Shown here: positions 1 to 64,000 of the stretch, piece after piece | Layout of the letters: the number at the start of each line of letters is the position of its first letter | Numbering within the stretch: position 1 is the first letter of the stretch | NCBI GenBank assembly: GCA_033809755.1 | Contig: JAPXLB010000002.1 | Span: forward strand, 64,486-128,485 | Direction of reading: 5' to 3' | From: Lentimicrobiaceae bacterium | Lineage (GTDB): Bacteria; Bacteroidota; Bacteroidia; Bacteroidales; UBA4417 | DNA length: 64,000 nucleotides | The notes under the pieces: generated by a model | What the model saw: the letters and a program-made list of their open reading frames with translations, nothing else | The model's database searches: none | What the model was told of the DNA's origin: nothing | Made by a program: the position numbers and the translations under genes

Positions 1-185
1 TCGGAATTAGGAATTTGAATATTACCTTTCTCAACAAGTTTTAATCTATTATATCCGGCACCTACAGAAATGCCCATAATGTTTTTATTAGCGTACTGTC
101 CCATAGCTTTATTGCAACCGAACAAAGTAAGAAGGAAAAATACTAACAAAAACGTTACTCTACAATTATTTTTTATAAAACTCAT
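1..185 (-). CDS. N-terminal fragment of a lipoprotein (gene continues beyond window start)
   Basis: The reverse complement starts with ATG at 185-183 and reads MSFIKNNCRVTFLLVFFLLTLFGCNKAMGQ... This is a hydrophobic signal followed by a lipobox-like LFGC. The ORF is open to the window edge. Confidence 0.4.
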   Translation of the reverse strand, partial: MSFIKNNCRVTFLLVFFLLTLFGCNKAMGQYANKNIMGISVGAGYNRLKLVEKGNIQIPNS

Positions 186-269
186 CAATAATATTGTTAA
201 AATTCATTCCAAAATTAATATATTTATAAAAACATTGGAAAAAATTTGATAAGGTTCGCTATCTTTTTA

Positions 270-277
270 TATTTTTG
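270..277 (+). promoter_or_regulatory. Bacteroidota -7 box (TAnnTTTG) upstream of ROK gene
   Basis: TATTTTTG at 270-277, 35 nt upstream of ATG 312. It matches the established Bacteroides sigma-AB -7 consensus TAnnTTTG. Confidence 0.4.
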
Positions 278-311
278 TAAAAAAACTAAAATTATTACTA
301 ATAAAATTATC

Positions 312-1538
312 ATGCACACAACAATATTATTACCACAAGATGCAAATAAAAAATTTGTTTACGAAAGAAAAAGGCAGCTCAAATTAGAAATTCTTCGTTT
401 TTTATATAAAAATGGTAAGCAATCCATCCCCGATCTCAGTGGCTACCTAGAACACAGCACTCCTACAATTACCAGAGCTGTTGAATCGTTAATTGACGAA
501 GATAATTTAGTTGTCAATTTGGGAGAAGGAGCCTCAAAAGGCGGAAGGCGTCCTAACTACTACGGGCTTAACCCTGAAGCTAAATACGTTTTAGCATTGG
601 ACATAAGCAGATATTACACAAAAATATGTTTATACGATTTTGTTTGTAATCCTAAAATTGAAGTGAAAACAATAAATGAAGGATTTGAAACCACTAACGA
701 CATATTATCTTTCATCAAGGTAGAAGTGAATAAATATTTGTCAGATTCAAAAATTAATACCGATAAAATAGTTGGAGCAGGTATTGCAATTCCGGGACTG
801 ATAAATATAAAAACTGGGATGAGTTACTCGTATCTGAAAGAAGACGAACCGGCTCATGTTATTTTTAAAGAATTATTGAATTTTCCTGCATTTGTTATAA
901 ACGACACTAAAGCTATGACTTTGAGTGAATTGTACTTTGGTAAAGCAAATGGAAAGAAAAACGTTTTATACCTTACAGTTGGGTCGGGTGTCGGATTAGG
1001 AATTATTGTCAATGGCAAACTATACCACGGAACATCCGGATATACCGGTGAATTCGGACATATTCAAGTTCAACCCGACGGTAAACTTTGTCGCTGCGGT
1101 AAAATAGGTTGTCTTGAAACAGTAGCATCGGGTAGAGTACTGATTGAAAATATTATAAGCGAACTTTCAAATGGATCCGATAGTATAATAAGAAACTTGG
1201 TTAACAATGACTTATCATTAATAGATGCAAATATTGTCACAGAAGCAGCCAGAAAAGGAGATTTCTTTTCTATACAAAAATTGGCTGAAATAGGTGAGCG
1301 TCTCGGACTAGGAATTACTACTCTGATACACCTTTTCAATCCCGAAATGATTATCATAGGTGGCGATTTGGGTGTTGCAGGAAACTTTATTACAGATCCT
1401 ATTCAACATAGCATAAATAAATACGCACTACAAAAAATAAAAAGAGATGCACATATAGTTGCTTCCGAAATTGGTGAAAACACCACTCTTATGGGTGCAT
1501 ATGCTAATACAATGAACGCAATTTTTAATGTATCATAA
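312..1538 (+). CDS. ROK family transcriptional regulator / sugar kinase
   Basis: An N-terminal HTH-like segment (KQSIPDLSGYLEHSTPTITRAVESLI) is followed by a ROK fold with Gly-rich GSGVGLGII and the Cys cluster CRCGKIGCLE. The ORF-track start at 246 is TTG and would contain the putative promoter box, so ATG 312 is preferred. Confidence 0.8.
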   Translation: MHTTILLPQDANKKFVYERKRQLKLEILRFLYKNGKQSIPDLSGYLEHSTPTITRAVESLIDEDNLVVNLGEGASKGGRRPNYYGLNPEAKYVLALDISRYYTKICLYDFVCNPKIEVKTINEGFETTNDILSFIKVEVNKYLSDSKINTDKIVGAGIAIPGLINIKTGMSYSYLKEDEPAHVIFKELLNFPAFVINDTKAMTLSELYFGKANGKKNVLYLTVGSGVGLGIIVNGKLYHGTSGYTGEFGHIQVQPDGKLCRCGKIGCLETVASGRVLIENIISELSNGSDSIIRNLVNNDLSLIDANIVTEAARKGDFFSIQKLAEIGERLGLGITTLIHLFNPEMIIIGGDLGVAGNFITDPIQHSINKYALQKIKRDAHIVASEIGENTTLMGAYANTMNAIFNVS

Positions 1539-1559
1539 GACAAAATAAATTCTAATATT

Positions 1560-2465
1560 ATGAAACCTACTTTAGTGATTTTAGCAGCCGGAATGGGTAG
1601 TAGATTTGGAGGATTAAAACAAATTGACGCTTTTGGTCCAAACGGCGAAACAATTATCGATTATTCTATATTTGATGCCATAAGAAGTGGATACGGCAAA
1701 ATAGTTTTTATTATCAGAAAACACTTTGAAAAAGAATTTAACGACATCATAATCGATAAGGTGAGAAAACACATCAATGTCGATTATGTTTTTCAGGAAC
1801 TTGACTACTTGCCCGAAGGTTACGTTCTACCTCCAGAAAGAGAAAAACCTTGGGGAACAGGACATGCCGTTTTGTGTGTTAGAAACATTGTTAACGAACC
1901 TTTTACCGTTATCAACGGTGACGATTTCTACGGTTTTGGAGCTTTTAAAGTTATGAGTGATTATTTATCTAATTTAACTGACTCGCAGCAAAACATATTT
2001 TCAATGGTCGCTTATAAGGTTGGTAATACCTTGTCGGAAAATGGTGTCGTATCACGTGGAGTTTGTAATGTTAGTAGCGACGATACTCTTATTTCTGTCA
2101 CCGAAAGAACAAACATAAAAGATTACGACGGAATAATAGGATATATTGACGAAAATGAAAATATGGTTGCTCTGGATTTCGACTCAAAAGTTTCGATGAA
2201 CTTTTGGGGATTTACGCCTTTGTACTTTGACCTCACTCATTCGCTTTTTATCGATTTCTTAGACAAAAACATAAATACTCCAAAATCGGAATTTTATATT
2301 CCAAGTGCAGTAGATTTGCTTATCAAAAGCAATAAAGCATCTGTCAAGGTGCTAACTTCTGACGCCAAATGGTTTGGAGTTACTTATAAAGAAGACAAAC
2401 CTTCGGTTGTAAACAAGATTGGAGAACTTGTCGATAACAAAATTTATCCCTCAAAACTGTTTTAA
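1560..2465 (+). CDS. sugar-1-phosphate nucleotidyltransferase family protein
   Basis: N-terminal LAAGMGSRFGGLKQ, the G-x-G-x-R-x(n)-K NTP-transferase signature, plus a GTGHAV motif. Confidence 0.7.
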   Translation: MKPTLVILAAGMGSRFGGLKQIDAFGPNGETIIDYSIFDAIRSGYGKIVFIIRKHFEKEFNDIIIDKVRKHINVDYVFQELDYLPEGYVLPPEREKPWGTGHAVLCVRNIVNEPFTVINGDDFYGFGAFKVMSDYLSNLTDSQQNIFSMVAYKVGNTLSENGVVSRGVCNVSSDDTLISVTERTNIKDYDGIIGYIDENENMVALDFDSKVSMNFWGFTPLYFDLTHSLFIDFLDKNINTPKSEFYIPSAVDLLIKSNKASVKVLTSDAKWFGVTYKEDKPSVVNKIGELVDNKIYPSKLF

Positions 2466-2474
2466 TAATCAATT

Positions 2475-4736
2475 ATGAATATTAATCTTTTAAAGTTTGT
2501 TTCTATAACTATACTTTGGCTATTTGGTATTAGCTCATTTGCTCAAAACCTAACAATCGTAAAAGATAACAAATCCGATTACGTTATTATTGTTCCTCAA
2601 ACGGCTAGCCAGTCGGATATCACTGCAGCCGAATATTTGCAGGAATATATTTTTAAATCAACAGGGGTGGTTGTTCCGAGTCTGCAAGAAACCGAACAGC
2701 AGAGCCAAAACATAATTAGCATCGGAAATACTTTGTTGCTTAACAAAACAAATAATAAAACCAAAGACAGCTATCAAGAAGATGAGTTTCAAGTATTTGC
2801 CCATAACAACAACTTATATTTTGTAGGTGGTACAGATAAAGGAACTCTGTACGGAGTTATTGAATTTATTGAAAAGTATTTAAACTCGTACGTATTGGCT
2901 CCCGATGTGGAAATTGTAGCTGAGCTCAATGAGATTATTATTCCCGAAAATATTAATTTGAGTGACAAACCCTACAATGTTTTCAGAAACGTAAACGGAA
3001 GATTTGTTGACAACGAAAAGTACAAAAATTGGATGCGTTTGGATAATGTTTACGAAGTTTTCGGAAACAACTACTACGTCCACACATTCAATAACCTTAT
3101 CCCTTGGGAAAAATATTTTAAATTATATCCCGAATTATACGCGTACTACAACAATAAGCATAATCCCACTCAATTATGTTTATCTAATCCTGAAGTGTTA
3201 AACCGAGCAATAACCAAATTAAAACATGAAATGTTTAAACAACCCGACCGTAAATATTGGTCGGTGAGTCAAAACGATAACGACTCTTATTGCAAGTGCG
3301 AAAAATGTACTCGAACGATTGAAAAAGAGGGCAGTCCTTCGGGTTTGCTCCTGCAGTTTGTCAACAAAATTGCAGCCGAATTTCCCGATAAAGTCATATC
3401 AACATTAGCATACAGCTACACTCGCAAAGCCCCGAAATACACAAAGCCCGCTAAAAACGTTCAAATCGTTTTGTGTACTATTGAGTTAAACAGAAGCATG
3501 CCTATTGCCGAAGATCCTTCAAGTGCAAGTTTTGTCGAAGATATAAAGCAATGGTCGGCACTGACCGATAATATTATGATATGGGATTACACAGTCGATT
3601 TTGCTCATTTTTCTTATCCTTTCCCAAATTTGCACGTTTTGCAACCCAACATTAAGTTTTTTAATGAATACAATGTAAAATCTCATTTTCAGCAGACTAA
3701 CACGCTTATAGGGCACGAAATGTCCGAACTTAAAAGTTATTTAATATCTCGTCTCTTGTGGAATCCTGATATTAATTTCGATTCGACAAAACGAGTTTTT
3801 ATTGAGAAATACTTTGGCGATGCGTCAAGCTACATCTTGAAATATGTAAATACTTTAGAAAAAGAACTTCTGAAATCAGGCGAAAAACTCAATATATACG
3901 AGCATCCAACATCGCATGAAAACACCTTATATTCAGAAAAAAATCTGAAATATTACAACAAACTTTTCGACAAAGCCGAAAAAGCAGTGAAAAACAATCC
4001 GTATGTTTATCAACGTGTTAAGGTGGCTCGTCTGCCAATTCAGTACACTGCGATGGAAATTGGTAAAAAGCATTTGCTAGGCAAAAGGGGTTGGTACAAC
4101 AAGAAAAATAACGATTATATTATTAAAGACGAAATGCTTGCTGTACTTGAAGATTTTTACAGCACTTGTAAAAATAATAATGTCAGAAATCTCAACGAAT
4201 CGCGTCTTACTCCAAAGAAATACTACGATATGACTATGCGTTTCCTGCGCATATATACTAAAGATAACCATGCTTTTGAAAAGAAAATAACTTCAACAGT
4301 TGCTGCAAGCACTAAATATTCCAAAGGTGATTTGCAATTGCTAACAAATGGTGTTAGGGGTCCCAACGACTACAACGTACATTGGATAGGTTGGGAAAAC
4401 GAAGACACAAAACTGACTTTAGATTTGGAAAAAAATCTTTCTTTCGATAGCATAATAATTAGTTCAATGTATTATCCGCAAAGTTGGATACTGCATCCGC
4501 AGTCGATAGAGTGTTTAGTTTCGGAAGATGGTATTAACTACACATCTGTCGGCAAATATACGCCGGGATTAATTCAAAAGGAAGAAGAAAACATCAAAGA
4601 CTTCGTTTTTACAGGTAAATTTAATAATATAAAATACGTTAGTTTCGATGTTAAAGGCACGAAAACTTTACCCGATTGGCATTACGCTGCCGGCGGAAAA
4701 TCGTGGTTCTTTTTTGATGAGATTATTATCAAATAA
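2475..4736 (+). CDS. DUF4838-like secreted protein with C-terminal discoidin (F5/8 type C)-like domain
   Basis: Signal peptide. The N-terminus (LTIVKDNKSDYVIIVPQTAS...LYFVGGTDKGTLYGV) is typical of Bacteroidota DUF4838/GH-like proteins. The C-terminal ~150 aa look discoidin-like. Recognised by eye only. Confidence 0.55.
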   Translation: MNINLLKFVSITILWLFGISSFAQNLTIVKDNKSDYVIIVPQTASQSDITAAEYLQEYIFKSTGVVVPSLQETEQQSQNIISIGNTLLLNKTNNKTKDSYQEDEFQVFAHNNNLYFVGGTDKGTLYGVIEFIEKYLNSYVLAPDVEIVAELNEIIIPENINLSDKPYNVFRNVNGRFVDNEKYKNWMRLDNVYEVFGNNYYVHTFNNLIPWEKYFKLYPELYAYYNNKHNPTQLCLSNPEVLNRAITKLKHEMFKQPDRKYWSVSQNDNDSYCKCEKCTRTIEKEGSPSGLLLQFVNKIAAEFPDKVISTLAYSYTRKAPKYTKPAKNVQIVLCTIELNRSMPIAEDPSSASFVEDIKQWSALTDNIMIWDYTVDFAHFSYPFPNLHVLQPNIKFFNEYNVKSHFQQTNTLIGHEMSELKSYLISRLLWNPDINFDSTKRVFIEKYFGDASSYILKYVNTLEKELLKSGEKLNIYEHPTSHENTLYSEKNLKYYNKLFDKAEKAVKNNPYVYQRVKVARLPIQYTAMEIGKKHLLGKRGWYNKKNNDYIIKDEMLAVLEDFYSTCKNNNVRNLNESRLTPKKYYDMTMRFLRIYTKDNHAFEKKITSTVAASTKYSKGDLQLLTNGVRGPNDYNVHWIGWENEDTKLTLDLEKNLSFDSIIISSMYYPQSWILHPQSIECLVSEDGINYTSVGKYTPGLIQKEEENIKDFVFTGKFNNIKYVSFDVKGTKTLPDWHYAAGGKSWFFFDEIIIK

Positions 4737-4752
4737 TTTCTTAATTTTGTAG

Positions 4753-4760
4753 TATATTTG
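4753..4760 (+). promoter_or_regulatory. -7 box (TATATTTG) upstream of LysM gene
   Basis: Matches TAnnTTTG, 21 nt upstream of ATG 4781. Confidence 0.4.
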
Positions 4761-4780
4761 TCAGCAACAAAATTTATAAA

Positions 4781-6754
4781 ATGAAATTATCTGCAAAACT
4801 ATCAATTATATTGCTTCTTGCTTTCAATCTGTCGGCTATTCAGCTGTTTTCGCAAAATGTTAAAGTTGAAAAATCGACGATTATCGAATATTACAAAGGA
4901 AAGCCTTATTATATGCACTTTGTAAAAAAAGGAGAAACTATCGATAAAATTGCAGATGCATACCAAGTTACCGTTGAAGAAATTAGGCGAGAAAACGATT
5001 TTATGAAAGGCGAAGTTGCAGAATTTCAAGCTCTGAAAATACCTCAAAATCAGAAGAATACGACTTCAACTGTCGATGAGTCTAAGGAAACTAAAAGTGT
5101 AAAAGAAAAAAAGATAGTTGTTCCCGATTTTACTAAAACTACAGTCGATACCATACAAGAATTTGTTACTTACAAAGCCAAAAAACAAGATTCATTCGAC
5201 GGTATTGCCCGAAAATTTAATATTACTACCGAATCGTTGCTTAAGGCAAACCCAGACCTAAAAAGGCTCAAAAGAGGTACAATAGTTAATATTCCGCCTT
5301 CAAATAATTGGGTTTTGAAAACCGATGATAAAGTTGTTGAAAAACCAAAATTTCAGCAAAAAGATTCAGCAATAGTGGTCGTGCCCACAATCGACTCGCT
5401 TGTAATACAGCCCGAAATTCCTGAAAACTGTATCCTTGTCCAACCAAAGCAAACACTGTTCAGAATTTCAAATACGTACAATATTTCTATAGATTCGCTT
5501 ATTATACTCAATCCTCAACTCGAAAACGGCTTAAAAGCAGGTATGATACTAAAAATAAGACCCGACAAAGGTTCGGAAATTACTCCCGTATTTGAAATTG
5601 ATAAAAACAAAGACAGTTTTGTTCAAAATTTGTTAGAATCAGAGTACTACAATCCCCGAAATTTTGACAATATTTTTAAAGTTGCCTTGCTATTACCGTT
5701 TGATGTAGAAAATTATTCTGCATCAGAACAAGAAACAAGCAACCCTGAAAGCTCTTTTTATCAATTTATGCAGTTTTACGGTGGTTTTACACTTGCAGTT
5801 GATTCGCTAGTGAAAAATGGGCTTAAAATTAAATTATTCGTCTACGATGCAGACCAGCAGAAGGGAACCGGCAAAATTGAAGCAATTTTGAGAAAAGATG
5901 AAATGAAAAGTATGGACTTAATTGTTGGTCCGTTATTCATCCACACATTTTCAGTCGCAGCCAAATTTGCCCAACGATACGATATTCCTATAGTTAATCC
6001 CTTGTCGAAACGCGAAAATCTTACCAACGGAAACAGCCAAGTAATTAAAGTGCAACCGCTCTACAATTCAATAGGACAGGTTATAAGCAGCTATATCAAA
6101 AATAATTATTCGGAAACTGTAAATGTTATTTTAGTCGATAACAACGAAGCAAATTACAAGAACTGTATCAGCCAAATTACTAGCTCAGCAAATACTAATA
6201 GCAGATATTATACCACAACCTATTCAGTTGTTAGTTATAAAAATGGTGGCATTTCGGGAGTTGTTAGCAAACTTAAACCCAATATTAAAAACTTAATAAT
6301 TTACTTTACCAACGAAAAAGAAAATATTAAAGAGTTTGTTTCGCTTTTGTATTCCAGAAAAGGCAACTATATTATCGATTTAGCTGGCTTCGATGGATGG
6401 GATAAAACAGATATAAATACCAACTTCCTTAACGACTTTAATTATACACAGTTTGCGACTTATTATGTAAATCACGAGCTTCCTGAAGTTAAACATTTTA
6501 ACAACACATTTAAAGATAAATTCAACGCATTCCCAGTCGATAAACAGCTTCCGTACCTTGGCTATGATATTGGAATGTTTTTCTTAAATACGCTGTATCA
6601 TTTGGATTCTAAATACACCGATAGTTATAGTAATAACTACTATAAAGGATTATCGACAAACTTTTATTTTACCAAAAGTAGCCCTAATAATGGATTAGAA
6701 AATTACGGAATTAAAACGCTTAAATTATCTAATAATCAATTGATTGAGAAGTGA
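4781..6754 (+). CDS. LysM-repeat protein with C-terminal periplasmic-binding-protein (type 1)-like domain
   Basis: Signal peptide. Three LysM-like units (YMHFVKKGETIDKIADAYQVTVEEIRRENDF; YKAKKQDSFDGIARKFNITTESLLKANP; VQPKQTLFRISNTYNISIDSLIILNP), then a ~350-aa alpha/beta region. Confidence 0.7.
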   Translation: MKLSAKLSIILLLAFNLSAIQLFSQNVKVEKSTIIEYYKGKPYYMHFVKKGETIDKIADAYQVTVEEIRRENDFMKGEVAEFQALKIPQNQKNTTSTVDESKETKSVKEKKIVVPDFTKTTVDTIQEFVTYKAKKQDSFDGIARKFNITTESLLKANPDLKRLKRGTIVNIPPSNNWVLKTDDKVVEKPKFQQKDSAIVVVPTIDSLVIQPEIPENCILVQPKQTLFRISNTYNISIDSLIILNPQLENGLKAGMILKIRPDKGSEITPVFEIDKNKDSFVQNLLESEYYNPRNFDNIFKVALLLPFDVENYSASEQETSNPESSFYQFMQFYGGFTLAVDSLVKNGLKIKLFVYDADQQKGTGKIEAILRKDEMKSMDLIVGPLFIHTFSVAAKFAQRYDIPIVNPLSKRENLTNGNSQVIKVQPLYNSIGQVISSYIKNNYSETVNVILVDNNEANYKNCISQITSSANTNSRYYTTTYSVVSYKNGGISGVVSKLKPNIKNLIIYFTNEKENIKEFVSLLYSRKGNYIIDLAGFDGWDKTDINTNFLNDFNYTQFATYYVNHELPEVKHFNNTFKDKFNAFPVDKQLPYLGYDIGMFFLNTLYHLDSKYTDSYSNNYYKGLSTNFYFTKSSPNNGLENYGIKTLKLSNNQLIEK

Positions 6755-6786
6755 AAAGTGTTTCTCAACGATCCAATGATAAACAA

Positions 6787-7605
6787 TTATCGTTTTTTCT
6801 TTTTAAAAACGTAAACACACAATTTGCACAACAAAAACATAGTAGCCAACATCAATACTATTGAAGCTCCTGATGGTATATTGAAAGTAAACGAAATAAG
6901 CAAACCGGCAAGACTTCCAATCAAGCTGAACAACATTGCAAGCACCATAATCTTCTTATAATCATTTGTAAATATATTTGCTATATTGGCAGGTATAGTT
7001 AGCAATGCAATTACTAAAACAATTCCAGCAACTCTGATATTAGCAACAATAACTAACGAAACTAAGATTAATAATCCCAAATCAAATATGTTGGTATTAA
7101 CGCCTTTTGTGTGGGCGTATTCAGCATCAAAAGAAATAAACAATATTTGGTAGTAAAAAACGCTGAAAACGATAATTGTAATCAGAGTAAGAATTCCCAA
7201 TAACAAAATATCGGTTTTGCTAACCAATAAAATGCTTCCAAAAAGGTATGACATTAGGTCGGGGACATATCCGGGTGTCAAATAAATAAAAACAACACCC
7301 AAAGCCATTCCCAACGACCATAAAATACCTATAACAGAATCGAAACGCAGTTTTAATAATTTGTTTCCGTAGTGAATCGCAAATGCAGTCAACAAGCTAA
7401 AACCGGCAGCTCCAATTAATGGGTTTATTCCTAAAAAATAACCTATCCCAATTCCTCCAAACGATGCGTGCGATATGCCACCGCTTAAAAACACTAATCG
7501 ACGTGTAACTATATACGTTCCGATAAGACCACTCAAAATACTAGATAATAGTATGACAATTAAAGAATTGTAAAAAAACGGCATAGTAAAAATTGAAACA
7601 TCCAT
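6787..7605 (-). CDS. metal (Zn/Mn) ABC transporter permease, ZnuB/TroC type
   Basis: A 272-aa polytopic membrane protein with the GGISHASFGGIG motif typical of ABC-3 permeases. It is the last gene of a three-gene minus-strand operon. Confidence 0.8.
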   Translation of the reverse strand: MDVSIFTMPFFYNSLIVILLSSILSGLIGTYIVTRRLVFLSGGISHASFGGIGIGYFLGINPLIGAAGFSLLTAFAIHYGNKLLKLRFDSVIGILWSLGMALGVVFIYLTPGYVPDLMSYLFGSILLVSKTDILLLGILTLITIIVFSVFYYQILFISFDAEYAHTKGVNTNIFDLGLLILVSLVIVANIRVAGIVLVIALLTIPANIANIFTNDYKKIMVLAMLFSLIGSLAGLLISFTFNIPSGASIVLMLATMFLLCKLCVYVFKKKKR

Positions 7606-7610
7606 AAGTC

Positions 7611-8345
7611 TTAGTGATTATGTAATACAGTGTGCGGCACATCGCCGTGAGTAATAAGTTGAATAGGGCAGTTGTACTGTTGCAATTGCTCTTGAGTAAT
7701 TACGTTGCTTTTATGATAATGTAAAGTCTTGTTAACGCAAGCTATTGATTTTACGTAATACGAAATAGTTCCCATATCATGCGAAACCATTAATATAGTC
7801 ATTGTTTCATTAAGATGTTTTAAAGTTTCGTGCAACTCTTTCTCAAAATTAGAATCTATGTAACTTGTGGGCTCATCTAAAATTAATATTTCAGGATTTG
7901 AGATCATTGCTCTACTTAAAAGCACCCTTTGCATCTGTCCACCGGAAATTTCACTAATCAATGAGTTTGATAAATCTAAGATGCCCATCTTTTCTAAAAT
8001 CTCTTTAGCCTGTTTCTTTTGTTGTTTACTGAATTTTATAATAATACTGCTTGAATCGAATAAGCCTGACAAAACAACATCAATAACACGTATAGGAAAC
8101 TGCTTGTCGAAATTAAAATGCTGGGGCAAATAACCAATATTCTTCGACTTTAAATTATATTCAATTGTTCCTGAAATTAAAGGAACCAAGCCCAGAATTG
8201 CCTTTACCAAAGTTGTTTTACCTCCTCCGTTCGGACCAATAATGCCAATAAAGTCATGTTCATAAACATCTAGGTTTACATCCTTTAACACAACTTTTTG
8301 ATTATAACCTACGCTAACATTTTGTAGTGAAAGTAACTTTGTCAT
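7611..8345 (-). CDS. metal ABC transporter ATP-binding protein, ZnuC type
   Basis: Walker A GPNGGGKTT, ABC signature ISGGQMQRV and Walker B ILILDEP. Confidence 0.85.
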   Translation of the reverse strand: MTKLLSLQNVSVGYNQKVVLKDVNLDVYEHDFIGIIGPNGGGKTTLVKAILGLVPLISGTIEYNLKSKNIGYLPQHFNFDKQFPIRVIDVVLSGLFDSSSIIIKFSKQQKKQAKEILEKMGILDLSNSLISEISGGQMQRVLLSRAMISNPEILILDEPTSYIDSNFEKELHETLKHLNETMTILMVSHDMGTISYYVKSIACVNKTLHYHKSNVITQEQLQQYNCPIQLITHGDVPHTVLHNH

Positions 8346-8364
8346 TGCAAATTATAAAACTTAT

Positions 8365-9264
8365 CTACTTTTTTGATTTTATTGTGCTATCATTTGTAAT
8401 CAATGAAGTTATGTAGAGCAAATTATCTACAATATTTTCCTTCATTGGATCAAACTCATACACTGTGCCATTAATTTGTTCTGCAACCACATACGCTTGT
8501 TTTGTGTCAAATTGTTTGGAAACTAAAACATTATAATATTTTTTAGACTTGGCAGTTTCAATAACATTATTTAAATAGGAAATTGAAGGCTCTTTGCCAT
8601 CTTTTTCTATTGAAATCTGCTCAAGATTGTAGTCTGCTGAATAATAAGTTAACGACGGATGAAAAATAACAAAACCCTTTACATCATTATCAGCAACTGC
8701 TTTATTTATCAAGCTGTCTGTTGCAAAAAGCCTAATTTCAAACTCTTTAAAATTTTTAGCAAATACCATCTTGTCTTCCGGATAAAACTCTGACAAAACG
8801 TATAACATATTAGAACTTATTTGTCTTATCCCAGAGGTACTTAACCAAATATGTGGGTCGATGAATTGTTTTCCTCCTCGCATACTATCAGTTATTAGTT
8901 GGGAATAATTATCGGAGGTTGAAGCTATTAATATGTCCTTATTTATACTCAAAAAATTATCCTGCCACAGTTTCTCATAATCAAATAAACCTAATGTAAA
9001 TAAAATATCCGATTTACTTAATTCGGTAAGAAGGCTAGGTGAAGGCTCAAAGTTTGTATGATTGGCACCAGGAGGCATTAATACACTTACAGTATAAGTA
9101 GAATCAACCAAACTTTCTAAAATATATTTTTGAGGTAAAATACTAACCACAATGTGCTTACTTCTCTCATCCGAACGATTAGGTCTTGAACCACATGAAA
9201 CAAAATGTAATATGACAAAGAGTAGGACAGAGTGTAAACAGATAGATTTTATTTTTGTGTTCAT
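8365..9264 (-). CDS. metal ABC transporter substrate-binding lipoprotein, ZnuA/TroA type
   Basis: Signal plus lipobox (HFVSCGS). The cluster A-I SBP layout carries conserved His residues (PPGANHTNFEPSP, IDPHIWL). It is the first gene of the operon. Confidence 0.75.
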   Translation of the reverse strand: MNTKIKSICLHSVLLFVILHFVSCGSRPNRSDERSKHIVVSILPQKYILESLVDSTYTVSVLMPPGANHTNFEPSPSLLTELSKSDILFTLGLFDYEKLWQDNFLSINKDILIASTSDNYSQLITDSMRGGKQFIDPHIWLSTSGIRQISSNMLYVLSEFYPEDKMVFAKNFKEFEIRLFATDSLINKAVADNDVKGFVIFHPSLTYYSADYNLEQISIEKDGKEPSISYLNNVIETAKSKKYYNVLVSKQFDTKQAYVVAEQINGTVYEFDPMKENIVDNLLYITSLITNDSTIKSKK

Positions 9265-9347
9265 TGTTGTTTTTTCTTCAAAAGTATAAATTTTATATCA
9301 ATTAAATTATAAATTATTTACAGCTAAATTTATTTAATAATTATGTT

Positions 9348-9789
9348 TTTACAATTGTAAATAGGCAAGTTCACAACAATCTGTTTACATATGTAAAATA
9401 AGGGGCATTTAACTAATTTCACATTTGTAAACTGATTTAAATAACACCTTGAATAATAAGTATTTACACCTCCAATAGTATATAATTTAATAATTATTAC
9501 TATTACCATTCTTATAGAATTTGCTGTAAATGAGATTGTTATATCACTTATTTGATTAGTTAGTTCAATAAATTTAAATTATTTAACTTAATAGGATAAG
9601 ATGGCTGATTTCTTATCTAATATACTGATATTTAGTAGATTATATTTGCTACTTAGTATTATACTTTAGGTGAAATTGTACGGTTTACAAATGTTTTGAT
9701 TGGGTTTCGCTCTGTTTACAAATGTTTATTATATTTTATGATATAAAAATTCACTTTTGTAAATTATAAATATTGTTTACATTTGCATA
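9348..9789. promoter_or_regulatory. array of ~7 TTTACA-N2-TGTAAA palindromic boxes in a 555-bp divergent intergenic region
   Basis: Perfect 14-bp palindromes TTTACAATTGTAAA (9348-9361) and TTTACATATGTAAA (9384-9397). Degenerate copies lie at 9418-9431, 9684-9697, 9715-9728, 9750-9763 and 9776-9789. Confidence 0.5.
9778..9785 (+). promoter_or_regulatory. -7 box (TACATTTG) upstream of HTH gene
   Basis: Matches TAnnTTTG, 35 nt upstream of ATG 9820. It overlaps the last palindromic box. Confidence 0.4.
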
Positions 9790-9819
9790 TTGATATTATG
9801 AAACAAAAAATGCTGAATT

Positions 9820-10479
9820 ATGAAAGATAGAATTTTAGCTTTAATTAATGCCTATAACTTAACATCTACTCAATTTGCTGATGAAATTGACTCTTCTAAA
9901 TCGAAATTATCACATATTTTTAGTGGTAGAAATAATCCCAGCCTTGATGTTGTTACTAATATTTTAGAGAATTTTCCAGAAGTAAATCCCGATTGGCTTA
10001 TATTGGGTAAAGGGAAAATGTTTAGAAGTATGGAAAATGATGATGATAATGAAAATATAGTTGTAGTGAAGAAAGAAAGTAAAGAATCATCAGATATTGG
10101 TATTAAGGATAATACAAGTAATGTTCAAAATGCTAGTGAAGAGGAGTTAATATCGCAAGAACAAAAACCTTCAGTGAAAAATGAAGTTGAAAATATCAAT
10201 ATGAAAGATTTGTTTGCCGAAATTAATAAGCTCAATCTTGAATTCCCCAAACAGAGTAGTGTAAACACAAGTAAAACCGAAATAAATAAACAAAATTCGG
10301 ATATTAGTACCGACAGTATTGCTAACGTTTCTACAGATATAAATATTGCTAAATCGGAAGATAAAGTTGAGTATAAAACAGTAGATAGACCTGATATAAA
10401 TACCAAAAGCTCAGCGAGAATAGATAAAATTATAGTACTTAAATCCGACGGAACATTTGAAGAGTATTTTAAATCATAG
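9820..10479 (+). CDS. XRE-type helix-turn-helix protein with acidic/low-complexity C-terminal region
   Basis: The N-terminal ~65 aa (LTSTQFADEIDSSKSKLSHIFSGRNNPSLDVVTNILENFPEVNPDWLILGKG) form a typical HTH_3-like unit. The rest is low complexity. Confidence 0.65.
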   Translation: MKDRILALINAYNLTSTQFADEIDSSKSKLSHIFSGRNNPSLDVVTNILENFPEVNPDWLILGKGKMFRSMENDDDNENIVVVKKESKESSDIGIKDNTSNVQNASEEELISQEQKPSVKNEVENINMKDLFAEINKLNLEFPKQSSVNTSKTEINKQNSDISTDSIANVSTDINIAKSEDKVEYKTVDRPDINTKSSARIDKIIVLKSDGTFEEYFKS

Positions 10480-10639
10480 TAATTTTATTTTCGTTCCTAT
10501 CTACAAACAATTTTCTTACTTTATATATTACCATTTCTTAATATCTGTAAATCAGATTATTAGTTAGCAAATTGTTTTCTTTTCAGAAAAAATAATGCTT
10601 ATAACAAGCAAAAAAATTTTGTATTCTTAAAAATAGGTT

Positions 10640-10647
10640 TACTTTTG
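10640..10647 (+). promoter_or_regulatory. -7 box (TACTTTTG) for tRNA-Ser
   Basis: Matches TAnnTTTG and ends 5 nt before the mature tRNA 5' end. Confidence 0.5.
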
Positions 10648-10651
10648 CAGC

Positions 10652-10736
10652 GGAGAGATGGCAGAGCGGTTGATTGCGGCGGTCTTGAAAACCGTTGACT
10701 GTAACAGGTCCGGGGGTTCGAATCCCTCTCTCTCCG
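10652..10736 (+). tRNA. tRNA-Ser (anticodon UGA)
   Basis: Acceptor stem GGAGAGA/TCTCTCC, anticodon loop CTTGAAA, long variable arm and T-loop GTTCGAATC. Folded by eye. Confidence 0.9.
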
Positions 10737-10744
10737 CTAGAATC

Positions 10745-10772
10745 AAGCTACCTAATAGTTGGTAGCTTTTTT
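10745..10772 (+). terminator. rho-independent terminator (probably bidirectional)
   Basis: Perfect 8-bp stem AAGCTACC/GGTAGCTT, an 8-nt loop, then a TTTTTT run. It lies between the tRNA and the convergent acyl-CoA reductase gene. Confidence 0.7.
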
Positions 10773-10785
10773 ATTTACCAAATAC

Positions 10786-11859
10786 TTATTCCAAAAAACT
10801 TATTGTATCAACTCCGTCGGCGTAGTCGCTCAACTGTGGCTGTTGAGATAAACCGTAAGGTACTACATTGTTTAACAAACCACTTAGCTTTTTAGAACCA
10901 ACAACACATTGAATTCTGTCGGCATTAGCTTTTATTTCTTCAATAACATCTTTTAAGTTACTGTATTTCTGATAATTAATTACCGAAATTGGCGATAAAA
11001 AAGATGTATCTTCTTGAAACAGTATAAAACCGTTGTCGTGAATATTATCAGTGTTATTTATAAGGTATATACTTTTACGATATACATAATTATTGCTATA
11101 CCTATGGTGGTTGCTAAAAAGCGTGCGATATTTTTCAATTCCGAAAATAACGTCGCTGATATTTACATTGTCAGGAATATATATTTTTGAAACACTTCTG
11201 CAACCCAAACCAAAATACAGACAAATATCATCGGCTAAAGCCGACAATTCATCTTTACTTGTCGTATCATCAATTACAGCAACACTATTCATATTTTTTC
11301 TGATAATAGATGGATACTTCCCGACGTATTTATTGAAATACTTGGCAGTACTGTCGGAACCAGTTGCAATAATTTTGTCAAATTTAGGTAAAATATGACT
11401 CTCAAAACTAATGTAGTCTTTAAATTTGGGTTGTATTTTACACAATAAATTAGCAATTGCCGGCAATAAAACATCATCTTTATGCGAACATTTACCAATA
11501 AAAATATTACCTGTAATCAATACCGAAACAAAATCATGCATCCCAACAATAGGAATATTACCTGCCATAACAACAGCAACTTTTTTCGGATTGTCATTAT
11601 AATCGCTGATAGAATAGGGAGCAACCCATTTTTTCAATTCCGTTTCTTTCAAAAGTTTAGCCCACTGACTTATTGTATAATTTATAAAAGACATGTCGAA
11701 CCATGGATTGGAAACACTTGCCTTGTGGCATTCTTGCTTAAAATTTTCAATTTCGAGGTTAAAGTCCGTAATATTATTTGTTCCCGATGTAACAACATCA
11801 AACAATATTGATAATTCGTGTAATGCCGAAATTCTTTCGTTTAAAGAGATTAATTCCAT
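10786..11859 (-). CDS. acyl-CoA reductase (LuxC family)
   Basis: Length ~357 aa, with a VMAGNIPIVGMHDFVSVLITGN segment characteristic of the LuxC-type family as seen in Bacteroidota. Confidence 0.65.
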   Translation of the reverse strand: MELISLNERISALHELSILFDVVTSGTNNITDFNLEIENFKQECHKASVSNPWFDMSFINYTISQWAKLLKETELKKWVAPYSISDYNDNPKKVAVVMAGNIPIVGMHDFVSVLITGNIFIGKCSHKDDVLLPAIANLLCKIQPKFKDYISFESHILPKFDKIIATGSDSTAKYFNKYVGKYPSIIRKNMNSVAVIDDTTSKDELSALADDICLYFGLGCRSVSKIYIPDNVNISDVIFGIEKYRTLFSNHHRYSNNYVYRKSIYLINNTDNIHDNGFILFQEDTSFLSPISVINYQKYSNLKDVIEEIKANADRIQCVVGSKKLSGLLNNVVPYGLSQQPQLSDYADGVDTISFLE

Positions 11860-11956
11860 TATTTATTGCGATATTTGTATTTTTGAAGTAAAAATATATA
11901 ATTTATAAGATTTTACTACGTTAAAATCTTAAAACTGTTTATACAACTATTAAAAC

Positions 11957-12859
11957 ATGAAAAATATTTTATGCTTTATATCAATATTTTTGTTTTTATT
12001 GTTAGGAACTGGTCAATTATATTCTCAAGATAGTAGTGACGAAAACAAAATCGAGCTTCTGAAAGAAATTAACAGTCTATCAATTGAAATAAAAAACAAC
12101 AACGCCGACTCTATAAAAATATCTCTCAATAATGTACTTGTCGCCAAAGTAGAGCAACTTTTCAATATAACAAAAATCAACGACCCTATTTTAGATTCAA
12201 TAGATGGGATAAGTAAGATAAAATCTTCTGACGAAAAAGTGCAGATTTTCACCTGGGGTTTTGCTTCATCTACAGGCAGAAGTATGTACTACGGATTAAT
12301 ACGACTTAACAACGGAAAGGTGTTTAAACTTACATCCAGAAACAGTAATTGCAACCAAGTGTACCCCGACAATATTTATTACCCCGAAGATTGGTACGGT
12401 GCTATTTATTACGATATTGTAAAAGAAAAATATAAAAGGCAGACGTACTACCTCTTGTTGGGTTGGAAAGCAGGTGATCAAAACTGCAAGTGCAAACTAA
12501 TTGAACCTTTGGTAATTACAGATGACGGGATAGTGAAATTTGGTAGCCCTATTATTGTTAATGAAAATGGAATCTTTAACAGAGAAGTGTTTAAACACAA
12601 ACCTGATGCTAATTTTGTATTAAAATACGACCAGCAATATATTAAGGTACAGAAAAGAAATAAAATAAAGTACAAAAAGGTAAACATGGTAGTTTTCGAC
12701 CATTTAATTTCAATAGCTCCTAAAAACAGTCCTATGTTTAATGAAGGCAAATTTAAGGTTCCAGCTGGCGACTCTTACGACGGATTCATATTTAAAGAAG
12801 GTAAATGGAGAAAAGTTGAAAATATTGAAGCCAGAAATTCACCTTTAAAGAAAAAATAA
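11957..12859 (+). CDS. secreted hypothetical protein
   Basis: N-terminal signal peptide (FISIFLFLLLGTGQLYSQ). No recognisable domain. Confidence 0.5.
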   Translation: MKNILCFISIFLFLLLGTGQLYSQDSSDENKIELLKEINSLSIEIKNNNADSIKISLNNVLVAKVEQLFNITKINDPILDSIDGISKIKSSDEKVQIFTWGFASSTGRSMYYGLIRLNNGKVFKLTSRNSNCNQVYPDNIYYPEDWYGAIYYDIVKEKYKRQTYYLLLGWKAGDQNCKCKLIEPLVITDDGIVKFGSPIIVNENGIFNREVFKHKPDANFVLKYDQQYIKVQKRNKIKYKKVNMVVFDHLISIAPKNSPMFNEGKFKVPAGDSYDGFIFKEGKWRKVENIEARNSPLKKK

Positions 12860-13031
12860 TCGATTATTATTTTTGTTTATATAAAATATTACTATTTTTG
12901 TCAAGAATTTGTATTACACCAAAATAGTACAATAATGTATAACCAATAAAACCCAAATCTATGAAACAAAATTTTAATAGTATCAAATCTGTTCTTCCTA
13001 GAAGCACAACCTGAAATAATGTTGTAGCTTT

Positions 13032-13208
13032 ATGGATATTAATGTAACATACTTCTCTTTATCAGGATTTTTTCATTGTGACGAAAAAAACAAAGCGATA
13101 ATCAATGAAACCGAAATCCTTTTTAAAGAATTTCTAGGTATTCCAAAGAGCTATAATGTACCATTTTCAGGAAACAGTATTAAACTATTGTTAGCAATGG
13201 GCTATTAA
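13032..13208 (+). pseudogene. 58-codon remnant resembling the N-terminus of a class-V/SerC-like aminotransferase
   Basis: The translation is MDINVTYFSLSGFFHCDEKNKAIINETEILFKEFLGIPKSYNVPFSGNSIKLLLAMGY*. Its core resembles the segment [31 protein letters not shown] of the SerC in this window. The remnant is truncated after about 1/6 of the normal length. Confidence 0.35.
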
Positions 13209-13221
13209 ACAAAAAAATATG

Positions 13222-13229
13222 TAACTTTG
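13222..13229 (+). promoter_or_regulatory. -7 box (TAACTTTG) upstream of SPFH gene
   Basis: Matches TAnnTTTG, 65 nt upstream of ATG 13294. Confidence 0.4.
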
Positions 13230-13293
13230 CTTTGAAGTAACAAACACAAAAATTAAATATATAAATTTGAAAATTTTTAAAACTTTGTAGACT

Positions 13294-14427
13294 ATGGCAT
13301 TATTTGACAAAATTAAACAAAAAGCATTCGCTGAATTTATTGACATCATCGAATGGACTGACGAGACGAGCGACACCATAATCTGGCGTTTTCCACGTTA
13401 TAATGCGGAAATAAAAAATGGAGCTCAACTCACCGTACGCGAAACTCAAGTAGCCGTATTGGTAAACGAAGGACAGTTTGCCGACGTGTATCAACCGGGA
13501 CGTTATGAACTAACTACTGCAAACATGCCCATTCTTACTACATTAAGAGGATGGAAATACGGATTTAATTCTCCTTTCAAGGTAGATGTTTATTTCGTAA
13601 ACACTAAACAGTTTTTGAATCAACGTTGGGGAACAGCTAATCCGATAATGATGCGCGACCCTGAGTTCGGACCAATTCGTATGCGTGCATTTGGTTCGTA
13701 CAACTTCAAGGTACAACCCGACCCAATACCGTTTATCCGCAATGTAGCAGGAACTAGCGGTGAATTTACCACCGAAGGTATTAGCGAACAACTTCGCAAT
13801 TTTGTTATTACCAAATTTACCGACTATTTGGCAGAATCTAAAATTGCTGCATTAGATTTAGCTGCTAATCTCAATGAATTTTCCAATGACCTCACGATAG
13901 CTCTAAAAGACGATTTCGCTGAATATGGTATAGAACTTACTCGCTTTTTGGTAGAAAATATTTCGTTGCCCGAAGCTGTTGAAGAAGCTCTTGATAAACG
14001 CACAAGCATGGGTGTTATTGGCAATATGACAACTTACACTCAAATGCAGTTTGCCGATTCGCTTAAAGATGCTGCAAACAATCCAGCTGGAGGTGGAAAT
14101 CTTGCAGGCGACGCTATGGGAGCTGGTATAGGACTTGCTATGGCAGGACAAATGGCACAACAAATGGTAAATCCGCAAGGTGGACAGCAACAACAAGTTG
14201 GAGCTACACCTCCACCGCCACCAATACCGACGCAAGTTATGTATCACGTTGCTATCAATGGAGTGCAACAAGGACCTTTCAACATGCAACAGTTAAGTCA
14301 AATGGTTCAACAAGGACAAATAACTGCCGATACATTGGTATGGACACAAGGAATGGCTAACTGGTCAGCTGCAAGTTCGGTAGCCGAATTATCACAATTA
14401 TTCAATGCGCCTCCACCATTACCATAA
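13294..14427 (+). CDS. SPFH/band-7 family protein (YdjI/COG4260-like) with C-terminal GYF_2-like domain flanked by proline tracts
   Basis: The N-terminus (MALFDKIK...IEWTD...IIWRFP...I.NGAQLTVRETQVAV) is typical of the COG4260 SPFH subgroup. It is followed by a Gly/Gln-rich linker, PPPPPIP, a GYF_2-like unit (YHVAINGVQQGPFNMQQLSQMVQQGQITADTLVWTQGMANWSAASSV) and a terminal APPPLP. Confidence 0.75.
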   Translation: MALFDKIKQKAFAEFIDIIEWTDETSDTIIWRFPRYNAEIKNGAQLTVRETQVAVLVNEGQFADVYQPGRYELTTANMPILTTLRGWKYGFNSPFKVDVYFVNTKQFLNQRWGTANPIMMRDPEFGPIRMRAFGSYNFKVQPDPIPFIRNVAGTSGEFTTEGISEQLRNFVITKFTDYLAESKIAALDLAANLNEFSNDLTIALKDDFAEYGIELTRFLVENISLPEAVEEALDKRTSMGVIGNMTTYTQMQFADSLKDAANNPAGGGNLAGDAMGAGIGLAMAGQMAQQMVNPQGGQQQQVGATPPPPPIPTQVMYHVAINGVQQGPFNMQQLSQMVQQGQITADTLVWTQGMANWSAASSVAELSQLFNAPPPLP

Positions 14428-14497
14428 ATAAATGAATGAATTAACACACAACTACTAAATAATAAAATTAAATTATAAACTTTAAAAACAAAACATC

Positions 14498-14869
14498 ATG
14501 AAACAAATTTTTGAAATTTTTAAAAACGTTGTAACAAAAAATTATGCAAACTTCAAAGGCAGAGCCGATAGAAGAGAATTCTGGTCATTCGTGCTAGTAA
14601 TGATTATTATTAATGTTATATTTAGCATATTAACAAACATATCTGGAGGAGTAAAAGCTCTTTATTGGATATTCCTAATCCTTCAAATAATAGTTTCGTT
14701 AGCTTTACTATTACCATCATTAGCTGTAGGTGTTCGTCGTATGCACGATATTGGTAAAGGTGGCGGATGGATTTTTATCAACTTGTTGCCTATTATAGGC
14801 TCACTTTGGTTCTTAATCCTAACTATAAAACCAAGCGAAGAAGGAGAAAACAGATTTGATAATAAGTAA
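14498..14869 (+). CDS. DUF805 family inner-membrane protein
   Basis: 123 aa, with GRADRREFWSF..., three TM segments and the VGVRRMHDIGKGGGW motif typical of DUF805 (YhaH/YhaI-like). Confidence 0.75.
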   Translation: MKQIFEIFKNVVTKNYANFKGRADRREFWSFVLVMIIINVIFSILTNISGGVKALYWIFLILQIIVSLALLLPSLAVGVRRMHDIGKGGGWIFINLLPIIGSLWFLILTIKPSEEGENRFDNK

Positions 14870-14878
14870 AAATTATTT

Positions 14879-14908
14879 GATAGAGACGTGGAAAAACACG
14901 TCTCTATC
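14879..14908 (+). terminator. perfect 12-bp stem-loop between DUF805 and zinc-ribbon genes (terminator/attenuator or RNA processing site)
   Basis: GATAGAGACGTG-GAAAAA-CACGTCTCTATC. No clear T-run follows. Confidence 0.45.
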
Positions 14909-14927
14909 AATTTTATAAAATCAAAAT

Positions 14928-16013
14928 ATGGATATCAATACACAACCTATAACCGATATTTTGCAAACCAAGTGTAAATCATGTGGTGGTTATATGCAAT
15001 ATTCTCCTGCCGACGAAGACTTAAAATGTCTTTACTGCGGATACAAAGGCGGATTAGATAAAACTCCTGTACAAATTAAAGAAAATGATTTTGGATACTG
15101 GAAAAATCGTGCCGACGAAGAAAATAACGAAGAGGTAATAGAAATTCCGGAAATAAAATGCCGTCAGTGTGGTGCAACAACTACATTGCCCGAAAACACA
15201 TCGGCTGCAAAATGTGCTTTTTGTGGCACTCCGCTGATTATGAATGAAGCATCGGTGAAACGCTTCTGGCAGCCCGAATATCTCTTGCCTTTCAAGGTGA
15301 CTGAAAAAGCAAGCAGAGAAAACTTTAAAAAATGGTTGGGTAAGAAGTGGTTTCTGCCAACACAGCTTAAAAAGTATGGTACAACAACCGATAGCTTTAA
15401 AGGAGTGTATCTGCCATTTTGGACTTACGATGCTGATACACACACCGATTACACAGGTCAGCGAGGTAAACATAGAACCGAAGTATCACGCAATAGTAAA
15501 GGCGAAGAAGTACGCCGTACCGTTACCGACTGGTACTATACTAGCGGTAGTGTTAATGTTTCATTCGACGACATTGTAGTACCCGCATCAAAATCGCTTC
15601 CCGATAGTATTACGAAAAAACTTACCAACTGGGACATGATGAACTGCGTTGGATATAAAAAAGAGTTTTTGGCAGGATTTCTTACCGAAATATACCAAAG
15701 AGATTTTCGTGAAGCAATAGATGATGCTAAAGATAAAATGGAAATTGTAATTGAAGATTCTATTAAAGTTGATATCGGTGGCGACGATCAAAGAATTGAT
15801 TCAAAACGCATACAGTACAATAACATAAAATTTAAACACCTGCTGCTCCCTGTTTGGATTAGCGCATTTAAATTTAACAATAAGGTATACCAGTTTGTTG
15901 TAAACGCACGTACCGGAAAAGTAATTGGGCAATATCCTAAAGACAAGACTAAGATTGCAATGCTAGTGATAACTATTATAGCTATTATTGTAGCCTTAGC
16001 TATGATTTTTTAA
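14928..16013 (+). CDS. double zinc-ribbon protein with C-terminal TM anchor (YdjG-like architecture)
   Basis: Two CxxC...CxxC units (CKSCGG..CLYCGY; CRQCGA..CAFCGT), a conserved ~230-aa body (LLPVWISAF...VNARTGKVIGQYP) and a terminal TM (IAMLVITIIAIIVALAMIF). Confidence 0.55.
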   Translation: MDINTQPITDILQTKCKSCGGYMQYSPADEDLKCLYCGYKGGLDKTPVQIKENDFGYWKNRADEENNEEVIEIPEIKCRQCGATTTLPENTSAAKCAFCGTPLIMNEASVKRFWQPEYLLPFKVTEKASRENFKKWLGKKWFLPTQLKKYGTTTDSFKGVYLPFWTYDADTHTDYTGQRGKHRTEVSRNSKGEEVRRTVTDWYYTSGSVNVSFDDIVVPASKSLPDSITKKLTNWDMMNCVGYKKEFLAGFLTEIYQRDFREAIDDAKDKMEIVIEDSIKVDIGGDDQRIDSKRIQYNNIKFKHLLLPVWISAFKFNNKVYQFVVNARTGKVIGQYPKDKTKIAMLVITIIAIIVALAMIF

Positions 16014-16108
16014 AATAAATAATTAATTATGAGAGCAAGGAAAAATAAAAATACAATACTGATTTACAAATTCTTGCTCTCAATTTTTAACTTTTAACTT
16101 TTTATTAT

Positions 16109-16693
16109 ATGGGTAAAAAAGTAATTATATGGTTCTCAATTTTTATACTTCTGTTGATTTTGGTTCCATTTGTATGGGGAACATACAACCGTTTGGTAAA
16201 AAGAGAAGAAGCCGTTAAAATGGCATGGGCTCAAGTAGAAAATCAATATCAAAGACGTGCCGATTTGATTAAAAATTTAGTAGAAACCGTGAAAGGATAC
16301 GCTACACACGAACAAGAAACACTAACACAAGTAATTGAAGCTCGCGCTAAGGCAACTCAAGTTAATATTGATGCCGACAACCTAGATGCTGAGAGTTTGC
16401 AGCAATTTAGCAATGTGCAAGGCGAGCTATCGCAAGCTCTTTCAAGGTTGTTGGCTGTTGTTGAAAACTATCCCGACCTAAAAGCTGCCGACAACTTCAT
16501 TCTGCTACAAGGACAACTTGAAGGCACCGAAAATCGTATTGCTTTTGTGCGTAGAGAATTTAACGAGACAGTTAATAAATACAATACATACCGACGTCGA
16601 TTCCCGAAAAACATAGTTGCCTTGGTGTTCGGTTTTGCTAAGAAAGATTATTTCGAAGCATATGATAACACTACGCCAGATGTTCAATTCTAA
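16109..16693 (+). CDS. LemA family protein
   Basis: An N-terminal TM followed by YNRLV...AWAQVENQYQRRADLIKNLVETVKGYA.HE..TL, the hallmark LemA sequence. Confidence 0.9.
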   Translation: MGKKVIIWFSIFILLLILVPFVWGTYNRLVKREEAVKMAWAQVENQYQRRADLIKNLVETVKGYATHEQETLTQVIEARAKATQVNIDADNLDAESLQQFSNVQGELSQALSRLLAVVENYPDLKAADNFILLQGQLEGTENRIAFVRREFNETVNKYNTYRRRFPKNIVALVFGFAKKDYFEAYDNTTPDVQF

Positions 16694-16733
16694 ATATGAT
16701 TAAAATTTAATATAAAATAAAACGAAAACAAAA

Positions 16734-17810
16734 ATGAAGATAATTAAAAAACTTAACCTAGTTCTTTTACTCTTACTTTCCGTCAGCATACAAGCTCAAA
16801 TGCGCTACACGGTAAGAGATGTTCCTAATGTACAATTAGAAGATTATACACGCTACGTAAGCGACCCTGAAAATGTTTTGGATATTGGAGATATTATTCT
16901 TTTAGACGAACGTCTGGCAGAATTTCGCGATTCATTAGATATTGAAGCTGCTATAGTTGTAATACCTGCAATAGACGTAGAGAAATACGGCTCAGCAAAA
17001 GATTTCGCTACCGAACTTTTCAACACTTGGGGTATAGGTAAAAAAGAAACTAACAATGGCTTGCTCATCTTACTTCTTACAGCAGATGGCGAACGCGAAA
17101 TTGTTTTTGAAACCGGACTAGGTACCGAACAGGTTCTTACCGACGGTTTATGTAAGCTCATTCAAACTAAAAAAATGGTACCGTATCTTAAAACAAGTGA
17201 TTACGGGGAAGGACTAATAGTTGGGCTAGAAGAGATTGAAAAAGTATTAAATGGCTCTTCCGAGTTCCTGAAAAGTGATTCTTCATCGAGCGGAATTGGC
17301 AAATATGTATTGATTTGGTTGATAGTTGGTTTCATTGTAATTGGTATTGTAGAGTCGGCAAGGAAAAAACGTGTAGTGGAAAGTGAAGATCCTTTTGTTG
17401 CCGCAGCTAATTATAAATCGCTCTCAGGTATAGGTTGTCTTATTGCAACCCTCTTTTTCGGTTCATATATAATTTATATGATTTATAAAGCCATAGCAAA
17501 AAAAGATGATATGCCACCTCTAAATTGCCAAAACTGCGGAGCTAAAGGCAAGGTTGTACTTAAAAACAAACCGCAAGTTGTACAAAAAGCCCTGCCAGAT
17601 CAAGACGGAATGAAACAGTATCACTACATTTGTAAAGCGTGTAATCATGGACACAAAGTACTTGTGCCTTATAAGTACGTAGCACCGCAAACGAGGTCAA
17701 GTGGAGGCGGAGGCTACAGCTCATATAGCGGCAGTAGTAGCTCAAGCAGCAGAGGTGGCTCATGGGGTGGTGGAAGAAGCGGAGGAGGAGGCGCTAGTAC
17801 AAAATTCTAG
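16734..17810 (+). CDS. TPM-domain (YgcG-like) membrane protein with inserted C4 zinc ribbon and Ser/Gly tail
   Basis: Signal peptide, then a TPM domain (VSDPENVL...AIVVIPAI...TWGIGKKETNNGLLILLL...REIVFETGLG), two TMs, CQNCG...CKACNH, and the tail ...GGSWGGGRSGGGGASTKF. Confidence 0.8.
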   Translation: MKIIKKLNLVLLLLLSVSIQAQMRYTVRDVPNVQLEDYTRYVSDPENVLDIGDIILLDERLAEFRDSLDIEAAIVVIPAIDVEKYGSAKDFATELFNTWGIGKKETNNGLLILLLTADGEREIVFETGLGTEQVLTDGLCKLIQTKKMVPYLKTSDYGEGLIVGLEEIEKVLNGSSEFLKSDSSSSGIGKYVLIWLIVGFIVIGIVESARKKRVVESEDPFVAAANYKSLSGIGCLIATLFFGSYIIYMIYKAIAKKDDMPPLNCQNCGAKGKVVLKNKPQVVQKALPDQDGMKQYHYICKACNHGHKVLVPYKYVAPQTRSSGGGGYSSYSGSSSSSSRGGSWGGGRSGGGGASTKF

Positions 17811-17848
17811 AAATATTGAATTTTAAACTTCACTAACGTAAAAAAGAA

Positions 17849-18631
17849 ATGAAAAAGATAATATTAATAATAGTAGCTTTGTTGTTGTGCACGGTTGGCT
17901 GCTCGCAGAAGAAGTCTGTTGTCGAACTGCTTGAAGGCACTTGGCAACATGTAGATGATGAAACTAACTATCTTGTCTTTGAAGATGGAATGCGTAAAGA
18001 AATTGTAGATGGAATGAGTGATTGGGATGTTGAACCATACACACTTTCCGACTTTTGTACTAACGATATGAACAAAGACATGGAGTTACCACACGAAAAA
18101 GACAAATACATTTCTTGCAACGAATCGGATTTTTGTTGGTACATAGTTCAACTCGACGAAGAAAATCTAATTCTTAGCCTTATGGGACGTGGTAACACCC
18201 TTGAATACAAAAGGGTAAAAAACGGTGATTCCCAAGCAGTTTCTATCTCCGAATGCGAAGATTTTGAAACATTTCTCAACAAATACAACAGTGATTTTGA
18301 GTTTCAAAAAAGCAGAACTATTTTTCCGTTTGTGTCTGAAACAATTGAATATGAAGAAGTACTAAACGAAGAAGGTGAATATGTATATGATTTTCAAGAA
18401 GTAATAATTACGAATACTAAGTCGGAAAGCGAGTGGCAAAAGATAGATTTCTATTGGGACCCATCAATTGCTGAACGTAAAACAGATGCATACACTCAAG
18501 AAATTGAAGTTCTAGGAGACACAGCTTTCATCCATATAAAAGGAATTGAAAATGGAATAGGCATCCAGGCAGTATTTGTATGCAAGAATAATAATTGGTA
18601 TCTACAAAAAACAGTCGACAGATCGATGTAG
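17849..18631 (+). CDS. hypothetical lipoprotein
   Basis: Lipobox LLCTVGCSQ. The C-terminal half (FETFLNKYNSDFEFQKSRTIFPF) is reminiscent of DUF4348/NTF2-like domains, on weak by-eye similarity. Confidence 0.5.
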   Translation: MKKIILIIVALLLCTVGCSQKKSVVELLEGTWQHVDDETNYLVFEDGMRKEIVDGMSDWDVEPYTLSDFCTNDMNKDMELPHEKDKYISCNESDFCWYIVQLDEENLILSLMGRGNTLEYKRVKNGDSQAVSISECEDFETFLNKYNSDFEFQKSRTIFPFVSETIEYEEVLNEEGEYVYDFQEVIITNTKSESEWQKIDFYWDPSIAERKTDAYTQEIEVLGDTAFIHIKGIENGIGIQAVFVCKNNNWYLQKTVDRSM

Positions 18632-18693
18632 AATTAACAAACGAATCTTATAAAATTAAATAAAATCAATTAATTAACTAAAATTTTAAAAGC

Positions 18694-19764
18694 ATGAAAA
18701 AACTATTTATCCCATTACTGTGCACAATGTTATTACTTAACATGAGTGTACAAGCACAAAAGAAAGAAAAAGTAATCCTCGACACCGACATGGTTGAAGT
18801 ATTTGACGATGGTATCACCATGATGATGCTAGCTAAAGCTCCCAATATCGATTTATTAGGTGCAACTATTGTTGTAGGAAATACTTGGGTCAATGAAGGA
18901 ATTGCTTATGCCATTCGCCAATTGGAAGCTATAGGAAGATCTGATATTCCTGTTGTACCTGGCATTCGTCAACCTATTTATCCTAGCCGTTTCGAGACTA
19001 TTAAAAATGAACGTATCCTCTTTGGTATCGGCGATGCATACGTTGGAGCCGCAGGTTATCCTGAACCTAAATCTTGGCAATCGGTTTATCTACAAAAATA
19101 TGGTACCGAGCCTAAGGTAAAACCATTGGAAATGAAAGCCGTGAACTTTATCATCGAACAGGTAAAGAAAAATCCGAACGAAATAACTATTATAGCTATA
19201 GGCACATGTGTAAACTTGGCTACTGCCGTTCGTATTGCTCCCGAAATAGTTCCGCTTATCAAACGTGTAATATACATGGGTGGTTCTTTCTTCAAACCGG
19301 GCAACACCACACCTACAGCTGAGTTCAACTGGTGGATGGACCCGGAAGCTGCAAAAATGTGCTTACGTACACCTTTCAAAGAACAAATTATTGTTGGATT
19401 AGACGTTTGCGAAAAAATGCCATTCCGTAAAGATAGGTACGAAGAAATTATTTCTATTACAAAAAATCCTGAACTTGTAAATATGCTTAATCGCAATTTC
19501 CTAAAAACTTTGTACATCGAAAACCCCGACTATGTACACTACATTTGGGACGTTATTGCAGGTGCAATCATGATTGACCCAACACTTATTACCGAAGAAG
19601 TTACTCGTTACGTCGACGTTAACTCACAATTCGGTTTCTCGTACGGGCAATCTGTTGCTTTTGAGCATAATCAACCTATTGGTACGCAACAAGCACGTAT
19701 AATACTTACTGTTGACAGCGATCGTTTGTGGAAAATGGTTGAAGACTACTGTAGAAACTTTTAA
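18694..19764 (+). CDS. nucleoside hydrolase (IU-NH family) with signal peptide
   Basis: The N-terminal Asp cluster ILDTDMVEVFDDGITMMM corresponds to the DxDxxxDD calcium/ribose-binding motif. It is preceded by a cleavable-looking signal (LLLNMSVQAQ). Confidence 0.75.
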   Translation: MKKLFIPLLCTMLLLNMSVQAQKKEKVILDTDMVEVFDDGITMMMLAKAPNIDLLGATIVVGNTWVNEGIAYAIRQLEAIGRSDIPVVPGIRQPIYPSRFETIKNERILFGIGDAYVGAAGYPEPKSWQSVYLQKYGTEPKVKPLEMKAVNFIIEQVKKNPNEITIIAIGTCVNLATAVRIAPEIVPLIKRVIYMGGSFFKPGNTTPTAEFNWWMDPEAAKMCLRTPFKEQIIVGLDVCEKMPFRKDRYEEIISITKNPELVNMLNRNFLKTLYIENPDYVHYIWDVIAGAIMIDPTLITEEVTRYVDVNSQFGFSYGQSVAFEHNQPIGTQQARIILTVDSDRLWKMVEDYCRNF

Positions 19765-19797
19765 AATAAATATATCAACAATTAAAAAATAACAAAA

Positions 19798-20604
19798 ATG
19801 AGAACATATCTTTTAATTATTGCATTAATTGCAGCCACGTTACTAAGTGGATGTGGCAATAAACAGAAACCAAATACAAGCGCAGAAATGAATACCAAAA
19901 TCACTTTTACAACTTCTAAAGAAATAGGAGAAAAGATTATCCTTTCCATTAATGCCGACGAAGCAGACCAATCTGAGATTTGGATTGATTTGAACAATAA
20001 CGGCGTAAAAGACAAAGGCGAAGCTGTTACCGAATTTGGTGAAGAAGCTTTTGTGGAAACAGAGTTTAAGTTAAGAGCTCAAACTGTTACACTATACGGG
20101 AATGTTACACACTTTACGTGCGTAGAAAATGAAATAACTGACCTAGATGTGTCAGAAAACCCGTTACTTATCGACTTAAACTGCAATAACAATGATCTTA
20201 CGTCATTAGACGTATCGAAAAATACTGCTTTGGAAGCACTTGGATGCAGAAGCAACAAGATTGCATCACTCGATTTATCTGAGAATCAAGCGCTAGAAGA
20301 ATTATTATGCGGATGTAAAGAACTTACTTCTTTAATTCTTTCTAATCCGGAATTAGAGTTGATAGACGCAAACTTCAGTTCACTTACATCGTTAGATTTA
20401 TCGGCTTGCCCAGGACTGCATGAAGTAAGAATTCTTGAAAACAATTTTACTGAAGAAGCACTTGAAGCTATGTTTGGTACACTTCCTGACAGAACCGATC
20501 AAAGTTGGGAAGGAAAAGCTAAAATTAACGGTAATCCTGGTACCGAAACTGTTGATACATCCATTGCTGAAAGTAAAAATTGGGTGGTGGTTAAAGAATT
20601 TTAG
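19798..20604 (+). CDS. leucine-rich-repeat lipoprotein with N-terminal EF-hand-like-loop domain
   Basis: Lipobox LLSGCGN, the loop WIDLNNNGVKDKGE, then ~22-aa LRRs (LxxLDVSxNxxLxxLxCxxNxL). Confidence 0.7.
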   Translation: MRTYLLIIALIAATLLSGCGNKQKPNTSAEMNTKITFTTSKEIGEKIILSINADEADQSEIWIDLNNNGVKDKGEAVTEFGEEAFVETEFKLRAQTVTLYGNVTHFTCVENEITDLDVSENPLLIDLNCNNNDLTSLDVSKNTALEALGCRSNKIASLDLSENQALEELLCGCKELTSLILSNPELELIDANFSSLTSLDLSACPGLHEVRILENNFTEEALEAMFGTLPDRTDQSWEGKAKINGNPGTETVDTSIAESKNWVVVKEF

Positions 20605-20620
20605 AATAAGTAATGAAAAG

Positions 20621-20650
20621 AGTCAGAGGTTGGAAGTCCAACTTCTGACT
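20621..20650 (+). terminator. stem-loop terminator after LRR gene
   Basis: AGTCAGAGGTTGG...CCAACTTCTGACT, a ~13-bp stem with one G-U pair, 17 nt after the stop. Confidence 0.55.
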
Positions 20651-20678
20651 TAGTAATAACACTTAAAAATTAACGAAA

Positions 20679-21206
20679 ATGATAAAAAAAATTAACATTG
20701 TAATTATTATGTGTGCAGCACTGGTACTGTCTGGCTGTGGCAACAATTCCAAAAAAGCCTCGTCAACTGTAAAATCCGAAAAAGAATTGCTTTCTGCAAG
20801 CAATGAAAGTCTTGCAAAAATGATTGTAACAATTTACGATGAAAGCATGGCTGAAATGGTTAAAATACTTGAAAAGTATCCGCAGGCAAACGATGAAATG
20901 AAAGTAGAGTTTGAAAATCTTTACGAAGCTACAGTGCAAAAACTTTTACCTATAGGTAAAGTAATTGACCAAAAAGATGATGCAACTAAAGATGAAATCG
21001 GTTCGCTTACCTTCGTGGATGTTGTTAGATTGGAAATGCCACAAAAAGCAATTGACCTATATAATCCTCGCATGAGTGAAATTAGAGAATTTGACAGCGA
21101 GCTTAATAGCAAAATGGTAGCCATGAACATTATTACTCAGTATGCCTTTTTCGATTTACTAAAAAAACAAAACCCCGAAGAAGCTGAAAGATTAGGAATT
21201 GAATAG
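20679..21206 (+). CDS. hypothetical lipoprotein
   Basis: Lipobox VLSGCGN. Helical-looking, with no recognisable domain. Confidence 0.5.
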   Translation: MIKKINIVIIMCAALVLSGCGNNSKKASSTVKSEKELLSASNESLAKMIVTIYDESMAEMVKILEKYPQANDEMKVEFENLYEATVQKLLPIGKVIDQKDDATKDEIGSLTFVDVVRLEMPQKAIDLYNPRMSEIREFDSELNSKMVAMNIITQYAFFDLLKKQNPEEAERLGIE

Positions 21207-21270
21207 AAATAGTTATTTGCGTTAGTAAACTTCTAATTAGTTTGCTTAATAACTATAAAGAATTGTAAAT

Positions 21271-21310
21271 AGAATGAGGCGGCGTATCATCTCTGATGCC
21301 GTCTCATTCT
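21271..21310 (+). terminator. stem-loop terminator
   Basis: AGAATGAGGCGGC...GCCGTCTCATTCT, a 13-bp stem with one G-U pair. Confidence 0.5.
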
Positions 21311-21353
21311 TTAAAAATTGTAGTGAAGAAATATACAATAAGGAAACAAATAT

Positions 21354-22004
21354 ATGAACCTTACTAAAATAGTGCTTATCAAAATATTAATAGCAGTTGC
21401 AGTAACTACTGCTTTTGCTCAAAATAAACAAAAACCGGAAGATTTTTTACCCGAAGAATACATTATTTACGAAGAAATTAGAGGAGATTTGAATAAAGAT
21501 GGAGTTGAAGACCTAGTGTTATACATTAAAGGAACTGATACAAGTTTGCTAGAAACTGACCATCTCGGAAGAGAATTAGACTTTAATAGAGGTGGAATTA
21601 TAGTGCTATTTAACAAAAACGGAACGTATGAGCTAGCATCAAAAAACTACGACTGTTTTTCCCCTGAAGATGAAGATGACTCATTTAGTGTAATTATTGA
21701 GATAAAAAAGAATATACTATACATTTTATATTCGTATGGAAAATATGGCTATACTAAGTACACGTTTAGATGGCAAAACAAAGATTTTGAACTTATAGGC
21801 TGCGATTTTAGCAACAATAGAGGTGCGACTATTTTAGATAAAACAAGCATCAACTTTTCAACTAAAAAAAAGTTGGAAACACTGTATACCGATGATGAAG
21901 AGAATACGGTCTATAAGGAAACATGGACAAATATAAGTATCGATAAACTAATTAGACTATCGGAAATAGAAGATGTTGGTACAATGGGTTTATCAAAGTA
22001 TTAA
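21354..22004 (+). CDS. secreted hypothetical protein with FG-GAP/DxDxDG-like loop
   Basis: Signal peptide, and a GDLNKDGVEDLVL motif. Confidence 0.45.
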   Translation: MNLTKIVLIKILIAVAVTTAFAQNKQKPEDFLPEEYIIYEEIRGDLNKDGVEDLVLYIKGTDTSLLETDHLGRELDFNRGGIIVLFNKNGTYELASKNYDCFSPEDEDDSFSVIIEIKKNILYILYSYGKYGYTKYTFRWQNKDFELIGCDFSNNRGATILDKTSINFSTKKKLETLYTDDEENTVYKETWTNISIDKLIRLSEIEDVGTMGLSKY

Positions 22005-22027
22005 AACAAAAAGTGAAATAAAAAAAT

Positions 22028-23134
22028 ATGAGAAAATTAGTATTATTACTACTCTTGGCAATAGCATTTGTAAGTTGCGAAAGTGGAAAAACAGAGAAAC
22101 AATTTGAAGACTGGAAAAACTTTTTTGGAAGATGGGAAAAATCAGATTACGATGAAGGCACATTTTTCATTCTCGATTTCAGAAGTAAAGCCGATACGTT
22201 AAGCGAAATTAGCTATTCGTCAATGGGACCTTTTGAAGAAATACTTGTTGGAAAATTAACTTCCGAAACAAGCGCCGAACTTTTTTTTGATTATATAATG
22301 GGCTCAATGTCATTTAATAATGCTACCGAACAAGACGAAGCCGCACTCGATGAATGCAGAAAAAATAAAGTTGCCGATTGCACCATCAATCCCGATGGAA
22401 CAATGACTGTACAAACATACTCAGACAAATGCGGACAATTGCCTCCAAATACAAAAATTATCCTTAATAAAAACACCGATTCCGAAATGTCTGATAACGA
22501 AATAGAAGACGACCCATTTCGTGAAGTGATAGCAGAATATTCGCCCGAACAAATTAAGCAATTGATTGGGAAATCGGAACCGCAAGACGTGCGCGACCTG
22601 TTTGTATTGTTGCCCGACGATCTTTGCTACGAATATTCGGCTACCGACCGCAGAAAAGTTGCACAAGGCGAACGAGTAGGAGAGTACGGAGGTATTGCTA
22701 TTGGTGAATTAGACATAAAAAATGGTTACTTTGATCTTTCCGGAGCTTGGGAAGGCATATGGGAAATGTTTGCAAAAAAACAGGATAATACGTGGTGGTT
22801 AGCTGTAAATCAGCAGTATTGCGGACCAATGTGTTACACACATATTGCAAACACTTATACATTTGAAAACGGAAAGTTAATACAACATAGTTATGCTAAC
22901 TTAGCAGGCTATCAGGATGTTTGGTTAGAGTTGTTTTTAGATTTTGACAAACTGACAGATACGCAAAAGAAACAAGCAAACGATATTTGGGAGGAAAATG
23001 GATATGAATCAGTCCTTTTCAGTTTACCCCGAGATGGTAAAACCATTACCATGTTCATAGAAAACGAGCCTTATATTGAAATAGGAATACCCGAAAACGC
23101 ATTCAAAGAGATTAAGAAAAATATATTTGAATAG
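22028..23134 (+). CDS. hypothetical lipoprotein (N-terminal domain shared with C-terminus of the 33199-34926 protein)
   Basis: Lipobox AFVSCES. The N-terminal ~120 aa align by eye with aa ~455-575 of the LRR protein (DWK.F.G.W...SY.S.GPFEE..GK..S...AEL.F......SFN....KVADC...PDGT.T....DKCG). Confidence 0.5.
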   Translation: MRKLVLLLLLAIAFVSCESGKTEKQFEDWKNFFGRWEKSDYDEGTFFILDFRSKADTLSEISYSSMGPFEEILVGKLTSETSAELFFDYIMGSMSFNNATEQDEAALDECRKNKVADCTINPDGTMTVQTYSDKCGQLPPNTKIILNKNTDSEMSDNEIEDDPFREVIAEYSPEQIKQLIGKSEPQDVRDLFVLLPDDLCYEYSATDRRKVAQGERVGEYGGIAIGELDIKNGYFDLSGAWEGIWEMFAKKQDNTWWLAVNQQYCGPMCYTHIANTYTFENGKLIQHSYANLAGYQDVWLELFLDFDKLTDTQKKQANDIWEENGYESVLFSLPRDGKTITMFIENEPYIEIGIPENAFKEIKKNIFE

Positions 23135-23181
23135 AATTAAAACAATAAATCAACGATAGTTACATATAAAAATTACAAGCC

Positions 23182-26100
23182 ATGAACTCAAAAATTTTTA
23201 AACTCACAGTCATTTTAAATGTAATAGCAATAATAGCTTTTACAGGTTGTAAAAAAGCGCGTCTACAAGAAGTAGATCCGGCTTTTTGTCAGTATATTTC
23301 AGCATTTACTTATGGCGGAATATCAACTGACTCATACATCCAAATTGAGCTTATCAACGAACTTCCGGCGGTTGAGCTTAATTCAGAGGTTAAAGACAAA
23401 ATATTTGATTTTTTACCGTCTATTAAAGGAACAACACAATGGATAAACTCTAACACTATAAGGTTTACACCCGATCCAAATGAGTTGAAACCCGGTACCA
23501 AGTACAAAGCTTCATTTTATTTGGATAAAATTCTGAAAGTAGAGAAGAAGTTTAAAAATTTTAAATTCGGTTTCTTCGTACTCGAACAAAACTTCAGGTA
23601 CGACATAATGCCTTATTCACCTGTGAGCAACAGTCAGCTCGAAAATAATAAAGTTGAAATTTCTCTTCAAATTGCAAATCCTGCCTCCGAAGAAGAAGTA
23701 AAACAAATGTTTAAAATAGATAACAGTAGCGACAATGTTGCTGTTAGCACGGTAAGTAGAAACACATTTCTAGTTACTTTAAACAACCTACCTCGTGGTC
23801 AGAAAGATAATATTATTAAACTTAAAATCGATGGCAAAGCAATTGGAGCTAATAAAGTAGTTGACGAAGAAATTTTAATTCCGGCAATGTCTATAAACAA
23901 CTATTCGGTTGTCGACGTAAGAATGATGCACGATGCCGACCCGCATATCAGAATTACTTTTAGCGACCCAATAGAACCCGACCAGGCTATAGAAGACCTC
24001 ATAAAACCGGTAGGTATAGGCTTTTTTACTTATAATATCGACAAGAATGTCATTCGTATTTATCCTGAAGTAATTCCAAGCTACGATATAGAAGTTGAAA
24101 TTAAAGCCTCTTTAAAAAATATAAATAATCTGTACCTTGATAACAATTACAAGTTCGACCTTAAAGTTAAGGCTTTAGATCCTAAAATAAAGTTCGAAAA
24201 TGAAGGCAATATTCTTCCAAATGCCGATCAATTAAAAATTCAATTCTCGGCTGTTAATCTGTGGGCTGTTGATGTTAGCGTGATAAAAATTTACAAGAAT
24301 AATATCTTATATTATATGCAGTCTAATTCCATAGATGATTCGTATCAAAGTGAACTACGTCGCTTTGGAAGATTGGTTATGAAAAAACGTATCAGACTTG
24401 ATGAAGATAAGAGCCTTGATTTAAGCAAGCCCAACACCTTCGACTTAGACCTTTCTACAATGTTTAACCAAGACCCTGGAGCCTTGTACATGGTAAAACT
24501 ATCAATGAAACACGAGTATTCTGCATATCCTTGCGCAGGCTCTAATCCTCGTTCAATAGAAGATGATAAAAACCAAAGTTCTTTTTCAAACATTACTGAA
24601 GAAGAAAACGCTGTTTGGGATGTACAAAGCTCCTATTATTACGAACACACCGACTGGAGCGAGTATAATTGGGAGGAAAGCGACGACCCATGCAAACCCT
24701 CATATTATATTGGATCGGGTACGTCTGTGAAAAAGATTTTAATGGCTTCTAATATCGGAATGATTGCAAAACTTTCCGACAATAATACTGTTACCGTGGC
24801 AGTTACCAATATTGTTTCAACCAATCCAATTTCGGGAGCAAGTGTTAAACTTTATAACTATCAACTTCAGGAAATAGGAAGCGGAAAAACCAACAGCGAC
24901 GGACTTGTTGATATTGAGTTTGAATACAGTCAGCCGTTTGTTATTTCGGCAACCAAAGGTGATGATATTGGATACCTTGACATGAAAAACGAATCTTCAT
25001 TGTCGTTGAGCCGTTTCCAAGTTGATGGCAAACAATTGCAAAAAGGACTTAAAGGTTATATCTACGGTGAAAGAGGAATCTGGCGTCCCGGAGATACAAT
25101 TCACCTCACTTTTATTCTTGAAGATAAAGAGAAAAAACTTCCGAAATCTCACCCCGTTGTGCTTGAAGTTTATACACCTTTCAGACAACTTTACCACAGA
25201 GAAGTGCAAACCGAAGGCGTAAACGGATTTTATAATTTCAAATTTGCAACCGACCCGTCAGTTACAACCGGAACATGGCAATCGTATATTAAAGTTGGAG
25301 GAGCTAGTTTTTATAAAGCCCTTAATATTGAAACCATAAAACCCAATAGATTAAAAATCAACTTAATTTGCGATTCTATTATCAATGCAAGCAACAATAC
25401 ATTTACAGGTAGGCTTAATGCTCAATGGCTACACGGTTCTCCTGCAGTAAATTTGAAGTCTGAAGTAGAACTAACTTTATCTAGGACAAGCAGACCATTT
25501 CCAGCATACAAAGATTATGAATTCAACAATCCTTTGATAAAATTCAGCGACGTAACATATACAGTTTTTGATGGTCTACTTAATTCAGTAGGTTCGGCAC
25601 AAATTAGCACCAAACTAGTAATGTCGGAAAATGCTCCGGGTATGCTTAAAGGTAATATTCTGTCGAAAGTTTACGAAGCCGGCGGAGATATGAGTTTTTA
25701 CTCTCAATCGGTAATGTACTCTCCATATTCATCATACGTTGGAATTAAAACTCCGAGGAATGGCAACAGTAGATATTTGGAAACCGACAAGCCAATAGTT
25801 TTCGATATTGCAACTCTTAATATGTACGGAGAAAAAGTTAGCAGAAACCAATTGGAATACAAGGTTTACAAACTAAAATGGAGTTGGTGGTGGAGTACTT
25901 CGTACGAAAACTTAAGTTCATACACGAATAATACAGCTGTTGTACCACTAGCAACCGGAACAATATCTACACAAAACGGAGTAGGTAAGGTTAACTTTCA
26001 GGTAGATTATCCGGAGTGGGGAAGATACCTGATTCTTGTAAAAGACCCTGTTAGCGGACACACTGCGGGCAATATTTTTTACGTTGATTGGCCCGACTGG

Positions 26101-28752
26101 AGAGGAAAATCGGCTAAAACCGACCCCGAAGGCTTGACAATGCTCTCATTTTCAACCGATAAAGAAACTTATAAAGTTGGCGAAGAAGTTAGCGTTATAA
26201 TTCCAAAAAGTTCAAACGGTAGAGCTCTTGTTAGCTTAGAAAAAGGTTCTAGAGTTTACAGCAAGCAATGGGTAAAAACTTCCGATACGGAAGACACAAA
26301 ATATACCTTTAAAGTTACAGATGAAATGACACCTAACATTTACATCTTCATTTCATTGCTTCAACCGCATAGTCAAACTTCTAACGACTTGCCTATCAGG
26401 CTTTATGGCGTTGTAAATATCAACGTTGAAAATGATAACAGCAAGTTATCGCCTAAAATTGCAATGCCTGACGAATTAAAACCCGAAACGGATTTTGATG
26501 TTACAATTTCTGAAACAAACGGTAAACCAATGACTTATACCCTTGCAGTTGTTGATGAAGGTCTGCTAGATATTACAGGATTCAGAACTCCCAACGCTTG
26601 GAGCGAATTTTACAGCAAAGAAGCTTTAAGCGTTCGTACTTGGGACTTATTCGATAAAGTTATCGGTGCTCATGGTCAAGCTGTTGGACCATTACTCAAC
26701 ATTGGTGGAGACGAAGCTCTTAAGGGCTCAAGCAACAAAGTTAACAGATTTAAACCTGTTGTCAGATTTTTAGGACCATTCACCGTTAAGGCTAACGGGA
26801 AAAACACTCATAAAATTACAATGCCGCAATATGTTGGTTCAGTCAGAGTTATGGTTGTTGCCGGCTACGAAGGAGCTTACGGAAGTGCTGAAAAAACTGT
26901 TCCTGTTAAAAATGCGTTGATGACAATCTCTACATTGCCAAGAGTATTAGGACCAAAAGAAGAAGTACTATTACCTGTAAACGTTTTTGCTATGAGTCCG
27001 CATGTTAAAAATGTAACTGTTTCGGTAGAAACCGAAGGATTACTCAAAGCAACGGAAGGCAGCTCACAACAAGTAACATTTAATAATACAGGCGATAAAA
27101 TATTATACTTCAAATTAAAATCTTCGGCAAAAACAGGCGTTGAGCAAGTTAAAATTAAAGCAACGGGTGGAGGCGAGTCTTCTAACGAAGTTATTAATAT
27201 TGAAATTAGAAATCCAAATCCGCCTACTGTTAAAAGTCAAGGAATATTTATAGACGAAAACTCTACTGTAACACTAAATGTCAAAACTGACGAAGTTTCG
27301 CCTTACGACTGGACTAAACTAGAAGTTTCTCGTTTCCCTTCGGTAAACTTAACTAAAAACTACAATTACTTGCTTGATTGTGAGTTTACCAGCAGCGAAC
27401 ACTTGACTTCCAGAGCGTTCCCGCTATTATACATCGATAAGTTTGATGAAATAAGTGATGATGATAAGAAGAAATACGATGAAATTATTACACAAAGTAT
27501 CAAAAACTTATCGTTAAGACAATTATCGGACGGCGGATTTAAGTTCTGGTCAACAAACACTTATTCAAATGAATGGGTTTCAACATACGCCGGACACTTT
27601 TTAGTTGAAGCTAAAAATAAAGGCTACGATGTTCCTAATAAGATTTTGAATAATTGGACGAAATATCAGCAAAAACTTGCACGCAACTGGACACATACTA
27701 CTACCTCGACAAGTTATTATAGTATAAATATGACTGAATTGCAACAGGCATACCGTCTATACACACTTGCGCTACACGGAAAAGCAGAACAAGGTGCAAT
27801 GAACCGAATGAAAGAAATTAAAGACTTGTCATTGCAAGCTAAATGGCGTCTTGCAGCAGCTTACGCTATTATTAATAAAACCAAAATTGCAAACGATATT
27901 GTTTTTAAATTAGATGATAAAGTCAGCGATTACGAAAGCAATAATAATACTTACGGAAGCTCGACTAGAGACCATGCAATGATAATGGAAACATACTTGC
28001 TACTCGGAAAAACCGATAAAGCTATGGAACTTGCATTTAGCGTATCCGACAGGTTGTCATCTAATTACGCATCTTCGCAAGAAACAGCGTTCGGACTTAT
28101 TGCTATGGCAAAATTAGCTGACAAAATGGGACAGGGAAATATAAATGCTGAGTGGACTGTTAACGACAAGAAAATGAAAGATATTCACACTCCAAAACCG
28201 TTCTATCAGCATAGTATTAATCCCGATACAAGTATTACTGTTCAAATTACCAACAAAGGAAACAATAAGATATTTGCAAGACTAACTTCGCAAACTATTC
28301 CTATTGAAGATGATTTCGTTCCTGAAAACACTTCGTTAAATCTTACGGTTGCATATACCGATAAACTCGGCAAACCGATAGACATTACAAAACTAAAACA
28401 AGGTACGGAGTTCACTGCGACTGTTACCATAGAAAACACGTCGCACTTCAACTTTAACAATGTTGTGCTTGCACAAATATTCCCTTCGGGTTGGGAAGTG
28501 TATAATGAAGGTTTAATGAACAGCACATATAACAATGACCGCAATTCTTACTACATAAATCACAGAGACTTCCGCGACGATAGGGTTCTGACTTATTTTG
28601 ACATATATTCAGGCAAAAAAATACAAGTTTCGGTTAATTTGCAAGCAGCATATCGTGGTAAGTATTATTTGCCTGCTACTGTTTGTCAAGTGCTTTATAA
28701 TCCTACTGAGCAAGGTAGAAGTCAAGGAAAGTGGGTAGAAGTTGTCAACTAA
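23182..28752 (+). CDS. alpha-2-macroglobulin family lipoprotein (thioester motif absent)
   Basis: 1856 aa, lipobox AFTGCKK, MG-domain-like repeats, and a thioester-domain-like region (...FPLLYI...LRQLSDGGFKFWS...EWVSTYAGHFLVEAKNKGYDVP). There is no C-x-E-Q anywhere. The aligned site reads S-S-E-H at 27391-27402. Confidence 0.85.
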   Translation: MNSKIFKLTVILNVIAIIAFTGCKKARLQEVDPAFCQYISAFTYGGISTDSYIQIELINELPAVELNSEVKDKIFDFLPSIKGTTQWINSNTIRFTPDPNELKPGTKYKASFYLDKILKVEKKFKNFKFGFFVLEQNFRYDIMPYSPVSNSQLENNKVEISLQIANPASEEEVKQMFKIDNSSDNVAVSTVSRNTFLVTLNNLPRGQKDNIIKLKIDGKAIGANKVVDEEILIPAMSINNYSVVDVRMMHDADPHIRITFSDPIEPDQAIEDLIKPVGIGFFTYNIDKNVIRIYPEVIPSYDIEVEIKASLKNINNLYLDNNYKFDLKVKALDPKIKFENEGNILPNADQLKIQFSAVNLWAVDVSVIKIYKNNILYYMQSNSIDDSYQSELRRFGRLVMKKRIRLDEDKSLDLSKPNTFDLDLSTMFNQDPGALYMVKLSMKHEYSAYPCAGSNPRSIEDDKNQSSFSNITEEENAVWDVQSSYYYEHTDWSEYNWEESDDPCKPSYYIGSGTSVKKILMASNIGMIAKLSDNNTVTVAVTNIVSTNPISGASVKLYNYQLQEIGSGKTNSDGLVDIEFEYSQPFVISATKGDDIGYLDMKNESSLSLSRFQVDGKQLQKGLKGYIYGERGIWRPGDTIHLTFILEDKEKKLPKSHPVVLEVYTPFRQLYHREVQTEGVNGFYNFKFATDPSVTTGTWQSYIKVGGASFYKALNIETIKPNRLKINLICDSIINASNNTFTGRLNAQWLHGSPAVNLKSEVELTLSRTSRPFPAYKDYEFNNPLIKFSDVTYTVFDGLLNSVGSAQISTKLVMSENAPGMLKGNILSKVYEAGGDMSFYSQSVMYSPYSSYVGIKTPRNGNSRYLETDKPIVFDIATLNMYGEKVSRNQLEYKVYKLKWSWWWSTSYENLSSYTNNTAVVPLATGTISTQNGVGKVNFQVDYPEWGRYLILVKDPVSGHTAGNIFYVDWPDWRGKSAKTDPEGLTMLSFSTDKETYKVGEEVSVIIPKSSNGRALVSLEKGSRVYSKQWVKTSDTEDTKYTFKVTDEMTPNIYIFISLLQPHSQTSNDLPIRLYGVVNINVENDNSKLSPKIAMPDELKPETDFDVTISETNGKPMTYTLAVVDEGLLDITGFRTPNAWSEFYSKEALSVRTWDLFDKVIGAHGQAVGPLLNIGGDEALKGSSNKVNRFKPVVRFLGPFTVKANGKNTHKITMPQYVGSVRVMVVAGYEGAYGSAEKTVPVKNALMTISTLPRVLGPKEEVLLPVNVFAMSPHVKNVTVSVETEGLLKATEGSSQQVTFNNTGDKILYFKLKSSAKTGVEQVKIKATGGGESSNEVINIEIRNPNPPTVKSQGIFIDENSTVTLNVKTDEVSPYDWTKLEVSRFPSVNLTKNYNYLLDCEFTSSEHLTSRAFPLLYIDKFDEISDDDKKKYDEIITQSIKNLSLRQLSDGGFKFWSTNTYSNEWVSTYAGHFLVEAKNKGYDVPNKILNNWTKYQQKLARNWTHTTTSTSYYSINMTELQQAYRLYTLALHGKAEQGAMNRMKEIKDLSLQAKWRLAAAYAIINKTKIANDIVFKLDDKVSDYESNNNTYGSSTRDHAMIMETYLLLGKTDKAMELAFSVSDRLSSNYASSQETAFGLIAMAKLADKMGQGNINAEWTVNDKKMKDIHTPKPFYQHSINPDTSITVQITNKGNNKIFARLTSQTIPIEDDFVPENTSLNLTVAYTDKLGKPIDITKLKQGTEFTATVTIENTSHFNFNNVVLAQIFPSGWEVYNEGLMNSTYNNDRNSYYINHRDFRDDRVLTYFDIYSGKKIQVSVNLQAAYRGKYYLPATVCQVLYNPTEQGRSQGKWVEVVN

Positions 28753-28758
28753 TATGAA

Positions 28759-31128
28759 ATGCTACGGTTTTTTAAAAACTTATATGATAGATTTTTAAAA
28801 CTTGGATATTTTTCTAAAATATGCATAGTAACATTTTTGGTACTTTTCTTAATATATGTGTTTACACTGCCTTCAAAATTGTTCGAGGTACCGTACACGA
28901 CTACGGTACTCGACAATGAAGGCAATTTGCTTGGTGCACGCATTGCTACCGACGGTCAGTGGCGTTTCCCAATAAGCGAAGAGATTCCGGATAAATATAA
29001 AACTTGCGTTATTCAATTCGAAGACAGATATTTTTTATATCATCCTGGCGTCAATCCATTTGCAATGGGAAGAGCATTGTATCAAAATATTAAAGAAGGC
29101 AGAATTGTAAGCGGTGGCAGTACCATAACCATGCAGACCGTCAGGTTGATGCGAAAAAACAAACAGCGGACTTACTTCGAAAAGTTTGTAGAAATTATTC
29201 TCTCTACAAGATTGGAATTAAAATATTCGAAGAAAAGCATTTTGGCACTTTACGCATCGCATGCACCAATGGGTGGAAATACCGTTGGAATAGAAGCTGC
29301 GGCTTACAGATATTTCGGACATAATTCCAATATGTTATCGTGGGCAGAAGCTGCAACTTTAGCCGTGCTACCAAATTCGCCTTCGTTGATGCACTTTGGT
29401 AAGAATAGGGATAAGTTGTTAACCAAAAGAAATAAACTTCTTAAAACCCTTCTAGATAGGGAATACATAAGCAATGACGATTACCAACTTGCTATCTCGG
29501 AGCCTTTACCCGACGAGCCGCAAAATATGCCGCAAATTGCACCGCATTTGCTAATAACTTCTTACAAAAAGTATCCTGGTAAAACAACCAAAACCACCAT
29601 AGATAAACACTTGCAAATTAATGCTGATGAAATTTTAAAAAGGTGGAACGACGAATTTGCACAAAACGATATAATGAATATTGCTTCGCTTATCGTTGAT
29701 GTAGAGAAAAACGAAGTTTTGGCGTACAACGGAAACGTTGATTTTTTTAGCAATGTGGCTTCAAATCAGGTTGATATAATTTTTTCCGACCGCAGTACAG
29801 GAAGTATTTTAAAGCCTTTTCTTTACTGTGCCATGCTGCAAGAAGGCAAATTATTGCCCGACGAAATCATTGCCGACGTTCCCATTAACATAGGTGGTTT
29901 TGCTCCCAAGAACTTTAACTTACAATATCAAGGTGCAGTTGCTGCTTCCGATGCTCTTGCAAGGTCGCTCAATGTGCCGGCAGTTGTAGCTTTACGCAAA
30001 TATGGAATAATCAACTTTTATCAATTGCTGAAAAAGTCGGGGATGACGACGCTTAACAATCCTGCATCACATTACGGTTTGTCATTAATTCTTGGCGGAG
30101 CCGAAGGTAAACTTTGGGAAGTTGCCAATATCTATGCTCATATGGCAAAAAATCTGAATAACTACAATAAACATAAAAAGTATTTCGAAAACATAGACTT
30201 TACTTGGGAATACTCCGACAAAGAAACAAAAAACACTCCAACGGATTATCCCTTATACAACGCCGGAGCTATTTGGGCTACATTTGAAACTTTAACAAAC
30301 TTAAATCGTCCCGAAGAAATAGATTGGCAATTTATTCCTTCTATCAGAAAAATAGCATGGAAAACCGGTACGAGCTACGGATACAGAGATGGCTGGTCTG
30401 TTGGTGTAACACCTAAATATTTGGTTGCCGTTTGGGTAGGAAATGCCAGCGGAGAAGGTCGTCCTGGACTTACAGGTGCTAGAACTGCAGCCAGAGTTAT
30501 GTTCGATTTATTTAATATTTTACCTTATACTTCTTGGTTCGATATTCCATATCAGGAACTTACCGAAGCTGAAATTTGTTCAACTAGCGGTCATTTAAAA
30601 GGATTAAATTGTCCTGAAAGTTCAGTGGTTAAAAAATTTATACCTAAAAAAGGTATCAATACCGAAACCTGTCCGTATCACAGAAAAATACACGTCTCCA
30701 ACGACGAAAAATATATGGTTTACGAAAATTGTGCAGGAAGTAGGGGAATAAAACCTGTATCGTGGTTTGTTTTGCCACCCATATGGGAATGGTACTACAA
30801 ACAGCATAATCCTAATTATAAATCTTTGCCGCCGTACTCGCCCGAATGTTCCAAGAGTGATTACAAACAAGTTATGGAGTTTATTTATCCGTTTCCTAAC
30901 TCAAAAATAAAACTACAAAAACAAATGGATGGAAGTAAAGGAAAAGTTATTTTGGAAATAGCTCACAGAAATCCGCAAAGCACTATTTATTGGCATCTTA
31001 ACGATATGTTTTTGGGCGAAACCACTGATATTCACCAATTTGAAATTTCTCCTGATAAAGGCAAACATAAATTAACCGTCGTTGATAGCGAAGGAAACTT
31101 TAATAGTACAAATTTTATAATCGAATAA
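28759..31128 (+). CDS. pbpC: penicillin-binding protein 1C (bifunctional glycosyltransferase/transpeptidase)
   Basis: GT51 motifs (IQFEDRYFLYHPGVNP; GGSTITMQ), transpeptidase SxxK (STGSILKP), and a C-terminal PBP1C-type domain. It sits immediately downstream of the A2M gene, the classic pairing. Confidence 0.85.
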   Translation: MLRFFKNLYDRFLKLGYFSKICIVTFLVLFLIYVFTLPSKLFEVPYTTTVLDNEGNLLGARIATDGQWRFPISEEIPDKYKTCVIQFEDRYFLYHPGVNPFAMGRALYQNIKEGRIVSGGSTITMQTVRLMRKNKQRTYFEKFVEIILSTRLELKYSKKSILALYASHAPMGGNTVGIEAAAYRYFGHNSNMLSWAEAATLAVLPNSPSLMHFGKNRDKLLTKRNKLLKTLLDREYISNDDYQLAISEPLPDEPQNMPQIAPHLLITSYKKYPGKTTKTTIDKHLQINADEILKRWNDEFAQNDIMNIASLIVDVEKNEVLAYNGNVDFFSNVASNQVDIIFSDRSTGSILKPFLYCAMLQEGKLLPDEIIADVPINIGGFAPKNFNLQYQGAVAASDALARSLNVPAVVALRKYGIINFYQLLKKSGMTTLNNPASHYGLSLILGGAEGKLWEVANIYAHMAKNLNNYNKHKKYFENIDFTWEYSDKETKNTPTDYPLYNAGAIWATFETLTNLNRPEEIDWQFIPSIRKIAWKTGTSYGYRDGWSVGVTPKYLVAVWVGNASGEGRPGLTGARTAARVMFDLFNILPYTSWFDIPYQELTEAEICSTSGHLKGLNCPESSVVKKFIPKKGINTETCPYHRKIHVSNDEKYMVYENCAGSRGIKPVSWFVLPPIWEWYYKQHNPNYKSLPPYSPECSKSDYKQVMEFIYPFPNSKIKLQKQMDGSKGKVILEIAHRNPQSTIYWHLNDMFLGETTDIHQFEISPDKGKHKLTVVDSEGNFNSTNFIIE

Positions 31129-31152
31129 AACTGAAAAACCACTTAAATTATA

Positions 31153-31160
31153 TATATTTG
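31153..31160 (+). promoter_or_regulatory. -7 box (TATATTTG)
   Basis: Matches TAnnTTTG, 18 nt upstream of ATG 31178. Confidence 0.4.
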
Positions 31161-31177
31161 TAAAAAAAACCAAACCT

Positions 31178-31939
31178 ATGAAAAAGACCTTATTATTTAC
31201 ATGTTTATTTATCTTTTGCGTACAGCTAAATTTTGCTCAAACCGAAAAGTCATTCCCGCAATACATATGGATTAATGCCAACTCCGAACATGCTGACGGC
31301 TCAAGGTTTGGCTACTTGAAAGACTCTTTTACGCTAATAAACAAAAACTGTCATAGTTTACCAACTACCGACCCTTGCTACGATGCCGACGAATATTCCG
31401 ACTACACCTTGTTGGGTAGGTATAAAAACTCTTCAATGGGCGAACATGTTAATATTATCTATTCACCGGGTCCAAGTGTTGACCCCGCTTTTTACATTAC
31501 CGACAAAAACAACAATCCCATTTGGTCGGAAGCTGCAGAAGAAATGTGTATCAATTCCAACGGAATAATATACATATCGGGAAATATCAATAAAATGTTC
31601 AACCAACGGAAGAAGTTAAAACTTAACAACAACAATGTTACCGAAGTTGAACAGCCTTTTTATTACGTTGATGTTAAAGGTAAGCTTCTGAAGCCGGTTA
31701 AACTTTACAGTCAAAAAAATAATAAAGGCGAACTTGTTGCAACTCTTCCTGTAGGCTACGAAATTGAGATTTTACTTGCTGAACCTGTAACTAATACCGA
31801 TGAATACGGAATGCCAAAACCCATGATGAACTACTTGGCACGTACCGCTTTCGGATTGGTAGGTTGGCTTCGCCTCGGCAATGATGATATTTCCCACATG
31901 AGTCCTGTAGTCAGAGGCTTAGGATTTCTAGGAGATTGA
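31178..31939 (+). CDS. secreted hypothetical protein
   Basis: Signal peptide (FIFCVQLNFAQ). The C-terminal part looks SH3b-like (LVATLPVGYEIEIL...GLVGWLRL); this is weak. Confidence 0.45.
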   Translation: MKKTLLFTCLFIFCVQLNFAQTEKSFPQYIWINANSEHADGSRFGYLKDSFTLINKNCHSLPTTDPCYDADEYSDYTLLGRYKNSSMGEHVNIIYSPGPSVDPAFYITDKNNNPIWSEAAEEMCINSNGIIYISGNINKMFNQRKKLKLNNNNVTEVEQPFYYVDVKGKLLKPVKLYSQKNNKGELVATLPVGYEIEILLAEPVTNTDEYGMPKPMMNYLARTAFGLVGWLRLGNDDISHMSPVVRGLGFLGD

Positions 31940-31994
31940 AAATTAAACAAATACAGCATTATAAAAGTACGAATAAATAAAAAAACATCATAAT

Positions 31995-33170
31995 ATGAAA
32001 GGACTCAGATATCTACCATTATTGCTTATTGTCGTTTTTTTGTGTACCAATTGTTCAACTAGTAAAAGAGCATTGAAACACGGCGATTATTACGGAGCTT
32101 CAATGAGTGCAATAAAAACATTGCGCTCAAATCCTAAAAATAAAAAATCGTTTGAAGTGTTACAACAGTCATATCCTTTAGCAAAAGAAAACGGTTTACG
32201 AAAGATTCAAAACGCACTTGAAACCAATTCTCCCAACAAGTATTCAATCGTAGCAGAAGAATATTTGGCTCTTAATGCTATAGCCGATGCAATATACACT
32301 TGTCCGAAAGCATTGGAACTTTTTCCTCAACCCGAACAATACAGCAAAGAATTAAGGCAAGCTTTGCCTTTGGCGGCAGAAGAAGCCTATAATTTAGGCG
32401 AACGCCTGCTACAAACTAATACCATTCAGGATGCCAGAGAAGCATATTTCCATTTTATGAGAGTTAAAAAATATGTACCTGACTATAAAGATGTTGACGA
32501 AAAAATTCAAGATGCTTTGTATGCAGCCACACTCAAGGTAGTAGTACAAAAACCTCTTACACCCAGGAGGTATCAGGTCTCTGCTGATTTTTTCTACAAT
32601 AATCTGATGGCTAAAATTTGTGATGTAACTGAAGACAAGTTTATCCGTTTCTATACTTACGAAGAGGCTAGGAGAGAACGATTGAATAATCCTGATCAAT
32701 ATTTAGTGCTTAATTTCGAAGACTTCTCGGTTGGAAATATGCGAGAAATCAGGAACTCAAAGGAGGTTTCTAAAGATAGCGTATTGGTGGGAACAACTAC
32801 AATAGACGGGAAATCTCAAGATGTGTACGGAACAGTAAAAGCAACACTAACTACTTATAAAAGAGAAGTCATCTCACAAGGAGTACTCTCGGCAAAAATT
32901 ATTGATGCTAACACTAACCGCGTAGAACAACATCGCAATTTCCCAGGTAAATTTGTGTGGGTCAATGAATGGGCAACGTACAAAGGCGATGAGCGAGCTT
33001 TATCTAAAGAACAACTCAGAATGACTAATCTTGAGGCTGTTATGCCTCCACCTGAACAAGATTTGTTTGTTGAATTTACTAAACCTATATTCGATCAAGT
33101 TGTGAGTTTTGCTGTAGGATACTATTCACGTTACGATAGAAACATAAATAAACTCAAAATATCTTATTAA
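31995..33170 (+). CDS. hypothetical lipoprotein
   Basis: Lipobox FLCTNCST. No recognisable domain. Confidence 0.5.
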   Translation: MKGLRYLPLLLIVVFLCTNCSTSKRALKHGDYYGASMSAIKTLRSNPKNKKSFEVLQQSYPLAKENGLRKIQNALETNSPNKYSIVAEEYLALNAIADAIYTCPKALELFPQPEQYSKELRQALPLAAEEAYNLGERLLQTNTIQDAREAYFHFMRVKKYVPDYKDVDEKIQDALYAATLKVVVQKPLTPRRYQVSADFFYNNLMAKICDVTEDKFIRFYTYEEARRERLNNPDQYLVLNFEDFSVGNMREIRNSKEVSKDSVLVGTTTIDGKSQDVYGTVKATLTTYKREVISQGVLSAKIIDANTNRVEQHRNFPGKFVWVNEWATYKGDERALSKEQLRMTNLEAVMPPPEQDLFVEFTKPIFDQVVSFAVGYYSRYDRNINKLKISY

Positions 33171-33198
33171 TAAAACCAGACAAATACTCAATTAATAC

Positions 33199-34926
33199 AT
33201 GAAGACAAACATTTTTATCACTGTCATCGCACTTGCAGCCATTCTGCTAATTGGTTGTACAAGAGGAACGCAAGAAAACGTAATTACCTTTACCACCGAT
33301 AAAGGGGTAGGACTTGAGATTTTTCTTGGCATAGACGCTGCAGAAGAACATCGTGCCGATATATGGATAGACCTTAATAACAACGGAGTTAAGGACGAGG
33401 GGGAGACAGTTACTAACTTTGGTAAAAACTCTGCTGCCGAATACGTACTTGAAGCACAAACTGTAACTATACATGGTAATGTAAGCGTGCTGTGGTGCGA
33501 CTACGTAGAACTCAACACGCTCGATGTGTCAAAAAACAAGTATTTATCCGAACTTAATTGCAGTGATAATTTGCTTACTGAACTTGATTTATCAAAAAAT
33601 TCGGAACTAACCGTATTGTGTTGTCCCAAAAACGAGTTAACTAAACTTGATGTATCAAACAATCAAATGCTTACCTATTTGAATTGCAGTGATAATCATC
33701 TCTCTAAATTAGATGTATCAAATAACTTGAATTTAAATGAGTTGCATTGCGATGCCAACCAAATATCAAAGTTAGATATTAGCCAAAATTCGGCTCTCAA
33801 AATAATAGATTGCACTAATAATCAATTTTCAGAGTCGGCTATTGCAAATATTGTAGATAACTTACCCTTGTACACATCTTCTGACAATGCTAAGGCTCAT
33901 TTTGGAGGAAATCTTGCATTACCAACTCCTCAGCAAGTAACAAAAGCCGAAGAGAAAGGATGGGATATTATTGAACCTCAGATAATACTAACTACACAAA
34001 AAGCTCCTGGCGAGCAATTCAAGATATGGGTAGCTGCCGATGAAATTGACAGAGCGAACGTGTGGATAGATCTTAACAACAATGGTGCAAAAGAAGATGG
34101 CGAATATTTTGAAACTCTCGATAGAGCACACGGTCGTAGAGAAACATTCGAAGTACAGAGCCAAAAAATAACCGTGTACGGAAAAATTACCTTCTTAGCA
34201 TGTAGTGAAAATGAAATCACGTCACTCACAGTCAGAAAAGGTGAAAAGTTACACGAACTATCGTGTAATAAAAATCAGATAAACTCAGTAAACCTCGCCG
34301 AAGCACCAATGCTAAAAGACTTATGGCTCAATAATAACCAACTAACAGAAGAAGAGATATCAAAAATAGTAGCAGACCTTCCTACACGCGATCCATCTGA
34401 TTATGCCAAAGCATACTTCGACGATAATCTCGGCAGAGCTACGAAACAAGACTCAGCTCTGGCCGCCTCCAAAAACTGGAGGATAAGCCCTGTTAAGCTG
34501 TCGCCCGAAGCACAAGCTAAGTACGATGCTCTGTTGAAAGATTGGAAACCATTCCTTGGCAAATGGTGCTGCAATGATGAAACAGTCAGAGAAGGTGAGT
34601 GCTTTCAATTGGAATTTAGTTTGTACGATAACGGACTATCTATAAGCTACTACTCGGGTGGACCTTTCGAAGAAAATTTCACAGGAAAAGTGATATCCGA
34701 CAACCACGCCGAACTCTATTTTGCTAGCATAGGTGGTTCTACATCATTCAACAGAGCAAAAGGAGACATGGATGGGTGCGTAGGACAAAAGGTAGCAGAC
34801 TGCATGTTGCAGCCTGACGGAACATTGACAATAGTCGTTGGAGATGATAAGTGCGGGGCAATGTATGGCACACACACACTTCACAAATTAAAGGAAAGCG
34901 AATGGTGCGAATTGAGATACAATTGA
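33199..34926 (+). CDS. composite LRR lipoprotein: two (EF-hand-like-loop + LRR) modules plus a C-terminal domain shared with the 22028 gene
   Basis: Lipobox LLIGCTR. WIDLNNNGVKDEGE and WIDLNNNGAKEDGE are each followed by LRRs. The C-terminal ~120 aa are homologous to the N-terminus of the 22028-23134 protein. Confidence 0.7.
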   Translation: MKTNIFITVIALAAILLIGCTRGTQENVITFTTDKGVGLEIFLGIDAAEEHRADIWIDLNNNGVKDEGETVTNFGKNSAAEYVLEAQTVTIHGNVSVLWCDYVELNTLDVSKNKYLSELNCSDNLLTELDLSKNSELTVLCCPKNELTKLDVSNNQMLTYLNCSDNHLSKLDVSNNLNLNELHCDANQISKLDISQNSALKIIDCTNNQFSESAIANIVDNLPLYTSSDNAKAHFGGNLALPTPQQVTKAEEKGWDIIEPQIILTTQKAPGEQFKIWVAADEIDRANVWIDLNNNGAKEDGEYFETLDRAHGRRETFEVQSQKITVYGKITFLACSENEITSLTVRKGEKLHELSCNKNQINSVNLAEAPMLKDLWLNNNQLTEEEISKIVADLPTRDPSDYAKAYFDDNLGRATKQDSALAASKNWRISPVKLSPEAQAKYDALLKDWKPFLGKWCCNDETVREGECFQLEFSLYDNGLSISYYSGGPFEENFTGKVISDNHAELYFASIGGSTSFNRAKGDMDGCVGQKVADCMLQPDGTLTIVVGDDKCGAMYGTHTLHKLKESEWCELRYN

Positions 34927-34982
34927 GATACAATTGAGTTTATTAATTTTATTATCATAACCTATTATAAAACATAAAAACA

Positions 34983-35969
34983 ATGAAAACATTTTTTTTA
35001 ACTATTATGACTGCCACAATTCTACTAATGTGTAGATGTACTGGCGAAACACAAGAAAGTTATATAACACTAACCACAGCCAAAGAAGTAGGAGAAACTA
35101 TCAAATTAACTATAGACGCTGCCGAAGCCGACCGAACTGACGTTTGGATTGACCTTAATAACAATGGAATAAAAGATGAAGGAGAGGCTGTTACCAATTT
35201 TGGCAAAAATGCTGGAACAGAGTATGAGCTTGGTGCACAAACCGTTACTATACACGGGAAGGTGAATGCGCTGTGGTGCCGTAGTGGTCAATTCACTATG
35301 CTGGATATCTTAGGCAACCCTGAACTTATTGAATTAGAATGTTCACACAATCAGCTTACTGAACTGGATGCGTCAAATAGCACAAAATTGGCTATGCTAC
35401 ATTGTTACAACAACCAACTTGCCATACTAAATATATCAAATAACTTGCAGTTAACTAATCTGGAGTGCTCAAATAATCAATTAACGACGTTGGAAGTATC
35501 TAGCAACCCTGAACTCAACAGCCTAAGTTGTTTTGGTAATCAGCTTACTGCATTGGATTTATCAAATAATTCAAATCTTAAGTGGCTGAATTGTGGAAAT
35601 AACAATCTCGGTATGCTTGATGTATCGAAAAATCTTCTGCTTAATGAGTTGTATTGCGGTGGCAACCAGCTTGCTACATTGGATTTGTTGTCTAATACAG
35701 AGCTGGAAACGTTAAGTTGCCCGCGTAATCAACTCACTGCGTTGGATTTGTCAAACAATCCAAAGTTACAGAAAATATATTGCGAAACCAATAATATTTC
35801 TGGTGATCAAATGACTGCACTGGTAAACAGCCTACCCGAACGCATTGATGAGTATCCGGGAGAATACGTGCTGCGTTATTGGCTTGAGGACGGTAACACA
35901 TTCGACAAAGCACATGAGTCCATCTTATCAAAAAAGAACTGGTACAAGTACGAAGAATGTGCGCTTTAG
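34983..35969 (+). CDS. LRR lipoprotein, tandem paralog of the preceding gene
   Basis: The N-terminal 100 aa are ~65% identical by eye to the 33199 protein (WIDLNNNGIKDEGEAVTNFGKN...AQTVTIHGKV). They are followed by ~9 LRRs of 22 aa (LT.LD.SNN..L..L.C..NQL). Confidence 0.7.
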   Translation: MKTFFLTIMTATILLMCRCTGETQESYITLTTAKEVGETIKLTIDAAEADRTDVWIDLNNNGIKDEGEAVTNFGKNAGTEYELGAQTVTIHGKVNALWCRSGQFTMLDILGNPELIELECSHNQLTELDASNSTKLAMLHCYNNQLAILNISNNLQLTNLECSNNQLTTLEVSSNPELNSLSCFGNQLTALDLSNNSNLKWLNCGNNNLGMLDVSKNLLLNELYCGGNQLATLDLLSNTELETLSCPRNQLTALDLSNNPKLQKIYCETNNISGDQMTALVNSLPERIDEYPGEYVLRYWLEDGNTFDKAHESILSKKNWYKYEECAL

Positions 35970-36023
35970 TAATATAACATGAAGTAATAAACCCATTTAT
36001 GATTTTACAAATTCTATAAACCA

Positions 36024-36539
36024 ATGAATAATAAAATTTTATTTGCTGCTACGATTGCAGCTATGCTACTGGCGGGATGTGCTGGCAAGGTGCAAAAAGC
36101 CAATGACGAAATCTCTATAGGAGAGGAGTGGCTAGGACTTGTTTTCACTTGTGCCGACGATGAAAACGCCTTCTGCTTCCCCGATGAGGAAAAGATTTGC
36201 ACAGAACGGTATTACGATTATTACACCGAATATATGGAGATATTTGAATATCCCAACTTTGAGACCGATGAGGAGCAAAAAGCGGCAGAAATGGAATTTC
36301 AAAACAAATGGAAAGACATTTATCCTGCAGGAGTTGAGATGTGGTCACCATTTGGGCGTGGCAACGGAATGGAGGTAGGGCAAAAGCTGAAAAACGTTTC
36401 CATTGCTCACATCGAAGGCTTAAAATATCTGGTAACTGTGGACTACGGCGATGGGCTGGTTTTCAAAAACGAAGTAACCCTTGTGCCACATGAAGATGCG
36501 TTCCTGATAGATTATTTCAAAACCGAACTTGTTGAGTAA
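36024..36539 (+). CDS. hypothetical lipoprotein
   Basis: Lipobox LLAGCAG. This gene is noticeably more GC-rich than the window average. Confidence 0.5.
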   Translation: MNNKILFAATIAAMLLAGCAGKVQKANDEISIGEEWLGLVFTCADDENAFCFPDEEKICTERYYDYYTEYMEIFEYPNFETDEEQKAAEMEFQNKWKDIYPAGVEMWSPFGRGNGMEVGQKLKNVSIAHIEGLKYLVTVDYGDGLVFKNEVTLVPHEDAFLIDYFKTELVE

Positions 36540-36717
36540 TAAAAAGCAGAATATTTATGTTCAATTTTATCAAAACAATAATGCCTGGCTGCTTGCGCTA
36601 CCTGTTATTTCAGGCAGGAAATCCGCTTAATGAAGAAGGTATGCATAAAGCCCAAGAATCATGTTGATTGACTATGAACGCACCTATTGTTTCTCTAAAA
36701 AGCGTTAATAAGAAGAA

Positions 36718-37326
36718 ATGAAAGCAAAAACCAACAAATTATTATTATTATTATTTCTAATACTAATATTAGTAATCTGGCTGGTTATGAAGTTAACCTG
36801 GCAAAATAACGTAGTGCTAATATTCATAGTTGTATGGACACTAATGGGACTGGCATTGCTAATCCCGTGGGAAAACAGTATAAGAAAGAATATTAAAAAT
36901 TCCGAAAATCCTTTTCAAAAAGCTATCTATGCCAACTCAACAGACCCAGCTACTATAACTATGCTTTCCATCATGATTCCGTACATATTTCTGCCATATG
37001 TACTTTTTATCTACTATCCACGCCGTCGAAAAGCATACAAAAACGTTGTTTGCCAAAATTGCCAATCAAACGGTTCTATGAAGCACAAGCGTAAAGCTCA
37101 AATAATACAACAAGCCGTAATAGGACAAGATGGCGTCAAGCGTTACTCTTTTATCTGTAAAAATTGCGAACATCAACACTTTGAAGATATAACATACAAG
37201 TACGTAGCGCCTTCATCAAGCGGCAGCTCGAGCGATAGTTCTTGGAGTGGAGGTAGTAGTTCAAGTAGCGGTGGTTCCTGGGGAGGAGGAAGTAGTGGGG
37301 GAGGTGGTGCAAGCACGAAGTTTTAA
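36718..37326 (+). CDS. TPM-less paralog: multi-TM protein with C4 zinc ribbon and Ser/Gly tail
   Basis: Three hydrophobic segments, then CQNCQ...CKNCEHQHFEDITYKYVAP and the tail ...GGSWGGGSSGGGGASTKF. The C-terminal ~90 aa are homologous to the 16734 and 40727 proteins, but there is no TPM domain. Confidence 0.65.
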   Translation: MKAKTNKLLLLLFLILILVIWLVMKLTWQNNVVLIFIVVWTLMGLALLIPWENSIRKNIKNSENPFQKAIYANSTDPATITMLSIMIPYIFLPYVLFIYYPRRRKAYKNVVCQNCQSNGSMKHKRKAQIIQQAVIGQDGVKRYSFICKNCEHQHFEDITYKYVAPSSSGSSSDSSWSGGSSSSSGGSWGGGSSGGGGASTKF

Positions 37327-37341
37327 AGGAAAATATATGAA

Positions 37342-37806
37342 ATGAAAACAAAACTAATAATTATAGCTATGGCACTTTTTAGTTTATTTGGATGCAAATC
37401 AGATGCACAAGATAAACAGCTTGTTTCTGTAGAATATAATAGAGTGGCGATGCGTTCCTCACTTAATATGCGTATAACAACTTCAGAAACAAATGACAGC
37501 ATTATGATGTACTTTGATGATAGAGAAACAAACGAATCTGGTTCATTTCAAATAAGCCAAAACACTTTCGATTCGTTAGCAAACATTGTCCTTAAAATGA
37601 ATAGACCGCTCAATTTCAACCTATTTTTCGTTCGCGACCTTACCGAAACTTTTAAAGTAACTTTTATTAAAAATGATAGGACCCGTGAATATAAATATAA
37701 AAGATGGAAAATAGTAAATAAAAAAACGTTAGAGCGAGAAGAACAAGCAATTCAGCTTATGAGAGAATGTATAGACAATTATAGAAAAACACGAGAACAA
37801 GTTTGA
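37342..37806 (+). CDS. hypothetical lipoprotein (short member of a 3-member paralog family; N-domain only)
   Basis: MKTKLIIIAMALFSLFGC... aligns with the N-terminal halves of the 38902 and 44781 proteins (F.I(S/T)QN.FD.LANI...M.(R/K)P; KV.FIKN.). Confidence 0.55.
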   Translation: MKTKLIIIAMALFSLFGCKSDAQDKQLVSVEYNRVAMRSSLNMRITTSETNDSIMMYFDDRETNESGSFQISQNTFDSLANIVLKMNRPLNFNLFFVRDLTETFKVTFIKNDRTREYKYKRWKIVNKKTLEREEQAIQLMRECIDNYRKTREQV

Positions 37807-37859
37807 GCAAATGAAAGGAAATAATTAGAAAATAAAAATAACTTTTAAATAATAAAAAT

Positions 37860-38306
37860 ATGAGAACAAAATTAATGATTTTGATTGCGTCGGTAATACT
37901 ACCGTTAACGCTTCTTACGGCGTGCAATTCAGGCAAAAAAAACAATGTAGAACAATTTGAGGAAAAAGCGTTTTATTCGGGAGGATTAAAGTATGAAACC
38001 CTTGTAAAATTAAGTATCAATTCTAAAGGAGAAGTAACAGGAACTGTTACGGCAAATGAATATGGCATGGAGGGAGAGCCTATTTCATTCACCGGAACGC
38101 TTTCAAACGGAGAAATAAATGTAAAATTCAACGGCGAACCACCAATAGTTGGAACAGCCTCCGAATGGACAAATATACCATGGCGCATTGAGGAAAGAGA
38201 TGGCAAAGATGTGCTAATCATTACATTCTACGCAATGGACTACGAAACCGAAGAGTGGGGTAATTCTGAGTATGAATTTGAAGAAGTAAATGAACAAGTC
38301 AACTAA
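37860..38306 (+). CDS. hypothetical lipoprotein
   Basis: Lipobox LLTACNS. No recognisable domain. Confidence 0.5.
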   Translation: MRTKLMILIASVILPLTLLTACNSGKKNNVEQFEEKAFYSGGLKYETLVKLSINSKGEVTGTVTANEYGMEGEPISFTGTLSNGEINVKFNGEPPIVGTASEWTNIPWRIEERDGKDVLIITFYAMDYETEEWGNSEYEFEEVNEQVN

Positions 38307-38361
38307 ACTTATAAAGTAAATCTTTAAACAAAAAATAATAGCAACTAAATTAATTAATGTT

Positions 38362-38787
38362 ATGACAACAAACGAATTAGGAACACAAATGGGTAATATA
38401 GCTATAAAAGCTTTCAATTTTCTCTACGACAATTTTAGCAATTCACCCGAAATAACCGACGAATTGAAACAAAAGGTGAAAGGCGAACGTGAAAAAATCT
38501 TCACAGAATTTATTCCTTTAGTTAAACAGTGTCACACATTTGGCGAAGAAGATGTGGCTGACATTGGACAAATTATGGCTTTAACTTACATGCAAGGAAT
38601 AGATGATGCCGGTACTAAACTACAGAAAATGGCTAGTATTGTGGAAAACATCGTACATGAAGGCGGTGATGAAGCCTTTATGAGAGATTTTATGAGTCTT
38701 TCTGTTATGTTTGAGTTTTTAGAAAAACCAACCGAAGACGATGAAGAAAGGAAAGCTATGTTAAAACATGTTGGATTATTAGATTAA
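38362..38787 (+). CDS. hypothetical cytoplasmic protein (helical)
   Basis: A 141-aa ORF with no signal peptide. Codon usage is consistent with its neighbours. Confidence 0.45.
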   Translation: MTTNELGTQMGNIAIKAFNFLYDNFSNSPEITDELKQKVKGEREKIFTEFIPLVKQCHTFGEEDVADIGQIMALTYMQGIDDAGTKLQKMASIVENIVHEGGDEAFMRDFMSLSVMFEFLEKPTEDDEERKAMLKHVGLLD

Positions 38788-38901
38788 GGATTAAAAAAGC
38801 AATTGAGATGCAATTAACTGAGAATCAACATGAGGCAACTGGTGATATTGTTGAACTTATTGCTATAAAGTTATAAAAACAAACAGAAAGTTTAATATAT
38901 A

Positions 38902-39708
38902 ATGAAAACAAAACTGATTATTATGACATTATCACTTTCTTCCCTTTTCGGATGCGCAAACGCACAAAAAACGGAACTTATATCTGCCGATTACCACCGT
39001 TCTGGTATGCGTAGCGATGACCGAATTAGTATTAGAGTAAAAAAAACAACGGAAACTTATACTGTAGAATTTGAAAAAGGTCATTCCGAAGAAAACAATA
39101 GCACAAGTTTTGAAATTACGCAAAACGACTTCGATAAGTTGGCGAATATTCTTTTCGGTATGAGCAAACCTCGTAAAGAACGTCGCAATTTCATCCGCGA
39201 TTTAATGGAGCATCTTGATGTAAAATTTATTAAAAACGGCAAGGTGGTATCCTATAATTATTCTATCAATCAACCAATGGATGAGAAAACTGCAGAATTG
39301 CAAAACCAGGCGATTGATTTGATGTACCTATGGATTGACAAGTTCAAGCAACGAAGCGAAATTCGTATTTATTACAGTAAAGGCATTGCTACGCCAACCG
39401 AAATATACACTCACGCCGATCCTGCCGATTTGGTTGAAGACTTAGGTACTTTTACCGAACGCCTTGACCCAAATCGCGATAATTACTGTGGCGGAAGTAA
39501 TGATTACTCTCACCGTTGGCGTGCTTTAAAACCAGGTGTGGTTACCGTTTGGCATGAAGAGTTGATGGGAGGATACGATGCAAATAGGCTGACCGAAGAG
39601 TTTGAACCTCATTCGTGCTACATTATTGATGAAAACTTAAACGTGCGTTATTCGAAAGAAGAAACAGAAACAGCACGAGAAAAATTTAAACAACGAACTA
39701 AAAGATAA
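38902..39708 (+). CDS. lipoprotein, paralog family member with C-terminal chagasin/I42-like candidate domain
   Basis: Lipobox SLFGCAN. The C-terminal half (CGGSNDYSHRWRALKPGVVTVWHEE...CYIIDENLNVRYSKEETE) resembles the (G)GG...F.F.A...G pattern of I42 peptidase inhibitors. This is by eye only. Confidence 0.5.
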   Translation: MKTKLIIMTLSLSSLFGCANAQKTELISADYHRSGMRSDDRISIRVKKTTETYTVEFEKGHSEENNSTSFEITQNDFDKLANILFGMSKPRKERRNFIRDLMEHLDVKFIKNGKVVSYNYSINQPMDEKTAELQNQAIDLMYLWIDKFKQRSEIRIYYSKGIATPTEIYTHADPADLVEDLGTFTERLDPNRDNYCGGSNDYSHRWRALKPGVVTVWHEELMGGYDANRLTEEFEPHSCYIIDENLNVRYSKEETETAREKFKQRTKR

Positions 39709-39729
39709 AATATCTAAGGAGGACAACAT

Positions 39730-40116
39730 ATGCTTTTATTAGGAGTAAGTGAAGAAAACGGTTGGCTAGCGTCAACATTTAATCTAACGTATGCAGTCGG
39801 ATGGGATAAAATATGTAAAGCTGTAAGCATGATTTACAGTTATTACGAGAATGCAGAAATTCTAATCGATAATGAAAAAATAGATATCTCTTCAAAAGAG
39901 GATATTTTAAAACTTGAAGAAGCCGGAAATATGACAATTCGCGGAATATCGACTATAATTAAAGTCCCAATTATGATAACGTTCTTTAATCAGCTTCAGA
40001 CCGTAAATGTTGCTGTTCCATGTATGAAAGGGGAATTTGAAAAGGCTGATTATCAAAAGTTCAACATGTCGTTAGGACAATATATGGATAGTTTGGAATT
40101 GGCAATGTATCGTTAG
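39730..40116 (+). CDS. hypothetical cytoplasmic protein
   Basis: A 128-aa ORF with no signal peptide. It starts 22 nt after the preceding gene. Confidence 0.4.
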   Translation: MLLLGVSEENGWLASTFNLTYAVGWDKICKAVSMIYSYYENAEILIDNEKIDISSKEDILKLEEAGNMTIRGISTIIKVPIMITFFNQLQTVNVAVPCMKGEFEKADYQKFNMSLGQYMDSLELAMYR

Positions 40117-40131
40117 TGGGAATAAATAATT

Positions 40132-40195
40132 AAACCATTAAGAAATTAAGGTTAGTTAAGTACTTAATGATTCTTAATGTCTTAATGGTTCAAAA
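40132..40195 (+). repeat. 64-bp palindromic repeat element, copy 1
   Basis: AAACCATTAAGAAATTAAGGTTAGTTAAGTACTTAATGATTCTTAATGTCTTAATGGTTCAAAA. The termini AACCATTAAG/CTTAATGGTT are inverted repeats, and there are internal CTTAATG iterations. Confidence 0.85.
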
Positions 40196-40204
40196 TAATT
40201 AAAT

Positions 40205-40609
40205 ATGACAAAGAAAGAAGTAACAAATTTATCGTACGAAATTGTCAGTTGTGCCATAAAAGTGCATAAAGAATTAGGTCCGGGTCTATTGGAAAGTGTT
40301 TACGAAAAATGCCTGAAATACGAACTCCAGAAACAAGGATACAGTGTTCAGCAACAGATGTTAGTTCCTGTTATTTATGATACAATAGAGATGGATGTTG
40401 AATTGCGAATAGATTTATTGGTAAACGATTGCGTTGTAGTAGAACTTAAGGCAGTAGAGACAGTCTTGCCTGTACATGAGGCTCAGTTACTTACATATAT
40501 GAAATTGCTCAAAAAACCGCAAGGATTGCTGATTAATTTTCATACGGATAACATTACAAAAAGCATGAAACCATTTGTAAATGAATATTTTAAACAGTTA
40601 AATGATTAA
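40205..40609 (+). CDS. GxxExxY protein (PD-(D/E)XK nuclease-fold family)
   Basis: Contains LGPGLLESVYEKCL (the G-x-x-E-x-x-Y signature) and a D...ELK core (DLLVNDCVVVELKAV). Its 134-aa size is typical for the family. Confidence 0.8.
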   Translation: MTKKEVTNLSYEIVSCAIKVHKELGPGLLESVYEKCLKYELQKQGYSVQQQMLVPVIYDTIEMDVELRIDLLVNDCVVVELKAVETVLPVHEAQLLTYMKLLKKPQGLLINFHTDNITKSMKPFVNEYFKQLND

Positions 40610-40611
40610 AC

Positions 40612-40675
40612 AAACCATTAAGAAATTAAGGTTAGTTAAGGACTTAATGATTCTTAATGCCTTAATGGTTCAAAA
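40612..40675 (+). repeat. 64-bp palindromic repeat element, copy 2
   Basis: 62/64 identical to copy 1 and exactly 480 bp downstream of it. It begins 3 nt after the GxxExxY stop codon. Confidence 0.85.
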
Positions 40676-40726
40676 AATAGTTTTATCAGGGTAAATTCAA
40701 CCAAAAAGTAGAATATTATAGAAAAA

Positions 40727-41974
40727 ATGAAAGAAAAGAGACATACAAGTAATAGCGGAGTAATAAAAAGCGTTTTTATTCTTTTTACAATCTTTATTGC
40801 AACTGCCTTGTTGGTCAGTTTTGCTGGAAACCATGAGGATTCTAACAAAGAAATAGCTATTTCAAAGCAAGAACGCTCTACGAGTAGTAGGCTACAAAGC
40901 AGCGCTGTCCTTAAGACTAATATCAGATACCGTGTAGAAGATGTACCAAATGTGCAACTTCAAAATGCATCTCGCTATACCAGCGATCCGAATAATCTGA
41001 TTACCGAACGCTACCGTATCGCAATCGACAGTATAGCAGCCACAATACGAGATACATTCGATGTGGAAGTGGCGGTAGTTGTACTACCAAATTTCGATGA
41101 TAACAAATACGCTACATTACGCGAATTTGCCAATCAGCTATTCAACACTTGGGGCATTGGCAATAAAGAAACAGACCAAGGATTGCTCATCTTGCTCAAT
41201 TTAGAAGAGGGCAATAGAGAAATAACCTTCGAAACAGGATATGGACTTGAGGCTATACTCCCCGACGGAATTTGTAAGTTAATCCAAACAAAAATAATGC
41301 TGCCTTATTTAGTCGAAGGGGAGTACGGCGAAGCACTCGAAGCAGGACTAATTGCAGTACAAAAGCGGCTTGCCGACCCCGACAACGAGGAGTTCCTTGG
41401 CACAACCACGAGCAGCGGCGATGATGGAGATGCAATATTTGGATTCGCTATTTGGACACTGTTTGGGTTAGCCTTTTTAGGTTATGCCCACTACAAGAGA
41501 AGAAAAGACGTAAACATAGGTGATAACGTTTATCAAAAACAAATTTTTTACAGAGGAATTAAACCTGCGAACTTAATTGCATACTTTATTTTTGTCCCCT
41601 ATCTAATTATTCCTTACTTGCTTTTCATCAATATTCCTTGGCGTAGAAAATTGCGAAGAGGTATGATTTGCGAAGCATGTGAGACAATTGGTAAAATGAA
41701 ACTTGAGAAAGGTAAAGAATTTATTTCATTGGAGCCAACAACGGAAGAAAATATATATATACACACTGACCGCTACACTTTTACTTGCAAAAAGTGCGGA
41801 CATCAGCATTTTGAAGATATAAGAATTCAATATATACAACCTTATTCAGGTAGTAGTGGTTCGGGATATAGTTCATCAAGCTACGACGACAGTTCATCAT
41901 GGGATTCGTCAAGTGATGGTGGCTCGTGGGGTGGTGGTAGTAGTGGTGGCGGTGGTGCAAGTACAAGGTTTTAA
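40727..41974 (+). CDS. TPM-domain (YgcG-like) membrane protein with C4 zinc ribbon and Ser/Gly tail, second full-length paralog
   Basis: N-terminal TM, then a TPM domain (RYRVEDVPNVQL...VAVVVLPNF...TWGIGNKETDQGLLILL...REITFETGYG), two TMs, CEACE...CKKCGHQHFEDI, and the tail ...GGSWGGGSSGGGGASTRF. Confidence 0.8.
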   Translation: MKEKRHTSNSGVIKSVFILFTIFIATALLVSFAGNHEDSNKEIAISKQERSTSSRLQSSAVLKTNIRYRVEDVPNVQLQNASRYTSDPNNLITERYRIAIDSIAATIRDTFDVEVAVVVLPNFDDNKYATLREFANQLFNTWGIGNKETDQGLLILLNLEEGNREITFETGYGLEAILPDGICKLIQTKIMLPYLVEGEYGEALEAGLIAVQKRLADPDNEEFLGTTTSSGDDGDAIFGFAIWTLFGLAFLGYAHYKRRKDVNIGDNVYQKQIFYRGIKPANLIAYFIFVPYLIIPYLLFINIPWRRKLRRGMICEACETIGKMKLEKGKEFISLEPTTEENIYIHTDRYTFTCKKCGHQHFEDIRIQYIQPYSGSSGSGYSSSSYDDSSSWDSSSDGGSWGGGSSGGGGASTRF

Positions 41975-42041
41975 GGTTATTTATAAATGGTACAGATTTA
42001 AGTAAAAAATTAAAATAATAAAATAATAAAATAATAAAACA

Positions 42042-42560
42042 ATGAAAAGAATATTTATAACTATCATTATTACAATGCTTTGCCTTACGGCAATACAAGC
42101 ACAAGATGCAGCAAAAGATGTGCAAAAAATTCGCACGCAGTATTATAAACTAAAATCACAACTTGAAGGTAAAACCAACGATTTGGTTTGCCTTTATTTA
42201 GAGGACAATAAGTACGACCAAAGAGAGCCTGGTGCACGCTTTTACAACGAAAAAATCTACTTCTACTACACACCTGACGAAAGAGAATTAAAAATGGTGA
42301 TTTTTGAATCCCAACATGGGATTTTCTCAACTTATGCAGAGTACATGTTCGACGATGATTTACTTACTTTTGCCTTTGAACAACAAAACGAGGACAAAGA
42401 CTCAGAAAAACGCCTTTACCGACAAAACGACAAAAATGTTAAATATTCCGTTGGTAACATTGATAAGAACATTGCAGAAAACGAAAATGACATAGCAATG
42501 CTAAACAAAAAGTCTTTTCAGTTGCTTCGTATCTTCAACTCGTATATGCTACGCGATTAA
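42042..42560 (+). CDS. secreted hypothetical protein
   Basis: Signal peptide (MLCLTAIQAQ). Its N-terminus is related to the 34-codon remnant at 44635-44739. Confidence 0.5.
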   Translation: MKRIFITIIITMLCLTAIQAQDAAKDVQKIRTQYYKLKSQLEGKTNDLVCLYLEDNKYDQREPGARFYNEKIYFYYTPDERELKMVIFESQHGIFSTYAEYMFDDDLLTFAFEQQNEDKDSEKRLYRQNDKNVKYSVGNIDKNIAENENDIAMLNKKSFQLLRIFNSYMLRD

Positions 42561-42589
42561 AATTTAATTAAACTAAAAACATTAATAAA

Positions 42590-43246
42590 ATGAAGAAAAA
42601 AATTGTATTACTCACATTAATTACACTAGCAATGTTGGCTTGTACTAACAATAAAAAAGACAATAAAAAAGTCAAAGATGTTGAAATTATCACATTACAA
42701 CCATTACAAGAAAACGAAACACTTTGTTATGAAGATGAATTGCGCCGCATTAGCGGTAGCTGGGCTGAAAATTACGACGGATTTATTATTCGGGTTGAAG
42801 CAAAGCGTGAAGATGTAAAATCATTCACAGTTCAAGATGCTACGGCATTTGAATGCGTTGTAGCTGATGCATTGATATTGAGTAATGGTACAAGCAATGT
42901 TCGGACACTTAATGTGTACGACTTAAACTCATGTGATGAATTACTGTCAATTAAAGATAATTTTTCAGGTGAGGTAATGCCTGATGACAATCAGACGGGA
43001 TTTACATTTTATAAATATTCTGAAGATATGCCTATCGTTCAATGGAACGCCCAGACTGGCGAATGGCATGAAACAAACAAAGTGCCGTCCGAACTCTTCA
43101 ACTCAGATTTTCACAATACAATTGAAGAAATTGGCGATAGAGCCTTTAACGGAATGAGATTAGCTGCATTGCAAAAAACTTACGTCAACATAAAGAATAA
43201 AAAAATAAGCTACCTGAACGAATACAAATGGAAATATATCGAATAG
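42590..43246 (+). CDS. hypothetical lipoprotein
   Basis: Lipobox AMLACTN. Confidence 0.5.
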   Translation: MKKKIVLLTLITLAMLACTNNKKDNKKVKDVEIITLQPLQENETLCYEDELRRISGSWAENYDGFIIRVEAKREDVKSFTVQDATAFECVVADALILSNGTSNVRTLNVYDLNSCDELLSIKDNFSGEVMPDDNQTGFTFYKYSEDMPIVQWNAQTGEWHETNKVPSELFNSDFHNTIEEIGDRAFNGMRLAALQKTYVNIKNKKISYLNEYKWKYIE

Positions 43247-43322
43247 GTTAGGCTTAATATGTTAATTGACAATATACATATGTAATAACCTAAATAATAG
43301 ATAAAATTAAGACTATAAAACA

Positions 43323-43982
43323 ATGAGAACAAAAGCAATAATAATTATAATGGTGTTATCATCACTTTTCGTTACAAGTTGTAACGGACAAGATAAAACA
43401 CGACATAATTATGCAAACACAAAAATATTAACAGAAAAAGAAAAATACCCAATGACTTATCAGTTTATAACACTTACAAAAGAAGAGCAAGATAAAATTA
43501 AAAAAATTATAAGGAAAGATGGGGAAAAAAGAAAAATCAAAATCTCCGAATATGCATCACAAATTCATTGTTTCCTGTTTGTATCTTATGAAGTAAAGAG
43601 AGATTTCATTGTCCTTGACCAAGACCCGAATATATACCACTTTAGCATAATATTTGACACCAAGACCAATGAAATTCTACGCAATTCAAGAGAAACGCTT
43701 GCACATATTGCTCAAACAATAGATATATTCAATAACCAAGAAATTTCTGATGAAGATATCATACGGCTTATTTCAAAAGTTCTTTTCGGCGGAAAATTGC
43801 TTACCGAAAAGTTTAGGCTTTTCGATATCGCCGAACTCCCTGTATTGCAACGCAATGAAAAATTTATAAAATGCACTGCATATTTAAAAGTTTCAGACAG
43901 CGGCATGACTAAGCCTCGTGCTGTAAAGTACATTATTTCTATCGATAATAATTTTAATGTAGAATGTAATAAACACGAATAA
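43323..43982 (+). CDS. hypothetical lipoprotein
   Basis: Lipobox FVTSCNG. Confidence 0.5.
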   Translation: MRTKAIIIIMVLSSLFVTSCNGQDKTRHNYANTKILTEKEKYPMTYQFITLTKEEQDKIKKIIRKDGEKRKIKISEYASQIHCFLFVSYEVKRDFIVLDQDPNIYHFSIIFDTKTNEILRNSRETLAHIAQTIDIFNNQEISDEDIIRLISKVLFGGKLLTEKFRLFDIAELPVLQRNEKFIKCTAYLKVSDSGMTKPRAVKYIISIDNNFNVECNKHE

Positions 43983-44023
43983 TAACGCATTACACAGTAC
44001 AAAAACCATAAATTCTCAAAATC

Positions 44024-44602
44024 ATGAAATCCAAAATTATTTTTACAGTTATTATCCTTTGTTCAAGTGTGTTGGCATACGGACAAACCAAGAAGCCCTC
44101 TACTGCCGAACGTTTTAAAGCAGAGTATGTAAACCAAAACCCACAAAACGAAGCTATTGCCGGAGCCTACCTTTACGACCCAGACCCAAATGGTGCAAAC
44201 CTACGCGAAAGTCCTGGCGGTAAAGTTATAAAAGTCATTCCTACAAATGTAGAGTGGCTTATAGATATATACGAGGCATGGAATGGTTGGTTCAGAATAG
44301 ACCCTCAAATTTATAGCGAAGAAAGCGAACCAATTGATTTACAAACCAATAATTGCTGGATTCACGGCTCAATATTGGCTTCAAGAACACGAAATTATGG
44401 CAACCAAACCTTGAAGTTTTATAGCAGTCCGGATAGCACTAGCACAGTTACATTTACTGTAAGTGAAGAAATTTCAGTTACATTTCTAGATGTGAAAAAA
44501 GACTGGGCAAAAGTGTGCTATACTGACGGAAGTGGTAAGAAGCTAGTAGGTTGGATTGAATTGGAATGGCTATGTTCTAATCCATATACAACTTGTCCTT
44601 AA
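44024..44602 (+). CDS. secreted protein with two SH3b-like units
   Basis: Signal peptide. GANLRESPGGKVIKVIP...GWFRI and LKFYSSPDSTS...DWAKVCY...LVGWIELEWL resemble bacterial SH3 domains, by eye. Confidence 0.45.
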   Translation: MKSKIIFTVIILCSSVLAYGQTKKPSTAERFKAEYVNQNPQNEAIAGAYLYDPDPNGANLRESPGGKVIKVIPTNVEWLIDIYEAWNGWFRIDPQIYSEESEPIDLQTNNCWIHGSILASRTRNYGNQTLKFYSSPDSTSTVTFTVSEEISVTFLDVKKDWAKVCYTDGSGKKLVGWIELEWLCSNPYTTCP

Positions 44603-44634
44603 ATTATCTACAAAGCCATTAAAGTACCCAAAAT

Positions 44635-44739
44635 ATGAAAAAAATATTTTACTTATTACTACTATTAGGAGTTTTTATGCATCATAACGTACATGCTCAA
44701 GATGTGGAAAAAACCGTAAAAGAAATCAGACAAGAATAG
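44635..44739 (+). pseudogene. 34-codon remnant of a paralog of the 42042-42560 gene
   Basis: MKKIFYLLLLLGVFMHHNVHAQDVEKTVKEIRQE* compared with MKRIFITIIITMLCLTAIQAQDAAKDVQKIRTQYY... It has a signal peptide plus the first ~12 mature residues, then a stop. Confidence 0.4.
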
Positions 44740-44780
44740 GTGGCAAGAATAATTACTTAAATAAAATAATTAATAAAATC

Positions 44781-45581
44781 ATGAAACCCAAAATTATTAT
44801 TATGACAGCATTTTCTCTATTTACTTGCATCGGCTGTAATATGGCTCAAAAAAAACAATTAGTTTCGGTAAGTTTCGATTATTCCGTAGAATGTATAGAC
44901 TATCGCTTTGCTGCAACAGTTAAAAAAGATGGTGATACATATAATGCTTCTTATCAAGACAAGCAAATGCAAAAACCCGTAGCATTTGACCTTACCGATA
45001 CCGATTTTGATGAATTAACAAAAGTAGTATCCAAAATGAATAAGCCCGCCAAAAATCGAAAACATGCCGTTACAGACGAAAGTAGAGTAGGGACATTTAC
45101 GGTAGTTTTAAACAAAAAGGGCAAAGACATAACGTATGAGTACAAAATAAATAAATTTTCAAGCGAAAAAGAAAACAATCTGAAAAACGAAGCCATTGAT
45201 TTGATTAAGAAATGTATAGACCGTCATAAGAAAAAAAGTGAAATTCGTGTAGGTTGGCGCCAAGTCATCCCTCCAACTTATGAGGTATATGCTCACGCCG
45301 AACCTGCTGAATTGGTCGAATATTTGGGTAAATTTGTTGAGAATAGTAACTCTAAAAAGAACGTGTGCGGTGGAAGTGAATCCGGAACTTTTAGATGGAA
45401 AGCTTTAAAGCCAGGCGTGGTAACTGTTTGGGTAGAAGAATCACGTTATCATCACGATCCAAAAAATTTCCCTACACTTTTCGAGCCATTCCGTTGTTAT
45501 ATCATCGATGAAAACCTAAATGTTCGTTATTCGGAAGAAGAAACAGAAGCAGCAAAAAAGAAGTTTAAAGAAAAAAAATAA
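44781..45581 (+). CDS. lipoprotein, paralog of 38902-39708 (N-domain + chagasin/I42-like candidate domain)
   Basis: CGGSESGTFRWKALKPGVVTVWVEE...FEPFRCYIIDENLNVRYSEEETEAAKKKFK is colinear with the 38902 protein along its full length. Confidence 0.5.
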   Translation: MKPKIIIMTAFSLFTCIGCNMAQKKQLVSVSFDYSVECIDYRFAATVKKDGDTYNASYQDKQMQKPVAFDLTDTDFDELTKVVSKMNKPAKNRKHAVTDESRVGTFTVVLNKKGKDITYEYKINKFSSEKENNLKNEAIDLIKKCIDRHKKKSEIRVGWRQVIPPTYEVYAHAEPAELVEYLGKFVENSNSKKNVCGGSESGTFRWKALKPGVVTVWVEESRYHHDPKNFPTLFEPFRCYIIDENLNVRYSEEETEAAKKKFKEKK

Positions 45582-45625
45582 TAAAATAAAATCATTTAAT
45601 ACCTTTAAGAAAAAATATTAGAACT

Positions 45626-46384
45626 ATGAGAGCAAAAAATTATTTATTATTAATGGCTTTAATTGTCATCTCTTGTAATCAAGGCATGAGTCAGAAAACA
45701 AAGCCTGCAAATTTAGAACTCGAAACCTATACCGAATGGGTAACCAAGTACGAAGAAACCGAATGTTATGAATTGTCGATTCCAAATTATTTCGGAGAAA
45801 ACAATCCTATTACTATTCTGTTTTACTACAATGATGAAGGCAACGAAGATCAATCAACCATCAACCTGATTGATAAAAATGGAGATTTTTTAATCACACA
45901 CTATGAACCAATAACCGTACATCCAATGGCAATGGGATACACCAAACTTGTGGTAGGAGATATTGACGGCAACGGATTAAAAGATATTAGAATGGAATTT
46001 CCATACATGGGCAACGGACTTATGGCATGTGCCGTACGTACTATTTATATCTTTCAGGAAAAAGATAAAATATTCAACAAAGTATCTTTCGATAGCTTTA
46101 TTTGCACCGACCAAGCTTCGGAAATTGATGCCGATGGCGACGGTAAATGGGAAATTATTGCCAGAACCTTGGAATACATCGACGAAGAAAATTATTATTG
46201 GATCGATAATATATACAAATATACCCCCGAAGGATTAGTATGTGTTAGTGAAGAAAATGGTTATCCAAAAGCAATAAATACGCACGAAGCCAAAACAACC
46301 GATGCTAAAATCGTGAATAAAAATAAAAAAGGTTGGATAAAAGAACAGCCCGATGGATATATCTTTTTTTTTAATAGTAAATAA
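45626..46384 (+). CDS. lipoprotein with FG-GAP/VCBS-like loops
   Basis: Lipobox VISCNQ, plus VGDIDGNGLKDI and IDADGDGKWEII motifs. Confidence 0.5.
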   Translation: MRAKNYLLLMALIVISCNQGMSQKTKPANLELETYTEWVTKYEETECYELSIPNYFGENNPITILFYYNDEGNEDQSTINLIDKNGDFLITHYEPITVHPMAMGYTKLVVGDIDGNGLKDIRMEFPYMGNGLMACAVRTIYIFQEKDKIFNKVSFDSFICTDQASEIDADGDGKWEIIARTLEYIDEENYYWIDNIYKYTPEGLVCVSEENGYPKAINTHEAKTTDAKIVNKNKKGWIKEQPDGYIFFFNSK

Positions 46385-46393
46385 AACAATAAT

Positions 46394-47776
46394 ATGAGAA
46401 TAAGATTAATTTGTCTACTATCTATCGCTATAGTACTTGCCTCATGTGCAAATAAAACCTCAAAAGAGGAAGATATTTCTATAGTTTTACTAGAAGATCA
46501 ATACAGCCAAACAAACGACCCTTTTGATAAATTCGTCTTGCTTGACCAAATTGCAAAGGCAAAAGCACAAACGCTTTCAGCTGAGGAGTTTGGCAACTTT
46601 TTTTTGGAATTCAAGGTCGAACTTGAAAACCTTATTGCCGATATAAATACCAACGAAAAAGATTATCTGTACAAACGATACGGACTGCATCACGATGACA
46701 GAGGAAACGAGATAACTCCGCCAGATTGGGTTCAGGAAAAAGAAAAACGTTATGCCGATGCAGGATTGTATCCAAAACACATAGGTGAAGGTTTTGAAGA
46801 ATTTCGCCTCGCCAATGACTATTTCAGTCAAAATTTTGATAGTATTTTACCTATGGATATTAAAGAATACCTGAAACTAAAAGAAAAAGATGGTGAAATT
46901 GTATCCGATGGCGGTTTGTGGATAGAACTTAACGAGCTAGCTGACGAAATTCTTCTTTACGAAAATTTTATAATTAATCACCCTAATAGTAAGCTGATAG
47001 ATGAGGTAAAGGAAAAATACCTTTTTTACCAAGATATCTACTTAAACGGCATCGACAATACACCCATAAAGGATAAGAACGGTCGCCTTTTGCCGGAAGC
47101 TAAAGCCGAATTGCAACGCTTTATAAAGACAAACCCTAATAGCCCTACAACTGAATTAGCAAAAATGACGTTAGAAGATAAAACTGTTGTAGATATGTTT
47201 CTGTTATTGCCTGATGAAGCATTTGATGGAGCGTATTCGAGTGCCATACGTAAAAGAATGGCTAATGGAGAACATATTAAATTTGAAAGTACTTGGGAAC
47301 ATGATTATAGATGGATAGATATTTCCGACATAGAAAAAGGTGTATTGACATTGGAAGACGAAAGCGAGTCGCCTTTAGGATTTATTTATTTTTGGAGATT
47401 AAGGGAAAACAAGAATCTGGTTACTGTACTTAATAATCAGAGTCACAAGCTAAAAGCCTACTGGTATGAGAACGGTAAATTAGAAAAAGATGATGACTTT
47501 TATGCTTTTGTAAACGAGAACTCAAATCTAGAAACTGACGATTTTTTTGACCTTCAAAATGTTCCGGAAGAGATAAGGAAAGACCTTCAATATTTTACCG
47601 ATAGTTATTTGAGTTTATCTAAAAATGGTGTAATAACATTTACAATTAGCAATGCACACTTTTATGATTATAACAACAGAGAAATATTTGACGAACGCGA
47701 ATATTATTATAAATTTGAACTTGTGAATGGCAAATGGACAAAAAAGCGAATAAAAACATACAACACAAATGATTAA
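46394..47776 (+). CDS. hypothetical lipoprotein
   Basis: Lipobox VLASCAN. 460 aa with no recognisable domain. Confidence 0.5.
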   Translation: MRIRLICLLSIAIVLASCANKTSKEEDISIVLLEDQYSQTNDPFDKFVLLDQIAKAKAQTLSAEEFGNFFLEFKVELENLIADINTNEKDYLYKRYGLHHDDRGNEITPPDWVQEKEKRYADAGLYPKHIGEGFEEFRLANDYFSQNFDSILPMDIKEYLKLKEKDGEIVSDGGLWIELNELADEILLYENFIINHPNSKLIDEVKEKYLFYQDIYLNGIDNTPIKDKNGRLLPEAKAELQRFIKTNPNSPTTELAKMTLEDKTVVDMFLLLPDEAFDGAYSSAIRKRMANGEHIKFESTWEHDYRWIDISDIEKGVLTLEDESESPLGFIYFWRLRENKNLVTVLNNQSHKLKAYWYENGKLEKDDDFYAFVNENSNLETDDFFDLQNVPEEIRKDLQYFTDSYLSLSKNGVITFTISNAHFYDYNNREIFDEREYYYKFELVNGKWTKKRIKTYNTND

Positions 47777-47799
47777 TTTTAAATAAATAATTTATATTA

Positions 47800-47864
47800 A
47801 GCCATTAAAAAGTTGAGAGTCGTACAGACCTTAATGTCCCTTAATGCCTTAATGGTTCAAAATA
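47800..47864 (+). repeat. palindromic repeat element, diverged copy 3
   Basis: AGCCATTAA...CTTAATGTCCCTTAATGCCTTAATGGTTCAAAA. The right arm is nearly identical to copies 1 and 2, and the centre has diverged. Confidence 0.7.
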
Positions 47865-47895
47865 AAAACATTAACAATTCAAAAAATTAAACAAT

Positions 47896-49680
47896 ATGAA
47901 ACGAATAATTTATTTACTGCTTATTTCCCTGACAGTTGCATCCTGTTCAGGTGTTAAGAAAAAAGGTGTTAACGTAGTTACGTTCGACTCTATAGTGATG
48001 CAAGAAAAAATTATGCTGAATCCCAATTTACCAGATACAATTCCTTATGCTACTCTGGATATCAACTTTGTATATCCTGCTAAATTCGGCTCTAAAGAGC
48101 AATTACAAAAACTACAATCAATATTTTACGAAAATGTATTAGGCGAATTTTGTACAAATGCTTCGTCTCCCAATAGTGCCATAGCCTCTTATATGAATGG
48201 TTACGTGGATATGTACCGCGAAATTAGTTCCGACTTTGATGAAATGCTCATCGAATATGGAAAGCATAATCTACCATATCACAGGTTTTCGTACTACAGA
48301 AGTATTTCAAATAATATAATTTACAAAAATGAATCTTTACTAAGTTTCTCAACACATTACACTGATTACCAAGGTGGAGCACACGGCATATATATACAAG
48401 AAAATATAACTGTAAATTTGAACACAATAGAAAAGATTCAAGAAACTGATATTTTTATTCCGAATTATAAAGAACCTCTAGCACAAGTTATAAGAAAAAA
48501 ACTCTTGGAAAATTTGAGAGAAATATATGATGGTGATGATGAATACTTAAAACAATATTTTTTTGAATTTAATAACATTTATCCCAACAATAATTTCCTT
48601 TTTGATGACAAAGGCTTAAATTATGTGTATAACGTCTACGAAATTGCACCATACGCATCCGGAATGTTCGAGGTATTTATTCCGTATTCCGAAATAACAC
48701 ATCTACTCAATATGGAAATTTTCGCGGAGCTTTTCCCTGATATGGAGTTAAAAGAAGTGACAGAAGAACCAAAAACTGCCGAAGAAATTCACAGTGTAAA
48801 TTATAACGAGTTCCCAATAGCTTACATTAAAAATGATAAACTTTACTTTTTCAATCCTGAAAACCATACCATTGTTGAGTTTGAGGAAGAAACCGAACAA
48901 GTTTTCAACTGCGTTTACTCCGACCAAGATGCGATGTTTTATTATACAGTTTCGCAAAACGAAAATCTAGTTATAAAGCAAGTAGATTTAAGCGTTATGC
49001 CGGCACAACCAAAGTTGCTTTTTAATCTAAACAAACCTACAAAAGAATTTTATTCTGAAACTTACGGCGAAAAAGCAAAGTTGAAATTTATTAAAGATAA
49101 CTTGCTTTTAGAGTGTGATTTCTCATGGGATTCTTATAACTTCATTAAGTTTTACAATTATTCTGTAAAGGATAATACAGTTGATAAAATTAATTGGAAA
49201 CAATTCCACAATAAATTTGGATGTCTCCCTTATTATTTACCAGACGAAACAACAGACTACAGTTCAATCTATAAAAAAGCTGATCAGCTAGATTTATCGG
49301 AATATATAGACGAATACAACAAGGATTTTGAAAAGGAATATTACTTTGAAGGAACATCAGCTGATGGTTCAAAAATCATTTTTGCTATAATGATTGGCAT
49401 GGGTGACCTTCCTCACGGTCCATATTGTGTTTTAAATGCCGATGGGGAAAAAATACAATTGTTAGACGGTACGGATATGGGTTCATCATTCAAACCACTT
49501 TGGTGTAATAATAATGTTGTATATATACGCTCATACAAATCAGAAACTGAAAAAAATCAGTGGGGTGATGCCAAAATAATAGAAGAACTTTGCTATACCC
49601 AAGCTACCGATAATTCTATTAAACGTATAGACCAAGATGTAGATTATTACGCGACTAGAACAAAACATCCAATAAAATAA
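47896..49680 (+). CDS. lipoprotein with DUF3298 (RsiV/PdaC-type) domain and unknown C-terminal half
   Basis: Lipobox TVASCSG. YTDYQGGAHGIY and VYNVYEIAPYASGMFEVFIPYSEI are hallmark DUF3298 motifs. Confidence 0.6.
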   Translation: MKRIIYLLLISLTVASCSGVKKKGVNVVTFDSIVMQEKIMLNPNLPDTIPYATLDINFVYPAKFGSKEQLQKLQSIFYENVLGEFCTNASSPNSAIASYMNGYVDMYREISSDFDEMLIEYGKHNLPYHRFSYYRSISNNIIYKNESLLSFSTHYTDYQGGAHGIYIQENITVNLNTIEKIQETDIFIPNYKEPLAQVIRKKLLENLREIYDGDDEYLKQYFFEFNNIYPNNNFLFDDKGLNYVYNVYEIAPYASGMFEVFIPYSEITHLLNMEIFAELFPDMELKEVTEEPKTAEEIHSVNYNEFPIAYIKNDKLYFFNPENHTIVEFEEETEQVFNCVYSDQDAMFYYTVSQNENLVIKQVDLSVMPAQPKLLFNLNKPTKEFYSETYGEKAKLKFIKDNLLLECDFSWDSYNFIKFYNYSVKDNTVDKINWKQFHNKFGCLPYYLPDETTDYSSIYKKADQLDLSEYIDEYNKDFEKEYYFEGTSADGSKIIFAIMIGMGDLPHGPYCVLNADGEKIQLLDGTDMGSSFKPLWCNNNVVYIRSYKSETEKNQWGDAKIIEELCYTQATDNSIKRIDQDVDYYATRTKHPIK

Positions 49681-49723
49681 TAGTAAAAAACATCATACTT
49701 CTAAAACACTTATATTATTATAA

Positions 49724-49756
49724 CTTAATGCCCCTTAATGCCTTAATGGTTCAAAT
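49724..49756 (+). repeat. palindromic repeat element, right-arm-only copy 4
   Basis: CTTAATGCCCCTTAATGCCTTAATGGTTCAAA. It shares the 16-mer CCTTAATGGTTCAAAA/T with copies 2 and 3. No left arm is visible. Confidence 0.65.
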
Positions 49757-49891
49757 GTAGCTATGCCGAATTAGAATCTACTAACTTTTGGTTCCTAGCT
49801 TCGTTTAGCCAAAGGCTAAATATTTCAAAAAAATGATTTGAAAAATAAAAATTATTTAATACTAATATTGGTTAAATACCAAAGATTTTAG

Positions 49892-49899
49892 TACATTTG
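49892..49899 (+). promoter_or_regulatory. -7 box (TACATTTG)
   Basis: Matches TAnnTTTG, 91 nt upstream of ATG 49990. Confidence 0.35.
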
Positions 49900-49989
49900 C
49901 AAAGAGTAAATTTATGGAAACCAAAACAACATACCCAAAATTACATTCAAACAATTAATACATACATTAACATTTAAAAACCCATTATT

Positions 49990-50520
49990 ATGAGACATTT
50001 ATTTTTATTTATCAGCGTTATCGCATTTACTTTTTTTACAACAGGTAACGTACAAGCACAAAGTGGAATTAAAGCCGAAACTAACAGCATTTCACAACAC
50101 GAACTATACGATGCCAACGGAAAACTATTAGGCAAAGTGAAATCCGATGGGGTTGTACAAGTGGCCTCAGGTAAACAAATCGGTAAAATTGAATCTAACG
50201 GCACCTTGCGAAATGAAAGAGGTGCTCAGGTCGGTAAAATTGAAACCGATGGAACAATAAAAGATGGTAAAGGAGGTAAACTTGGTCAAGTTAATGCAAA
50301 CGGTTATGTACGTGATGCAGCCGGAAAACAAATTGGAAATATAGATAGAGACGGAACCATCAAAAATGCACAAGGAGCTAAGATTGGAAAAGCAACAGGA
50401 AATAATAAAAATATTATCGGAGCTTGCTATTTCTTCTTTTTCTTTAAAGATAACGTAACTGTAGATAAAGTTGAGAAGAGTACACCGCGTATACAATCCG
50501 CACCTAGTGGCAGAAAATAA
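49990..50520 (+). CDS. secreted protein with ~5.5 tandem 17-aa Gly/Lys repeats
   Basis: Signal peptide (FFTTGNVQAQ), then repeats GKQIGKIESNGTLRNER / GAQVGKIETDGTIKDGK / GGKLGQVNANGYVRDAA / GKQIGNIDRDGTIKNAQ ... Confidence 0.55.
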   Translation: MRHLFLFISVIAFTFFTTGNVQAQSGIKAETNSISQHELYDANGKLLGKVKSDGVVQVASGKQIGKIESNGTLRNERGAQVGKIETDGTIKDGKGGKLGQVNANGYVRDAAGKQIGNIDRDGTIKNAQGAKIGKATGNNKNIIGACYFFFFFKDNVTVDKVEKSTPRIQSAPSGRK

Positions 50521-50532
50521 TATCATAAAACT

Positions 50533-51573
50533 ATGAAAATAAAATTACTTTTACTTGCAACCGCAATTTTCTTGTTTGGTTGCAAAAACAAATCTGTTAA
50601 AACCGAAACTCAGGATATTGATTACGGTTCGTATTTTAACGAACGCTACGATTACAAAGTAGATTGCCCTCTCTTTCTTATTCCACAAGGTGAGTCAGAA
50701 AGTGAAGACGGACAAGCATTTGTTTCCGAAGACGGCAAAAGCAGAATGCTCGTTTATCGCACATTTAAAGCTCTTACAGGCTGCAATCCAACTATAGAGG
50801 CTGCTTTCGATGAAGATATGCAAACATCAAGAAATGTAATAGAAAAACAACAGTTCAGCAATTATTATTTCATAAAAGGAGAATTAGACGAAAACACTCT
50901 TTATAAGACATATACTATTTTGGAAAACGACGAATACTTTGTAATCTATTTCGAATATCCAAAAGATGATGAAGACTTATTTGAGAGCATAAGCCAATAC
51001 GTGTACGAATCGTTTAAGGTTGGTGCCGGTGTCGGCTATATCGAACACAACGAATTTGTGATGTTTTTAGAAGAGTTCTTGAACGATTGTTTTTGGGACG
51101 TAAATTTCAACTCCTTACTCAAAAACAACGACCATCGATTGGCTAAATACATAGACCCGCAAATGGATATTCGTCGATATTACAATCCGGGCTCAGTAGC
51201 TTATCTTTACTCACGTGACGATAATTTCGGCTTCGAAGATTTCAACGACTTCGACACTAAAGCTAATTCGGGTGGCAAGTTTTCAATAAAAGAATTATCC
51301 TACGAAGCCATGCCCTGCGAATTAGACTTTAATCAGCAGAAAGGCTCTATAGAAATATATTTCTGGTCGGTAGGTAGTTTCCCTTATATAGTAGTTGATA
51401 CAGAAACCTTTGAAATGCAAGAAGTTACACTACCTTACCCCGATGCTGAAAAAATAGCAGTTTATCTGCCCGATTATTACAAAGATAACGTAAACGTACG
51501 CGCGTTTTACTTTGTAAATACACCTTCAGGTTGGAAGATAGCTTTTGTAGATGATTCCTTATGCTCGGCATAA
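50533..51573 (+). CDS. hypothetical lipoprotein
   Basis: Lipobox FLFGCKN. 346 aa with no recognisable domain. Confidence 0.5.
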   Translation: MKIKLLLLATAIFLFGCKNKSVKTETQDIDYGSYFNERYDYKVDCPLFLIPQGESESEDGQAFVSEDGKSRMLVYRTFKALTGCNPTIEAAFDEDMQTSRNVIEKQQFSNYYFIKGELDENTLYKTYTILENDEYFVIYFEYPKDDEDLFESISQYVYESFKVGAGVGYIEHNEFVMFLEEFLNDCFWDVNFNSLLKNNDHRLAKYIDPQMDIRRYYNPGSVAYLYSRDDNFGFEDFNDFDTKANSGGKFSIKELSYEAMPCELDFNQQKGSIEIYFWSVGSFPYIVVDTETFEMQEVTLPYPDAEKIAVYLPDYYKDNVNVRAFYFVNTPSGWKIAFVDDSLCSA

Positions 51574-51648
51574 TTTTCTTTAAAACAAGGCGAGTAGGGG
51601 AGTTGCAATAATAATTTATAACAATAAATAAACTTTATAAATAAAACT

Positions 51649-52032
51649 ATGGACACAACAATTAATATTACATGTCCGCAATCGGGTTGCCAAATTTCTA
51701 TCCATATTTCTATACCGGAAAGTGTTGGAAATACAAGACCATCCATTGAAGTGCTTGATAATCAAAGACCTGTTGACTCTGGTGTAAGACCTACTGAAAC
51801 AGAAAGTCCGGTAGATTCCGAAACAAGACCCACCCAAACAGTGAGACCTTCGGATCCTGTGGTAAGACCAACCCAAACAGTGAGACCTTCGGACCCTGTG
51901 GTAAGACCAACATCTGGAGGTAGGGTAGATGCTCCTGCCGGTAAAAACTCGTACGATACATCTGATAATAATGATGAATCTGATGATAGTAATAAAGCAC
52001 TATTCAGAAATGTGAGAAGACCAAGAAATTAA
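51649..52032 (+). CDS. small proline/threonine-rich repeat protein
   Basis: A 127-aa ORF containing in-frame 13-aa repeats (RPTQTVRPSDPVV x2 plus degenerate copies). No signal peptide is obvious. Confidence 0.4.
   Translation: MDTTINITCPQSGCQISIHISIPESVGNTRPSIEVLDNQRPVDSGVRPTETESPVDSETRPTQTVRPSDPVVRPTQTVRPSDPVVRPTSGGRVDAPAGKNSYDTSDNNDESDDSNKALFRNVRRPRN
51826..51910 (+). repeat. 39-bp tandem repeat (2 near-identical units plus partial), in-frame coding
   Basis: AGACC(C/A)ACCCAAACAGTGAGACCTTCGGA(T/C)CCTGTGGTA repeated with a 39-nt period. AGACC recurs at 51826, 51865 and 51904. Confidence 0.8.
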
Positions 52033-52275
52033 TTTGGGTAATATTTTTGAGTTATTTGTTATTATTCGGCGGTTTTGAGTTTTGAAAAATACACAAGCCC
52101 GACATTTATTAATCAATAAATATTTGGGCATTTCTTGTTGCATTTAAATTTATGTCATTAAAACACCTGTTTTTTCTGTTGAATAAAAGACTAATCAATA
52201 GAGACCGAAGTCTTAAATTCCTTAAAAAACTAAAATAATTGACTTAATTTAACCCTTTATGTTAAATATTATTAT

Positions 52276-52283
52276 TACTTTTG
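52276..52283 (+). promoter_or_regulatory. -7 box (TACTTTTG) upstream of serC
   Basis: Matches TAnnTTTG, 78 nt upstream of ATG 52361. Confidence 0.4.
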
Positions 52284-52360
52284 TTCCATATTTTCAGAGA
52301 ACTGAAGAATATAACAAGTAAAAATAAATTAAACTATAACTATATTAAACACAATAATTT

Positions 52361-53428
52361 ATGAAACACAATTTTAATGCAGGTCCGTCAATTCTACCAA
52401 GAATTGCAATCGAAAACACAGCAAAAGCTGTTTTAGATTTAGAAGGAATTGGTCTTTCTTTATTGGAAATTTCTCATCGTAGCAAAGATTTTCAAGCAGT
52501 AATTGATGAGGCAGAAGCTCTTTTTAAAGAGTTGCTCAATATTCCCGAAAATTATCATGTATTATTTTTAGGTGGTGGCGCAAGCCTTCAATTTGCTATG
52601 GTTCCATATAACTTGCTAAATAAAAAAGCTGCTTACTTAGAAACAGGTGTATGGTCGAAAAAAGCTATAAAAGAAGCAAAACTATTTGGCGAAGTTGAAG
52701 TTGTAGCAAGTTCTTCCGATAAGAATTTTACTTACATCCCAAAAGGCTGGAAAATACCAACAGACGCCGATTACTTCCATATTACATCAAATAACACAAT
52801 TTACGGAACCGAAATATTAGAAGATTTCGATAGCCCAATTCCATTGGTAGCCGATATGTCAAGCGACATTTTCAGTCGTCCTATTGATATTTCTAAATAC
52901 GCCATTATTTACGGTGGAGCTCAAAAAAATACAGGTCCTGCCGGCGTTACATTTGTTATAATTAGAGATGATATTTTAGGAAAAGTTGACAGAGCTATCC
53001 CAACGATGCTCAACTATCAAACACATATAGATAGTGGCTCAATGTTTAACACACCTCCTTGTGTTAGCATTTTTGGTGTTAAAGAAACTCTAAAATGGGT
53101 TAAACAAATGGGCGGTGTTAAAGAAATTCAAAAAATGAATGTAGAAAAAGCAAAACTTCTTTACGACGCTATCGATAACAGCAAAATGTTTGTCGGAACA
53201 GCCGAAAAAGATTCACGCTCACTAATGAACATTTGCTTTGTGATGAGAGAAGAATACAAAGATAAAGAAGCTAATTTCCTAGAGTTTGCTGGTAGCAAAG
53301 GAATGGTTGGCGTTAAAGGACACCGTTCGGTTGGTGGCTTCAGAGCATCAACTTACAATGCACTTCCAATAGAAAGCGTAAAAGCTCTTGTTGAGTGCAT
53401 GAAAGAATTTGAACAAAAGAATTTATAA
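52361..53428 (+). CDS. serC: phosphoserine aminotransferase
   Basis: [13 protein letters not shown]...ISHRSKDF...[15 protein letters not shown]... is full-length colinear with SerC. Confidence 0.9.
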
Positions 53429-53449
53429 ACATTTTAATTTGAATAAGAT

Positions 53450-54370
53450 ATGAAAAAAATACTTTTAGCTACAACAAAGCCCTTCGCTAAAGTTGCAGTT
53501 GATGGAATTAAAAAAATTATTGCAGACGCAGGTTACGAACTTGTTCTTTTAGAAAACTATACCGAACAAGAAGACCTTATTAAAGCAATAAGCGATGTAG
53601 ATGCTGTAATAATTCGTAGCGATATTGTTGACAAGCAAGTGCTTGAAGCAGCAAAAAATTTGAAACTAGTTGTTAGAGCCGGTGCAGGTACCGATAACGT
53701 TGATAAAAAATTTGCTAAAGAAAAAGACATCATTGTTATGAACACTCCGGGACAAAACTCAAATGCAGTAGGAGAGTTGGTTGCTGGTATGATGGTATAT
53801 GTGTCAAGAAACTGCTTTAACGGCACATCAGGTTCCGAACTTAGAGGCAAAAAATTAGGCTTACATGCATTCGGTTACACAGGTAGAGCTGTAAACACCA
53901 TTGCCAAAGGATTTGGAATGGAAGTTTATGCCTTCGATCCGTTTGTTAAACCCGAAGCTATGAAAGCCGAAGGAGTTACTCCTGTTAACAACATAGAAGA
54001 GTTGTATTCAACTTGCCAATTTGTTTCGTTGCATACTCCGGCAACACCCGAAACAATAAACTCAATTAACTACAACTTGCTGTCGAAAATGCCTAAGAAT
54101 GCTGTACTAATTAACTCTGCAAGAAAAGAAGTAATTAATGAAGCTGATTTGATTAAAATCTTTACAGACAGACCAGACTTTAAATATGCATCTGACGTAG
54201 CTCCTGACAACAGCGCCGAAATTGCTGAAAAATTCCCAGGAAGATACTTCTTTACTCCTAAAAAAATGGGAGCACAAACTTCAGAAGCTAATATCAATGC
54301 AGGATTAGCTGCAGCTAATCAAATTGTTAATTATTTTAAAAACGGCGACGACAAATACAGAGTAAATTAA
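53450..54370 (+). CDS. serA: D-3-phosphoglycerate dehydrogenase (short, ACT-less D-2-hydroxyacid dehydrogenase type)
   Basis: D-isomer 2-hydroxyacid dehydrogenase fold with an NAD-binding site LGLHAFGYTGRAV. It lies directly downstream of serC. Confidence 0.7.
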   Translation: MKKILLATTKPFAKVAVDGIKKIIADAGYELVLLENYTEQEDLIKAISDVDAVIIRSDIVDKQVLEAAKNLKLVVRAGAGTDNVDKKFAKEKDIIVMNTPGQNSNAVGELVAGMMVYVSRNCFNGTSGSELRGKKLGLHAFGYTGRAVNTIAKGFGMEVYAFDPFVKPEAMKAEGVTPVNNIEELYSTCQFVSLHTPATPETINSINYNLLSKMPKNAVLINSARKEVINEADLIKIFTDRPDFKYASDVAPDNSAEIAEKFPGRYFFTPKKMGAQTSEANINAGLAAANQIVNYFKNGDDKYRVN

Positions 54371-54403
54371 TTAACGGTTGACTTTTAAAAGTTTATTAAA
54401 CAT

Positions 54404-54440
54404 GGGGCTACGACTACGTTTCGAAGCCCTTTGTTTTTTA
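54404..54440 (+). terminator. weak stem-loop plus T-run after serA
   Basis: GGGGCT...AGCCC followed by TTTGTTTTTT. Confidence 0.4.
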
Positions 54441-54512
54441 TTTGAAACGAGGTAAGTCGGGGAGTAATAACAAAAAAAGCAAACAATTATTTGGTAGTTA
54501 TCAAAAAATTAC

Positions 54513-54520
54513 TATTTTTG
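54513..54520 (+). promoter_or_regulatory. -7 box (TATTTTTG) for tRNA-Glu
   Basis: Matches TAnnTTTG, 19 nt upstream of the tRNA. Confidence 0.45.
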
Positions 54521-54538
54521 CAATCTCAAATTTGAAAC

Positions 54539-54610
54539 GGTCCGTTCGTCTAGGGGTTAGGACGTCAGGTTTTCATCCTGGTAACAGGGGTTCGATTCCC
54601 CTACGGACTG
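54539..54610 (+). tRNA. tRNA-Glu (anticodon UUC)
   Basis: Acceptor GGTCCGT/ACGGACT, anticodon loop TTTTCAT and T-loop GTTCGATTC. Folded by eye. Confidence 0.9.
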
Positions 54611-54663
54611 CAAGGTTTTGGCTAACAAAACCCTTTTTTATTAAATAAATTATAGTATAATAT

Positions 54664-54918
54664 ATGGCAAATCATATTTCAGCTAAAAAAAGAATACGTT
54701 CGAACAATAAAAAACGCTTGAGAAACAGATACTATGCTCGAACAATGAGAAATTCTTTACGCAATTTCAGAAATATTGAAAATAAATCAGAAGCTACTGA
54801 AAAACTTCCTGAGATGACATCTATGATTGATAAATTAGTTAAACGTGGTATAATCCATAAAAATAAAGCTGCTAATTTAAAATCGAAAATTGCACGTCAG
54901 GTTAATACAATGGCTTAA
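54664..54918 (+). CDS. rpsT: 30S ribosomal protein S20
   Basis: MANHISAKKRIRSNNKKRLRNR... is 84 aa, basic and typical of S20. Confidence 0.9.
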   Translation: MANHISAKKRIRSNNKKRLRNRYYARTMRNSLRNFRNIENKSEATEKLPEMTSMIDKLVKRGIIHKNKAANLKSKIARQVNTMA

Positions 54919-55069
54919 ATAAAGTAGTTTTAGATTTTTGTTTAAAATTTATTTACTTTTATTTTTTTAATTTATTTCTATTAACTCGTAATGAGTGTGT
55001 AGAATGTGAATTATTTACAGATTGGTAAAAATAAAAAATAGCAAGTAAATTTTTTAATGTTAACTTTGA

Positions 55070-55102
55070 AAGAACTTGAAATTTATTTTCAAGTTCTTTT
55101 TT
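55070..55102 (+). terminator. canonical rho-independent terminator
   Basis: AAGAACTTGAAA-TTTAT-TTTCAAGTTCTT, a perfect 12-bp stem followed by TTTT. It lies 152 nt downstream of the rpsT stop. Confidence 0.7.
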
Positions 55103-55235
55103 ATTTGTGCTATATTAACTACAATATTCTTTATTACTATATTAAAAATATCTATTGCTAAATTACATACGATTTTCCCATAATTAATATTATGTTAAAT
55201 AGGAATTGTTAAATAAGATCTTAATATAAAATAAA

Positions 55236-55263
55236 ACTGCCCTATCAGAAATGATAAGGCAGT
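55236..55263 (-). terminator. stem-loop terminator of the TPR gene
   Basis: ACTGCCCTATCA-GAAA-TGATAAGGCAGT, a 12-bp stem with one mismatch. A T-rich tract follows on the minus strand. Confidence 0.55.
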
Positions 55264-55296
55264 TAAAGAATTATCTTATAAATTAATAACTAGAAA

Positions 55297-56475
55297 CTAC
55301 TGAACGTTTAACTCTTTTAATTTTTCAAGTAAGCCTAAACGTGTATAAATTTCTCTCAAAGATGCAATTGTTGCCGGATCATCAGGTTGTAAACTATAGC
55401 ATTTTTCCATATATGGTAGCGCTTTTTTCAAAAATACGTTACCTTCTGCTATAAGCTCATTATATTTTTCCACTTCATTTATAGGCAATTGATTTGCTTC
55501 GTTTACTATATCACCACCTTTATTGTAGTACAATACACCTGTATTAAATATAGCGTCGAAAAATGTGCTATCGAGTTCTAAAGCTTTTTCATATGCCTTT
55601 ATAGCTTTATTAAAATAATTATCATTTTCTTCGGCAGTATTTTTTTCGGTGTCAATCATTCTGTCGTATGAAGAACCTAGAGCGTGATACAACTGTAAAT
55701 TTGAATCGTCATTTTCAATTGCCATTTCCAATTTTTCTATAGCCATTGGAAAATCATCTGTTTGAAGATAATAGTTAGCTTCAGTAATCAGTACATTTGC
55801 ATCATTAGGGAATTTTTCTTTAGCTACATTGATAATTTCAAGAGCCTTATCAAATTGCTTGTCGAACAAGTACAATGAGCTAAGCTCCGAATATATTTCT
55901 TGTCTGCTGTAACCCAAATCTACAATATGACGATAACTTTCGATAGCAGATTTAATAGCACTCGGATCGTTTGCTGCCTCTCCTCTGTACGACATACCAA
56001 GTGCGTAATACGACATGGTATCAACAATATTGCTCTGATTGTTAAGTTCTATAGCTTTTTGGAAGTTAGGAATAGCACTTTTAAAGTCGTTGACTTTAAA
56101 GAATTCAAGTCCCTGATTAAAAAACTCGCCCGCTATACCGCTAATTTGTCTATTAGCATCTTTTGTGTAATTTCCTTTTTTGTCAACTTCTTTAGATTTA
56201 ACAAAAGCATCGTAAGCTTTATGAAGGGCTTGTGGGTCAATTTCGTTGGCTTTACCGCTCGAATAAATATCTAAGTAAATGCCGCCTCTATAGTACCATA
56301 CTTTCGCATCGCTGGCAGCTTCGGGATATTCAACAGCTTTATCGATATACTCTTTGGCTTTTTCGTATTGTCTTTTCATCCAATAGTTGTAAGCTGTTGT
56401 TCTATCTCTTTTCATCTGAGCAAAAGATGTACTAACCGTTGTTAGTAGGATAATAAGAACTAATAATTTTTTCAT
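55297..56475 (-). CDS. tetratricopeptide-repeat secreted protein
   Basis: Signal peptide (TTVSTSFAQ). Multiple 34-aa TPR-like units (A...Y...A.....P). Confidence 0.65.
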   Translation of the reverse strand: MKKLLVLIILLTTVSTSFAQMKRDRTTAYNYWMKRQYEKAKEYIDKAVEYPEAASDAKVWYYRGGIYLDIYSSGKANEIDPQALHKAYDAFVKSKEVDKKGNYTKDANRQISGIAGEFFNQGLEFFKVNDFKSAIPNFQKAIELNNQSNIVDTMSYYALGMSYRGEAANDPSAIKSAIESYRHIVDLGYSRQEIYSELSSLYLFDKQFDKALEIINVAKEKFPNDANVLITEANYYLQTDDFPMAIEKLEMAIENDDSNLQLYHALGSSYDRMIDTEKNTAEENDNYFNKAIKAYEKALELDSTFFDAIFNTGVLYYNKGGDIVNEANQLPINEVEKYNELIAEGNVFLKKALPYMEKCYSLQPDDPATIASLREIYTRLGLLEKLKELNVQ

Positions 56476-56544
56476 GATTTAAAATTTTTGTGTTTAATGT
56501 TATTTGTTATAATTTATAATGTTTAATATTTTAATGAACATCGT

Positions 56545-59109
56545 TTATTCTTCATTTTCGTAATCAACTGCTTCTTCTGCATGTTCCTCGTCATCGTCAA
56601 TTTCATTTTCTTCATCTGGCTCTGCATCTAAGTTAATAACTGCATACGGTACCTTAGCAACTGCTGCTATTTGGTCGCCTTCTTGCATGTCAATGAGCTT
56701 AACACCTTGAGCAACTCTACCAATAATTCTAATATCTTCGACTGCTATTCTGATAATTATACCTTCCTTATTAATAATCATTAACTCGTCTCCATCCTTA
56801 ACATCCTTTATAGCTACCAAATCACCTGTTTTTTCTGTTATGTTAATGGTTTTAACACCCTTGCCTCCCCTATTGGTAACTCTATAATCCTCGAGTTTCG
56901 ATCGTTTTCCGTAACCGTTTTCCGAAACTACCAAAATAGACTCGTCTTCATCATCAGGATCAACACAAATTATGCCAATTACTTCATCTTTATATTTATT
57001 TAATGTTATTCCTTTAACTCCGGCGGCATTTCTACCTACTTCTCTAACGGTTGTTTCGTTGAATCTGATGGCTTTACCGCTCTTTATACCCAGAATAATT
57101 TCTTGCTTACCATTGGTTAGTTTTGCTTCAAGCAAGCTATCGCCTTCGTTGATAACTATAGCTCTAATACCACCACTCCTTGGTCTTGAAAATGCTTCCA
57201 ATCTGGTTCTTTTAATTGTTCCGTTTTTGGTACAGAAAACAACAAAGTGCGAAGATTCGAATTTTTCATCGTTTGGATTTGAAATATTCAGGATAGATTT
57301 AATTTTATCGTCTTTATCTATATTCAACAAATTCTGAATTGCCCTACCCTTTGAGTTTTTGGTACCTTCGGGGATTTCAAATGTTCTTAACCAGTGGCAT
57401 TTTCCGCTTTCGGTAAAAATTAACAAGTATCCGTGTGTGTGTGAAATAAATAGGTGTTCAAGATAATCTTCATCTCTAAAATCAGATCCTCTGGAGCCCT
57501 TGCCTCCCCTATTCTGCAATCTGTACTCATCGAGCGATGTCCTCTTAATATATCCCATATGAGATACTGTAACAACTTCACCTTCATTGGCAATTGTATC
57601 TTCAATTCTGAAATCCGCTGACGAGTATTCTATTTTTGTTCTTCTTTCGTCGCCGTACTTATCTCTAACTTCAATAAGTTCATTTTTAACTATTTCCAAT
57701 TGTTTATTAACATCGGCAAGAATTTCTTTAAGTTTTGCAATAAGAACTAATAAATCCTCGTATTCAGCTTTAAGTTTTTCGCGTTCGAGACCTGTAAGGC
57801 GTTGCAAACGCATAGCCAATATAGCTTTTGCCTGAACATCGGTAAAACCAAACCTTTCAATAAGATTTTCTCTGGCAATATCAGGTGTTGAAGCTGCACG
57901 AATAATTGCTATTACTTCGTCGATATTATCAATAGCAATAACAAGACCTTCTAATATATGTGCTTTGTCTTCAGCTTCCTTTAATTCAAATTGTGTGCGT
58001 CTGACGATAACCTCATGTCGGTGATTGACAAAGTGCTCAATCATATCTTTGAGATTCAACTGTAGCGGACGACCACCTACAAGAGCAATATTATTGACAT
58101 TGAAGCTGGATTGAAGTTCCGTATTTTGATACAATAAATTTAGAACAACACTAGCAAGGGCATCTCTTTTAACTTCATATACTATTCTGATACCATTCCT
58201 ATCACTTTCATCTCTGATGTCCCTAATTCCTTCAATTTTTCTATCGTTAACAAGCTCGGCTGTTTTTCTAATCATTTCCGATTTGTTAACAACGTATGGT
58301 ATTGAAGTTACCACTATCATTTCGTTGTCTTTGCTGTCTGTTTCTATTTTGGCATCTCCTCTGACAACAATACGCCCTCTACCTGTTTCAAAAGCCTGAA
58401 TAACTCCGTCGTATCCGTAAATGGTTCCACCTGTCGGGAAATCGGGAGCAGTAATGTACTGCATAAGCTCCTTTATTGTAATATCTCTATTATCAATATA
58501 GGCAATACAACCATTAACTACTTCGGTTAGGTTATGAGGAGCAATGTTTGTCGCCATACCCACGGCAATACCCGAAGCTCCGTTAATAAGCAAATTTGGT
58601 AGTTTTGAAGGCAATACTGTTGGTTCTTTCAAGCTGTCATCAAAGTTGAGCTGCATATCAACAGTGTCTTTATCAATATCGACAAGCATTTCTTCAGCTA
58701 TTTTTTTCATTCTAGCTTCGGTATAACGCATAGCAGCGGGACTATCGCCGTCAATAGAGCCAAAATTACCTTGTCCGTCAACCAAAGGATAGCGCATAGA
58801 CCAGGGCTGAGCCAGCCTAACCATAGCACCATACACAGAACTATCACCGTGAGGGTGATATTTACCCATTACTTCACCGACAATACGTGCTGATTTTTTA
58901 TATCCTCTATTCGAATACAATCCTAACTCTTGCATACCATATAATACCCTGCGATGTACAGGCTTAAAGCCGTCTCTAACATCGGGTAAAGCTCTCGAAA
59001 CAATTACCGACATGGCATAATCTATATATGCAGTCTTCATTTGCCTTGAAATACTTACAGGTATTATTTTTTCGTTCTCTGTTGTAAATTCTTCTCTATT
59101 ATCTTTCAT
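56545..59109 (-). CDS. gyrA: DNA gyrase subunit A
   Basis: ...[27 protein letters not shown]...[12 protein letters not shown]... with the active-site region AAMRYTE, C-terminal beta-pinwheel repeats and an acidic tail. Confidence 0.95.
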
Positions 59110-59324
59110 TTATATATTTGATTCATTATCAGTTTATTGTACTTTATACTTAATTTTACAAATTTACACAATTTTTGTTAATCTCAATCTGACAACTTGT
59201 CATTTAATTAAATGGTTTTGAACAAACAATTGTTAATAAGTTTATTTTGCAGATTATCAACAGTTTAGCCTATTAATCAGCAATAAAGATTGTTAAAAAG
59301 TTTACAGATACCATATATAATTTT

Positions 59325-59332
59325 TATTTTTG
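59325..59332 (+). promoter_or_regulatory. -7 box (TATTTTTG) upstream of clpC-like gene
   Basis: Matches TAnnTTTG, 57 nt upstream of ATG 59389. Confidence 0.4.
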
Positions 59333-59388
59333 TGGAATAATTGACTACAAGATTATTTTGGCATTAAATATGCTGATTATTGGTTACT

Positions 59389-61956
59389 ATGGAAGCAAAA
59401 TTTTCAAAAAGAGTAAAAGATGTACTGGCATATAGCCGTGAAGAAGCTATACGCTTGGGTAATGACCATATTGGAGTTGAGCATTTAATGTTGGGACTTA
59501 TAAGAGAAGGTAAAGGAGTTGCTATAGAAATTCTTACCTTAGAAGGTGTTGATGTGATTGAATTGAAACACAAAATTGAACTTATAGTCGCCAAAAATTA
59601 TAATTTGGGTTCTAACGTAAACGATGATATACCTTTACAAAAACAAGCCGAAAGAGTTTTAAAATCAACCTATTTGGAAGCTAGAAACTTTAACGACGAG
59701 TATATTGACACAGAACATGTTATGTTGGCTATCTTAAAGGATAAGGATAATATAGTTACCAAAATTTTGGAAAAAGATTACGAGGTTGATTACGAAAGTT
59801 TTAAAGAAGATATTGAAGACATTACTATAGGCGATTACGATAAAAATTCAGGTAATGAAGGTAATGTTTACGATGAAGGAAGTGACTTTGATGCAAAAAA
59901 ATCGTCACGTTCCGGCAGCTACGGATCAAGTTCTAGCAGTTCAAAAGTAAGTACTCCCGTACTTGATGCCTTTGGTAAAGATTTGACAAAAGCAGCTGCT
60001 GAAAACCTTTTAGATCCCATTATAGGTCGCGAAAAAGAACTTACTAGAATATCGCAGATATTAAGTCGCCGCAAAAAAAACAACCCAATACTTATTGGTG
60101 AACCTGGAGTTGGTAAAACCGCGATTGCAGAAGGTTTAGCTCAGAGGATAGTTCAGAAAAAAATTCCTAGAACTTTATTCAATAAAAGAGTTGTTAATAT
60201 AGATATGGCTAGCATGGTTGCCGGCACTAAGTACAGAGGTCAGTTCGAAGAGCGTATGAAAGCTCTGATTACCGAATTGGAAAGCAACAAAGATATTATT
60301 TTGTTTATCGACGAAATACATACCATTGTCGGTGCAGGTAATGTTAGCGGTGGATTAGACGCCAGCAATATTTTCAAACCGGCTCTTGCCAACGGAACAA
60401 TTCAGTGTATTGGTGCTACTACTTTGGACGAATACAGAGAAAATATTGAAAAAGATGGTGCTTTGGAAAGACGTTTCCAAAAGGTTATGGTAGAACCTAC
60501 TACACCTGAAGAGACCATCAAAATATTAGAACAAATTAAGGACAGATACGAAGATCATCATAACGTTATATACTCCGACGAGGCTATAAAAGCATGCGTA
60601 ACACTCACCGATAGGTATTTGTCGGATCGTGCTTTGCCCGACAAAGCTATTGACGCTTTAGATGAAGCCGGTTCAAAAGTTCATATTTCAAATATAAATG
60701 TTCCAACCGAACTTCAAAATTTGGAAAAAGAACTTGAAGTTGTACAAGAGAAAAAACTTGAAGCTATAAAGAGCCAACAGTTTGAAAAAGCTGCGTCATA
60801 TAGAGATGAAGAAAGGCTTATTCAATCGAAAATAGAGAAACAAAAAATACAATGGAACAATGAGTCTAAAAAGAACAGACAAATTGTTACCTACGAAAAT
60901 ATAGCCGAAGTCATCGCAATGATAACAGGAGTTCCGGTACAACGCATAGCCGAAAGTGAAAGCGACAGATTGCTAAACATCGAGAAAGAACTAGCAAAAC
61001 AGGTTGTAGGACAAAACAAAGCGATAGAAAAAATATCAAAAGCTATTCGTAGAAACAGAGCCGGACTAAAAGATCCGAACAGACCTATTGGAAGTTTTAT
61101 ATTTTTAGGTCCTACCGGAGTTGGAAAAACACATCTGGCTAAGGTTCTTGCCGAGTTCTTGTTCGACTCTAAAGAAAATCTTATCAGAATTGATATGAGC
61201 GAATACATGGAAAAATTTAATGTTTCGCGATTGGTAGGAGCTCCTCCCGGATACGTTGGATATCAGGAAGGTGGTCAATTAACCGAACAAGTTAGGCATC
61301 GTCCCTACTCTATTATCTTGCTTGATGAAATAGAAAAAGCTCATCCGGATATTTTTAACATATTACTACAAGTCTTAGACGAAGGAAAACTAACCGATAG
61401 TTTGGGTAAAAAAGTTGATTTCAGAAATACCATAATAATAATGACTTCTAACATTGGAAGTAAACGTTTGAAAGATTTCGGAACAGGCGTTGGATTTAAC
61501 ACAGGTGCCAAATCTTCGCAAACAGACATTATCGTCAAAGGTATTATTGAGAAGGAAATGAAAAAAACCTTTACGCCCGAGTTTATCAACAGAGTTGATG
61601 ATATTATAATATTTGATTCGCTTGACAAAAAAGACTTGTACAAAATTATTGATATTGAATTGAAAGAGGTTTTCTCAAGAATAAACGACTTAAATTACAA
61701 TATAAGCATTACCAAAAAAGCAAAGGATTTTATTCTTGATGAGGGTTGGGACGAACAATACGGCGCTAGACCTTTAAAGAGAGCTATCCAGAAATACGTT
61801 GAGGATAAAATTTCGGAAGAAATAATAAAAGGTGAACTTAAATCTGGCGACAGTATTCTGGTAGATTTTAATGCAACCCTCAAAGATATAGTTATTTCCG
61901 TATCTAAACCTACCAAAGAAATAGAAAACAATATTACGGTTGAAGAGATTAAATAA
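59389..61956 (+). CDS. clpC: ATP-dependent Clp protease ATP-binding subunit (ClpC-type, two AAA+ modules, UVR motif)
   Basis: Clp_N repeats, Walker A GEPGVGKT and GPTGVGKT, and a UVR-like FEKAASYRDEE. ATG 59389 is preferred over the TTG at 59380 used in the ORF track. Confidence 0.85.
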   Translation: MEAKFSKRVKDVLAYSREEAIRLGNDHIGVEHLMLGLIREGKGVAIEILTLEGVDVIELKHKIELIVAKNYNLGSNVNDDIPLQKQAERVLKSTYLEARNFNDEYIDTEHVMLAILKDKDNIVTKILEKDYEVDYESFKEDIEDITIGDYDKNSGNEGNVYDEGSDFDAKKSSRSGSYGSSSSSSKVSTPVLDAFGKDLTKAAAENLLDPIIGREKELTRISQILSRRKKNNPILIGEPGVGKTAIAEGLAQRIVQKKIPRTLFNKRVVNIDMASMVAGTKYRGQFEERMKALITELESNKDIILFIDEIHTIVGAGNVSGGLDASNIFKPALANGTIQCIGATTLDEYRENIEKDGALERRFQKVMVEPTTPEETIKILEQIKDRYEDHHNVIYSDEAIKACVTLTDRYLSDRALPDKAIDALDEAGSKVHISNINVPTELQNLEKELEVVQEKKLEAIKSQQFEKAASYRDEERLIQSKIEKQKIQWNNESKKNRQIVTYENIAEVIAMITGVPVQRIAESESDRLLNIEKELAKQVVGQNKAIEKISKAIRRNRAGLKDPNRPIGSFIFLGPTGVGKTHLAKVLAEFLFDSKENLIRIDMSEYMEKFNVSRLVGAPPGYVGYQEGGQLTEQVRHRPYSIILLDEIEKAHPDIFNILLQVLDEGKLTDSLGKKVDFRNTIIIMTSNIGSKRLKDFGTGVGFNTGAKSSQTDIIVKGIIEKEMKKTFTPEFINRVDDIIIFDSLDKKDLYKIIDIELKEVFSRINDLNYNISITKKAKDFILDEGWDEQYGARPLKRAIQKYVEDKISEEIIKGELKSGDSILVDFNATLKDIVISVSKPTKEIENNITVEEIK

Positions 61957-61971
61957 TTAACAAAAAAACAT

Positions 61972-61979
61972 TACTTTTG
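61972..61979 (+). promoter_or_regulatory. -7 box (TACTTTTG) upstream of YebC-family gene
   Basis: Matches TAnnTTTG, 32 nt upstream of ATG 62011. Confidence 0.45.
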
Positions 61980-62010
61980 TAACATTATATTAACATAAAG
62001 AAATTCAAAG

Positions 62011-62769
62011 ATGGCTGGACATAGTAAATGGTCGACTATAAAACGTAAAAAAGGTGCTGCAGATGCTAAGCGCTCAAAGATATTTTCGAAAATAATAAAA
62101 GAAATAACCGTTGCCGTTAAAGAAGGCGGACCAGATCCCGATACTAACCCTAGATTGAGGTTAGCTATTGCTAATGCAAAAGGAGCTAGTATGCCTAAAG
62201 ACAATATTCAGAGGGCTATTAATAAAGGAAGCGATAAGGACGGTGACCAATACAACGAAATGACTTTTGAAGGTTATGCCAACGGCGGTATTGCAATATT
62301 TATTGAAGCTACTACCGACAACCAGCAACGCACTATTAGCAACATACGTAGCTATTTTAATAAACATGGAGGCAGTTTGGGAACAAACGGTTCTTTGAGT
62401 TTCTTATTCGACCGCAAAGGAGTTTTTACTATTCCTGTTGGATATGTTAATAACAAAGAAGAATTTGAACTTAACATTATTGAAGCAGGTGCCGAAGACA
62501 TAGAAGTGGAAGAAGATGGTTTCTATACTGTTTATACCGCTATGGAAGATTTTGGCAACATGATGAAAAAATTGGAAGAACTAAACATCGAACCCGAAAA
62601 CGCCGAACTGCAAAGAATACCTAAAGATACAAATACTGTTGACCTTGAAACAGCCCAGAAAATTCTCAAGCTAATTGATGTTTTCGAAGATGACGACGAT
62701 GTGCAATCGGTGTACCATAATATGGAAATTACCGACGAGATTATGGAAGCTATCGAAAATAACGCTTAA
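62011..62769 (+). CDS. YebC/PmpR family DNA-binding transcriptional regulator
   Basis: MAGHSKWSTIKRKKGAADAKRSKIFSK... is the hallmark N-terminus. 252 aa. Confidence 0.9.
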   Translation: MAGHSKWSTIKRKKGAADAKRSKIFSKIIKEITVAVKEGGPDPDTNPRLRLAIANAKGASMPKDNIQRAINKGSDKDGDQYNEMTFEGYANGGIAIFIEATTDNQQRTISNIRSYFNKHGGSLGTNGSLSFLFDRKGVFTIPVGYVNNKEEFELNIIEAGAEDIEVEEDGFYTVYTAMEDFGNMMKKLEELNIEPENAELQRIPKDTNTVDLETAQKILKLIDVFEDDDDVQSVYHNMEITDEIMEAIENNA

Positions 62770-62811
62770 AAATCATTACTGTCCTATTAAACCTTAAAAA
62801 AACATTGTTTT

Positions 62812-62859
62812 ACGGCTTGTGTTAATTGCCGAAAGCCGTTAGCTTTTAGCCATTGGCTA
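62812..62859. terminator. two short stem-loops between convergent genes
   Basis: ACGGCTT...AAGCCGT (62812-62839) and TAGCC-ATT-GGCTA (62847-62859). Confidence 0.35.
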
Positions 62860-62919
62860 TAACAACTTAATGATTAAAAATGTTTATCTGACAAATAATT
62901 TAGCTTTTTGAATATAGTG

Positions 62920-63366
62920 TTAATGCATGTACTTTAAAAACCTGCTAAACAAGTATATAAACAACACCGTAACTATAAGGGATAACAGACTTGAGGTTTC
63001 GGGCAAAAAATAGACCGATACAATAAGTATCAGTAATTGTGATATTGCATATATATGAAAACCTATCTTACTCAGCTTAAGCATTTTATAAGCTCCGTAT
63101 ACTGAACCTGCATATAATATTGCCGATAAAATAAAATACCATATATTTGCTTCAGCAAGTAAACCTGCAACTTCGCGCATTGCTTCGTCTTCAAATATTT
63201 CTATTATCTGACCCAAGCTATCTATAGACAATGCCAAAAACGTATGCGAAAAAGCATAAAGCCCACAGTAAATGAAAGTCAGTATACAAAGAAAACGTAA
63301 GAAACTTTTGCTTTGTGCACTTATTTCTTCAGGTCCTTTCTGTTTATCGCTGTTTGACTGAAACAT
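62920..63366 (-). CDS. hypothetical membrane protein (about 4 TM)
   Basis: 148 aa with four hydrophobic segments. Confidence 0.45.
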   Translation of the reverse strand: MFQSNSDKQKGPEEISAQSKSFLRFLCILTFIYCGLYAFSHTFLALSIDSLGQIIEIFEDEAMREVAGLLAEANIWYFILSAILYAGSVYGAYKMLKLSKIGFHIYAISQLLILIVSVYFLPETSSLLSLIVTVLFIYLFSRFLKYMH

Positions 63367-63409
63367 AAATACCTTTCCTTAATTCATCAAAGAGATTTAT
63401 AGTATACCG

Positions 63410-64000
63410 CTATTCCAAATAATCATCAAAATTGTTATTTTTAACGAACTCCAACGATTTGTCCATCAGTTGGTACATTACAACGTCATCTTCGACAAAA
63501 GAAACGCTTTGACGATATTTTTCATGCAATTTTTTTATACTTGATGACGTATTTTCAACCCCTTTGAACTCAATAGCCTGAAATGCTGCAAATAATTCAA
63601 TCGACAAGATTCTTTCTAAATTATCAATTATTCTAATGGTTTTGGTTGCTGCATTTGCTCCCATACTAACATGGTCTTCTTGTTCGTTTGACGAAGGAAT
63701 GCTATCTACAGATGCCGGCGTTGCCAATTGCTTGTTTTGCGAAACAATAGACGCTGACGTATATTGAGGAATCATAAAGCCGGAATTAAGTCCGGGATGT
63801 TTAACCAAAAATTCGGGTAAATCTCGCTGTCCGGATATTAGTCTATAAACACGTCTTTCTGAAATATTACCCAATTCTGCCAAAGCCATTGACATAAAAT
63901 CTAAAACAAGAGCCAAAGGCTCACCATGAAAGTTTCCTCCTGAAACAATGAGATCATCCTCTGGAAATATAGTTGGATTATCGGTAACGGAGTTTATTTC
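63410..64000 (-). CDS. hutH: histidine ammonia-lyase, C-terminal part (gene continues beyond window end)
   Basis: ...GGNFHGEPLALVLDF...ELGNISERR...NSGFMIPQYT.AS.VS.NK.L..PASVDSIPSS..QEDHVSMG... is typical of the HAL/PAL family. The frame is open to position 64000. Confidence 0.8.
   Translation of the reverse strand, partial: EINSVTDNPTIFPEDDLIVSGGNFHGEPLALVLDFMSMALAELGNISERRVYRLISGQRDLPEFLVKHPGLNSGFMIPQYTSASIVSQNKQLATPASVDSIPSSNEQEDHVSMGANAATKTIRIIDNLERILSIELFAAFQAIEFKGVENTSSSIKKLHEKYRQSVSFVEDDVVMYQLMDKSLEFVKNNNFDDYLE

Follow-up and report, generated by a model that had tools for sequence, protein, structure and literature searches.

A GxxExxY (PDDEXK_3) gene framed by near-identical palindromes of iterated 7-nt words in a Lentimicrobiaceae genome, and the recurrence of this pairing across Bacteroidota

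In the genome of a Lentimicrobiaceae bacterium we found a GxxExxY (PDDEXK_3) gene enclosed by two nearly identical palindromes that are built from short iterated words, and the same type of palindrome flanks orthologues of the gene in other orders of Bacteroidota. The sequence comparisons point to an undescribed nuclease-and-cognate-repeat element. We lean towards reading the locus as a copy of a widespread element made up of a nuclease gene and its cognate repeat, in which the nuclease reads the words and host repair spreads the unit. GxxExxY/PDDEXK_3 is a huge protein family that has no assigned function. In a full-text literature search GxxExxY was named in just three papers and PF13366 in two, none of them about function, and no description of a GxxExxY gene paired with palindromes was found.

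Results

The locus and its gene

The window (the whole 64,000-nt stretch of DNA that was analysed) carries the palindromes HP1 and HP2 at a period of 480 bp, with the GxxExxY gene between them (Table 1). Direct reading of the sequence and a script check place the mismatches of the two copies solely at 40161 (T/G) and 40180 (T/C), as the first-pass annotation had noted, and a 62/64 match cannot be due to chance inside 64 kb. HP1 and HP2 both start with AAACCATTAAG and end with CTTAATGGTTCAAAA, and they share the layout AAACCATTAAG-AAATTAAG-GTTAGTTAAG-TA-CTTAATGATT-CTTAATGT-CTTAATGGTTCAAAA, i.e., three xTTAAG words, a 2-nt centre and three CTTAAx words at spacings of 8 and 10 in the left arm and 10 and 8 in the right arm. 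In HP1 the left-arm words are CCATTAAG, AAATTAAG, and TAGTTAAG, the right arm has three CTTAATG words, and the termini read AAACC...GGTTCAAAA. The gap from HP1 to the ATG is 9 nt (TAATTAAAT) and that from the stop codon to HP2 is 2 nt (AC); the ORF had earlier been said to start 10 nt after copy 1 and to end 3 nt before copy 2, which are the same distances under another counting convention. The folding energies of HP1 and HP2 are -20.9 and -19.6 kcal/mol (z = -5.5 and -4.4), and none of 200 shuffles folded as well. An Rfam scan of the palindromes gave sub-threshold matches to miRNA models alone and no family match. In a promoter/terminator scan no promoter-like or terminator-like site was detected between HP1 and the ATG, and the palindromes themselves contain no terminator-like site and no terminator-like T-tract.

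Table 1. Features of the locus and of related palindrome copies in the window.
Feature	Position	Strand	Remarks
Palindrome copy 1 (HP1)	40132..40195	.	64 nt, xTTAAG/CTTAATG word arms
GxxExxY / PDDEXK_3 gene, 134 aa	40205..40609	+	HMM matches, fold model
Palindrome copy 2 (HP2)	40612..40675	.	62/64 identical to HP1
Segment absent from syntenic locus of G543	40191..40703	+	leader, gene, HP2, 28 nt
Degenerate full-length palindrome copy, gene-less	47788..47862	.	between two lipoprotein genes
Single-arm copy, gene-less	49724..49756	.	three CTTAATG words + GGTTCAAA

The encoded protein scores 146.5 bits against TIGR04256 (cut-off 35) and 137.9 bits against PF13366 (cut-off 22), and its gene is the single GxxExxY gene of the 2.29-Mb genome. 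The motif itself reads G27-L-L-E30-S-V-Y33 and the catalytic set consists of E30, D70, E80, K82, Q94, and Y98; these residues, together with H21, G25, G27, and Y33, are invariant in all word-type groups. An AlphaFold model computed from 37 sequences (pLDDT 95.8) was used for a fold search against the PDB, in which Cas4 SSO0001 (TM 0.58-0.60) and lambda exonuclease were the best matches and the Holliday-junction resolvase Hjc and tRNA-splicing endonucleases were weaker ones. These relatives came from the fold search alone, as a PDB sequence search gave no match; PADLOC returned only weak Cas4 matches (E = 1e-4). With C16, C36, and C76 as the only cysteines, a four-Cys Fe-S cluster is absent. 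The protein is thus predicted to be a minimal Cas4/RecB/lambda-exonuclease-like PD-(D/E)XK nuclease with an intact catalytic set, and judged by its residues the enzyme looks active. The family is large, with at least 7998 significant matches. Four candidate specificity-determining positions (9, 97, 106, and 128) gave signals too weak for interpretation.

The neighbours of the gene are lipoprotein-like, TPM-domain or unknown ORFs, and the flanking genes examined showed no link to CRISPR. The upstream neighbour is co-oriented with the GxxExxY gene at 125/146 loci, moderately above the usual level for adjacent bacterial genes. This fits expression by read-through from the upstream gene, which is probably how the gene is expressed in this species.

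Inverted word arrays

Two layouts were found in the protein clade whose word is CATTAAG. At 41 loci, including that of the window, the gene lies between two palindromes, its ATG facing right-arm words and its stop codon facing left-arm words; at 14 loci the order is left arm-gene-right arm, so that the gene lies inside one large palindrome. Both layouts occur at the same Flavobacterium locus. Among 93 distinct palindromes the words are spaced by 8, 9, or 10 nt, and the complementarity of the two arms is 0.93 at word positions and 0.53 at spacers, the latter no higher than the 0.59 found between unrelated palindromes. This rules out that the stem is selected as a hairpin; the conserved feature is the inverted word array, not the stem. 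Of the long imperfect hairpin described in the first-pass annotation, therefore, the ability to fold better than shuffled sequence stands, and a selected structure does not. Conservation and complementarity are confined to the words and do not extend to the spacers, which favours recognition of each word by a protein, and the likeness of the six words of an element while the spacers drift implies that each word is selected.

The same pairing across Bacteroidota

When one genome per species was scanned, 80 orthologues (72-81% identical) were found in at least five orders, including Flavobacteriales, Chitinophagales, Cytophagales, Sphingobacteriales, and Saprospirales. They carry a CATTAAG-type palindrome in their flanks, mostly on both sides, with three phased CATTAAG words per arm, which bears out the association of gene and repeat that had been suspected from the single locus. 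CATTAAG/CTTAATG words are rich in the flanks of nearly all 80 orthologues, and ATTAAG/CATTAAG is within the top three flank 6-mers at nearly all of these loci. Complete AACCATTAAG...CTTAATGGTT palindromes often stand on both sides of the orthologue, sometimes as tandem arrays, and the loci represent 37 different genomic contexts. When upstream and downstream flanks were aligned with each other, a local-alignment score of at least 20 was reached by 47/115 GxxExxY genes vs 8/355 neighbouring ORFs (p = 1e-24).

In same-genus relatives and in Flavobacterium, genes of other GxxExxY clades lie between inverted arrays of other words. The clade-to-word pairs include CATTAAG, CGCAAAG, CACGAAT, and CACGGAT; CATATAAG, CACTAAG, CACATAG, and CGCAGAT were read directly in other flanks, and CACAGAG is a further flank word of these clades. 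The similarity of flank word spectra is about 0.01-0.02 at less than 55% protein identity and 0.31-0.64 at more than 65%. One genome (G128) has nine GxxExxY paralogues with about eight different flank words, and three genomes tested each have exactly one CATTAAG-type copy plus more distant paralogues. In the protein tree the Flavobacterium sequences group together with hemA-hemC and amylase-locus copies mixed among them, one Flavobacterium clade is found at two different loci, and there are several well-supported cross-family sister pairs. As far as sequence relationships can tell, the gene has thus moved to other loci and been transferred from time to time over long periods.

Gene-less copies and genome-level association

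Besides the two gene-less copies in the window (Table 1), the genome contains further palindrome copies apart from the gene. The motif CTTAAYNNCTTAATGG has 13 matches at 11 loci, all of them intergenic, and the reversed control pattern has 0. There is another full palindrome copy at C3:17650, and seven loci are single arms ending with GGTTCAAA whose inner side abuts other heptamer-type tracts; in all, nine palindrome loci (full or single-arm copies) are gene-less. The gene-less copies lie between convergent as well as divergent genes and in either orientation. Palindromes sit at gene 3' ends.

The first-pass annotation had proposed to examine the association of the 64-mer with GxxExxY genes genome-wide, and gene-bearing genomes turned out to be strongly enriched. 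The motif is present in 49/50 orthologue-bearing genomes and has five or more matches in 39/50 (median 8.5, maximum 45; controls 0-1), counts that include motif matches from the gene's own flanks. In a 300-genome sample of the phylum, 22 genomes have any match and 4 have five or more (p = 4e-37 vs the orthologue-bearing genomes); with same-class genomes only as the comparison, p = 1e-17. Among the 45 genomes of its own genus, the present genome has 13 matches, its relative G543 has 6, one other has a single match and the rest have none. A close gene is not strictly needed: G204, G243, G339, and G455 (Flavobacterium-like) have 6-21 matches and no close gene, which rules out such a requirement. 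Their nearest GxxExxY paralogues are 41-53% identical and are accompanied by the words CATATAAG or CACATAAG. G543 probably likewise holds its palindromes without a close gene.

Empty sites, cassettes, and strains

Relatives had been proposed as a place to look for empty sites, and these were found both at the syntenic locus of G543 and in the hemA-hemC gap of Flavobacterium. G543, a genome of the same genus, is the nearest relative (about 91% identical at the locus) and came to light through the motif scan of the genus; a DNA synteny search for the locus in 40 relatives gave no match. The GxxExxY gene is absent from its syntenic locus, where the order is a 128-aa gene, one CATTAAG palindrome, two unrelated ORFs (one of 216 aa without Pfam match and one of 92 aa with a weak sub-threshold Bro-N match) and the TPM gene. 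The alignment of G543 to the window ends at 40190, the last base of CTTAATGGTT in HP1, and restarts at 40704. Several gene-less copies of the window genome have counterparts of about 91-95% identity at the orthologous sites of G543.

Across 150 Flavobacterium genomes the hemA-hemC gap has no palindrome, a solo palindrome, arrays, or the gene with palindromes. In the palindrome-less state hemA and hemC overlap (ATAATG). A solo CATTAAG palindrome is seen in L131 and truncated or half copies in L137 and L148; variant arrays consist of one, two, or six tandem copies in which all words have changed in concert to CATATAAG. The closest relative of one gene-bearing species (hemA 96% identical) has variant palindromes instead, and genomes with variant hemA-hemC palindromes have elsewhere a 41-43%-identical paralogue that is flanked by CATATAAG arms. 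A target-site duplication, as entertained in the first-pass annotation, could not be read at occupied vs empty hemA-hemC sites or at the G543 junction, and no recombination chemistry can be read from the locus.

The view of ORF plus one repeat as a cassette-like unit agrees with the G543 break at 40190/40191 and with tandem cassettes elsewhere. Locus L039 has two 100%-identical gene copies in tandem at a 491-bp period. L218, which lies in a rearranged version of this island (protein 94% identical), repeats a 563-bp [palindrome+gene] unit and also has ORF-deleted units that keep only ATGACA followed directly by GTTAAATGATTAA.

The arrangement HP1-gene-HP2, with the same two differences between HP1 and HP2, is unchanged in 10/10 strain-level contigs (98-100% identical); strains that carry the gene without flanking repeats, which would have spoken against the cassette, were not among them. 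The arrangement is now fixed in this species. The L215 contig fuses the flank of the single-arm site (at about 49714) with the right arm of HP1, and only TTA is common to both sides of the junction. The cause is a rearrangement close to the centre of the palindrome or, with lower probability, an assembly chimera; contigs of metagenome-assembled genomes (MAGs) may be mis-binned. At loci of the F. johnsoniae group the upstream and downstream flanks of one genome are 69-84% identical, and the same flank compared between species (upstream with upstream or downstream with downstream) is 65-96% identical, the range for upstream flanks being 67-96%. Continuous homogenisation of the two flanks is thus ruled out for these loci, as their identity within a genome is no higher than that between species; the flanks diverge like ordinary orthologous DNA, which speaks for long stable residence without ongoing homogenisation. 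It follows that the 97% identity of HP1 and HP2 marks a comparatively young event, and that the event predates the roughly 2% divergence of the ten strains, which share both the arrangement and the differences. On these sequence identities a comparatively young duplication, insertion, or conversion at the window locus is a reasonable reading. The recent duplication or insertion suggested at first therefore holds in a relative sense, 97% against 69-84% in the F. johnsoniae group, and "recent" has to be qualified by the ten strains that already share both copies.

Discussion

A single genome can contain several word types, each beside a paralogue of its own, and whatever reads the words must accordingly vary with the element; as the nuclease is the sole protein linked to the element, it is the nuclease that would read them. 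In the mechanism that we favour, the GxxExxY protein would recognise the 7-nt words and cut at or beside the arrays, most likely when these are single-stranded or extruded. Host recombination and repair would then copy, delete, or duplicate DNA at the array ends, possibly by homing-like copying, unequal recombination, or repair of a break at the palindrome centre. A PD-(D/E)XK hydrolase cannot rejoin DNA, hence any mobility must borrow host functions. Such copying at array ends could explain the gain, loss, and tandem duplication of [gene + palindrome] cassettes at palindrome ends, the build-up of gene-less palindromes, and the fact that each protein clade keeps its own word. Further considerations speak against this reading. 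The arrangement is static among close genomes, as ten strains are identical and several gene-less copies lie at orthologous positions in G543; the flanks in the F. johnsoniae group point to long stable residence; palindromes exist without a close gene in G204, G243, G339, and G455, and probably in G543; and the covariation of gene and arms could result from simple co-inheritance of linked DNA alone.

Among transposon ends, those of Mu (L1-L3/R1-R3) and Tn7 (TnsB sites) have multiple phased protein-binding sites. Like them, the GxxExxY unit carries a gene and has at either end an inverted array of some three short repeats; it differs in having no DDE, tyrosine, serine, or HUH transposase, no target-site duplication that could be found, and words of only 7 nt. 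As regards insertion sequences and MITEs, profile searches detected no transposase in the unit. Like an integron attC cassette, it consists of a promoter-less ORF plus one imperfect palindrome, is co-oriented with the upstream gene and can form tandem cassettes; unlike integron cassettes, which are arrayed beside an integrase, GxxExxY cassettes are solitary in 37 unrelated contexts and have a palindrome of iterated words instead of the R''-L''/L'-R' structure of attC. The presence or absence at the same site among relatives (hemA-hemC and the G543 locus) is reminiscent of homing endonuclease genes. In structure the GxxExxY protein comes closest to Cas4 (SSO0001, PDB 4IC1) and lambda exonuclease, with which it shares the E...D...ExK...QxxxY motif set of the RecB type, but it is only about 134 aa long, has three cysteines and no four-Cys Fe-S cluster, and reaches a TM of only about 0.6. 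The locus belongs to no known RNA family, its protein is not Cas4 proper, and it does not look like an integron cassette array.

By analogy, the closest known systems appear to be REP/RAYT and Ssn/NTS. REP-associated tyrosine transposases (RAYTs) occur with their own palindromic repeats, REPs and REPINs (PMC3733652). The likeness lies in a single-copy gene flanked by its own palindromes, gene-less repeats dispersed in intergenic DNA, the pairing of each protein clade with its own repeat, and mostly vertical inheritance with patchy loss. In contrast to RAYTs, the GxxExxY protein is by its profiles (PF13366/TIGR04256 alone) a PD-(D/E)XK hydrolase and not an HUH Y1 transposase, and it has no cut-and-rejoin chemistry; its palindromes carry three phased 7-nt words per arm, whereas the REP is a stem tagged by GTAG/CGTC, and their copy numbers are lower. 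The Ssn proteins are GIY-YIG nucleases that cut ssDNA site-specifically, and their genes lie between hairpin repeats of their own, NTS (SRM) (PMC11893778). Here too the nuclease is small and stand-alone and its gene has on either side a clade-matched hairpin repeat that is also found elsewhere in the genome, and the association came to light through the same kind of reasoning from genes to their flanks. The differences are that Ssn belongs to GIY-YIG cd10448 and GxxExxY is Cas4/RecB-like PD-(D/E)XK by sequence and fold, and that the GxxExxY repeats are iterated words with non-complementary spacers.

The Ssn comparison leads to the alternative that we take most seriously, although we judge it unlikely: a host function in which the nuclease cuts word-bearing ssDNA and the arrays serve the cell, by modulating incoming conjugative or transforming DNA or by processing replication intermediates, and not the spread of an element. 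The copies flanking the gene would then regulate it or merely accompany it. The small size of Ssn nucleases and their clade-matched hairpins on both sides (PMC11893778) agree with this, as do the strong purifying selection on the GxxExxY protein (orthologues from different orders are 72-81% identical, and a genome has one copy for each specificity), its stable residence in Flavobacterium hemA-hemC and the nearest fold, Cas4, which is an ssDNA nuclease. However, there are only 5-45 motif copies per genome vs the hundreds of NTS reported for Neisseria, the gene is patchy even between sister species, and the tandem duplication, ORF-deleted units, and pseudogene fragments resemble the turnover of a selfish element.

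A system acting on RNA is improbable. The protein would bind or cleave RNA hairpins that frame its own ORF in host operons, so that the message is excised or stabilised or polar effects are limited, in analogy to 23S rRNA intervening sequences with small ORFs. The co-orientation at 125/146 loci, the frequent position inside operons (e.g., hemA-hemC and hypD-hypE), and the lack of a promoter-like or terminator-like site between HP1 and the ATG would suit such a system, and the PD-(D/E)XK fold does include RNA endonucleases, with tRNA-splicing endonucleases among the weak fold matches. Against it stand the non-complementary spacers, which mean that no stem is selected beyond the words, the occurrence of gene-less copies in convergent and divergent regions and in both orientations, the lack of an Rfam match, and the closest structural relatives, which act on DNA. 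The co-orientation is, moreover, only modestly above the ordinary level for adjacent bacterial genes.

We give equally little credence to the gene being passive cargo, i.e., another enzyme or host recombination moves or maintains the palindromes, GxxExxY rides along, and the covariation reflects co-inheritance. Palindrome-rich genomes without a close gene exist, G543 keeps palindromes at orthologous sites and has other ORFs (the weakly Bro-N-like one and that of 216 aa) beside its palindrome, and single arms are fused to unrelated heptamer tracts, all of which favour this view. An unlinked enzyme, however, would have to read all of the roughly eight word types of one genome, each of which lies by its own paralogue; the active site is intact in all word groups and the presence of the motif is tightly tied to that of the gene. 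That a generic REP-like or terminator hairpin and a local 480-bp duplication have met without any functional link is very improbable: unequal recombination can give direct repeats around any gene and palindromes do lie at gene 3' ends, but the pairing is met again in 37 genomic contexts and several orders, each clade having its own words, a terminator-like T-tract is lacking, and the genome-level association has a p of around 1e-37.

Under the reading of a nuclease with its cognate repeat, the clade-specific phased 7-nt arrays offer a testable hypothesis for the GxxExxY family, namely sequence-specific nucleases with their substrates written beside the gene. If true, a class of palindromes and heptamer-type repeats between genes of Bacteroidota, and probably of other phyla too, would be accounted for; the "nuclease plus own repeat" theme of RAYT and Ssn would gain a third enzyme superfamily; and small nucleases whose specificities have diversified in nature would become available as a panel. 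A bolder and quite tentative extension, which we rate as doubtful, is that GxxExxY proteins are a very large family of minimal word-reading nucleases that form, with their arrays, previously unrecognised transposase-less selfish or persistent elements spreading via nuclease-triggered host repair; genes for the four-helix-bundle "23S IVS protein" (TIGR02436) with tandem-heptamer arms might then be a parallel class in the same genomes. For annotation, palindromes of this kind should not be labelled as terminators or MITEs by default.

Gene-Less Palindromes and Heptamer Arrays

Palindromes of the type that brackets the GxxExxY gene also occur without the gene, and their repeated words can differ. 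In the hemA-hemC gap of Flavobacterium (loci L128-L144), the words of the gene-less palindromes are CATTAAG in some and CATATAAG in others; the word change is concerted, affecting every word in both arms. They are found in one, two or six tandem copies; in the six-copy array, the first left-arm word is missing from the internal units. In the genome that contains the window, gene-less single arms with CTTAATG words were located at six sites (see table), which have in common an inner flank of AACAGCTAAAAT and similar sequences, beyond which the arms run into other heptamer tracts (AGCCAAG x4, TTGCACA, and CGTGTTG). These sites look like composite gene-less arrays in which words of different families are mixed.

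A second gene family in the same genome is associated with heptamers. Five four-helix-bundle genes (TIGR02436, "23S rRNA IVS protein") lie outside the window, and four of them are flanked by inverted tandem-heptamer arrays. One example has GAGTGAT-type words upstream and CACCCAC-type words downstream; another has more than 15 copies of ACTCATA. These arrays seem to be the period-7 equivalent of the word arrays around GxxExxY genes.

Positions of four-helix-bundle genes and single arms (own genome, by contig) and of alternative cargo in the nearest relative
Feature	Position	Observation
Four-helix-bundle gene	C4:43011-43328	inverted tandem-heptamer arrays on flanks
Four-helix-bundle gene	C11:79220-79534	inverted tandem-heptamer arrays on flanks
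Four-helix-bundle gene	C6:13885-14208	inverted tandem-heptamer arrays on flanks
Four-helix-bundle gene	C11:82353-82670	inverted tandem-heptamer arrays on flanks
Four-helix-bundle gene	C5:9717-10022	without arrays
Single CTTAATG arm	C1:252437	
Single CTTAATG arm	C3:138846	
Single CTTAATG arm	C3:143147	
Single CTTAATG arm	C15:22064	
Single CTTAATG arm	C2:150737	
Single CTTAATG arm	C9:36621	
216-aa ORF	within L219 2175-3202, reverse strand	C-terminal CxxC...CxxC-like motif; no Pfam match found
92-aa ORF	within L219 2175-3202, reverse strand	weak, sub-threshold Bro-N match

Other Cargo and Rearranged Copies

In the nearest relative, G543, two other ORFs stand in place of the window's GxxExxY cassette (L219, on G543:C83; see table); they are different cargo adjoining the same palindrome end. 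Within the window, the 13 nt preceding the upstream palindrome HP1 (TAAATAATTAAAC) are similar, save for a 4-nt indel, to the final 13 nt of the ORF, ahead of the downstream palindrome HP2 (TAAATGATTAAAC; segments compared, 40117-40131 vs 40596-40611). This similarity may be left over from a former cassette copy that lay upstream of HP1; in such AT-rich DNA it may also have arisen by chance.

Two further contigs differ from the window in arrangement. L218 (289-1100) carries a gene 94% identical to the window's GxxExxY gene in a rearranged copy of the island, preceded by a homologue of the ORF at window 42590-43246 and by what remains of the 128-aa gene. It contains a tandem duplication with a 563-bp period, each unit comprising a palindrome, an ORF-deleted stub, a truncated palindrome and an ORF. 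In the strain-level contig L215 (JGI 3300060959), the 3' flank of a DUF3298-like gene runs straight into HP1's right arm. The junction joins window 49714-49755 (a single-arm site at ~49.7 kb) to 40152-40193, 3-4 nt off the palindrome centre, with TTA as the only common bases. The join might reflect a tandem duplication of a 9.6-kb segment or its circle junction, or else an assembly chimera.

Cassettes in Hydrogenase-Maturation Operons

In three genomes (L055, L062, and L087) the cassette separates hypD from hypE, and in two (L070 and L096) it lies 3' of hypE, giving two insertion points within one hydrogenase-maturation operon. Three contigs with Bacteroidota-type context are probably mis-binned: L087 (labeled Bordetella parapertussis, MAG), L050 (Balneolales), and L118 (Sphingobacterium thalpophilum, MAG). 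The context of L087 is nearly identical to those of L055, a Chitinophaga contig, and L062, an uncultured-Bacteroidetes contig; that of L118 resembles Flavobacterium loci.
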